Source: a virus. Taken from it: a DNA stretch of 21,002 bases. Within the stretch, counting starts at the first letter, position 1. The number at the start of each line of letters is the position of its first letter. The notes under the pieces are model-generated. The model was not told the DNA's origin. It saw nothing but the letters and a program-made list of their open reading frames with translations, and did not search any database. A program made the translations under genes and the position numbers. The stretch is from UHGV virus genome UHGV-0195968; one strand, written 5' to 3'. This document shows, one piece after another, positions 1 to 21,002 of the stretch.

Positions 1-2
1 TC

Positions 3-146
3 GCAGCCCTCCAGGCAAAGATTGATGCGCAAACAGCTTCAGTAGTTGGCTTGCAACAGGCGATGCACGAAGCGGTGAACGATGCTCTTCGCAATGCGCT
101 CAAGCCAGGCGGCATCCTCTGGAATACACGGTCGCGAGGAATCTGA
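3..146 (+). CDS. 3' end of an upstream ORF (last 47 codons, product unknown)
   Basis: Frame 3 is open from the window edge to TGA at 144-146 (translation ...AALQAKIDAQTASVVGLQQAMHEAVNDALRNALKPGGILWNTRSRGI*). It ends 11 nt before the next start, with GGGAGG in between. No recognisable motif. Confidence 0.3.
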   Translation, partial: AALQAKIDAQTASVVGLQQAMHEAVNDALRNALKPGGILWNTRSRGI

Positions 147-157
147 CGGGAGGTTTT

Positions 158-1615
158 ATGCAGGTCACTATTGATGGTGTCCCATACGCTCCCGCCAGCG
201 TCGTTTCATCACGGATCGGCATTGCCATTTCGACGCATCAGCGCGCAGACGTTTTAAAGCGAGCACTCGAACAGCACATGAAGCATCTTCCCGCCGGTGC
301 GCTGGTGGTGGTAGTCGATGATGGTTCAAAACCTGCAGCGGTAGTTCCACACGGCGTGCAGCTGCTTCGCCATGAAACATCACTCGGCATTGTTGCGTCG
401 AAGAACGCCAGCCTGACAGCCCTGATGGATGCCGGGTGTGAGCATCTGTTTTTATGGGATGATGACGCCTGGCCTATCGCTGATAACTGGCACCTCCCTT
501 ACATCGAATCACCAGAGCCGCACCTGGCTTACCAGTTTCTCGATCTTGCTGGCACGAACAAGCTGAATGACCTTTCGGTGCTTTACCGTGACGATCAGCA
601 TGTGGCGTACACCGGGCAGCGCGGCGTGATGCTTTATTACCACCGCAGCGCCATCGAGAAGGTAGGCGGATTCGATCCGGTTTATGGTCGCGGCATGTAC
701 GAGCACAGCGACCTCGCCTTGCGCATCCATAACGCAGGACTGACTACGTGGGCGTACGCTGATGTCGTCGGTTCAGAAAAGCTGATCCATTCTCTCGATG
801 AGCATGAGGCCGTAGAGCGTTCAGTGCCGAGGCCCGACCGCCAGGCGCTGGTGGAACGTAACGTGAAGATCCACAACGAACGACGTGATACCGGCTTTAC
901 CGGTTACGTTGAATACCGGAAGCAGCGCGACGTGGTAATCACAACGTTGCTCACCAGCCAGCCTGACCCGCAGCGCGGTACGAAAATGGCGGCCTCGCCT
1001 GAGATGCTGGCTAAATGGGCCGCATCACTCCGGCAGTGTGGACGTATCGCGCTGGTGGATGAACTGCAGACGCCACCGGCAGATGTTGAGTTGTACCGCG
1101 TTCCTGAGGTGAAGATGAATGTCTACTTCCGGCGCTGGCTGCATATCTGGCAGCACCTGCGAGATCACCCTGAATACCGGTTCGTCTGGTGTACTGATGG
1201 TACCGATGTCGAAATGCTCCGCGCACCGTGGGAAGAAATGCAGCCCGGGAATGTTTACGTCGGTTCTGAACCGAAGACATACGCCGACACCTGGGCGAAA
1301 CAGAATCATCCTGAGCGTATCTATCAGGAATTCATTGAAGCGCACCGCGGCGATGTGATGCTTAACGCTGGCCTGCTGGGTGGCACCCGCGCTGATGTAA
1401 TGGCGTTCGCTCACGGCATCATCCGTCTTTACTACCGGATCGAAAGTTATCGATTCTGGAAGAAAGAACAGGCTGGCGCCGCGGTGGGGGATATGATCGC
1501 TTTTGGCATTGTTGCTAAATCGCTTGGCGATCGCATTGTCACCGGCCCGCGTATCCACACAGTTTTTAAGACTGATGGTATTGGCAAAGAATGCGCCTGG
1601 TTTAAACACAAATAG
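158..1615 (+). CDS. Two-domain glycosyltransferase: N-terminal GT2 (GT-A fold) domain plus a C-terminal domain that may be a second GT-A-like domain
   Basis: 485-aa ORF with RBS GGGAGG 5 nt upstream of the ATG. GT2 signature order: IGIAISTHQR (first beta-strand), VVVVDDGS, LFLWDDD (DxD), EKVGGFDPVYGRGMYEHSDLALRIHNAG (GT2 C-terminal motif). No obvious transmembrane segment. The C-terminal ~230 aa carry VVITTLLT and FVWCTDGTD, reminiscent of GT8/nucleotide-diphospho-sugar transferase folds. Confidence 0.6.
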   Translation: MQVTIDGVPYAPASVVSSRIGIAISTHQRADVLKRALEQHMKHLPAGALVVVVDDGSKPAAVVPHGVQLLRHETSLGIVASKNASLTALMDAGCEHLFLWDDDAWPIADNWHLPYIESPEPHLAYQFLDLAGTNKLNDLSVLYRDDQHVAYTGQRGVMLYYHRSAIEKVGGFDPVYGRGMYEHSDLALRIHNAGLTTWAYADVVGSEKLIHSLDEHEAVERSVPRPDRQALVERNVKIHNERRDTGFTGYVEYRKQRDVVITTLLTSQPDPQRGTKMAASPEMLAKWAASLRQCGRIALVDELQTPPADVELYRVPEVKMNVYFRRWLHIWQHLRDHPEYRFVWCTDGTDVEMLRAPWEEMQPGNVYVGSEPKTYADTWAKQNHPERIYQEFIEAHRGDVMLNAGLLGGTRADVMAFAHGIIRLYYRIESYRFWKKEQAGAAVGDMIAFGIVAKSLGDRIVTGPRIHTVFKTDGIGKECAWFKHK

Positions 1616-1621
1616 GCTGAT

Positions 1622-2131
1622 ATGAAAAAGACCAGAACTTTCAGTGAAAGATTCTGGGAAAAGGTCGTTGTTGCTTCTCCAGATGAATGCTGGATCTGGA
1701 ATGCGGCTAAGAGAAAGAGTCCTATAGGCGGTGGGAGGTATTTATTTTACGGGCATTTGAAAGCTGGAGTTACTGCTGGCGGGCCTGGAAAAATGATTCT
1801 TGCACACAGAGCTTCATGGGAACTTAGCAACGGACCTATCCCAGACGGATATTTGATTGACCATACCTGCCATAACACTCTTTGCGTCAACCCAAAACAT
1901 CTTCGAATAGCAACACCAAAACAAAACGCTGAAAACAGGCAACGTCACTCCTCTGCGTCAGGATTTCGTGGAGTTACTTGGAATCGGGATATGAAGAAAT
2001 GGTGTGCTCATTATAAAGAGCATGGTACCCGGCATCACCTTGGTTACTTTGACTGTAAGCATGAAGCTGCTGAGGTTGCACGACGAGCCCGTAATGAGGT
2101 GTTTACCCATAATGATGCAGACAGAGATTAA
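1622..2131 (+). CDS. HNH endonuclease with AP2 DNA-binding domain (free-standing homing-endonuclease-like gene)
   Basis: 169-aa ORF. HNH core DHTCHNTLCVNPKHLRIATPKQNAEN; AP2-like segment SGFRGVTWNRDMKKWCAHYKEHGTRHHLGYFDCKHEAAEVARRAR. GC is clearly lower than the flanks (about 43% in the first 100 nt by hand count, against flanks that look high-50s%). Sits 6 nt after the stop of the upstream gene, and its 3' end overlaps the start of the next gene. Confidence 0.7.
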   Translation: MKKTRTFSERFWEKVVVASPDECWIWNAAKRKSPIGGGRYLFYGHLKAGVTAGGPGKMILAHRASWELSNGPIPDGYLIDHTCHNTLCVNPKHLRIATPKQNAENRQRHSSASGFRGVTWNRDMKKWCAHYKEHGTRHHLGYFDCKHEAAEVARRARNEVFTHNDADRD

Positions 2132-2702
2132 GTTTGTTGTGGTTGGCCATCACTCTCGCATAGGTCATGCGCAACGACTTGCCGCGCTGCTGGATGCTCA
2201 TCTGCTTATTGATGACGGTAACCGCGGCGCGAACTGGAATCATCGTCGCGCTATCGAATGGGCTGCTGAGCAACCTTGCCGGGTAGTGGTGTTGGAAGAA
2301 GACGCGCTTCCTGTGCAGGGCTTCACCGATAAGGTAACTGAATGGCTGGTGCGCTTCCCTGACGACATGCTGAGCTTTTATCTCGGTACCGGCCGACCGC
2401 CGCAGTATCAGAAAGAGATTGCCGGAATGCTGGTGGATGCGGATCGCGTCTGTGGTGACCACATCGTATTAAGCAAACTGATTCACGGCGTATGTTATAG
2501 CCCTCCTCGGGGAAGTTTGGCGCGCATGCTCAGTACATGGAACAAAACGCTGGCAGCTGATTACGCTGTCGGTGAGGCATTCGGTGGTCGGGTGATTTAT
2601 CCGTGTTACTCGCTGGTGGATCACGCTGACCTCCAGACGGTTGAGCGTCACCCTGACAACGAGCCGAGGACAGAACGCCGCCGCGCATGGAGGCTGGCAT
2701 AA
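2112..2702 (+). CDS. Glycosyltransferase-like protein, GT25-like (LPS-core-type GT-A) by motif pattern
   Basis: Taken from the internal ATG at 2112 (MMQTEIKFVVVGHH...) of the 2004..2702 ORF, because the upstream extension would run through the HNH-AP2 gene in another frame. Motif order resembles GT25: N-terminal beta-strand IKFVVVGH, GANWNHRRAIEWAAE, acidic VVVLEEDA. No transmembrane segment seen. The family assignment is from memory of the GT25 pattern, not from a search. Confidence 0.45.
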   Translation: MMQTEIKFVVVGHHSRIGHAQRLAALLDAHLLIDDGNRGANWNHRRAIEWAAEQPCRVVVLEEDALPVQGFTDKVTEWLVRFPDDMLSFYLGTGRPPQYQKEIAGMLVDADRVCGDHIVLSKLIHGVCYSPPRGSLARMLSTWNKTLAADYAVGEAFGGRVIYPCYSLVDHADLQTVERHPDNEPRTERRRAWRLA

Positions 2703-2746
2703 GCTGTTGTTTATCCCATCCTTCCTCACTTTGAGCACCGTTACGC

Positions 2747-3100
2747 ATGGAGACTGTCATGAACAAAGAGCCCCGCGTATATGGCAGCCGATGGGATAAG
2801 GCCCGTCTGCGTTTCCTGCAGCAGCACCCACTATGTGTGATGTGCGAGCAGCAGGGGCGGATTACCCCAGCAACGGTGGTTGACCATATCGAGCCCCACA
2901 AACTCAAAGATGCGCTTAAGTCAGGTAACCCGCTGGCCATATCGAAAGCACAGCTCCTGTTCTGGAGTAAAGAGAACTGGCAGCCACTGTGTAAAGCGCA
3001 TCATGACTCAACGAAACAGAGGATGGAGAAGAGCGGCGCGGTAATAGGCTGTGATGCCAATGGCTACCCGCTCGATCCTGCGTCTCACTGGAGCACGTAA
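2747..3100 (+). CDS. Phage HNH endonuclease, packaging-associated (HK97 gp74-like position)
   Basis: 117-aa ORF with HNH motifs VVDHIEPHK and NWQPLCKAHHDSTK and several Cys (CVMCEQ). Lies immediately upstream of the terminase genes. The true start may be the second ATG at 2759, which has GGAG upstream. Host-like GC. Confidence 0.75.
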   Translation: METVMNKEPRVYGSRWDKARLRFLQQHPLCVMCEQQGRITPATVVDHIEPHKLKDALKSGNPLAISKAQLLFWSKENWQPLCKAHHDSTKQRMEKSGAVIGCDANGYPLDPASHWST

Positions 3101-3303
3101 TGAAAGACCTCAGCATTGAATACCGCAATGGAAAATTCGTTCGCCTGGTGATTGATGGCGTGGAGATGAAGGACGTGACATCCATTCAGTTCTCGCACGC
3201 TGTAGGGCAGGAGATGCCGACGGTGACCATTTCAGGTCATGTTGTCTCCGGGCATCGGAAAGGCGATCAGAAACTCGAACAGGTAGACAAACATTCGGCA
3301 TAG
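3100..3303 (+). CDS. Hypothetical small protein (67 aa)
   Basis: ATG overlaps the HNH stop (TAATG), suggesting translational coupling. No recognisable motif, and no RBS was identified beyond the coupling. Confidence 0.35.
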   Translation: MKDLSIEYRNGKFVRLVIDGVEMKDVTSIQFSHAVGQEMPTVTISGHVVSGHRKGDQKLEQVDKHSA

Positions 3304-3486
3304 CGCGGCGGCGGCAAGTCGATTACCTATCATGTGAAATCATTTCAAATGCAACGATATCAAATGAGAATGAATCGCATCAGGGCAGGGGGGGGATCAA
3401 ATCTTCAAAACCTTTGCCCCAAATGACCGCCGCCAAAGTTTGATTTTAACGCTAACCCGATTTTTTTAGTTTTAAGGTGTTGACAT
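3304..3486. other. Putative cos / terminase-recognition region (non-coding)
   Basis: 183 bp without an ORF between the HNH-associated genes and terS. Contains four copies of (T/C)CAAAT(G/C) at 3345, 3360, 3397 and 3419; a G8 run at 3388-3395; and an inverted pair GGCGGCGG (3307-3314) / CCGCCGCC (3427-3434). In HK97-like phages cos lies between the HNH gene and terS. Confidence 0.35.
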
Positions 3487-3972
3487 ATGGCAGATAAACG
3501 AACCCGTTCCGACAGTTCGGCGGCAGCGGTTCAGGCCATGAAAAATGCAGCTGTGGACACCATCGATCCGCCGTCCCATGCAGGTTTGGAGAAAAAAGCC
3601 GAACCATTCTGGCATGACAATATCAGATCGAAAGCTCTGGACAGCTGGACGCCTGCCGACCTGCTGGCCGCCGTAGAACTGGCAAATAATCAGCTCTATA
3701 TCACCGTTTTACGCAAGGATTTACGCAAAGAAGAGCGTATACGCGGGGAGGAGCGAGACGAAGGCCTTATCAAAGACCTCCGCAAGCAAATTGTTGAGCT
3801 ACAACGAACTATCCTGGCTCAGCGCCGCGACCTCCAGATCCATTCACACGCAACCAACGGCGAAAGTCGCGACCAGAAGAAACGTAATCAGAACGATCGT
3901 GATGCACGGAATACCAAAAACGGACATCAGGACCAGGACGACAACCTGATCGCCTTTCCCAAACACGGATAA
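3487..3972 (+). CDS. terS: Terminase small subunit
   Basis: 161-aa ORF directly upstream of the large terminase gene. RBS AAGGTG 8 nt upstream. Highly charged C-terminal half. Assignment rests on position and size, typical of HK97-like packaging modules. Confidence 0.7.
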   Translation: MADKRTRSDSSAAAVQAMKNAAVDTIDPPSHAGLEKKAEPFWHDNIRSKALDSWTPADLLAAVELANNQLYITVLRKDLRKEERIRGEERDEGLIKDLRKQIVELQRTILAQRRDLQIHSHATNGESRDQKKRNQNDRDARNTKNGHQDQDDNLIAFPKHG

Positions 3973-3978
3973 ACGACT

Positions 3979-5493
3979 ATGACGCGAGGTGAGCGTGTAA
4001 TAGCGTTCATTGAGCGCTTTTGCATTGTGCCGGAAGGCAAGCTTCTCGGTAAGGCCATGCGGCTTGACCCATTTCAGAAAGAGTTCATCCTGGCGGTTTA
4101 CGACAATCCAGTCGGTACCGATAAAGCGATACTGAGCATCGCCCGCAAAAACGGCAAGACGGGGCTGATAGCCGGCATCCTGCTGGCGCACCTGGTGGGG
4201 CCAGAAGCGGTACAGAATACCCAGATCGTCAGCGGTGCTCTGAGCCGGGAGCAGGCATCTATCGTTTTCAACCTCGCGGTGAAGATGGTCAACCTGAACC
4301 CAAAATTGCAGGAGATTGTGCACATCACGCCCAGCGGCAAAAAGCTGATCGGGCTGCCGTGTAATGTCGAATATAAGGCGTTATCTGCTGAGGGTAAAAC
4401 CACACACGGACTGTCGCCTGTTCTGGCGATTCTGGACGAAACCGGGCAGGTAAGGGGGCCGCAGGATGATTTTATCGATGCGATCACCACAGCCCAGGGC
4501 GCGCATGAAAATCCGCTGCTGATAGTTATCAGCACTCAGGCGGCGAATGATGCCGATCTGTTAAGCATCTGGATTGATGATGCGGTCAAATCGAAAGATC
4601 CGCACATTGTCTGCCACGTTTACGAAGCGCCAAAAGACGCTGATATCGGTAAGCGGGAATCCTGGCTTGCCGCGAACCCGGCGTTAGGAACCTTCAGATC
4701 CGAAAAAGACATGGCGCGCCAGGCAGAAATGGCCGCGCGAATGCCGAGCTTCGAGAACACCTTCCGCAACCTCAACCTGAACCAGCGCGTTTCCACCGTA
4801 TCCCCGTTTATCTCACGTAGCGTGTGGGAGCTGTGCGGCGACATGCCGGTTAATACGCCGAGGAAGTGGTATGCAGGGCTGGACCTGTCAGCCAGGAATG
4901 ACTTAACGGCGCTGGTTATCGCTGGTGAAGCAGAGGATGGCGTCTGGGATATCTTCCCGTTCTTCTGGACGCCTCAAAAAACGCTGGAGGCACGGTCCAA
5001 AACAGACCGAGCGCCATATGACGTATGGGCCAGAGAGGGGCTTTTGCGCACCACGCCCGGCGCATCGGTCGATTACTCATTCGTGGTTGCCGATATTGCC
5101 GAAATAATCGGTGATTTCGATCTTACCTCAATGGCGTTCGACCGGTGGCGCATTGACCAGTTCAGGAAAGAGGCTGATGACATAGGCCTGAGCCTTCCTT
5201 TGGTTGAGTTCGGCCAGGGCTTCAAGGATATGGGCCCGGCAGTGGACACCCTTGAATCGCTGATGCTTAACGGGCGGGTAAGGCACGGCATGCACCCGGT
5301 ATTAACCATGTGCGCCGGGAACGCGGTGATCGTTAAAGATGCTGCCGGCAACCGTAAGCTGGATAAATCCAAAGCAACGGGCCGTATTGATGGCATGGTC
5401 GCAATGACGATGTCCGTTGGTGCTGCTAATGGGGAAGTTACCGAACAAGGTGGTGACTTCGATGACTTCATTTTCCGACCGCTGAGCATGTGA
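3979..5493 (+). CDS. terL: Terminase large subunit
   Basis: 504 aa. Walker A-like ARKNGKTG and Walker B-like VLAILDETG in the N-terminal ATPase region, with a C-terminal nuclease-like region (RIDGMVAMTMSVGA). Stop overlaps the portal start. Confidence 0.9.
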   Translation: MTRGERVIAFIERFCIVPEGKLLGKAMRLDPFQKEFILAVYDNPVGTDKAILSIARKNGKTGLIAGILLAHLVGPEAVQNTQIVSGALSREQASIVFNLAVKMVNLNPKLQEIVHITPSGKKLIGLPCNVEYKALSAEGKTTHGLSPVLAILDETGQVRGPQDDFIDAITTAQGAHENPLLIVISTQAANDADLLSIWIDDAVKSKDPHIVCHVYEAPKDADIGKRESWLAANPALGTFRSEKDMARQAEMAARMPSFENTFRNLNLNQRVSTVSPFISRSVWELCGDMPVNTPRKWYAGLDLSARNDLTALVIAGEAEDGVWDIFPFFWTPQKTLEARSKTDRAPYDVWAREGLLRTTPGASVDYSFVVADIAEIIGDFDLTSMAFDRWRIDQFRKEADDIGLSLPLVEFGQGFKDMGPAVDTLESLMLNGRVRHGMHPVLTMCAGNAVIVKDAAGNRKLDKSKATGRIDGMVAMTMSVGAANGEVTEQGGDFDDFIFRPLSM

Positions 5494-6767
5494 TGGAAGA
5501 ACCTAAATACACAATTGACCTTCGAACCAATAACGGCTGGTGGGCAAAGCTTCAGTCCTGGTTTGTCGGCGGGCGTTTAGTGACCCCAAATCAGGGCTCA
5601 CAGACGGGGCCTGTTTCGGCCCACGGACACCTGGGCGATTCATCCATTAACGATGAACGGATACTGCAAATTTCGACTGTGTGGCGCTGCGTGAGCCTGA
5701 TTTCAACGCTCACGGCATGCTTACCGCTTGATGTCTTCGAAACAGATCAGAATGACAACCGTAAAAAAGTGGATTTGAGCAATCCGCTGGCACGACTGCT
5801 GCGCTACTCACCGAATCAGTACATGACCGCCCAGGAATTCAGGGAGGCCATGACAATGCAGCTCTGTTTCTTCGGTAACGCGTATGCACTGATTGACCGC
5901 AACAGCGCGGGTGACGTGATCAGCCTTCTCCCGCTTCAGTCAGCCAGTATGGATGTGAAACTTGTCGGAAAAAAAGTGGTTTATCGCTATCAGCGAGACA
6001 GCGAATACGCCGACTTTTCGCAGAGAGAGATTTTTCACCTTAAAGGCTTCGGATTCACGGGGCTGGTCGGCCTGTCACCAATTGCTTTTGCCTGTAAATC
6101 GGCAGGGGTGGCGGTGGCGATGGAGGATCAGCAACGTGATTTCTTTGCTAATGGCGCCAAGTCTCCGCAAATTCTCATGACCGGAGACAGAGTTCTAACC
6201 GAACCACAGCGAAACCAGCTTGAAGAGAACTTTAAAGAGATCGCCGGCGGGCCTGTAAAAAAACGCCTCTGGATTCTGGAAGCGGGATTTACCACCTCAC
6301 CTATCGGCGTAACGCCACAGGATGCCGAGATGATGGCGTCCCGAAAATTCCAGGTTAGCGAACTGGCGCGATTCTTTGGCGTACCGCCTCACCTTGTCGG
6401 CGATGTTGAGAAGTCAACGAGCTGGGGCTCAGGCATCGAGCAGCAAAATCTCGGGTTTCTACAGTACACCCTACAGCCCTATATCTCCCGGTGGGAAAAC
6501 AGCATTCAGCGTTGGCTTATCCCGGCTAAGGATGTTGGCCGGATTCACGCTGAGCATAATCTTGATGGTCTGTTAAGGGGCGATTCTGCATCCCGCGCAG
6601 CCTTTATGAAGGCAATGGGCGAATCTGGGCTCCGCACCATTAACGAGATGCGCCGCACTGACAACATGCCTCCATTACCTGGTGGCGATGTGGCAATGCG
6701 ACAGGCGCAATACGTGCCGATCACCGACTTAGGAACCAACAAAGAGCCCCGTAATGACGGGGCTTAA
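5490..6767 (+). CDS. Portal protein (HK97 family)
   Basis: 425 aa. Start (GTG 5490 or ATG 5493) overlaps the terL stop. Position between terL and the prohead protease, and size typical of HK97-family portals. Confidence 0.85.
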   Translation: MMEEPKYTIDLRTNNGWWAKLQSWFVGGRLVTPNQGSQTGPVSAHGHLGDSSINDERILQISTVWRCVSLISTLTACLPLDVFETDQNDNRKKVDLSNPLARLLRYSPNQYMTAQEFREAMTMQLCFFGNAYALIDRNSAGDVISLLPLQSASMDVKLVGKKVVYRYQRDSEYADFSQREIFHLKGFGFTGLVGLSPIAFACKSAGVAVAMEDQQRDFFANGAKSPQILMTGDRVLTEPQRNQLEENFKEIAGGPVKKRLWILEAGFTTSPIGVTPQDAEMMASRKFQVSELARFFGVPPHLVGDVEKSTSWGSGIEQQNLGFLQYTLQPYISRWENSIQRWLIPAKDVGRIHAEHNLDGLLRGDSASRAAFMKAMGESGLRTINEMRRTDNMPPLPGGDVAMRQAQYVPITDLGTNKEPRNDGA

Positions 6768-6772
6768 TTTTT

Positions 6773-7462
6773 ATGGGGGCCGTAATGCCTGAAATTGTAA
6801 AAACGCTCTCTTTCGACGAGACAGAAATCAAATTCACTGGTGACGGAAAGCAGGGGATCTTTGAAGGATATGCCTCTGTCTTTAATAACACTGATTCCGA
6901 TGGCGACATCATTCTTCCCGGGGCGTTTAAAAACGCACTGGCAAACCAGACCCGAAAAGTGGCGATGTTTTTCAACCACAGGACTTGGGAATTGCCGGTT
7001 GGAAAATGGGACAACCTGGAAGAAGACCAAAAAGGGCTGTATGTGCGCGGACAGCTAACGCCAGGGCACAGCGGGGCCACTGATCTGAAAGCTGCAATGC
7101 AGCACGGTACGGTTGAGGGCATGTCGGTTGGCTTTTCCGTTGCAAAAGATGATTACACCACCATTCCCACCGGTCGAATTTTCAAGAATGTCCAGGCACT
7201 GCGCGAAATAAGCGTCTGCACCTTCCCGGCCAACGAACAGGCTGGCATTGCAGCCATGAAAAGTGTCGACGGCATTGAAACGATCCGTGATGTGGAGAAC
7301 TGGCTGAGGGATTCAGTCGGCCTCACCAAATCACAGGCAGTTGGGCTAATTGCCCGGTTTAAGTCAGCGATTCGGAGCGAGTCCGAGGGCGACGGAAACG
7401 AAGCACAAATCAAAGCTCTGCTTCAGAGCATCCAATCTTTCCCTTCTAACTTAGGTAAATAA
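6773..7462 (+). CDS. Prohead maturation protease (HK97 gp4-like, peptidase S78)
   Basis: 229 aa with the characteristic GYASVFNNTDSDGDIILPGAF segment. Located between portal and major capsid genes. The start may be the ATG at 6785, which has a GGGGG run upstream. Confidence 0.85.
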   Translation: MGAVMPEIVKTLSFDETEIKFTGDGKQGIFEGYASVFNNTDSDGDIILPGAFKNALANQTRKVAMFFNHRTWELPVGKWDNLEEDQKGLYVRGQLTPGHSGATDLKAAMQHGTVEGMSVGFSVAKDDYTTIPTGRIFKNVQALREISVCTFPANEQAGIAAMKSVDGIETIRDVENWLRDSVGLTKSQAVGLIARFKSAIRSESEGDGNEAQIKALLQSIQSFPSNLGK

Positions 7463-7464
7463 TT

Positions 7465-8622
7465 ATGTCTGAACTCGCTCTCATTCAAAAAGCTATCGAA
7501 GAATCCCAGCAGAAAATGACCCAGCTTTTCGATGCGCAGAAAGCAGAAATCGAAAGCACGGGCCAGGTTTCCAAACAGTTGCAGTCCGATCTGATGAAAG
7601 TACAGGAAGAGCTGACCAAATCCGGCACTCGTCTCTTCGATCTGGAGCAGAAACTGGCATCCGGCGCTGAGAATCCTGGTGAGAAGAAATCCTTCTCTGA
7701 ACGGGCTGCTGAAGAGCTTATTAAGTCATGGGACGGTAAACAGGGCACCTTCGACGCGAAGACGTTTAACAAGTCTCTCGGCAGTGACGCTGATTCTGCT
7801 GGATCACTGATCCAACCTATGCAGATGCCTGGCATCATCATGCCTGGCCTGCGCCGTCTGACCATCCGTGACCTGCTGGCTCAGGGCCGCATTTCCAGCA
7901 ACGCTCTGGAATATGTGCGTGAAGAGGTGTTTACCAATAACGCCGATGTGGTGGCTGAGAAAGCGCTTAAGCCAGAATCGGATATCACCTTCAGCAAGCA
8001 GACCGCGAACGTGAAAACCATCGCGCACTGGGTACAGGCGTCACGTCAGGTTATGGACGATGCACCAATGTTGCAGTCATACGTCAACGGCCGTCTGATG
8101 TATGGTCTGGCACTGAAGGAGGAAAACCAGCTGCTGAATGGCGACGGCACCGGGGATAACCTGGAGGGGCTGAACAAAGTGGCTACCGCCTACGACACCT
8201 CGCTGAACGTTTCCGGTGACACCCGCGCTGACATCATCGCTCATGCTATTTACCAGGTGACCGAGTCTGAGTTTAGCGCTTCCGGTATCGTCCTGAACCC
8301 GCGCGACTGGCACAACATCGCGCTGCTGAAAGACAACGAAGGTCGTTACCTCTTCGGTGGTCCTCAGGCGTTTACCAGCAACATCATGTGGGGCCTGCCA
8401 GTGGTTCCGACTAAGGCGCAGGCCGCCGGTACCTTTACCGTAGGCGGTTTTGATATGGCCTCACAGGTGTGGGATCGCATGGATGCCACCGTGGAAGTCA
8501 GCCGTGAAGACCGCGATAACTTCGTGAAAAACATGCTGACCATCCTGTGCGAAGAACGCCTGGCGCTGGCGCACTATCGCCCGACGGCAATCATCAAGGG
8601 CAGCTTCTCTTCTGGCTCATGA
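7465..8622 (+). CDS. Major capsid protein, HK97 fold with N-terminal delta (scaffolding) domain
   Basis: 385 aa. The N-terminal ~100 aa are coiled-coil-like (LIQKAIEESQQKMTQLFDAQKAEIESTGQ...), followed by the capsid body. Follows the protease with a 2-nt gap. A terminator-like hairpin lies downstream. Confidence 0.9.
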   Translation: MSELALIQKAIEESQQKMTQLFDAQKAEIESTGQVSKQLQSDLMKVQEELTKSGTRLFDLEQKLASGAENPGEKKSFSERAAEELIKSWDGKQGTFDAKTFNKSLGSDADSAGSLIQPMQMPGIIMPGLRRLTIRDLLAQGRISSNALEYVREEVFTNNADVVAEKALKPESDITFSKQTANVKTIAHWVQASRQVMDDAPMLQSYVNGRLMYGLALKEENQLLNGDGTGDNLEGLNKVATAYDTSLNVSGDTRADIIAHAIYQVTESEFSASGIVLNPRDWHNIALLKDNEGRYLFGGPQAFTSNIMWGLPVVPTKAQAAGTFTVGGFDMASQVWDRMDATVEVSREDRDNFVKNMLTILCEERLALAHYRPTAIIKGSFSSGS

Positions 8623-8625
8623 TGG

Positions 8626-8651
8626 AGGGGGCGGGGTGACCCGCCCTTTTA
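8626..8651 (+). terminator. Intrinsic terminator-like hairpin after the major capsid gene
   Basis: GGGGCGGG-GTGA-CCCGCCC stem-loop followed by TTTT, immediately after the capsid stop and before the next ATG at 8656. Confidence 0.45.
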
Positions 8652-8655
8652 ACTT

Positions 8656-8982
8656 ATGGCGATAGATGTTCTGGATGTAATTTCCCTCAGTCTGTTTAAG
8701 CAGCAGATTGAGTTTGAGGAAGACGACAGGGACGAGCTGATCACGCTGTACGCCCAGGCCGCTTTTGACTACTGCATACGCTGGTGCGATGAACCAGCAT
8801 GGAAGGTTGCGGCTGATATTCCTGCCGCCGTTAAGGGCGCCGTTCTGCTTGTCTTTGCAGACATGTTTGAACACCGGACGGCACAAAGCGAAGTGCAGCT
8901 TTATGAGAATGCAGCCGCCGAACGCATGATGTTCATTCATCGCAACTGGCGCGGTAAAGCCGAATCAGAGGAGGGCTCCTGA
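8656..8982 (+). CDS. Head-tail connector protein (HK97 gp6-like)
   Basis: 108 aa, the same length I recall for HK97 gp6. First gene after the capsid gene. Stop overlaps the next start (TGATG). Confidence 0.7.
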   Translation: MAIDVLDVISLSLFKQQIEFEEDDRDELITLYAQAAFDYCIRWCDEPAWKVAADIPAAVKGAVLLVFADMFEHRTAQSEVQLYENAAAERMMFIHRNWRGKAESEEGS

Positions 8983-9320
8983 TGGAACCGGGACGATTCA
9001 GGCACCGGGTAAAAATTCTCACCTTCACAACCTCGCGTGATCCATCTGGCCAGCCGGTTGAATCGTGGAAAGGTGGCAGCTCGATTTCTGCCGAGGTGAA
9101 GGGGATCAGCGGCAGAGAGCAGCTGTCAGGCGGCGCGGAGACGGCGCAGGCAACTATTCGCGTCTGGATGCGCTTCAGGGCTGACCTGAACGCCTCTTCT
9201 CGTCTGGAAGTGCTAAGCGGGCCGTATAAAGGCCAGGTGCTAAATATCATCGGTCCTCCGGTAGCAAATTCGACCGGCACTCGTCTGGAAATCCTTTGCA
9301 AAACGGGAGCTGAAAAATGA
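8982..9320 (+). CDS. Head closure / head-tail joining protein
   Basis: 112 aa. N-terminal FRHRVKILTF matches the pattern I associate with the head-tail joining family. GAGGAGG RBS upstream. Translationally coupled to both neighbours. Confidence 0.65.
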   Translation: MEPGRFRHRVKILTFTTSRDPSGQPVESWKGGSSISAEVKGISGREQLSGGAETAQATIRVWMRFRADLNASSRLEVLSGPYKGQVLNIIGPPVANSTGTRLEILCKTGAEK

Positions 9321-9766
9321 TAGACACGAGCCTCGATTTTTCCGGGTTAAATGACATCGCAAAGGATCTGGAGTCCCTTAGCCGCGCTGAAAACAATAAG
9401 GTTCTTCGTGATGCCACGCGCGCCGGCGCGGAAGTGCTTAAGGAAGAAGTGATCGCACGTGCACCGGTACGCACCGGAAAACTGAAAAAAAACGTGGTGG
9501 TGGTGACCCAAAAAAGCCGCCGCCGCGGGGAGGTTTCTTCCGGCGTCCATATTCGTGGCGTTAATCCGCGCACCGGTAACAGCGATAACACGATGAAGGC
9601 GAATAACCCGAGAAACGCCTTTTACTGGCGATTCGTTGAAATGGGAACTGCCAACATGCCGCCGCACCCGTTCATTCGTCCCGCGTTCGATGTACGCCAG
9701 GAGCAGGCGACGGAGGTCGCAATCAGGCGCATGAACCAGGCCATTGACGAGGCATTAAGCAAATGA
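9317..9766 (+). CDS. Neck / tail completion protein (HK97 gp10-like)
   Basis: 149 aa. ATGA overlap with the upstream gene. Position is between the head closure gene and the tail terminator-like gene. Confidence 0.6.
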   Translation: MIDTSLDFSGLNDIAKDLESLSRAENNKVLRDATRAGAEVLKEEVIARAPVRTGKLKKNVVVVTQKSRRRGEVSSGVHIRGVNPRTGNSDNTMKANNPRNAFYWRFVEMGTANMPPHPFIRPAFDVRQEQATEVAIRRMNQAIDEALSK

Positions 9767-10110
9767 CGGAAGACGATCTCTATCCTCTGCTGGCGCCGCT
9801 GGCCGGAGGGCAGGTTTATCCCTACGTTGCGCCTCTCGGCAGTGACGGAAAGCCTTCAGTCTCTCCGCCCTGGATTATTTTTTCCATCGTCGATGATGTT
9901 TCCGCTGACGTGCTGTGCGGCCAGGCAGAGAGCAGGGTTTCCATTCAGGTAGATGTGTATTCCACTACGATCACTGAATCACGCACCCTGAGAGATTTGG
10001 CGCTCGCTTCGCTGAAGCCCTTAAACCCTACAGAGGTGGTAAAAATCCCCGGTTACGAGCCAGATTATCGGCTCTACCGTGCCACCCTGGATTTTAAAGT
10101 TACCCCCTGA
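9763..10110 (+). CDS. Tail terminator-like protein (gpU position)
   Basis: 115 aa. ATGA overlap with the upstream gene. Immediately precedes the major tail protein gene. Confidence 0.55.
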   Translation: MTEDDLYPLLAPLAGGQVYPYVAPLGSDGKPSVSPPWIIFSIVDDVSADVLCGQAESRVSIQVDVYSTTITESRTLRDLALASLKPLNPTEVVKIPGYEPDYRLYRATLDFKVTP

Positions 10111-10128
10111 CAATTAATTCACCCAACG

Positions 10129-10156
10129 AACCCGCCTGATGGCGGGTTTTCTTTTT
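10129..10156 (+). terminator. Intrinsic terminator-like hairpin upstream of the major tail gene
   Basis: AACCCGCC-TGAT-GGCGGGTT stem-loop followed by TTCTTTTT. Confidence 0.5.
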
Positions 10157-10169
10157 CCAGGAGACAGCT

Positions 10170-10613
10170 ATGTCTGCACTTTATGAAAAATCGCAGCTGA
10201 CGAAGATCCTTATTTCCTCCCTGCCAGCCACCAAAGAAACGATGGATTCCGCAACCTTCCTCGATCTGAGTTGCACCATCAAAGAAATTCAGTTCACCGG
10301 TGGTCAGAAGCAGGATATCGACGTAACAACACTTTGCTCTACCGAGCAGGAGAACATCAACGGCCTGCCTTCTCCGTCAGAAATCTCTCTGTCCGGCAAC
10401 TTCTACAAGAATCCGGCGCAGGACGCCTTGCGTGAGGCCTATGACAACGATACGACCTACGCTTTCCAGGTTATCTTCCCGTCCGGCAAGGGCTTTAAGT
10501 TCCTGGCTGAAATCCGCCAGCACACCTGGTCTTCAGGTACCAACGGCGTAGTGGCGGCAACGTTCTCCCTGCGCCTGAAAGGTAAGCCTGAAAACATCGA
10601 GTCTGGCTCCTGA
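10170..10613 (+). CDS. Major tail tube protein
   Basis: 147 aa. RBS AGGAG 7 nt upstream. Position directly upstream of the G / G-T chaperone pair. Confidence 0.65.
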   Translation: MSALYEKSQLTKILISSLPATKETMDSATFLDLSCTIKEIQFTGGQKQDIDVTTLCSTEQENINGLPSPSEISLSGNFYKNPAQDALREAYDNDTTYAFQVIFPSGKGFKFLAEIRQHTWSSGTNGVVAATFSLRLKGKPENIESGS

Positions 10614-10621
10614 GAGGTCGC

Positions 10622-11005
10622 ATGAAGAATATTAAAAATCTCGCCCTGGCTAAGATGTCGGGATTTCGTCATAAGATGGTCGCCGTTCCTGAGTGGGAAG
10701 GCGTCAAAGTGGTTCTCCGTGAGCCGTCTGGAGAAGCCTGGCTGCGCTGGCAGGAGGTGGTGAAAGCGGGTGCTGATGATGAAAATGTGTCGGTATCGGA
10801 AAAGGCACACCGTAATCTTTGCGCTGACGTGGTGCTCTTCATTGACGTCCTGTGCGACACCGATAAGCAACCGGTATTCAGCGTAGACGAAGAAGAGCAG
10901 GTGCGTGAAATCTACGGCCCCGTCCATTCACGCCTGCTCAAACAGGCGCTTGACCTGATCAACAACGCGGACGAAGCGCGGGAAAAGTCTCAACCCCCGG
11001 CGTAA
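10622..11005 (+). CDS. Tail assembly chaperone (lambda gpG analogue)
   Basis: 127 aa. Lies between the major tail gene and the tape measure gene, and is followed by an ORF in the -1 frame that is open from 10954. Confidence 0.65.
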   Translation: MKNIKNLALAKMSGFRHKMVAVPEWEGVKVVLREPSGEAWLRWQEVVKAGADDENVSVSEKAHRNLCADVVLFIDVLCDTDKQPVFSVDEEEQVREIYGPVHSRLLKQALDLINNADEAREKSQPPA

Positions 11006-11292
11006 AGTTTCTGATGTCGCTTGCGCTCCGGATGGGGCGCACGCTCTCAGAGCTTCGGCAGAATATGACGGCAAGCGAGCTTCTGATGTGGATTGAGTAC
11101 GACAGGCAAAGTCCGGTTGGCGATATTCGCGGTGACATTCAGGCCGCCCAGATCGTCTCTGCCATCTACGGTTCGCAGGGGGCAAAAGTACCGCTGGACG
11201 ATGCGATCCTGCGCTGGGGTGGTGAGGAGCAATCAGAACCGAATGACCCGTTTGCAGGGCTTGAAGCGGCGCTAACAGCTGCGACACAATAA
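10622..11292 (+). CDS. Tail assembly chaperone G-T fusion made by programmed -1 frameshift (lambda gpGT analogue)
   Basis: The -1 frame is open from 10954 through 11292, overlapping the last 17 codons of the G frame. The motif GGGAAAAG at 10980-10987 (G-frame codons GAA AAG) resembles the lambda G-T slip site GGGAAAG. The expected fusion is about 220 aa. Confidence 0.5.
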
Positions 11293-11296
11293 TTGC

Positions 11297-11325
11297 TTCA
11301 CATGTCATCAATGTGGCGATACGCT
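11297..11325 (+). promoter_or_regulatory. Weak candidate sigma70-like promoter for the moron
   Basis: TTCACA (11297-11302), 17-bp spacer, TACGCT (11320-11325). Lies just after the T stop and upstream of the moron RBS. Poor match to consensus. Confidence 0.2.
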
Positions 11326-11349
11326 CTTTCCTTAAGAAAAGGAGGCGTT

Positions 11350-11538
11350 ATGGAACCACTGGTAGTAGTGTTTGGAATATTCGGCTGGTTGATAAATCTA
11401 ATTGTGATTTTTTATGTAATACGGTTTAGCACAAGGGCAAATGAACAAGTTGAAGCCCTTAAAGAGATAAATAAAAAACAAGATGCGCAAATAGATTTAT
11501 TAATACAAGTCGCTCACAAAAGAAAAGACAGTTTATAA
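11350..11538 (+). CDS. Moron: 62-aa single-pass membrane protein, candidate superinfection-exclusion protein (HK97 gp15-like position)
   Basis: Strong RBS AAGGAGG 4 nt before the ATG. Markedly AT-rich compared with neighbouring genes. Hydrophobic helix PLVVVFGIFGWLINLIVIFYVIRF followed by a charged tail (NEQVEALKEINKKQDAQIDLLIQVAHKRKDSL). Followed by its own terminator. The ORF track's 11293 start adds 19 residues with no RBS. Confidence 0.55.
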   Translation: MEPLVVVFGIFGWLINLIVIFYVIRFSTRANEQVEALKEINKKQDAQIDLLIQVAHKRKDSL

Positions 11539-11544
11539 CTCACG

Positions 11545-11569
11545 ACCCGCTATCAAGCGGGTTTTTTTT
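11545..11569 (+). terminator. Intrinsic terminator after the moron
   Basis: ACCCGC-TATCAA-GCGGGT stem-loop followed by TTTTTTT. The T-run abuts the tape measure start codon. Confidence 0.55.
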
Positions 11570-14500
11570 ATGGGTGAAAATATGGCTACGTTGCGCGAAC
11601 TGATCATCAAAATATCTGCAAACTCTCAGTCATTTCAGTCTGAAATTTCTCGTGCTTCAAGAATGGGGAATGACTATTACCGGGTAATGCAGACTGGAGG
11701 ACGCCAAGCGGCCGCAGCTTCGCGTGAAACTCAGCGTGCCTTAGCTGAGGTAACTAGTCAAATAAACACCGCGAAGGCCTCAGCGCTGGGAATGGCAGGT
11801 GCATTTGCTGGAGCATTTGCGACTGGTCATCTTATATCGCTGGCCGATGAATGGAGCTCTGTTAATGCCAGGCTAAAGCAGGCTTCCCAATCGTCTGATG
11901 ATTTCACGGAGTCTCAGCGGGCGCTGATGGATATTAGCCAACGAACCGGAACCGCCTTCTCTGATAATGCGAGTCTTTTTGCGCGTTCCGCCGCATCAAT
12001 GCGTGAATACGGATACAGTTCGCAGCAAGTTCTGGATGTAACCGAGGCCATTTCTACTGGACTAAAGCTATCCGGCGCCAGCACGGCAGAGGCAAGTTCT
12101 GTTATCACCCAGTTTAGTCAGGCATTAGCTCAGGGCGTTCTGCGGGGCGAGGAATTCAACTCTGTTAACGAAAACGGTGATCGAGTTATCCGTGCGCTGG
12201 CCGCTGGGATGGGTGTAGCTCGTAAAGATCTGAAGGCAATGGCCGATCAGGGGATGCTAACCGCAGATAAAGTTGTCCCGGCCCTGATAAGTCAACTTGG
12301 CACTATGCGTGGTGAATTTGAGGCAATGCCGCAGACCGTTTCTGCTGCCACGACGAAAGTCGAAAATGCTTTCATGGCATGGGTAGGTGGAGCTAATGAA
12401 GCTACTGGTGCGACAAGTGCTCTTGTTGCTGTATTGAATACAGTTTCTGACAATATCGACACTGTGGCTACGGCTGCCGGAGCTTTGGCTGCAATAGGTG
12501 GAGCTCGCTATCTTGGAGGGATGTTTGGCGATCTTGGGAACCAAACGGCGCAATTAATAGATGCCAGAAAGAACGAAATTGCGCTCGCATCTGCAAGGGC
12601 TGAATCTGCTACCCAATCACAACGAAAGGCGGCAGCAGATGCGATTGCTGCCGAGCGTGCTTATCAGCTCTCGCTATCCGAGTTGGAACTTGCAAAAAAC
12701 ACAAATGCAGAAGCGACAGCTACACAAAATTCTATTGCCAAACGGCGCGAAATGATAGCCGCCAATGCCACTCTCGTTCAGTCAAATAAAGCAGTATCAG
12801 CGTCGCAAGAAGCACTCAACCGATCAACATCGGTAATGAATTTATTCAAGTCTGGCGCTACGGGGCTTTTGTCGTTAGTTGGTGGTTTGCCAGGAATTTT
12901 AATGTTGGGTGCTGGGGCGTGGTACATGATGTATCAACGCCAAGAACAAGCCAGGGAATCTGCAATCCAATATGCGGACACAATCGAGCAGGTACGAGAT
13001 AATCTGAAATCAATGTCTCAGACGCAGATATCCGCCAACCTTGGACAGGCGAATATTTCACTGGATGCTCAAAATAGTGCGATTGAACAGCAGAAGCAGA
13101 AAGTTGCTGAATTATCCAATCAACTTTATAACGCAAAATTAGCAGCCAATTCTGCTTCAGAGGGAACATGGCTGTATAACGATGCGGTTGAGAAAGCAGC
13201 AGAGTTTGCTTCAGAACTTGCGGTTGAAGAAGGCCGACTTGAGCAAATGCTCAATAAAAGAAAGCAAACACAACAGTTAATAAACGACATAACTGATCAG
13301 GCTATAAATAAAACAGTAGAAATGGCTGGCGCCGTAAGTTCTCTTACAGAGATGTATGACCGTCTGAACAAGGTTTCCAGACAGTCTACAGCAGTGTCCC
13401 CACCAAAATATGCAGGGCCTGTACTTCCTGCACTTGATAATAAGCAGCAGCAAGCTATAGACAAGGCGCAGCGACAGCTTGAGTTGTCCGGTCTTAAGGG
13501 ATTGGACAAAACCCGCAAGCAGGCGGAATTCGATGCATCTGACCTTAATCTCCCTGCTGGTTGGCGTGAGAAGTATGTCAGCATGGAAGTTGAGTCAGCC
13601 AGGCAGTTGCAAGCTATTCGTGACTCAAGCCGCCATAAGGGCGGGAAATCCGAGGCGGAAAAAACAGCTGATGCCTATGACAAGCTGATCAAACAGCAAA
13701 AAGAGCAGATTGCCCTGCAAGGCCAGAATACTGAACTGGCGAAGGTTAAATACCAGGTCAGCCAGGGCGAACTTGCTTCTCTGACAGAAGCCCAGAAAAA
13801 GACGGTATTGCAGAATGCTACGCTGATTGACCAGGTTAAATTACGTGAGCAACTGCGAAATTACGAAGCCAACCTTGCCGACAGTAACGCCAGCGCCCGC
13901 GCAGCCAATGAAGCGCAACTGCTGGGATACGGGCAGGGAACCAGGTTCCGTGAAAGACTTCAGGAGCAGTTCAATCTGCGTAAGGAGTTTGAGCAGAAGA
14001 ATACCGATCTTCTCCGCCAGCGTCAGGCTGGTGAAATCGACGAGACGTTCTATCAGCAGGGGCTGGCACTTAATAAGCGCTACCTCGAAGAGCGCCTGCT
14101 CGACCAGGAGGGATATTACGCAGCTTCTGATGCGCAGCGTGACGACTGGATGACGGGACTGTCTGAGGGTTATGCGAACTGGGTGGACGAAGCTACTGAT
14201 TATTCTTCCATGGCCGCTGACGGCATGAAGCAGGCCATGGGTGGCGCGGTCACCACGATCACCGACATGCTCAATGGCAACGTTGACAGCTGGAAGGACT
14301 GGGGCGTCAGCGTACTGAAGATTATCCAGAACGTCCTGGTGAATATGGCTGTTGCTAATGGCGTCAGCTCAATTGGATCACTGTTCAGTTTTGGCGCCTC
14401 GTCAGCCGCAACCGCCAGCAGCGGTACCGCTATTCAGAATGCCGGCGCGAACTTTACCTTTAATGCGAAGGGTAATGTTTACGACTCTCCGTCCCTGAGC

Positions 14501-14836
14501 GCTTACAGCAATGGCGTTTTTCAGACGCCTCAGCTGTTTGCTTTTGCCAAAGGCGCAGGCGTTTTTGCCGAGGCTGGTCCGGAAGCCATTATGCCGCTTA
14601 CGCGCGCCGCTGATGGTTCGCTGGGCGTTCGGGCAGTTGGTACTCCGCAGGTCTCCGGCGGTGTGCCTTCAGTTAACTTCGGCGATATCAATATTCAGGG
14701 TGGATCACCACAGGCAGCAAGTCAGGGAACCGCCGGCGCCGCTGGCAGACAACTGAAAGATGCCATCACTGGCGTCATTAACGAACAGGCCAGCATGCCG
14801 GGCTCGCCTCTGTGGCGATTAATCAAGGGAGTTTAA
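11570..14836 (+). CDS. Tail tape measure protein (lambda gpH-like)
   Basis: 1088 aa, largely alpha-helical/coiled-coil in composition, with an internal hydrophobic segment (LLSLVGGLPGILMLGAGAWYMMY). Position between G-T and M. The start may be the in-frame ATG at 11582. Confidence 0.9.
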   Translation: MGENMATLRELIIKISANSQSFQSEISRASRMGNDYYRVMQTGGRQAAAASRETQRALAEVTSQINTAKASALGMAGAFAGAFATGHLISLADEWSSVNARLKQASQSSDDFTESQRALMDISQRTGTAFSDNASLFARSAASMREYGYSSQQVLDVTEAISTGLKLSGASTAEASSVITQFSQALAQGVLRGEEFNSVNENGDRVIRALAAGMGVARKDLKAMADQGMLTADKVVPALISQLGTMRGEFEAMPQTVSAATTKVENAFMAWVGGANEATGATSALVAVLNTVSDNIDTVATAAGALAAIGGARYLGGMFGDLGNQTAQLIDARKNEIALASARAESATQSQRKAAADAIAAERAYQLSLSELELAKNTNAEATATQNSIAKRREMIAANATLVQSNKAVSASQEALNRSTSVMNLFKSGATGLLSLVGGLPGILMLGAGAWYMMYQRQEQARESAIQYADTIEQVRDNLKSMSQTQISANLGQANISLDAQNSAIEQQKQKVAELSNQLYNAKLAANSASEGTWLYNDAVEKAAEFASELAVEEGRLEQMLNKRKQTQQLINDITDQAINKTVEMAGAVSSLTEMYDRLNKVSRQSTAVSPPKYAGPVLPALDNKQQQAIDKAQRQLELSGLKGLDKTRKQAEFDASDLNLPAGWREKYVSMEVESARQLQAIRDSSRHKGGKSEAEKTADAYDKLIKQQKEQIALQGQNTELAKVKYQVSQGELASLTEAQKKTVLQNATLIDQVKLREQLRNYEANLADSNASARAANEAQLLGYGQGTRFRERLQEQFNLRKEFEQKNTDLLRQRQAGEIDETFYQQGLALNKRYLEERLLDQEGYYAASDAQRDDWMTGLSEGYANWVDEATDYSSMAADGMKQAMGGAVTTITDMLNGNVDSWKDWGVSVLKIIQNVLVNMAVANGVSSIGSLFSFGASSAATASSGTAIQNAGANFTFNAKGNVYDSPSLSAYSNGVFQTPQLFAFAKGAGVFAEAGPEAIMPLTRAADGSLGVRAVGTPQVSGGVPSVNFGDINIQGGSPQAASQGTAGAAGRQLKDAITGVINEQASMPGSPLWRLIKGV

Positions 14837-14838
14837 CC

Positions 14839-15177
14839 ATGGCAGTCGAAACCTTCAGCTGGTGCCCAAAGGTTGCCTCTCAGGTTGATACAAGTTTTCG
14901 TACCCGAAAGGCGCAGTTTGGCGATGGCTATACACAGGTGGCCGGGGACGGCATCAACCCGGTAACACCTCAGTGGAGCGTGAGCTTTACCGGCGACGAG
15001 GCTTACATTCAGGCCATTAAAAACTTTCTGAACAGAAATGCCGGGTGGAAGTCATTTATCTGGAAGCCGCCGCTTGAGCCTTCAGGTTTATGGCGCGCGG
15101 AATCCTTCCAGATATCTACCCACGGCAACAAAAAATACACCCTCAGCAGCACATTCATACAGGCATACCATCCATGA
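14839..15177 (+). CDS. M: Minor tail protein M (lambda gpM-like)
   Basis: 112 aa from the ATG at 14839, just after the tape measure stop. First gene of the M-L-K-I-J tail tip block. ATGA overlap with the next gene. Confidence 0.8.
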   Translation: MAVETFSWCPKVASQVDTSFRTRKAQFGDGYTQVAGDGINPVTPQWSVSFTGDEAYIQAIKNFLNRNAGWKSFIWKPPLEPSGLWRAESFQISTHGNKKYTLSSTFIQAYHP

Positions 15178-15932
15178 GCATTTCATCTGATGTCCAGAAA
15201 CTGGAGCCGGGTAAGCGCGTCCGCCTGATCGAGGTGGACGGCTCAGCTTTCGGTGCCGGTATTCTTCGCTTTCACAACGAGACAATCCCGCATACCGAGG
15301 CGGAAATCATCGCCGCAGGCGGCGACGAGTCAAAACTTGAGCCGAAGTCGGTGTGGTGGCAGGGGCAGGAGTATGGCGCGTGGCCGTATGAACTGACCGG
15401 CATATCTGTCAGCAGTGACGGGCAGAGTTCACGGCCGTCTCTCACCGTGGCAAACATCAGCGGCACGATTGGCGCACTGTGCCGAAGATTTCAGGGGATG
15501 GCTAAAGCAAAGGTGATCATCCATGACACTTTCGCCCACTATCTGGACGCAAGAAATTTTCCTGACGGGAATCCGACTGCAAATCCCAACGAGGAGCGCA
15601 AACAGGTTTATTACATCGACCGTAAATCAGGATCAGACGATGAAACCGTAGAGTTTGAGCTTTCCAGTCCAGCCGATTTGCGCGGGCAACTCATTCCGAC
15701 CCGGCAAATTCAGCCAATGTGCACGTGGTGCATGCGGGGCTGGTACAAAACGGGGAACGGCTGCACCTACGCCGGGCAAAACGGCTGGTTCGATAAAGAC
15801 GGCAATCGGGTGGACGATCCTTCACAGGATGTTTGCTCCGGATTGCTGTCAACGGGCTGTAAACCTCGCTTCGGAGAGAATGAACAGCTGGATTATGGCG
15901 GGTTCCCCGGCGCTTCACTTCTGAGAGGATAA
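15174..15932 (+). CDS. L: Minor tail protein L (lambda gpL-like), with C-terminal cysteine cluster
   Basis: 252 aa from the ATG at 15174. C-terminal cysteines CTWCMRGWYKTGNGCTYAG ... CSGLLSTGC, consistent with the Fe-S cluster reported for lambda gpL. Confidence 0.8.
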   Translation: MSISSDVQKLEPGKRVRLIEVDGSAFGAGILRFHNETIPHTEAEIIAAGGDESKLEPKSVWWQGQEYGAWPYELTGISVSSDGQSSRPSLTVANISGTIGALCRRFQGMAKAKVIIHDTFAHYLDARNFPDGNPTANPNEERKQVYYIDRKSGSDDETVEFELSSPADLRGQLIPTRQIQPMCTWCMRGWYKTGNGCTYAGQNGWFDKDGNRVDDPSQDVCSGLLSTGCKPRFGENEQLDYGGFPGASLLRG

Positions 15933-15934
15933 TC

Positions 15935-16645
15935 ATGCGCGACAAAACAGTCAGCGCCATACTGGCGCACGCGGCCGCATCGTGTCCAGACGAATGCTGT
16001 GGCGTTGTCATACAGAAGGGGCGAGTAGAGAAATACATCCCTTGCAGAAATCAGGCTGAATCCCCGACTGAGCAGTTTGAATTGTCTCCTGAAGATTATG
16101 CAGCGGCTGAAGAGCAGGGCACAGTAGTTGCTATCGTGCACAGCCATCCTGGTGACGGCGCGACAACCCAGCCCAGTGAACTCGACATGCTGATGTGCGA
16201 TGCCACTGAATTGCCCTGGGTAATTGCATCCTGGCCTGAAGGGGATATTCGTACCGTCATGCCTCGTGGTGATCGCCCGTTAACTGGTCGCCAGTTTGTG
16301 CTCGGTCACGCCGACTGCTGGTCTCTCATCATGGATTACTTCCGTACTGAGCACGGTATTACGTTACCGAATTACAGCGTGGATCGTCACTGGTGGGAGC
16401 AGGGCGAAAACCTCTACATGGACAACTGGTATGAGTGTGGATTCAGGGAGTTCGACGGGCCTTCCCAGCCAGGTGACATGGTGATCATGCAGGTACAGTC
16501 CGCAGTCCCAAACCACGCGGGTATTTTGCTTGAGGGTAATGTGCTCCTTCACCACATGTATGGCCAGCTAAGTCAGCGCATTCCATACGGTGGCTATTAT
16601 CGTGACCGTACCATCAAAATTCTGCGCTATAAGGATTTGATGTAA
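15935..16645 (+). CDS. K: Tail assembly protein K (lambda gpK-like; MPN/JAMM plus NlpC/P60 domains)
   Basis: 236 aa. JAMM-like VAIVHSHPGDGATTQPSELD, and an NlpC/P60-like Cys/His pair (GHADCWSL ... HAGILL). Confidence 0.85.
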   Translation: MRDKTVSAILAHAAASCPDECCGVVIQKGRVEKYIPCRNQAESPTEQFELSPEDYAAAEEQGTVVAIVHSHPGDGATTQPSELDMLMCDATELPWVIASWPEGDIRTVMPRGDRPLTGRQFVLGHADCWSLIMDYFRTEHGITLPNYSVDRHWWEQGENLYMDNWYECGFREFDGPSQPGDMVIMQVQSAVPNHAGILLEGNVLLHHMYGQLSQRIPYGGYYRDRTIKILRYKDLM

Positions 16646-17232
16646 TGGAAAGAAAAACCGTCATTAAACTCAGTGGTTCAATGGCTCAGCGATTTGGCAG
16701 GACCCACCGCCGCGCGTTAACGTCTGCCAGTGAGGTATTCAGGGCGCTATCTAACACAATTGATGGATTTGATGCCTACCTGCGTGAGACCAGAGCGAAG
16801 GGGCTGGACTTTGTCATCTTCCGAAACCAAATAAACATAGGAAAGGAAGAGTTTGATCTTCTTGGACCTGGCGATGAACTTCGCATTATCCCTGTAATAC
16901 GCGGCAGTAAAAGGGCTGGCCTCTTTCAAATTGTTACTGCCGCCGCAATTGCGGCTTTTACCTGGTGGAACCCAATAGGATGGGCAGCAGGTACACAAAT
17001 GGCGCTATATGCCGCAGCTGGTTCTATGGCTGTGGGTGGTGTAGTGCAAATGCTTTCCCCTCAGGTTGCTGGTCTGAGGATGCGACAGGACCCAGATAAT
17101 AAGCCTTCCTATGCGTTTGGCGGACCCGTCAATACTACGGCATCCGGTAACCCCGTTCCTTTGCTTTACGGACAGAGGGAAATAGGCGGTGCGATTATCT
17201 CAGCCGGGATTTATGCAGAAGATCAGCAATAA
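16645..17232 (+). CDS. I: Tail assembly protein I (lambda gpI-like)
   Basis: 195 aa. TAATG overlap with K. Glycine/alanine-rich hydrophobic C-terminal half. Position between K and J. Confidence 0.8.
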   Translation: MERKTVIKLSGSMAQRFGRTHRRALTSASEVFRALSNTIDGFDAYLRETRAKGLDFVIFRNQINIGKEEFDLLGPGDELRIIPVIRGSKRAGLFQIVTAAAIAAFTWWNPIGWAAGTQMALYAAAGSMAVGGVVQMLSPQVAGLRMRQDPDNKPSYAFGGPVNTTASGNPVPLLYGQREIGGAIISAGIYAEDQQ

Positions 17233-17249
17233 ACCAAACTACCCATTTC

Positions 17250-17276
17250 AAGCCACCTGACGGTGGCTTCTTTTAT
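17250..17276 (+). terminator. Intrinsic terminator-like hairpin between I and J
   Basis: AAGCCACC-TGAC-GGTGGCTT stem-loop followed by CTTTTAT. Confidence 0.45.
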
Positions 17277-17285
17277 GGACGCGAT

Positions 17286-20200
17286 ATGACGACGACGATC
17301 ATCAAAGGCCGCGGTAAAGGTGGCAGCAATCAGACCCGAACACCCGTTGAAGCACCGGACAGCATTCAGTCCATTGCAAGGGCAAAGGTGCTGATTGCGC
17401 TTGGAGAGGGTGAGTTCGCTGGCGGGCTTGATGGTAAAAACATTTTTCTTGGTGACTCATCTTCGTACACGCCTCTTCAGAACGCCGACGGAAGTTATAA
17501 CTTCAATAATGTGAAATATGAGTTCCGTTCCGGTACTCAGGACCAGGACTACATTCAGGGCTTCCCCGGCATTGAAAACGAACTTCAGGTTTCATACGAG
17601 CTGAAACAGGCTGTGCCGTATGTTCGGGCGGTATCCAACACGCAGCTCTCTGCGCTGCGAATTCGCCTGGGATGGCCAACTCTTTTACTCCAGAAAAACA
17701 ACGGTGATAAAGTCGGCACCCGCGTCGAGTATGCTATCGATCTGTCGGTCGATGGCGGGCCGTATGAAACGGTGGTTAACGGTGCTGTTGATGACAAAAC
17801 CACGTCGCTTTATGAGCGCAGTCACCGCGTCAATCTTCCGAAAGCCTCGACTGGATGGCAGTTGCGGGTTCGCAGAATCACGCCGGATTCCACGAGCGTG
17901 AATATCGTCGACACCATGCGCGTTGTGGCCGTTACTGAAATTATTGACGCCAAACTTCGCTACGTTAACACAGCGCTGCTGTATGTAGAGTTTGACGCAA
18001 AGCAGTTCCCTAATGGCATTCCTCAGGTTGTGTGCAATCCGAAAGGGCGAATCATCCGTGTACCTGATACTTATGATCCCGAAACCCGCACTTATTCTGG
18101 TACATGGGAGGGCGTATTTAAATGGGCGTGGACGGATAACCCTGCCTGGATTTATTACGACATCATTCTGAACGAGCGCTTCGGGCTGGGTCAAAGAATC
18201 GATGCGACTCAGATAGACAAATGGGAACTTTATCGCATCGCCCAGTATTGCGATCAACTGGTACCAGACGGCAAGGGCGGCAGCGGGACGGAGCCTCGTT
18301 TTCGTTGCAACGTTTATATCCAGGACCGTAATGACGCCTGGACCGTACTTCGTGACCTGGCGGGTATATTTCGCGGCATGACGTACTGGGGCGACAATAA
18401 GATGTATGTCCTGGCTGATATGCCACGGGATGTGTGGCACATCTATAACCACGCCAGCGTTGTTGAAGGAAAATTTACCTTTGCGGATCCGAGTGAAACC
18501 ACCCGAAACACTGCCGCGCTGGTGAACTGGTCAGACCCAGCCAACCACTATAAAGACACGCCTGAGCCTGTTTACGATAACGATCTGGCCATGCGCTTCG
18601 ATTATCGTCAGCTCGAAATGACTGCGATCGGCTGCACCAGGCAGTCAGAGGCAAACCGGCGGGGGCGCTGGGCGCTGCTCACTAACGGTATCGGCGAGGT
18701 GGTGACCTTCAGCACGGGCATGGACGTTCCCCCCGTTGGTGAGGTGATCGGCGTGGCAGCTAACGAGCTGGCCGGAAGAACTATCGGTGGCAGGGTGAGT
18801 GCGGTTAACGGCCGCAACATAACCCTCGATCGAGCCGCTGATGTGAAGGCCGGGAACCGGCTGTTTTTGAATCTTCCGTCAGGCACAGCTCAGGCCAGAA
18901 CGGTCCAGGCCGTTAACGGAAACACAGTCACTGTCACCACACCCTACAGCGAAACGCCGGAGGCTGAATGTAACTGGGGTGTGGACTCTGACGATCTGTT
19001 TATAGCGCTTTTCCGTGTTACGGGAACGCGGGACAACAACGACGGTACTTTCGAGGTCACCGGGACGACTTACAACCCTGATATCTATTCCGCTGTTGAT
19101 ACCGGCGCAAGACTGGACGAGCGGCCAGTCAGTGTCATTCCGCCAGGGGTTCAGGCTCCCCCAGGAAATATTGTCGTAGACAGTTACTCTACGGTTAACC
19201 AGAACATTGCGATTACCACTATGCGCGTTGCCTGGGATTCTGTTCAGGGTGCAGTTGCTTACGAGGCGGAATGGCGGCGTGACAGCGGCAACTGGATTAG
19301 TGTGCCCCGAACGTCTTCTCTCGGCTTTGAAGTGCAGGGCATCTACTCGGGTCGCTATCTGGTCCGTGTCAGGGCGGTGAACGCCAGCGACGTTTCATCA
19401 GTATGGGCGACATCATCAGAAGTAAATCTTACGGGTAAAGTGGGCAATCCGCCGAAACCGGTCGGCTTCATCGCTTCTGATAATGTGGTTTTCGGTATCG
19501 AGCTGAGCTGGGGATTCCCGGCGAACACCGACGACACGCTGAAGACGGAAATTCAGTACAGCCTGACCGGGACGGAAGACGATGCGATGCTGCTGGCAGA
19601 CGTACCCTATCCGCAGCGCAAGTATCAGCAGATGGGCCTTAAGGCAGGGCAAATTTTCTGGTACCGCGCGCAGCTGGTGGACCGCAGCGGAAACGAGTCA
19701 GGGTATACAGACTTTGTGCGCGGGCAGGCCAGCATCGATGTATCCGACATCACCGATGCAATCCTGGAGGACATGAAAGGCTCCGATACGTTCAAAGACC
19801 TGATCGAGAACGCGGTAGACAGCAATGAAAAAATTGCTGGCATGGCTGACGACATCAAACAGGCCAACGACGAACTGGCGCAACAGGCGCAGGAAATCGC
19901 CAAAAACGCCCAGGATATCGGGAAGGTTCAGACCAGCGTTACAAACCTGTCGAGCACGGTCGGAGATGTGTCTTCTTCTCTGAACGAACTTGAGCAGACA
20001 GTGGCGACTGCTGATACCGCACTGGGTCAGCGTATCGATAATATCAGCGTGTCTGTGGACGGCATGACGGGGGGAGTGAAGAACTCCGCTATCGCGATTA
20101 TTCAGGGCAACCTGGCGCAGGTGGCCGCGCGCAAAACGCTGTCTGCATCCGTCGCCGGTAACAGCGCGCAGCTGGACCGCATTGATGAGGTGATCGTCAA

Positions 20201-20843
20201 CGAGAAGGAGGCAACGGCGCGTTCGCTACTGAGTTTGCAGACTGACGTGAACGGCAACAAGGCATCCATCAACAGCCTGAACCAGACGTTCTCCGATTAT
20301 CAGCAGGCCACGGCCACGCAGATAAACGGTATCACGGCGACCGTCAACGGACACACATCAGCCATCACAACCAACGCTCAGGCCATAGCGAACGTTAATG
20401 GTGATCTGAAAGCGATGTATAACATCAAGGTTGGCGTCGCCAGCAATGGACAGTATTACGCCGCAGGGATGGGGATCGGCGTCGAGAACACGCCATCCGG
20501 CATGCAGTCACAGGTCATCTTCCTGGCTGACCGCTTCGCCGTAACGCACCAGGCCGGAGCCACGGTGACCCTTCCTTTCGTTATTCAGAACGGGCAGGTG
20601 TTCATCAGAGACGCGCTGATAGGTGATGGCACCATCAGCAACGCCAAGATCGGCAACTACATCCAGTCCAATAACTATGTCGCTGGCTCAGTCGGGTGGA
20701 GGCTGGATAAGGGCGGTACGTTTGAGAACTACGGTTCGACAGCTGGTGAGGGGGCGATGAAGCAGACTAATCAGACGATCAGTGTCAAGGATGCCAACAA
20801 TGTGTTGAGGGTGCAGATCGGGAGAATCACGGGAACATGGTAA
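17286..20843 (+). CDS. J: Central tail fiber / host specificity protein J (lambda gpJ-like)
   Basis: 1185 aa. Blocks align with lambda J as I recall it, for example RIIRVPDTYDPETRTYSGTWEGVF, YRIAQYCDQLVPDGKGGSGTEPRFRCNVY and YYAAGMGIGVE. Fibronectin-III-like segment (AWDSVQGAVAYEAEWRRDSGNW...). Confidence 0.9.
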   Translation: MTTTIIKGRGKGGSNQTRTPVEAPDSIQSIARAKVLIALGEGEFAGGLDGKNIFLGDSSSYTPLQNADGSYNFNNVKYEFRSGTQDQDYIQGFPGIENELQVSYELKQAVPYVRAVSNTQLSALRIRLGWPTLLLQKNNGDKVGTRVEYAIDLSVDGGPYETVVNGAVDDKTTSLYERSHRVNLPKASTGWQLRVRRITPDSTSVNIVDTMRVVAVTEIIDAKLRYVNTALLYVEFDAKQFPNGIPQVVCNPKGRIIRVPDTYDPETRTYSGTWEGVFKWAWTDNPAWIYYDIILNERFGLGQRIDATQIDKWELYRIAQYCDQLVPDGKGGSGTEPRFRCNVYIQDRNDAWTVLRDLAGIFRGMTYWGDNKMYVLADMPRDVWHIYNHASVVEGKFTFADPSETTRNTAALVNWSDPANHYKDTPEPVYDNDLAMRFDYRQLEMTAIGCTRQSEANRRGRWALLTNGIGEVVTFSTGMDVPPVGEVIGVAANELAGRTIGGRVSAVNGRNITLDRAADVKAGNRLFLNLPSGTAQARTVQAVNGNTVTVTTPYSETPEAECNWGVDSDDLFIALFRVTGTRDNNDGTFEVTGTTYNPDIYSAVDTGARLDERPVSVIPPGVQAPPGNIVVDSYSTVNQNIAITTMRVAWDSVQGAVAYEAEWRRDSGNWISVPRTSSLGFEVQGIYSGRYLVRVRAVNASDVSSVWATSSEVNLTGKVGNPPKPVGFIASDNVVFGIELSWGFPANTDDTLKTEIQYSLTGTEDDAMLLADVPYPQRKYQQMGLKAGQIFWYRAQLVDRSGNESGYTDFVRGQASIDVSDITDAILEDMKGSDTFKDLIENAVDSNEKIAGMADDIKQANDELAQQAQEIAKNAQDIGKVQTSVTNLSSTVGDVSSSLNELEQTVATADTALGQRIDNISVSVDGMTGGVKNSAIAIIQGNLAQVAARKTLSASVAGNSAQLDRIDEVIVNEKEATARSLLSLQTDVNGNKASINSLNQTFSDYQQATATQINGITATVNGHTSAITTNAQAIANVNGDLKAMYNIKVGVASNGQYYAAGMGIGVENTPSGMQSQVIFLADRFAVTHQAGATVTLPFVIQNGQVFIRDALIGDGTISNAKIGNYIQSNNYVAGSVGWRLDKGGTFENYGSTAGEGAMKQTNQTISVKDANNVLRVQIGRITGTW

Positions 20844-20844
20844 C

Positions 20845-20872
20845 GGGAGGCCTCTTACGGGGCCTCTTTTTT
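20845..20872 (+). terminator. Intrinsic terminator after J
   Basis: GGGAGGCCTC-TTAC-GGGGCCTC hairpin followed by TTTTTT, directly after the J stop. Confidence 0.6.
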
Positions 20873-20884
20873 CAGGAGGACTGG

Positions 20885-21002
20885 ATGGCGGAATATGGAG
20901 TTCAGACATGGGACGCCTCAGGCAAGGTAAACAACTATGGCGTTAAGCCTGTCAGCGTTTGTGGCTATCTCCAGCTGGCCCAGAACCAGAAAACAGGCTC
21001 TT
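20885..21002 (+). CDS. 5' end of a downstream ORF (product unknown; runs off the window)
   Basis: ATG at 20885 with RBS AGGAGGA 5 nt upstream. Open to the window end (MAEYGVQTWDASGKVNNYGVKPVSVCGYLQLAQNQKTGS...). No signal peptide, so not Lom-like. Confidence 0.4.
   Translation, partial: MAEYGVQTWDASGKVNNYGVKPVSVCGYLQLAQNQKTGS

Follow-up and report, generated by a model that had tools for sequence, protein, structure and literature searches.

A glycosyltransferase cassette beside the packaging genes of an HK97-like phage: a probable virion O-glycosylation system acting at a C-terminal Gly-Ser tag

Introduction

To our knowledge, virion glycosylation has so far been demonstrated only for mycobacteriophages. 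In these phages, transferases are reportedly required to attach O-glycans at the C-terminal ends of capsid and tail-tube subunits, a result attributed to Freeman and colleagues in Cell Host Microbe (2023, volume 31, page 1216), whose abstract is said to find few signs of glycosylation among phages at large. According to three related papers, mycobacteriophage capsids and tails are O-glycosylated (PMC11256854, PMC11652166) and this glycosylation shields the particles from antibodies (PMC11256854, PMC12363180, PMC11652166). The same papers name the transferases that capsid glycosylation requires, Che8 gp110 and Corndog gp38 (PMC12363180), and tie the transferase homologs of Che8, Corndog and Myrna to protein glycosylation (PMC11256854, PMC12363180). 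The right end of the Che8 genome runs gp108-110 (transferases), gp111, gp112 (HNH), cos and terminase.

A more distant case is Chlorella virus PBCV-1, a giant virus of eukaryotes in which the N-linked glycans are atypical; its glycosyltransferase A64R is linked to capsid glycosylation and has no sequence relationship to the enzymes described here. These enzymes are encoded in a stretch of 21,002 nucleotides of virus genome UHGV-0195968 (hereafter, the window), from an HK97-like (Hendrixvirinae) phage of a Gram-negative enterobacterium, whereas Che8, Corndog and Myrna are phages of mycobacteria.

Results

Layout of the cassette

An open reading frame and annotation survey of the window found both transferase genes on the + strand where the preliminary description had placed them, with all of the motifs quoted there, and the packaging module directly downstream. 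The cassette and its neighbors are:

158..1615, + strand: GT485, a soluble transferase of 485 aa with two GT-A domains
1622..2131, + strand: homing endonuclease of 169 aa with HNH_3 and AP2 domains (Pfam HNH_3 E=2e-14, AP2 E=1e-8; phrog_3593; PADLOC 'HEase')
2112..2702, + strand: GT196, a GT25-like GT-A glycosyltransferase of 196 aa (phrog_854)
2747..3100, + strand: HK97 gp74-like HNH endonuclease (Pfam HNH; phrog_2323)
3487-3972: small terminase
3979-5493: large terminase

IKFVVVGH and VVVLEEDA both fall in an open reading frame at 2004-2702; the GT196 gene was set at 2112-2702 because its homologs are 196 aa long and start with MMQTEIKF. Spacing of the cassette genes is tight or overlapping. 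The locus had been read as a two-gene cluster, which is right for the two transferases and overlooked the third gene between them (1622-2131). This gene has a GC content of 0.45, against about 0.56 in its flanks, and is missing from most related loci, and different HNH genes occupy the same between-transferase spot in mEp390, AsXd-1 and two further loci (L006, L023). The homing endonuclease is a mobile insertion between the transferase genes and lies outside the glycosylation function.

The region of the gp74-like HNH gene, a packaging accessory, is 91% identical in nucleotide sequence to the gp74 region of HK97 and forms the downstream edge of a variable slot that holds the cassette. HK97 carries a KilA-N gene there, between the lysis genes and gp74, in place of the transferases. 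The same cassette, with the same gene order and slot, was found at 88-91% nucleotide identity in published HK97-like phages (mEp390 gp54-56, HK542, ENT39118, ECP1, Fostie, LMessi and AsXd-1), where it is known from annotation labels only; in mEp390, as in the window, an HNH gene separates the two transferases. The statement that no function had been described at this locus was thus too strong: the cassette is annotated in these phages, and it is homologous to virion-glycosylation genes that occupy the same genome position in mycobacteriophages, the window order GT485, GT196, HNH, terminase matching that of Che8. Literature searches found no functional study of the cassette in published HK97-like phages and no report of virion glycosylation in HK97-like or enterobacterial phages.

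A simple scan of window positions 1-4000 gave no sigma-70-like promoter, with 3.1 expected, and a simple scan gave no convincing terminator flanking the cassette. A self-contained moron was rejected on these grounds. Seroconversion cassettes of the gtrABC type comprise a GtrA flippase, a membrane-anchored GtrB and a polytopic GtrC, lie near int/att and are expressed in lysogens. This identity was likewise rejected, as the preliminary description had anticipated, since the window has two soluble enzymes in a late operon by the terminase, with no promoter-like site. No sugar-synthesis gene was found within the cassette, and a PADLOC search for a role in anti-phage defense matched neither transferase.

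The two transferases

Both proteins adopt a glycosyltransferase fold of the GT-A type, as the preliminary description had predicted, and both have homologs among the mycobacteriophage enzymes. That they are not chance open reading frames was confirmed by matches to phrog_1579 and phrog_854 and by many hundreds of database homologs for each, and their predicted solubility by the lack of any membrane-like segment (maximal 19-residue Kyte-Doolittle means of 1.32 for GT485 and 0.92 for GT196). Family-wide Pfam scans were needed because the window proteins by themselves gave a match below the cut-off for GT485 (Glycos_transf_2, PF00535, 19.7 bits against 23.3) and no match at E<=0.1 for GT196. A sequence search of both transferases against PDB chains returned noise only (APOBEC3G, proteasome subunits, E>0.05).

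GT485 carries VVVVDDGS, LFLWDDD and EKVGGFDPVYGRGMYEHSDLALRIHNAG, and matches phrog_1579 ('glycosyltransferase') over its full length (E=3e-252). Its AlphaFold model (pLDDT 95.6) folds as two GT-A domains, in keeping with the earlier count of up to three such domains in the two proteins. The N-domain (about aa 18-254) is GT2/GT27-like with the motifs VVDD (aa 53-55), DDD (101-103) and EH (182-183), of which DD (54-55) and DDD (101-103) are conserved. A second GT-A domain makes up the C-domain (about aa 255-485) and carries DPQR (270-273), D347..D350, NAG..GG (403-409) and a terminal HK. PF00535 was matched by 68 of 93 family members (best E=2.5e-10), and the family-wide scan gave a Glycos_transf_2 plus Glyco_transf_7C pattern for the N-domain, a combination typical of polypeptide GalNAc-transferases. 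A profile of the 93 homologs produced GT2-like matches for the N-domain only and none for the C-domain.

The best whole-chain structural matches to GT485 were Pasteurella heparosan synthase 2 and E. coli K4 chondroitin polymerase, which likewise hold tandem GT-A domains in one soluble chain, at 10-12% identity only. These two enzymes polymerize glycosaminoglycans; polymer synthesis is not indicated for GT485.

GT196 matches phrog_854 ('glucosyltransferase', E=4e-70) and carries the motifs VVLEEDA (E62, D64) and SLVDHAD (D170, H171). Its AlphaFold model has a GT-A fold (pLDDT 83, core above 90), for which the top Foldseek matches were Mimivirus R655, COLGALT1 and ppGalNAc-T2; the protein-glycosylating GT-A enzymes COLGALT1, ppGalNAc-T2 and LH3 are among its nearest structural matches. 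PF01755 (Glyco_transf_25) was matched by 8 of 29 aligned homologs, all from actinophages (best E=1e-7). The GT25-like assignment made earlier is upheld by these matches, which include mycobacteriophage homologs, and by COLGALT1. Likeness of the cassette enzymes to polypeptide GalNAc-transferases (GT27) and COLGALT1 (GT25) is at the level of fold only (8-13% identity); they have no lectin domain, and the proposed acceptor is a C-terminal Ser rather than mucin repeats or hydroxylysine.

Both transferases are conserved in mycobacteriophages at 30-47% identity. GT196 aligns with Che8 gp110 by BLASTP (32% identity over 192 aa, E=9e-22) and shares the VVLE(D/E)DA and SLVDH motifs with Corndog gp38. 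A tblastn search with GT196 matched 719 phage records, 662 of them from Mycobacterium phages. Full-length GT485 homologs are present in cluster F phages (42-47% identity, including Rita at 43%) and in Myrna (gp234, 36.7%). The window thus has a further transferase, GT485, immediately upstream of an enzyme of the gp110/gp38 type. GT485 was considered as a counterpart of the Che8 partner enzymes gp108 (GT2 plus methyltransferase) and gp109 (GT2), and this was rejected because BLAST showed no homology to either; the window cassette also has no methyltransferase domain, unlike gp108. Some phages have a GT196 homolog without GT485.

The family is large (246 representative clusters at E<1e-30), and its invariant residues are all intact in both window proteins. 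Homologs come from phages of Enterobacter, Citrobacter, Klebsiella, Cronobacter, Salmonella and E. coli, and their names at NCBI are generic only.

C-terminal Gly-Ser on structural proteins

Three structural proteins of the window end in Gly-Ser (GS):

7465..8622, + strand: major capsid protein, HK97 gp5-like, 385 aa, ending ...KGSFSSGS-stop (Pfam Phage_capsid E=2e-56)
8656..8982, + strand: gp6-like head-tail connector, 108 aa, ending ...AESEEGS-stop (Pfam Phage_connect_1)
10170..10613, + strand: tail tube (major tail) protein, 147 aa, ending ...PENIESGS-stop (Pfam Phage_TTP_11, Phage_tail_3)

The capsid protein matches HK97 capsid PDB chains (3qpr, E=2.7e-248; 1ohg). The tail tube protein is 93% identical to residues 1-145 of HK97 gp12 (BLASTP) and has SGS in place of the C-terminal Ig-like domain of gp12. 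The terminal Ser of the capsid and tail tube proteins is a putative O-glycosylation site. It is possible that the connector is a third substrate, or that its ending is a coincidence; this ending does not discriminate, because EEGS is found with and without the transferases.

Presence of the cassette goes with the C-terminal motif. In loci with both transferases, GS ends 65 of 66 capsid proteins and 53 of 55 tail tube proteins, and in loci without them 5 of 18 and 1 of 12, respectively; these counts come from mutually related loci and are not independent events. The capsid proteins found with both transferases include a 403-aa type only 37-45% identical, and the tail tube proteins are of at least five types; the residues before GS vary and GS itself is fixed. 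The five GS-ending capsid proteins without transferases are all >=97% identical to HK97 gp5. When all + strand open reading frames are counted without preselection, a GS end is found on 175 of 1750 in loci with the cassette and on 8 of 742 in loci without it, and no other C-terminal dipeptide comes near GS in frequency in cassette loci.

GS also turns up on capsid and tail tube proteins of unrelated families, in phages of two bacterial phyla. The capsid and tail proteins end in KTGS and SDGS in Che8, in LVGS and KGDS in Corndog, and both in GGGS in Sparky; in Che9c the tail protein ends in GDGS but the protein at the capsid position in ETAS. An actinophage-like contig (L174) has a GT485 homolog directly after the capsid gene, with capsid and tail tube ends of PAGS and GGGS, and no detectable GT196 homolog. 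The exceptions among cassette loci were one in which the tail tube keeps its Ig domain and ends in CTLTVN (L093) and one in which the capsid ends in GKAP and the tail protein in VTVA (L161). HK97, HK022, HK544 and mEpX2 have no cassette, yet their capsid proteins (97% identical) end in SGS and gp6 in EEGS. The capsid tag can therefore occur without the enzymes; in these HK97-type phages, SGS may be left over from a cassette that was lost recently.

Discussion

Since its transferases are related to virion-glycosylating enzymes of mycobacteriophages, this HK97-like phage probably sugar-coats its virions. We consider it likely that the cassette is a late-expressed system for virion O-glycosylation at a C-terminal Gly-Ser tag, the HK97-like counterpart of the Che8/Corndog/Myrna system, with which it has in common soluble enzymes and Gly-Ser ends on capsid and tail tube. 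The genes would be transcribed with the late operon, in which they are flanked by the lysis cassette on one side and the gp74-HNH/terminase genes on the other, and because a promoter and terminator of their own are absent, the enzymes would be produced alongside the structural proteins. Drawing on host nucleotide sugars in the cytoplasm, they would assemble a short O-linked glycan at the last Ser of the capsid (...SSGS-COOH) and tail tube (...ESGS-COOH) proteins, the terminal Gly-Ser acting as recognition tag. GT196, which is common to Che8 and Corndog and stands alone in some phages, would most likely add the first sugar to protein, although the L174 contig, with its GT485 homolog and no detectable GT196 homolog, counts against this; the two domains of GT485 may add further sugars, the three-step order being a guess. 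As an outcome, a surface glycan would be carried by each of about 415 copies of the capsid protein and by each copy of the tail tube protein, and the tag on the tail tube would replace the Ig-like decoration domain of HK97 gp12. The glycan might protect virions from antibodies or proteases, alter how they adhere to surfaces or mucus, or contribute to their stability.

The preliminary description had listed glycosylation of virion proteins, of host lipopolysaccharide and of phage DNA without ranking them; the first is now strongly favored and the other two are disfavored. Modification of LPS core, enterobacterial common antigen or a capsule precursor on the cytoplasmic side, as lysogenic conversion or superinfection exclusion, would fit the Pfam description of GT25, named for LPS-core galactosyltransferases, the common action of GT2 enzymes on lipid-linked glycans, the moron-type slot with its KilA-N gene in HK97, and the generic names of the homologs. 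It is nevertheless quite unlikely: the cassette is not an autonomous moron, as promoter-like site and flanking terminator are absent, homologs of 30-47% identity occur in mycobacteriophages, whose hosts have none of these acceptors in their envelope, and the near-invariant GS on capsid and tail tube would be left unexplained. Transfer of sugar to a modified base of phage DNA as anti-restriction is very improbable. The 'glucosyltransferase' label of phrog_854, the adjoining packaging genes and weak matches of 17 of the 93 GT485 family members to Pfam TAGT (PF20691, best E=2.5e-5) point that way; however, the match in one inspected member is below the cut-off (16.3 against 27.5 bits) and covers the generic nucleotide-binding part of the N-domain, and the TAGT lead was set aside as generic GT-A similarity. 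Moreover, no hydroxymethylase, TET/JBP or other base-modifying gene was found in the window or in mEp390 (1-8500 and 32724-40029), and the cited papers tie the Che8, Corndog and Myrna homologs to protein glycosylation.

A further reading keeps the enzymes and discards the tag: the cassette may be active on other sites or proteins, such as tail tip or fibers, with GS unrelated, or may be a decaying passenger. The HK97-type capsid and gp6 proteins that keep GS without the cassette, and the cassette locus with no GS-ending structural protein (L161), are consistent with this. It too is unlikely, given the intact invariant residues of both window proteins, the size of the family, the excess of GS over every other C-terminal dipeptide in cassette loci, and its recurrence on unrelated capsid and tail tube families across two phyla.

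Under the preferred reading of virion O-glycosylation, one extension is put forward tentatively, and we think it somewhat doubtful: bare Gly-Ser-COOH could be a minimal portable tag that the phage enzymes recognize on proteins with no other relationship, from several capsid families, from five or more families of tail tube protein and possibly on the gp6 connector. Surface glycans could then be gained or lost by a two-residue tail swap, for example in exchange for an Ig-like decoration domain. HK97-like phages would then be the first with glycosylated virions known from Gram-negative hosts, and E. coli would have a two-gene, tag-directed system for cytoplasmic O-glycosylation with which to engineer glycoproteins or therapeutic phages shielded by glycans.

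If virion O-glycosylation by the cassette is correct, it extends the phenomenon to phages of the six enterobacterial groups listed above. Among these phages is HK97, on which textbook accounts of capsid assembly are modeled and which has an SGS-ending capsid protein with solved structures. It would offer a genetically easy test bed for enzyme recognition of C-terminal Gly-Ser and a route to glycan-coated therapeutic phages against Gram-negative pathogens, and would explain the alternation of the tail tube between an Ig-like domain and a two-residue tag.

Homologs of the two transferases were also seen in unannotated records of jumbo Serratia/Klebsiella phages (55% and 42% identity).

Gene order and protein families

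The window corresponds to the late region of a phage or prophage of the HK97-like type (Hendrixvirinae), with genes in the following order.

1-145, +, frame 3: 3' end of an upstream open reading frame (ORF)
158-1615, +: GT485, 485 aa, soluble protein with two GT-A domains
1622-2131, +: HNH_3 + AP2 homing endonuclease, 169 aa
2112-2702, +: GT196, 196 aa, GT25-like
2747-3100, +: HK97 gp74-like HNH endonuclease
3100-3303, +: small ORF, 67 aa, phrog_10282 (unknown function)
3487-3972, +: small terminase
3979-5493, +: large terminase
Downstream of the large terminase, +: portal, protease, capsid, connectors, tail tube, chaperones, tape measure, tail tip

GT485 was matched over its full length by phrog_1579 ('glycosyltransferase', E = 3e-252) and GT196 by phrog_854 ('glucosyltransferase', E = 4e-70). 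Pfam matches were weak for the window proteins alone. Across 93 diverse members of the GT485 family the N-domain matched Glycos_transf_2 in 68 and Glyco_transf_7C in 63, and Glyco_transf_25 was matched by actinophage homologues of GT196. The predicted structure of GT196 was a GT-A fold (pLDDT 83, core > 90), and its closest structural matches were Mimivirus R655, COLGALT1, polypeptide GalNAc-T2 and LH3. All family-invariant residues, including the DxD-type motifs, were kept in both window proteins, and no membrane-like segment was identified in either. The motifs quoted in the preliminary description were all present, and both its labels ('GT25-like', 'GT2') and its count of 'up to three GT domains' were consistent with the results. 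The two transferases were correctly recognized there, but the homing endonuclease between them was overlooked.

Relation to mycobacteriophage virion glycosylation

Judged by homology, the GT485 and GT196 genes (the cassette) are probably an enterobacterial, HK97-like member of the virion-glycosylation system known from mycobacteriophages; the earlier interpretation is supported in part, but its statement that no function had been described for such a module does not hold. When phage genomes were searched by tblastn, mycobacteriophages accounted for most of the records with a homologue (GT485, 568/609; GT196, 662/719). GT196 was 32% identical to Che8 gp110 (E = 9e-22) and aligned with Corndog gp38. 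Along its whole length GT485 shared 42-47% identity with the large transferases of Che9c, Sparky and many phages of cluster F (e.g. Rita), and it was 36.7% identical to Myrna gp234. BLAST found no similarity between GT485 and Che8 gp108 (GT2 + methyltransferase) or gp109 (GT2). The right end of Che8 (gp108-110, gp111, HNH gp112, genome end, terminase) matched the window in order.

Freeman and colleagues (2023) are reported to have demonstrated virion glycosylation in Che8, Corndog and Myrna, where phage-encoded transferases reportedly attach O-linked glycans to capsid and tail tube subunits at their C-termini. Secondary accounts agree that mycobacteriophage capsids and tails are O-glycosylated (PMC11256854, PMC11652166), and in a further article the enzymes given as essential are Che8 gp110 and Corndog gp38 (PMC12363180). 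No report of the system in phages of Gram-negative hosts was found in the literature searched.

C-terminal Gly-Ser signature

The capsid and tail tube proteins of the window both end in Gly-Ser (GS), as do most of those in the transferase-encoding phages below.

C-terminal residues of capsid and tail tube proteins
Window: both transferases; capsid ...FSSGS; tail tube ...IESGS
Che8: transferases present; capsid KTGS; tail tube SDGS
Corndog: transferases present; capsid LVGS; tail tube KGDS
Sparky: transferases present; capsid GGGS; tail tube GGGS
Che9c: transferases present; capsid ETAS; tail tube GDGS
L174 (contig of GC 0.68): GT485 homologue; capsid PAGS; tail tube GGGS
L5: no transferases; capsid not GS; tail tube not GS
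Bxb1: no transferases; capsid not GS

Loci were compared from viral contigs collected via the large terminase (79) or via GT196 (80), together with published genomes, and identical rows were removed. A GS end was found in 65/66 capsid and 53/55 tail tube proteins where both transferases were present, and in 5/18 capsid and 1/12 tail tube proteins where none was detected, counts that overstate independence because the loci are phylogenetically related. The five GS capsid proteins without transferases were each ≥97% identical to HK97 gp5, and the lone tail tube protein came from a contig that begins just upstream of the terminase and does not cover the cassette region. Two cassette loci broke the pattern (L093 and L161). 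Loci with both enzymes included a 403-aa capsid type, just 37-45% identical and paired with a large terminase of ~28% identity, and at least five tail tube types, with ends such as ESGS/EPGS/DPGS, ASGS/QQGS, QPGS and TPGS/VAGS; GS was constant and the preceding residues varied. For all + strand ORFs, unselected, a GS end occurred in 175/1750 with the cassette vs. 8/742 without. GS was the commonest C-terminal dipeptide in cassette loci, and Pfam confirmed the GS-ending capsid and tail tube proteins as members of Phage_capsid and tail-tube families.

The window tail tube protein (10170-10613, +) is an especially telling case. It was 93% identical to residues 1-145 of HK97 gp12 (L085:6733-7437) and ended ...ESGS where gp12 runs on into an Ig-like domain; tail tube proteins of the relatives seem to finish in one of two ways, with a domain of the Ig-like kind or with just the two residues GS. 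The capsid proteins of HK97, HK022 and HK544 ended ...FSSGS despite having no cassette, and that of mEpX1 ended ...FSAD, which suggests that the HK97 lineage recently lost the cassette or that the capsid tail has another role. The gp6-like head-tail connector (8656-8982, +) ended ...EEGS with and without the cassette alike; it may be a further substrate, or this end may be a relic or coincidental.

Proposed mechanism and alternatives

Virion O-glycosylation at the C-terminal Gly-Ser of capsid and tail tube is the most likely mechanism on the comparative evidence. The cassette genes lay within the late operon with tight spacing and no promoter-like site, so the soluble enzymes would be produced together with the structural proteins. 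From host nucleotide sugars, GT485 and GT196 would build a short O-glycan on the last Ser of each capsid and tail tube subunit, and the C-terminal Gly-Ser would be the tag that they recognize. Priming is probably the task of GT196, because this enzyme is shared with Che8 and Corndog and occurs without GT485 (HK633 and one collected locus, L168); both domains of GT485 would then add to the glycan. This order is tempered by L174, in which a GT485 homologue was present and no GT196 homologue was detectable. The near-invariant Gly-Ser on capsid and tail tube makes a prediction open to direct test.

In L174 the GT485 homologue was part of the head module, where it came immediately downstream of the gene for the major capsid protein (L174:5185-8373). 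A 236-aa protein followed, with no Pfam match and no BLAST similarity to GT196, and is possibly a different partner enzyme.

Modification of LPS or the envelope by the cassette matches the family names, but does not fit the conservation in mycobacteriophages, the late-operon placement or the GS signature. Glycosylation of DNA was suggested only by the PHROG label of GT196 and by weak TAGT matches in the GT485 family; in the one member inspected, the match fell below the cut-off and covered a generic nucleotide-binding region, and no base-modifying partner gene was seen in the window or in mEp390 (stretches 1-8500 and 32724-40029). An anti-phage defence role was rejected, as PADLOC gave no match to the transferases.

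Distribution of the cassette and flanking genes

The slot flanked by the lysis genes and gp74, whose variability among relatives had been raised earlier, held the cassette in some published phages (mEp390 gp54-56, HK542, ENT39118, ECP1, Fostie, LMessi and AsXd-1) and lacked it in others (HK97, HK022, mEpX1, mEpX2 and HK544); in HK97 a KilA-N gene fills the slot in place of the transferases. Window 1-3400 was matched at all in just 25/5426 complete E. coli genomes, where the cassette was rare, and ETEC1749 and UMNK88 were the only genomes among the matches listed that covered both transferase genes. The cassette was common in prophages of Enterobacter, Citrobacter, Klebsiella, Cronobacter and Salmonella. 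The GT485 family comprised 246 representative clusters (E < 1e-30), and its two-domain architecture was kept down to ~30% identity. Homologues of both enzymes (GT485 55%, GT196 42% identity) were also found in unannotated records of jumbo Serratia/Klebsiella phages of ~300 kb (MN871453.1, MN871451.1).

The homing endonuclease gene, whose 3' end runs 20 nt into the GT196 gene, was identified as a mobile insertion because of its lower GC (0.45), its absence from most related loci and the occurrence, in a few of them, of other HNH genes at this position. In mEp390, where an HNH gene likewise lies between the two transferase genes, and in AsXd-1, L006 and L023, different HNH genes (34-54% identity) occupied the GT485/GT196 junction, a pattern suggestive of repeated homing into this site.

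The 67-aa ORF 3100-3303, which separates the gp74-like HNH gene from that of the small terminase, was conserved in HK97-like phages. Over its last 112 nt, ORF 1-145, between the lysis genes and GT485, shared 95-98% identity with the 3' ends of genes annotated 'tail tip fiber protein'/DUF1983 in E. coli prophages. The homologue of this ORF in Aeromonas phage AsXd-1 (L002:3253-4146, 297 aa) carried a Phage_Tail_Tip domain (PF09327), and the ORF is a J-tip-like gene located outside the tail module.

Follow-up and report, generated by a model that had tools for sequence, protein, structure and literature searches.

The glycosyltransferase junction and the gene within it

The window (the whole stretch of viral DNA analysed, 21,002 nt) comes from an HK97-like (Hendrixvirinae) prophage of the Enterobacter cloacae complex, of which it is the late region, and window positions 1-5100 are 100% identical to a metagenome contig (L103). 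The genes run in the order GT1 (158-1615), the ORF studied here, GT2 (2112-2702), a gp74-type HNH gene (2747-3100), small and large terminase, and portal. The features at the junction of the two glycosyltransferase genes are the following:

158-1615, + strand: GT1, a 485-aa glycosyltransferase (PHROG 1579 'glycosyltransferase', 2.9e-252), with its stop TAG at 1613-1615
1616-1621, + strand: spacer GCTGAT, 6 nt from the GT1 stop to the next ATG, read from the sequence
1622-2131, + strand: predicted free-standing HNH-AP2 homing-endonuclease gene, ATG start, 169 aa (from Pfam, PHROG and composition)
2112-2702, + strand: GT2, 196 aa (PHROG 854 'glucosyltransferase', 2e-70), overlapping the endonuclease gene by 20 nt

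GT1 is syntenic across all related loci and borders the junction on the left with its 3′ end; Pfam Glycos_transf_2 matched it weakly (E=8.5e-4, below the cut-off). GT2 gave no Pfam match even at E<=10 and no NCBIfam match. Since only PHROG 854 matches, the 'GT25-like' label given to GT2 in a first-pass annotation of the window is unsupported; the 20-nt overlap described there stands, with the GT2 ATG at 2112, and so does the start of the ORF 6 nt past the upstream stop. The gp74-type HNH gene belongs to PF01844 and is separate from the ORF.

The composition of the ORF is foreign relative to its neighbours. GC and GC3 are 45.3% and 36.5%, against 55.7% and 60.9% for GT1 and 55.7% and 56.3% for GT2, so that the impression of a GC content below both flanks holds on exact calculation, and the 43% counted by hand in the first 100 nt came out at exactly 43%. 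Ranked by GC among all 510-nt windows along the 21 kb, the ORF falls within the lowest 4%. Codon usage, the other proposed check, agreed in part: the ORF ranks second lowest in GC3 among the 23 + strand genes of the window (z = -2.7), but a synonymous-codon likelihood test was less striking and found it moderately unusual (z = -1.6, 10th percentile).

The endonuclease ATG is preceded by a weak Shine-Dalgarno-like AGG only. A simple consensus scan of 1300-3600 found no sigma-70-like promoter and no terminator-like site on the + strand, its sole terminator-like match lying on the minus strand (1946-1925). The ORF is thus not flanked by a promoter and terminator of its own, as a moron would be, and because of this and of the tight packing of the genes it is most likely expressed by read-through of the late transcript.

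The product is 100% identical to WP_211959004.1 of Enterobacter asburiae. The 90%-identity cluster of this protein has further members in E. hormaechei, E. cloacae, E. roggenkampii, Klebsiella pneumoniae, K. quasipneumoniae, Citrobacter freundii and Escherichia phage Fraca. Public records already give the name HNH endonuclease to both the identical protein and its homologue gp55 of phage mEp390, and the gene itself is routine. Three parts of the protein matter for what follows:

1799-1930, + strand: HNH_3 (His-Me finger) core, aa 60-103 (Pfam E=1.9e-14, 53.4 bits)
1958-2101, + strand: AP2 DNA-binding domain, aa 113-160 (Pfam E=1.4e-8, 35.3 bits)
2102-2131, + strand: C-terminal tail FTHNDADR(D) and stop, conserved in the family and enclosing the GT2 start ATGATG

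Both domain matches exceed the curated Pfam cut-offs (24.8 bits for HNH_3, 33.3 bits for AP2), which bears out the HNH and AP2 motifs first noticed by eye. The best PHROG is 3593 'HNH endonuclease' (1.5e-55), zf-His_Me_endon matched below threshold in Pfam, and NCBIfam gave no match for the protein. The HNH_3 core holds D80-H81, C83, C88, H93 and N102, with E104 just past the domain end. In 76 homologues H81, C83, C88, H93 and N102 are invariant and D80, C23, H62, R63 and E104 are at least 90% conserved; the window protein has them all, and the catalytic residues of its nuclease domain are intact. Judging from the roles of these residues in the family, the domain would be a His-Me finger of the 'HNN' type with a Cys/His zinc site.

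An AlphaFold2 model of the 169-aa protein was confident, with a mean pLDDT of 88.2 and a pTM of 0.75. Its best Foldseek matches in the PDB were I-PpoI, I-HmuI and AP2 domains of plants and apicomplexans; the E-values were weak throughout (0.01-0.08), probably because the model has two domains, and we use these matches as supporting evidence only. A sequence search of the PDB returned only weak AP2 matches (apicomplexan, E>=0.04) and no nuclease. The attached DNA-binding domain is thus the AP2 domain, by Pfam as well as by the match of the model to solved AP2 domains.

The FTHNDADR tail is kept in more than 90% of homologues, including gp56 of mycobacteriophage Corndog, an actinophage protein with 48% identity to the window gene. 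The GT2 start ATGATG is written inside the tail codons AAT GAT GCA GAC AGA (...N-D-A-D-R). We considered a derivation of the tail from the GT2 start and rejected it, the tail being family-wide and present also in actinophage homologues in unrelated contexts. A position of Corndog gp56 beside glycosyltransferases was considered and rejected as well, since it sits between the tail chaperone and tape measure genes.

Empty, occupied and cargo-carrying alleles of the junction

Retrieval with GT2 gave 86 further loci (the best 80 viral contigs by GT2 similarity and 6 genomes), of which 84 hold both glycosyltransferase genes. In this set, a biased sample that is not de-duplicated, the junction is empty in 47 of the 84 loci, carries an HNH-AP2 gene in 9 and other cargo in 28. 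A megablast of window 1400-2400 against complete E. coli genomes returned only 3 partial, endonuclease-free matches, which makes that collection unusable for population counts.

Close relatives without the endonuclease include Fostie, LMessi, HK542, ENT39118 and ECP1, in which the match to the window is ~0.5 kb shorter, and four of the retrieved loci (L014-L017) are likewise endonuclease-free. A 16-nt overlap of GT1 and GT2 is seen in all 49 empty alleles. In the phages named, the junction reads ...GGT AAG GAG GCC GCA TGG TGG AAA CAC AAG TGA (compact junction sequence, GGTAAGGAGGCCGCATGGTGGAAACACAAGTGAAG), with the GT2 ATG within GCATGG and the GT2 Shine-Dalgarno sequence AAGGAGG within GT1 codons. 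The insertion site is therefore a gene overlap and not an intergenic spacer. On either side of this site, alleles with and without the gene can be aligned base for base, a presence/absence polymorphism at a fixed position. The first-pass reading of a recent selfish insertion agrees with these empty alleles and with the exchanged block described below; its placement in an intergenic site does not.

In the occupied allele the junction has been rebuilt: the opening six codons of GT2 lie inside the conserved C-terminal codons of the endonuclease gene, and the N-terminus of GT2 reads MMQTEIKFVVVG in the window versus MVETQVKFVVVG in empty alleles. Where the empty allele has the Shine-Dalgarno sequence AAGGAGG, the window has AAAGAAT, so that translation of GT2 probably relies on coupling to termination of the endonuclease. 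Target-site duplications or terminal repeats were looked for around the insert, and the short repeats found were at chance level; an apparent 'duplication' of the overlap region was weak (15/19 and 12/19 matches, counted by eye) and was discarded.

The gene is free-standing: its flanks in the empty allele are two separate, overlapping ORFs, and an Rfam scan of the whole window matched no family, group I and group II introns included. Together with the domains and with the empty alleles of Fostie, HK542 and L014-L016, this supports the assignment to the free-standing type of phage homing endonucleases. As first supposed, the gene is no part of the glycosyltransferase function.

The unrelated cargo, found in 28 of the 84 loci, consists of an IraP-like anti-adaptor, DUF1883, a CxxCxxCC protein and small unknown ORFs. 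The cargo genes have low GC and lie mostly on the minus strand, with a common conserved hairpin at the right end. Since a third of the relatives carry unrelated cargo, the junction is a general hotspot and not a homing site alone, and since the cargo is not a nuclease, exchange here needs no endonuclease. The HNH-AP2 gene could thus be passive cargo too, spread by ordinary lambdoid homologous recombination with its nuclease uninvolved and maybe inactive. The low-GC cargo, evidently exchanged without a nuclease, fits this possibility, and so does GT1, a fine-scale mosaic of segments whose best matches fall in different loci. Against it, all catalytic and zinc positions of the endonuclease are conserved.

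The occupants of the junction also speak against passive cargo. Combining the GT2-retrieved loci with those retrieved by the endonuclease, we count about five HNH-AP2 lineages there, with 34-57% mutual identity. The Fraca copy is intact and shares 97.6% protein identity with the window gene. Identity to the window protein is 54% for mEp390 gp55 (YP_007112472.1), at the same junction, and 54% for a Salmonella type that is frameshifted in FSL SP-016 and intact in another locus (L095); Rahnella, Erwinia and metagenome copies at the junction reach 50-55%. More distant are the type of the Aeromonas phage AsXd-1 (39%, 193 aa, with an extra N-terminal Cys-rich extension) and that of L043 and L064 (36%, 189-201 aa). 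The occupied site lies constantly between the 485-aa GT1 and a GT2 of ~200 aa, and this despite differing packaging modules (HK97-type, Terminase_2/TerL, lambda GpA-type and Terminase_4). All copies are co-oriented with the operon and abut GT2 via a stop/start overlap, which measures 20 nt in the window, mEp390 and Salmonella types, 8 nt in AsXd-1 and 4 nt in L043.

Actinophage homologues are closer to the window gene than the AsXd-1 and L043 types are, and the site therefore appears to have been invaded repeatedly rather than occupied by one ancient insertion; the neighbour-joining tree of the HNH-AP2 genes carries no support values and was used only with the pairwise identities. The frameshift in FSL SP-016 and truncated members of the cluster are signs of decay and fit the gain-and-decay cycle of homing endonuclease genes. 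For the four window-type copies compared, dN/dS was ~0.3, a rough value from 10-12 differences.

We also examined sequence conservation near the junction. Among empty alleles the compact junction is moderately conserved, its entropy lying below the local average, but it is surpassed in conservation by a stretch 250-295 nt into GT2. The idea of a sequence targeted for being the best conserved was therefore not borne out for the compact junction, which weakens its case as a chosen target.

Exchanged block and flank haplotypes

Comparison of the window with occupied and empty alleles delimits two further segments:

1454-2219, + strand: recently exchanged block of 766 nt, 100% identical to locus L106 and uninterrupted
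1489-1615, + strand: GT1 3′ haplotype linked to endonuclease occupancy, ~125 nt, from allele comparison

The block comprises the endonuclease gene, 168 nt of the GT1 3′ end and 88 nt of the GT2 5′ end. Beyond it, the rest of GT2 in L106 is ~58-74% identical to the window and the DNA further downstream ~45-60%; L106 encodes the identical endonuclease protein and has a terminase of a different type (Terminase_4). Three other window-type copies (Fraca, L084 and L094) share 97.6-98% DNA identity over the gene. In these, GT1 identity decays leftwards and identity on the right drops to ~60% within GT2, and the GT2 proteins beside the copies are only 70-78% identical to that of the window. Identity thus peaks at the gene, and this peak and the L106 block together show horizontal spread with co-converted flanks.

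Empty alleles gave the complementary picture. Compared with the endonuclease-free L014-L017, the window has two mismatches over 2131-2197 and is 100% identical from ~2198 rightwards for more than 1.1 kb. On the left side, it differs from the empty alleles L001, L073 and L048 by 1-3 nt over 1353-1488, and at ~29% of positions, mostly synonymous, over 1489-1615. Part of this latter segment (1489-1560) is 0-2 nt from alleles with other endonuclease lineages (mEp390, AsXd-1 and L043), among them L002, L004 and L043, and the 1489-1615 haplotype is rare among empty alleles. It is a candidate co-conversion tract, or else a candidate version of the target that would be immune to cleavage.

The left breakpoint against empty alleles falls at ~1473-1489 and the right one between ~2131 and 2219, so that the alignment with insert-free relatives suggested at first pass gives boundaries of ~1489 and ~2131-2219. 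Other lineages show similar sharp steps in identity: in the AsXd-1 type the step precedes the gene by ~100 nt, and in the mEp390 type it falls at the 3′ end of the gene. The co-travelling flanks are short, ~100-170 nt on the left and ~0-90 nt on the right, and the block is ~0.77 kb.

As GT1 and GT2 of the window differ in their closest relatives, the endonuclease gene marks a recombination boundary inside the cluster, and the shortness of the exchanged blocks means that it reshuffles GT1 and GT2 alleles and does not move the whole cluster. The proposal that it might drive mobility of the cluster between phages finds no support in these flanks of ~0.1-0.2 kb or in the different closest relatives of the two genes. 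Phage nuclease genes are known at boundaries of genetic exchange (PMC10448857), and the pattern here is the same.

Also against passive carriage at a hotspot, the perfectly identical 766-nt block is centred on the endonuclease gene, and a distinct flank haplotype is common to the endonuclease lineages and rare in empty alleles. With the conserved residues and the multiple co-oriented lineages, this leaves passive cargo a rather unlikely explanation in our estimate.

Probable homing and its alternatives

We conclude that the ORF at 1622-2131 is very probably a free-standing HNH(HNN)-AP2 homing-endonuclease gene, a selfish element that arrived recently at the GT1/GT2 junction. HNH-AP2 proteins are an established class of phage homing endonucleases (PMC10448857, PMC2248197), defined, as cited in these two papers, by Magnani et al. 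2004. Examples are group I genes of the Xanthomonas phages Xp10, OP1 and Xop411 and the 'IPA-HNH' genes gp59 and gp209 of ICP1. With this class the window gene shares an N-terminal His-Me finger, a C-terminal AP2 domain and a length of ~170 aa, as well as a free-standing position between phage genes, presence/absence polymorphism and decayed copies (PMC2248197). Unlike the genes of the Xanthomonas phages, which are dispersed and have no conserved flanks (PMC2248197), its lineage is faithful to one junction, and unlike the ICP1 genes, which have no HNH_3 profile match (PMC10448857), it matches HNH_3. None of these comparators is a close homologue. The copies of mEp390 (gp55), FSL SP-016, Fraca and AsXd-1 are nearer, lying at the same site between the same glycosyltransferase genes in the same orientation, although the window protein is divergent in sequence from mEp390 gp55 (54%) and from the AsXd-1 protein (39%, Cys-rich extension).

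Free-standing homing endonucleases of phage T4 form the Seg and Mob families (SegF, SegG, MobE) and are associated with 'intronless homing' and localized marker exclusion. No intron is involved; a break is made in an endonuclease-free genome, flanking markers are co-converted and carriers are protected by differences in the target. The identity peak at the window gene, its decaying flanks and the flank haplotype resemble the T4 pattern. These endonucleases are surveyed in PMC10448857. The DNA-binding module differs, an AP2 domain here versus zinc-finger or GIY-YIG-linked modules in T4, and the carrier is a temperate lambdoid phage, in which cleavage and marker exclusion would at most be expected by analogy.

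The weaker alternative, a domesticated protein that serves the phage (by exclusion of competitors, by regulation of late or glycosyltransferase genes through AP2, or as a packaging aid), appears improbable. It draws on the AP2 and CapR domains of endonuclease origin that were co-opted as repressors (CasPRs, bioRxiv 10.64898/2026.02.23.707548; CapR, PMC10448857), on HK97 gp74, an HNH protein that acts as a packaging factor (PMC10448857), and on the position of the gene in the late operon near the terminase genes. But more than half of the close relatives lack the gene and unrelated cargo can replace it, and this dispensability, together with the gp74-type HNH that the window has of its own at 2747-3100, makes such a role unlikely. 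CasPR-type proteins are described with CapR and AP2 (plus HTH) and no nuclease, whereas Pfam detected no CapR domain in the window protein and its HNH_3 domain is intact. Exclusion of competitors would mechanistically be the same activity as homing. HK97 gp74 (PF01844, upstream of terminase) is likewise an HNH-superfamily protein of this late-gene neighbourhood; gp74-type proteins, unlike the product of 1622-2131, have no AP2, belong to another Pfam family, are ~115 aa long and occur in nearly every relative, while the window protein combines HNH_3 with AP2 and is absent from most.

Under the homing explanation, the gene would be expressed from the late operon by read-through, probably with coupled translation of GT2, and would have moved recently with its short flanks between divergent phages by homologous exchange, two steps that rest on the results above. 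For the subsequent steps we infer a cleavage activity and a target site of the protein. The AP2 domain would dock on a specific sequence in the endonuclease-free allele of a co-resident or co-infecting phage, possibly the final ~125 nt of GT1 or else the compact junction of the two genes. Nicking or cutting of the docked DNA would then fall to the His-Me finger (D80/H81/N102, with the Cys/His zinc site), and repair from the occupied allele would copy the gene with the adjoining GT1 3′ haplotype. Carriers would escape cutting by virtue of this haplotype and of the split junction. A literature search found no cleavage or homing assay for this protein or a close homologue, and nothing specific on the GT1/GT2 junction, these glycosyltransferases or this endonuclease lineage.

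A broader reading in three parts can be put forward tentatively, and we would sooner expect it to fail as a whole than to hold. The 16-nt GT1/GT2 overlap of HK97-like and other lambdoid phages may be a contested landing pad, on which about five HNH-AP2 lineages and many host-modulating cargo genes could replace one another. The 1489-1615 haplotype might be the determinant of immunity to cleavage, which would put the target in GT1, ~100-170 nt upstream of the insertion. Finally, exchange driven by the endonuclease could reshuffle GT1 and GT2 alleles in enterobacterial phages, and with them perhaps the specificity of glycosylation.

The junction offers a clean natural case in temperate enterobacterial phages of one site that is found empty, occupied by an endonuclease or occupied by cargo. 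The 766-bp identical block shows recent transfer, and the flank haplotype common to different lineages points to a possible location of the target; cleavage specificity and co-conversion are directly testable with the available phages HK542, mEp390 and Fostie. The locus is one more instance of a phage nuclease gene that marks a boundary of genetic exchange. As to annotation, the endonuclease gene should be kept outside the glycosyltransferase pathway, and its Fraca copy is annotated only as a 46-aa fragment and not as a whole gene.

Cargo other than the endonuclease between the glycosyltransferase genes

At the junction of the upstream and downstream glycosyltransferase genes (GT1 and GT2), 28 of 84 related loci (within L008-L093) carry cargo that is not an endonuclease gene. 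This cargo is low in GC (35-51%) and lies mostly on the minus strand. Among it are several small unknown ORFs and genes for an IraP-like RpoS anti-adaptor, for a DUF1883 protein and for a protein of 182-192 aa with a CxxCxxCC zinc/iron-chelating domain. Nearly all inserts share a right end composed of a common hairpin, a T-run and GGAG, followed by CTGGTGGCTGAAGA, which is a rebuilt GT2 start. Examples are:

L087, 2656-2991, minus strand: junction cargo
L046, 2597-2860, minus strand: junction cargo
L060, 2336-2914, minus strand: junction cargo

Further endonuclease genes and copies in related phages

In some relatives a second HNH_3 endonuclease gene adjoins GT1 on its upstream side; it encodes about 186 aa, of which the C-terminal part is AP2-like:

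L014, about 1000-1560: HNH_3 gene upstream of GT1
L106, 974-1534: HNH_3 gene upstream of GT1
L015, L016, L021, L037 and L056: the same gene

Its stop overlaps the GT1 start, and its product shares about 32-36% identity with the endonucleases at the junction. Since this gene lies directly upstream of GT1, endonuclease genes flank GT1 on both sides in some phages; L106, an otherwise divergent phage, possesses both. The junction endonuclease gene is also intact (169 aa) in Escherichia phage Fraca (L005, 2501-3010), of which the record LR597645.1 annotates merely a 46-aa fragment. The copy of Salmonella phage FSL SP-016 (L006, 2486-3020) is split by a frameshift, reflecting either decay or a sequencing error.

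Other features of the window

Further features of the window include:

2747-3100, plus strand: separate small HNH protein (PF01844; PHROG 2323), homologue of HK97 gp74
3304-3486: non-coding stretch of 183 nt with a G-run (GGGGGGGG)
11293-11538, plus strand: YebO-like small membrane-protein ORF, 81 aa (Pfam YebO, E=3e-9)

The PF01844 HNH gene, located upstream of the terminase genes and found in nearly all relatives, is distinct from the junction HNH-AP2 endonuclease and should not be confused with it. The non-coding stretch, bordered by the small terminase gene on one side and a 67-aa ORF on the other, is probably the cos region: linear records of the related phages mEp390, HK542 and HK97 have their ends ~40-90 nt past the position matching window 3400.

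The YebO-like ORF has a GC content of 35% and, at 30.5%, the lowest GC3 of the window. It is squeezed in after the gene for the tail assembly chaperone (11014-11292) and before the tape measure gene (11570-14836), and it appears to be a further cargo insertion. A second low-GC stretch (12619-13630; ≤ ~46% GC in 510-nt windows) lies inside the tape measure gene, whose overall GC3 of 48% is well under the window average of ~58%.

Follow-up and report, generated by a model that had tools for sequence, protein, structure and literature searches.

Phage HK97 is an established cos packager (PMC11331095, PMC9410871), in which the HNH protein gp74 takes part in cos cleavage (PMC9410871) and the cleaved ends carry a 10-nt 3' overhang (PMC9410871, Figure 1 legend; PMC11331095). 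The discussion section of PMC9410871 instead gives lambda a 10-nt 5' overhang and HK97 a 12-nt 3' overhang, at odds with its own Figure 1 legend; it looks as though the two values had been exchanged. Chechik et al. (2024; PMC11331095) defined the minimal binding site of the HK97 small terminase (TerS) as positions +15 to +29 downstream of the cut, where Arg7 contacts T16, Arg128 contacts the G of base pair C:G 21, and a 9-bp A-tract is essential. A cos site of this type resembles lambda cos in having a staggered nicking site, a TerS site on the side that is packaged first and additional sequence upstream of the cut. The two types differ in the overhang (3' and 10 nt in the HK97 type, 5' and 12 nt in lambda), in TerS binding (one site and a ring that threads the DNA, compared with three R sites and an IHF-induced bend) and in the HNH accessory nuclease, which the HK97 type requires, unlike lambda.

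Here we analysed a 21,002-nt stretch of DNA from the virus genome UHGV-0195968 (the window, whose numbering is used throughout). The region of interest is the packaging and head module of an HK97-like prophage, and Pfam and PHROGs matches give the gene order HNH endonuclease, 67-aa ORF, gap, terS, terL, portal, S78 protease and HK97-fold capsid protein. The gap comprises 183 nt (3304–3486), from the stop codon of the 67-aa ORF (3303), which forms its left edge, to the terS ATG at 3487. According to the ORF list it is the largest gap between plausible genes of the window, in agreement with its earlier description, made from the letters alone, as the only substantial non-coding stretch of the head module. 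The features of the locus are as follows.

2747–3100, + strand: HNH endonuclease, homologue of HK97 gp74, the cos-cleavage accessory nuclease (Pfam HNH, phrog_2323)
3100–3303, + strand: 67-aa ORF, function not assigned (ORF list; full-length phrog_10282 match)
3304–3333, no strand: non-conserved spacer with the left arm GGCGGCGG (homology break near 3334)
3334–3427, no strand: candidate upstream (genome right-end) cos block, with heptamers H1–H4 and a G-rich tract at 3383–3395 (alignment of classes A and B, see below)
3428–3437, + strand: predicted cohesive end, 10-nt 3' overhang CGCCGCCAAA (record ends, HK75 annotation)
3452–3466, + strand: predicted TerS minimal site CTAACCCGATTTTTT, HK97 +15 to +29 (PMC11331095; 100% identical to HK97)
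3453, 3458 and 3460–3468, + strand: landmarks of the TerS site, namely T16, C:G 21 and the A-tract
3474–3479, + strand: putative terS ribosome-binding site AAGGTG (sequence inspection; 7 nt upstream of the terS ATG)
3487–3972, + strand: terS, small terminase of HK97 gp1 type, 161 aa (phrog_5601 match)
3979–5493, + strand: terL, large terminase with ATPase and nuclease domains (Pfam TerL_ATPase, TerL_nuclease)

The HNH protein is 98% identical to HK97 gp74 (NP_037756; 100 of 102 residues) and the window TerS is 99% identical to HK97 gp1 (159 of 161). The AAGGTG motif is invariant in the closest relatives (class A, defined below). The ATG of the 67-aa ORF overlaps the HNH stop codon (ATGA).

In megablast and blastn comparisons with phage records, the gap proved to be 95–98% identical to the corresponding regions of HK97, HK022, HK75, HK542, the mEp phages and others, the values for these four HK phages being 95.6–97.8%. 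Up to the ends of the HK97 and HK022 records, which fall at window positions 3437/3438, the identity is 95.6–97.0%. The position between a gp74-type HNH gene and terS, the cohesive end CGCCGCCAAA and the TerS site at +15 to +29 are the same as in HK97, HK022 and HK75. The differences from HK97 cos are all trivial: a run of eight rather than nine G residues, a T instead of an A at +7 (3444), the left edge of the gap (GCGCGGCGGCGGC in the window, GCGCCGCGGCGGC in HK97) and a few substitutions between H1 and H2. Since the gap is nearly identical to the experimentally defined HK97 and HK022 termini, we conclude, with a probability of roughly 0.93, that it is the cos site of an HK97-like (Hendrixvirinae) prophage and would work as HK97 cos does. 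The sequence-only reading, which had called the gap a likely cos site and named the HK97 cos region for comparison, was thus right about the region, the comparison giving 95–97% identity over the gap. The sequence hallmarks of an HK97-type cos were found: the HNH–terS/terL context, homology to known termini, a 10-nt 3' end, the TerS site and a TerS with an arginine clamp. The identity of the site, its overhang and its TerS site are established through homology to the experimental work on HK97, and cleavage of the present element in the HK97 manner is to be expected by extension, although the element could be a defective prophage. For the annotation of this prophage, the packaging site, genome ends and TerS site can be fixed to the base, and the element is placed in the best-studied 3'-cos system. 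The feature itself is already known: both HK97 cos and the TerS site have been published, which leaves little to be gained for biology.

The position of the cut follows from the way in which homologous genomes were deposited. The HK97, HK022 and HK75 records finish at the equivalent of 3437 (...AAATGACCGCCGCCAAA, that is ...GACCGCCGCCAAA) and restart at 3438 (GTTTGAATTTAACGCTAACCCGATTTTTTTAG, beginning GTTTGA), and in the HK75 record the last 10 nt are annotated as 'cos site'. The records of HK633 and of Aeromonas phage AsXd-1 stop 10 nt earlier, at the equivalent of 3427, but likewise restart at 3438, so that exactly CGCCGCCAAA is missing, as would be expected if a 3' single-stranded overhang had been removed during library preparation before sequencing. 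Taken together with the published HK97 overhang, the record ends, the HK75 annotation and the missing 10 nt place the cohesive end at 3428–3437, with nicks at 3437^3438 on the top strand and 3427^3428 on the bottom strand according to the homologous records. We infer the position of the overhang, and with it the bottom-strand nick, from database record ends and one annotation (HK75). Records that end at the equivalent of window position 3486 (HK542, HK544 and the mEp phages) were disregarded, being linearised just before the terS ATG and uninformative on physical ends. Inspection by eye detected no convincing two-fold symmetry around the nicks, and a literature search with the overhang sequence CGCCGCCAAA yielded nothing but unrelated primers. 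In the LMessi record (PP925823.1), the segment across the cut (equivalent to 3426–3451) is inverted, reading ...AAATG CGCGTTAAAATCAAACTTTGGCGGCG ATTTTAACGC..., which looks like an assembly artefact made at physical cos ends rather than real biology.

Two other kinds of packaging signal were considered and rejected. A pac (headful) signal does not fit, as the termini of five independent phage records all fall at one or other of two positions 10 nt apart. A lambda-type site (cosQ/cosN/cosB) does not fit either: there is a single TerS site, no repeats lie downstream of the cut and the overhang is 3' and 10 nt long. No sequence similarity to lambda cos was found. The IHF consensus WATCAANNNNTTR, allowing one mismatch, has 16 matches in the window compared with 13.7 expected, which is chance level, and the sole match across the cut is not conserved in HK97.

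The TerS site could be transferred to the window once the numbering of PMC11331095 had been checked using the base identities stated in the paper and positions 1–32 of the HK97 record. The record has T at 16, A at 18, C at 21, T at 24–29 and ATTTTTTTA at 23–31. These bases agree with those of the paper, so that the two numberings are the same. Between +1 and +49 the window differs from HK97 solely by the A to T change at +7, and the block containing the TerS site is 99% identical across class A relatives. In an alignment to HK97 gp1, the window TerS retains Arg7, Ser8, Asp9, Ser10, Glu126, Ser127, Arg128 and Lys132; hence the Arg7/Arg128 clamp and its neighbouring residues are intact, as are all the DNA-contact residues named in the paper.

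If the HK97 scheme, which rests on experiments with that phage, applies, a TerS ring would thread the DNA and, using the Arg7/Arg128 clamp and recognising the A-tract by its shape, lock onto 3452–3466, 15–29 bp to the right of the cut. With the help of the gp74-like HNH protein encoded just upstream, TerL would then introduce staggered nicks at 3437^3438 (top) and 3427^3428 (bottom), generating the CGCCGCCAAA 3' end, and packaging would proceed rightwards from terS. On reaching the following cos, the motor would stall at bound TerS acting as a roadblock and a further cut would be made. The heptamers and the G-tract would then be part of the last ~100 bp packaged into the head, and the upstream block might be read by TerL and the HNH protein or by the portal–motor complex, in analogy to lambda cosQ and the left half of cosN.

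The motifs that had first drawn attention to the gap were verified directly in the sequence, and their coordinates are all exact. Four heptamers of the form YCAAATS are present, TCAAATG at 3345 (H1) and 3360 (H2), TCAAATC at 3397 (H3) and CCAAATG at 3419 (H4), together with a G8 run at 3388–3395 and an inverted pair, GGCGGCGG at 3307–3314 and CCGCCGCC at 3427–3434. As a null model, 5000 dinucleotide-preserving shuffles of the 183 nt were used. At least four copies of YCAAATS occurred in none of the 5000 shuffles, a figure to be read with the pattern having been picked after looking; some 5-mer occurred at least four times in 6.2% of them. On the + strand, four of the eight YCAAATS matches of the whole 21-kb window fall in the gap. 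The heptamer cluster is therefore marginally beyond chance. A G8 or C8 run appeared in 0.3% of the shuffles, and the G-run is non-random. Exact inverted pairs of 8 nt were seen in 34% of the shuffles, which is chance level, and comparison with relatives gave no support to the proposal that the pair flanks a functional site. The left arm is altered to GCCGCGGCGG in HK97 and absent from Fostie, LAU1, ENT39118, LMessi, mEp390 and the Klebsiella and Serratia relatives. In the five named phages homology begins only at ~3334 because a different upstream ORF is present (in Fostie, LAU1 and LMessi, a different ORF of 78 aa replaces the 67-aa ORF). The right arm CCGCCGCC is conserved only because it coincides with the cohesive end.

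In order to compare the locus more widely, IMG/VR was scanned for AAATGACCGCCGCC; this gave ~26 true homologues which, together with the BLAST hits, fall into two classes. Class A comprises the window, HK97 and relatives, all with the HK97 right half downstream of the cut and a TerS of HK97 gp1 type. Class B comprises Klebsiella phages ST13-OXA48phi12.2 and 12.4, Serratia OS31 and IMG/VR relatives, in which the sequence to the right of the cut is TTTTTGTGCACAACCGCGAAATGAAAAG and TerS belongs to the Terminase_4 family (PF05119), with no similarity to HK97 TerS. The class B HNH protein is 73% identical to that of the window, whereas TerL is only 30% identical (amino acids). To the left of the cut, class B presents the same succession of elements as the window: the HNH gene, then TGAAATCATT, CAAATGA, ATTC.CATC, a G-rich tract, TCAAA..TTCA.AACC and CCCAAATGACCGCCGCC. 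Homology between the classes spans ~3334 to ~3436 and breaks at the cut. In Serratia OS31, at the equivalent of 3426–3437, the flanks CCGAATGAC ... GTCCTTTCTGTGCACAACCGCG are kept and CTATCACC replaces CGCCGCCA; the cohesive-end sequence may thus differ within class B. Lambda and phage 21 share cosQ and cosN and differ in cosB and in the specificity of Nu1. Classes A and B are related in a comparable way, the left half and the overhang being common while the right half and TerS differ.

Over ~3334 to ~3436, the two classes are 63% identical in a full global alignment with gaps counted, and about 71–76% identical over the BLAST-aligned parts; for the adjacent HNH gene, identity at third-codon positions is 44%. 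Mean identity between the classes varies along the block as follows.

3334–3344 (TGAAATCATTT): 0.81
3345–3351 (H1): 0.36
3360–3366 (H2): 0.58
3397–3403 (H3): 0.66
3419–3425 (H4): 0.96, a value inflated by the choice of IMG/VR loci with a pattern that overlaps H4

Conservation of H1 does not extend to class B, and H2 is variable among class A members. As judged from these alignments, the heptamers are not one repeat family: conservation goes by blocks and is strongest near the cut. Within class A, 3421–3486 is 95–100% identical, which clearly exceeds the terS third-codon positions (75–97%), and 3333–3420 is 82–95% identical, about the neutral rate given by those positions. The best conserved part of the upstream block is 3396–3427, with 94–99% identity within class A (94–95% for 3396–3420). 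The G-run has 8 residues in the window, 9 in HK97 and HK022, 13 in HK75 and 5–11 in the IMG/VR relatives, always within a G-rich tract ~43–55 bp upstream of the cut; the spread in length may be either biological or due to homopolymer sequencing error.

By analogy with lambda, the upstream block may represent the nuclease-side or termination part of cos. We suggest tentatively, at a little less than even odds, that HK97-type cos is modular and that the upstream ~100 bp (3334–3427, in particular the G-tract at −55 to −43 and 3396–3427) make up a further functional half of cos, recognised either by the HNH/TerL nuclease or, in the manner of cosQ, by the terminating motor. The left half would then travel with the HNH gene, and the right half would come with its TerS, of which two or more unrelated families (among them HK97 gp1 type and Terminase_4) are represented; the point of exchange would be the cohesive end itself. 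In the literature accessible to us, we found no function assigned to the upstream block. Alternatively, the block has no packaging role and is an inherited spacer carried along with the HNH gene, the repeats and G-run being incidental, an account that we regard as possible, if somewhat short of an even chance. The latter would explain why 3333–3420 changes within class A at about the rate of the terS third-codon positions, why the length of the G-run drifts from 5 to 13 and why the heptamer cluster is only marginally beyond chance. It does not readily account for the 94–99% identity of 3396–3427 within class A, nor for the greater identity of the block between classes than of the HNH third-codon positions. 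Moreover, the block adjoins the cut in the Klebsiella phages too, although these have no 67-aa ORF between the HNH gene and cos. Together, the between-class identity above that of the HNH third positions and the retention of the block beside the cut indicate some constraint. A left half and HNH gene common to phages with unrelated TerS proteins provide a natural swap experiment on the positioning of HNH-assisted cos cleavage and on the identity of the protein that reads the upstream block.

In the sequence-only reading, the four heptamers had been taken for TerS binding repeats around a cleavage site, like the R sites of lambda cosB. This is very improbable, in spite of the local enrichment of the heptamer (four of eight window matches in 183 nt, four copies reached in 0 of 5000 shuffles) and the well-conserved surroundings of H3 and H4. 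The four heptamers are all upstream of the cut, between −93 and −13, rather than on both sides of it, and are spaced at 15, 37 and 22 nt, out of helical phase. TerS recognition had been published as lying between −80 and +472 and was later narrowed to +15 to +29; HK97 TerS needs only this single 15-bp site, which contains none of the motifs of the sequence-only reading, and shifts 21–31-bp oligonucleotides without a heptamer (PMC11331095). Class B keeps the upstream block yet has an unrelated Terminase_4 TerS. The variability of H1 and H2 and the 6.2% of shuffles with some 5-mer in at least four copies also argue against binding repeats.

That the gap is mainly regulatory or acts as RNA (a head-operon promoter or terminator, a structured leader closed by GGCGGCGG/CCGCCGCC, or a small ORF) is extremely improbable. 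The minimum-free-energy fold does pair both GC arms, and in some database records a minus-strand promoter or short CDSs are annotated in the gap. The fold of 3296–3495 is not significant, however (z-score −1.44, with 15 of 200 shuffles folding at least as well), and the structured leader was dropped. The left arm is not conserved, G-run indels that are not multiples of 3 interrupt any through-running ORF, the annotated promoter is only a consensus match with two mismatches, a promoter and terminator scan of 2700–4000 found none, and an Rfam scan of 3000–3800 at E ≤ 1 gave no match.

With the gap read as an HK97-type cos, a few observations on the surrounding element may be added. Among 5426 complete E. 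coli genomes, none has an identical cos region; it is present in 12, the best match being 98.4% identical. A second, unrelated HNH protein is encoded at 1622–2131, ~1 kb upstream of the gp74-like HNH gene, and carries an HNH_3 domain and an AP2 DNA-binding domain, a combination typical of homing endonucleases. Further upstream, a 485-aa ORF at 158–1615 has only a sub-threshold Glycos_transf_2 match (19.7 bits, cut-off 23.3), and a homologue of this ORF carries a glucosyltransferase annotation in related phage records.

Follow-up and report, generated by a model that had tools for sequence, protein, structure and literature searches.

The window (the whole 21,002-nt stretch of DNA that was analysed) carries, between the G/T tail assembly chaperone genes and the tape measure gene, a small module made up of a candidate promoter, a ribosome-binding site (RBS), a 62-codon gene and an intrinsic terminator, whose coordinates are collected in Table 1.

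Table 1. Features of the module and its neighbours in the window.
Feature	Position (nt)	Strand	Description
Gene G ORF	10622-11005		Pfam Phage_TAC_1, E = 4.9e-59
Gene T	11014-11292	+	-1 frame part of the G/T tail assembly chaperone; Pfam Phage_tail_T, E = 2e-20
Gene T stop codon	11290-11292		TAA; left boundary of the moron
Whole module	11293-11569		Starts just after the T stop and extends through the T run
Promoter candidate	11297-11325	+	Weak, sigma-70-like; TTCACA (11297-11302)-N17-TACGCT (11320-11325), 8/12
RBS	11339-11345	+	AAGGAGG, read from the sequence, 4 nt before the ATG; identical in HK97
Gene 15 orthologue	11350-11538	+	62-aa YebO-family protein; predicted N-terminal transmembrane helix (~residues 4-24); conserved helical tail
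Intrinsic terminator	11544-11569	+	Hairpin 11544-11563, its last two T opening the run T8 at 11562-11569
Tape measure protein gene (H / gp16 type)	11582-14836	+	1084 aa; right-hand neighbour; start from the HK97 annotation

The ORF runs from ATG 11350 to the stop codon TAA 11536-11538 and encodes 62 amino acids (MEPLVVVFGIFGWLINLIVIFYVIRFSTRANEQVEALKEINKKQDAQIDLLIQVAHKRKDSL). Its GC content is 0.323 (GC3 0.27), while gene T has 0.581 and the tape measure gene 0.51, and it is the lowest-GC 189-nt stretch of the whole window. The first-pass annotation had described an AT-rich moron between the G-T genes and the tape measure gene, with a strong RBS of its own and a clean intrinsic terminator, and this description was confirmed by the base composition, by the Pfam matches of the two upstream genes and by the signals on either side of the ORF. 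The terminator scan found a stem of 8 pairs and a loop of 4 nt followed by eight T ending at 11569; the corresponding RNA folds at -13.0 kcal/mol (z = -4.2), and none of 200 shuffles folded as well. The promoter, which had been put forward as a possibility, stands as a candidate only: the sigma-70 promoter scan returned no site in the moron at the tool's threshold, but the 8/12 element, although below that threshold, is the best promoter match in 11271-11350, and in two diverged orthologous morons the tool called a 9/12 site at the corresponding place (TTCACA-17-TACGAT in L008 and GTGACA-17-TAGGAT in L020).

A longer ORF, with a TTG 11293 start (81 aa) or an ATG 11311 start (some database entries), was rejected because the extension is not conserved, being replaced by an in-frame stop or by unrelated upstream sequence in diverged orthologues, and because the strong RBS serves ATG 11350. 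Also rejected was ATG 11570 as the start of the tape measure gene; it has no RBS and abuts the T run. When the window was compared with two orthologues at 75-81% protein identity, 25 of 41 and 33 of 51 nucleotide differences fell at third codon positions, and synonymous to non-synonymous codon changes stood at 21:11 and 23:15. This preference for third positions and synonymous changes supports a coding ORF and indicates that it is under purifying selection.

Two further observations concern the neighbouring genes. The G/T frameshift site at 10979-10987 reads CGG GAA AAG in the G frame (GGGAAAAG), a phasing that departs from the canonical G GGA AAG of lambda; despite this non-canonical site, gene T lies in the -1 frame relative to G, as expected. 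In addition, the sole other stretch of the window with a GC content below 0.40 (189-nt windows) is 13104-13324, within the tape measure gene, where the encoded protein is nearly identical to HK97 gp16.

We searched phage records by BLASTN with positions 11200-11650 as the query and obtained 96.5-96.7% DNA identity over the full 451 nt to HK97, HK75, HK633, mEpX1, HK106, HK446, HK544 and mEp234; in HK97, HK75, HK633 and mEpX1, at 96.7% over 451 nt, the feature is annotated Gp15. The matching CDS of HK97 is gene 15 ('Gp15, moron product', AAF31105.1), with Gp14 (T), a putative terminator annotated at the same place as ours, and H as its neighbours. The two proteins align without gaps and are identical at 58 of 62 positions (94%), the substitutions from the window to HK97 Gp15 being L14M, V23L, I24L and K57Q (window residue first). 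Three of these four lie in the membrane helix, and all are conservative and affect residues at which the family itself varies, the invariant positions being intact; like the RBS, the terminator and the start of H are identical in the window and HK97. Residues 1-61 also match phrog_5031 (E = 2.5e-28), which carries no function label. Because DNA identity is 96.7%, the protein is identical at 58 of 62 residues and synteny is the same, orthology is established: by sequence and gene order, the gene in the window is the orthologue of HK97 gene 15 and as such already known. The first-pass annotation had correctly placed HK97 gene 15 at this position; the order G, T, gene 15, terminator, H is the same in the window and in HK97. 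It had held back from asserting homology to gp15 and had left room for a distinct small membrane protein; neither reservation survives the comparison.

Over its 1084 aa, the tape measure protein of the window is 90% identical to HK97 gp16. Its last ~65 codons (14642-14836) encode residues unrelated to HK97 gp16, which marks a mosaic joint at the end of the protein that contacts the tail tip.

Beyond the gp15 proteins themselves, the product belongs to the YebO family, with a match to Pfam YebO (PF13974) of 40.2 bits versus a gathering cut-off of 27 (E = 3.9e-10) and 38% identity over 48 aa to E. coli K-12 YebO (b1825, 95 aa; MG1655 record). A family profile search of 1.84 billion representative proteins retrieved only 29 clusters, so that the YebO/gp15 family is small. 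In the alignment, gp15 and the chromosomal YebO proteins form a continuum and have in common the membrane helix, the juxtamembrane motif R-x-S-V-R-A-N-E-Q (also given, for gp15 versus the YebO family, as R-x-S-x-R-x-N-E-Q) and a helical K-Q-x-A-Q-I-D-L-L-I segment. Within the gp15 branch, at 72-97% identity (Citrobacter, Klebsiella, Raoultella), about half of the positions are invariant, including the helical-tail segment INKKQDAQIDLLIQ and the mid-helix residue Asn16. The single hydrophobic helix and the helical C-terminal tail read from the sequence at first pass were both recovered: the best 19-residue Kyte-Doolittle window covers residues 6-24 (mean 2.57), and AlphaFold2 predicted one continuous helix over residues 2-61 (pLDDT 85). 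The hydrophobic stretch is preceded by MEP and followed by RFSTR, and the positive-inside rule applied to these charges suggests an N-out, C-in topology for this copy of gp15, in which the conserved tail would be cytoplasmic. A sequence search of the PDB with the moron protein gave chance-level matches only, PADLOC and NCBIfam had no match to it, and Rfam at the gathering threshold returned nothing in the window and no antisense RNA family.

Phage_tail_T and a PF06120 (Phage_HK97_TLTM) tape measure gene flank the gene in all 11 loci that we fetched, which are chromosomal or metagenomic and encode the exact 62-aa protein or a 59-aa variant. Six of 5,426 complete E. coli genomes carry it, under the RefSeq name 'YebO family protein', and the exact protein turns up in 565 indexed blocks of an assembly collection. 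Among GTDB species representatives a single locus was found, in Klebsiella spallanzanii, which is consistent with prophage cargo that varies between strains, a scan of species representatives being uninformative on taxonomic distribution. The closest phage records, Enterobacter phage LAU1 and Aeromonas phage AsXd-1 (~92% identity over ~70% of the window), are without gene 15, their similarity stopping at the stop codon of gene T; both, as well as SW-37, have unrelated genes in the slot of the moron. Of the chromosomal loci that were fetched, the nearest matched parts of the window at 95-98% identity, and none was identical to it. In Serratia phage OS31 and in HK542, T is followed by a hairpin and directly by H, without a moron. 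The module is extra DNA at a precise junction of conserved genes, with a composition unlike that of its neighbours, and is a moron as Juhala et al. 2000 used the word (summary in PMC3594210), where a promoter and a terminator of its own are among the features of such an element.

The slot that separates the T stop from the start of the tape measure gene lies at 11293-11581 in the window, and at 2594-3066, 2594-2999 and 291-817 in the loci L002, L003 and L006, respectively. We surveyed it in 80 viral contigs that share 87-100% identity with the window in the tape measure N-terminus (L023-L102, slot at ~1200-1500). It was filled in 80/80 contigs, measured 283-730 nt with a GC content of 0.32-0.40, and ended in a hairpin and a T run in every one of them. 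Eight unrelated classes of AT-rich cargo, all encoding predicted envelope proteins, were found across the 80 contigs: gp15 (30 contigs), a 113-aa lipoprotein (14), a 137-aa lipoprotein (12), a 198-aa secreted protein (7), a 97-aa Cys-rich secreted protein (5), a 110-aa two-helix membrane protein with a zinc ribbon (5), a 150-aa secreted protein (4) and a 125-aa secreted protein (3), these labels being our reading of N-terminal sequences (lipobox, signal-peptide-like and hydrophobic stretches) and not the output of a predictor. The slot of LAU1 holds a further, ninth type, a 121-aa lipoprotein. Leaving gp15 aside, searches of the slot cargos against Pfam and PADLOC gave no informative match except for the zinc ribbon, and gp15 is the sole slot cargo with a known function.

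The hairpin at the end of the slot deserves separate mention. Among contigs with 99-100% identical tape measure N-termini, its sequence changes with the cargo class, which argues that the terminator travels with the cargo. More distant relatives with an empty slot, OS31 (L005, 700-725) and HK542 (L007, 686-708), keep a GC-rich hairpin and a T run, so that the tail operon includes a terminator-like element also where no moron is found; HK022 (L022, 2457-2480), which has a different type of tape measure protein, has no hairpin at the junction. The proposal that the terminator belongs to the phage backbone was therefore supported only in part, since the hairpin varies with the cargo class, and the hairpins of the empty slots may be relics or the ancestral state.

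Elsewhere in the window, the region upstream of the terminase genes (158-1615, 1622-2131, 2004-2702) contains a 485-aa glycosyltransferase (phrog_1579, E = 2.9e-252), a glucosyltransferase-like ORF (phrog_854) and, between the two, a low-GC (0.44) HNH-AP2 homing-endonuclease gene. A possible reading is that the glycosyltransferase genes are lysogenic-conversion or DNA-modification genes into which a homing endonuclease was inserted.

The function of gp15 in superinfection exclusion was published in 2012, and HK97 gene 15 was the first element to be called a moron (PMC3594210). A commentary by the gp15 authors describes the HK97 protein as a product of the prophage that resides in the inner membrane and keeps HK97 and HK75 from injecting their genomes; surface receptors are not blocked, and this exclusion is independent of repressor immunity (PMC3594210). 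The first-pass description of HK97 gene 15, as coding for a small inner-membrane protein that blocks DNA entry, agrees with this account. Exchange of the tail region with HK022 is reported to relieve the block (PMC3594210; PMC10883804). The same account derives gp15 from yebO and reports that over-expression or deletion of E. coli yebO was without effect on HK97 (PMC3594210), which argues that the phage protein has a function of its own. Its authors stated in 2012 that the precise mechanism was unknown (PMC3594210). More recently, DNA entry by HK97 was found to need LamB, FkpA and PtsG, the tape measure protein interacting with PtsG (bioRxiv 10.1101/2025.12.01.691526), and a 2026 review ascribes the block to an interaction of gp15 with the TMP-PtsG complex (PMC12939059).

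Against this background, we consider it highly probable that the window contains the orthologue of HK97 gene 15 as a moron module whose inner-membrane product excludes HK97-type siphophages at DNA entry. From its position between T and the tape measure gene, the module, with its weak promoter, strong RBS, 62-codon gene and terminator, would allow a repressed prophage to express a single-pass inner-membrane protein of the YebO family, while the terminator would keep transcription of the moron in the lysogen out of the tape measure gene. The protein would then block DNA entry of superinfecting HK97-type siphophages after adsorption, with a specificity that would be set by the incoming tail, that is by its tube and tape measure genes. 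We expect the same function because the tape measure protein is so similar to HK97 gp16, and it follows from this similarity that the prophage would carry both the excluder and the tail type that it excludes; from the conservative nature of the four substitutions, we infer that they leave the exclusion function of this copy intact. Since the end of the tape measure protein has diverged, the exact range of exclusion could differ. [quoted passage not shown]

A role that is altered or broader within the same family, either as a YebO-like modulator of the host envelope or with an exclusion range shifted from HK97 and HK75, appears improbable to us. It draws on the chromosomal YebO members, which are without known function (PMC3594210), on the three substitutions in the membrane helix and on a tape measure C-terminus unlike that of HK97. 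However, the substitutions are conservative and confined to family-variable positions, the invariant residues have been kept, and an HK97-type tape measure gene is always found with the moron; moreover, the reported indifference of HK97 to over-expression or deletion of E. coli yebO points to a function specific to the phage copy.

We regard as very unlikely a holin-like or toxin-like activity, also entertained at first pass, by which the protein would damage the membrane when expressed: small size, one hydrophobic helix and a charged tail are the sole resemblance, whereas the gene sits in the tail operon and not in a lysis cassette, and a related E. coli prophage has its holin, endolysin and lysis genes upstream of the terminase. 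No such family was matched in Pfam, PHROGs, NCBIfam or PADLOC, no antisense RNA family accompanies the gene, and the HK97 orthologue is reported to be expressed in stable lysogens (PMC3594210). There is hardly any probability left for a decaying remnant without present function. Although the rarity of the gene among complete E. coli genomes and its single locus among GTDB species representatives might speak for decay, the frame, the RBS and the terminator are intact, substitutions across orthologues at 72-83% identity are biased to third positions, and both the recurrence of the exact protein in the assembly collection and the presence of gp15 in 30 of the 80 related viral contigs argue for maintenance. 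The reading as an exclusion gene of the HK97 gene 15 type is the one that we retain.

As one more instance of the gene by which morons were defined, the copy in the window matters little in itself. In public records it usually appears as 'hypothetical protein' or 'YebO family protein', and since PADLOC, NCBIfam and PHROGs provide no functional label, the name 'gp15-type superinfection exclusion protein' could be given to it. The slot offers a more useful lead than this copy, its pattern being a way to find DNA-entry blockers aimed at the tape measure proteins of siphophages. We raise, tentatively and as a suggestion that may well prove wrong, that the T / tape-measure slot of HK97-type tails serves specifically to house exclusion genes as cassettes. 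If most of the unannotated cargo proteins were, as gp15 is, blockers of DNA entry mediated by the tape measure protein, new superinfection-exclusion families would lie beside their likely target, the tape measure gene, and the gene in the window would still be an ordinary gp15. A literature search of an incomplete collection found no description of the slot as a multi-family hotspot.

Compared with HK97, the locus has the same gene order, the same gene length and the same AT-rich module, but the window phage is a mosaic relative, ~60% of the window aligning at ~91% identity, and its tape measure protein has a diverged C-terminus. The two also differ in their tail tube proteins: that of the window (10170-10613) is 147 aa long, as in LAU1 and AsXd-1, whereas those of HK97 (gp12) and of Citrobacter prophages measure 234 aa, with weak Ig-like (Ig_3) Pfam matches on the Citrobacter ones; the short form in E. 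coli EC2001 carries the PGAP label of an incomplete pseudogene, perhaps wrongly. E. coli YebO, the product of a chromosomal gene that adjoins mgrB and is without known function (PMC3594210), differs from gp15 as the other chromosomal proteins of the family do, by a charged C-terminal extension of ~30 residues that is absent from gp15. In mechanism, the protein would resemble SieA of P22, Sie2009 of Tuc2009 and Ltp of TP-J34, which are envelope proteins expressed from prophages that block genome entry after adsorption, the tape measure protein being the identified target in the case of Ltp (PMC10883804). The resemblance is one of mechanism only, none of the three having a sequence relationship to gp15: the host of Ltp is Gram-positive and the protein itself a lipoprotein, and SieA, from a podovirus, is a multi-pass protein.
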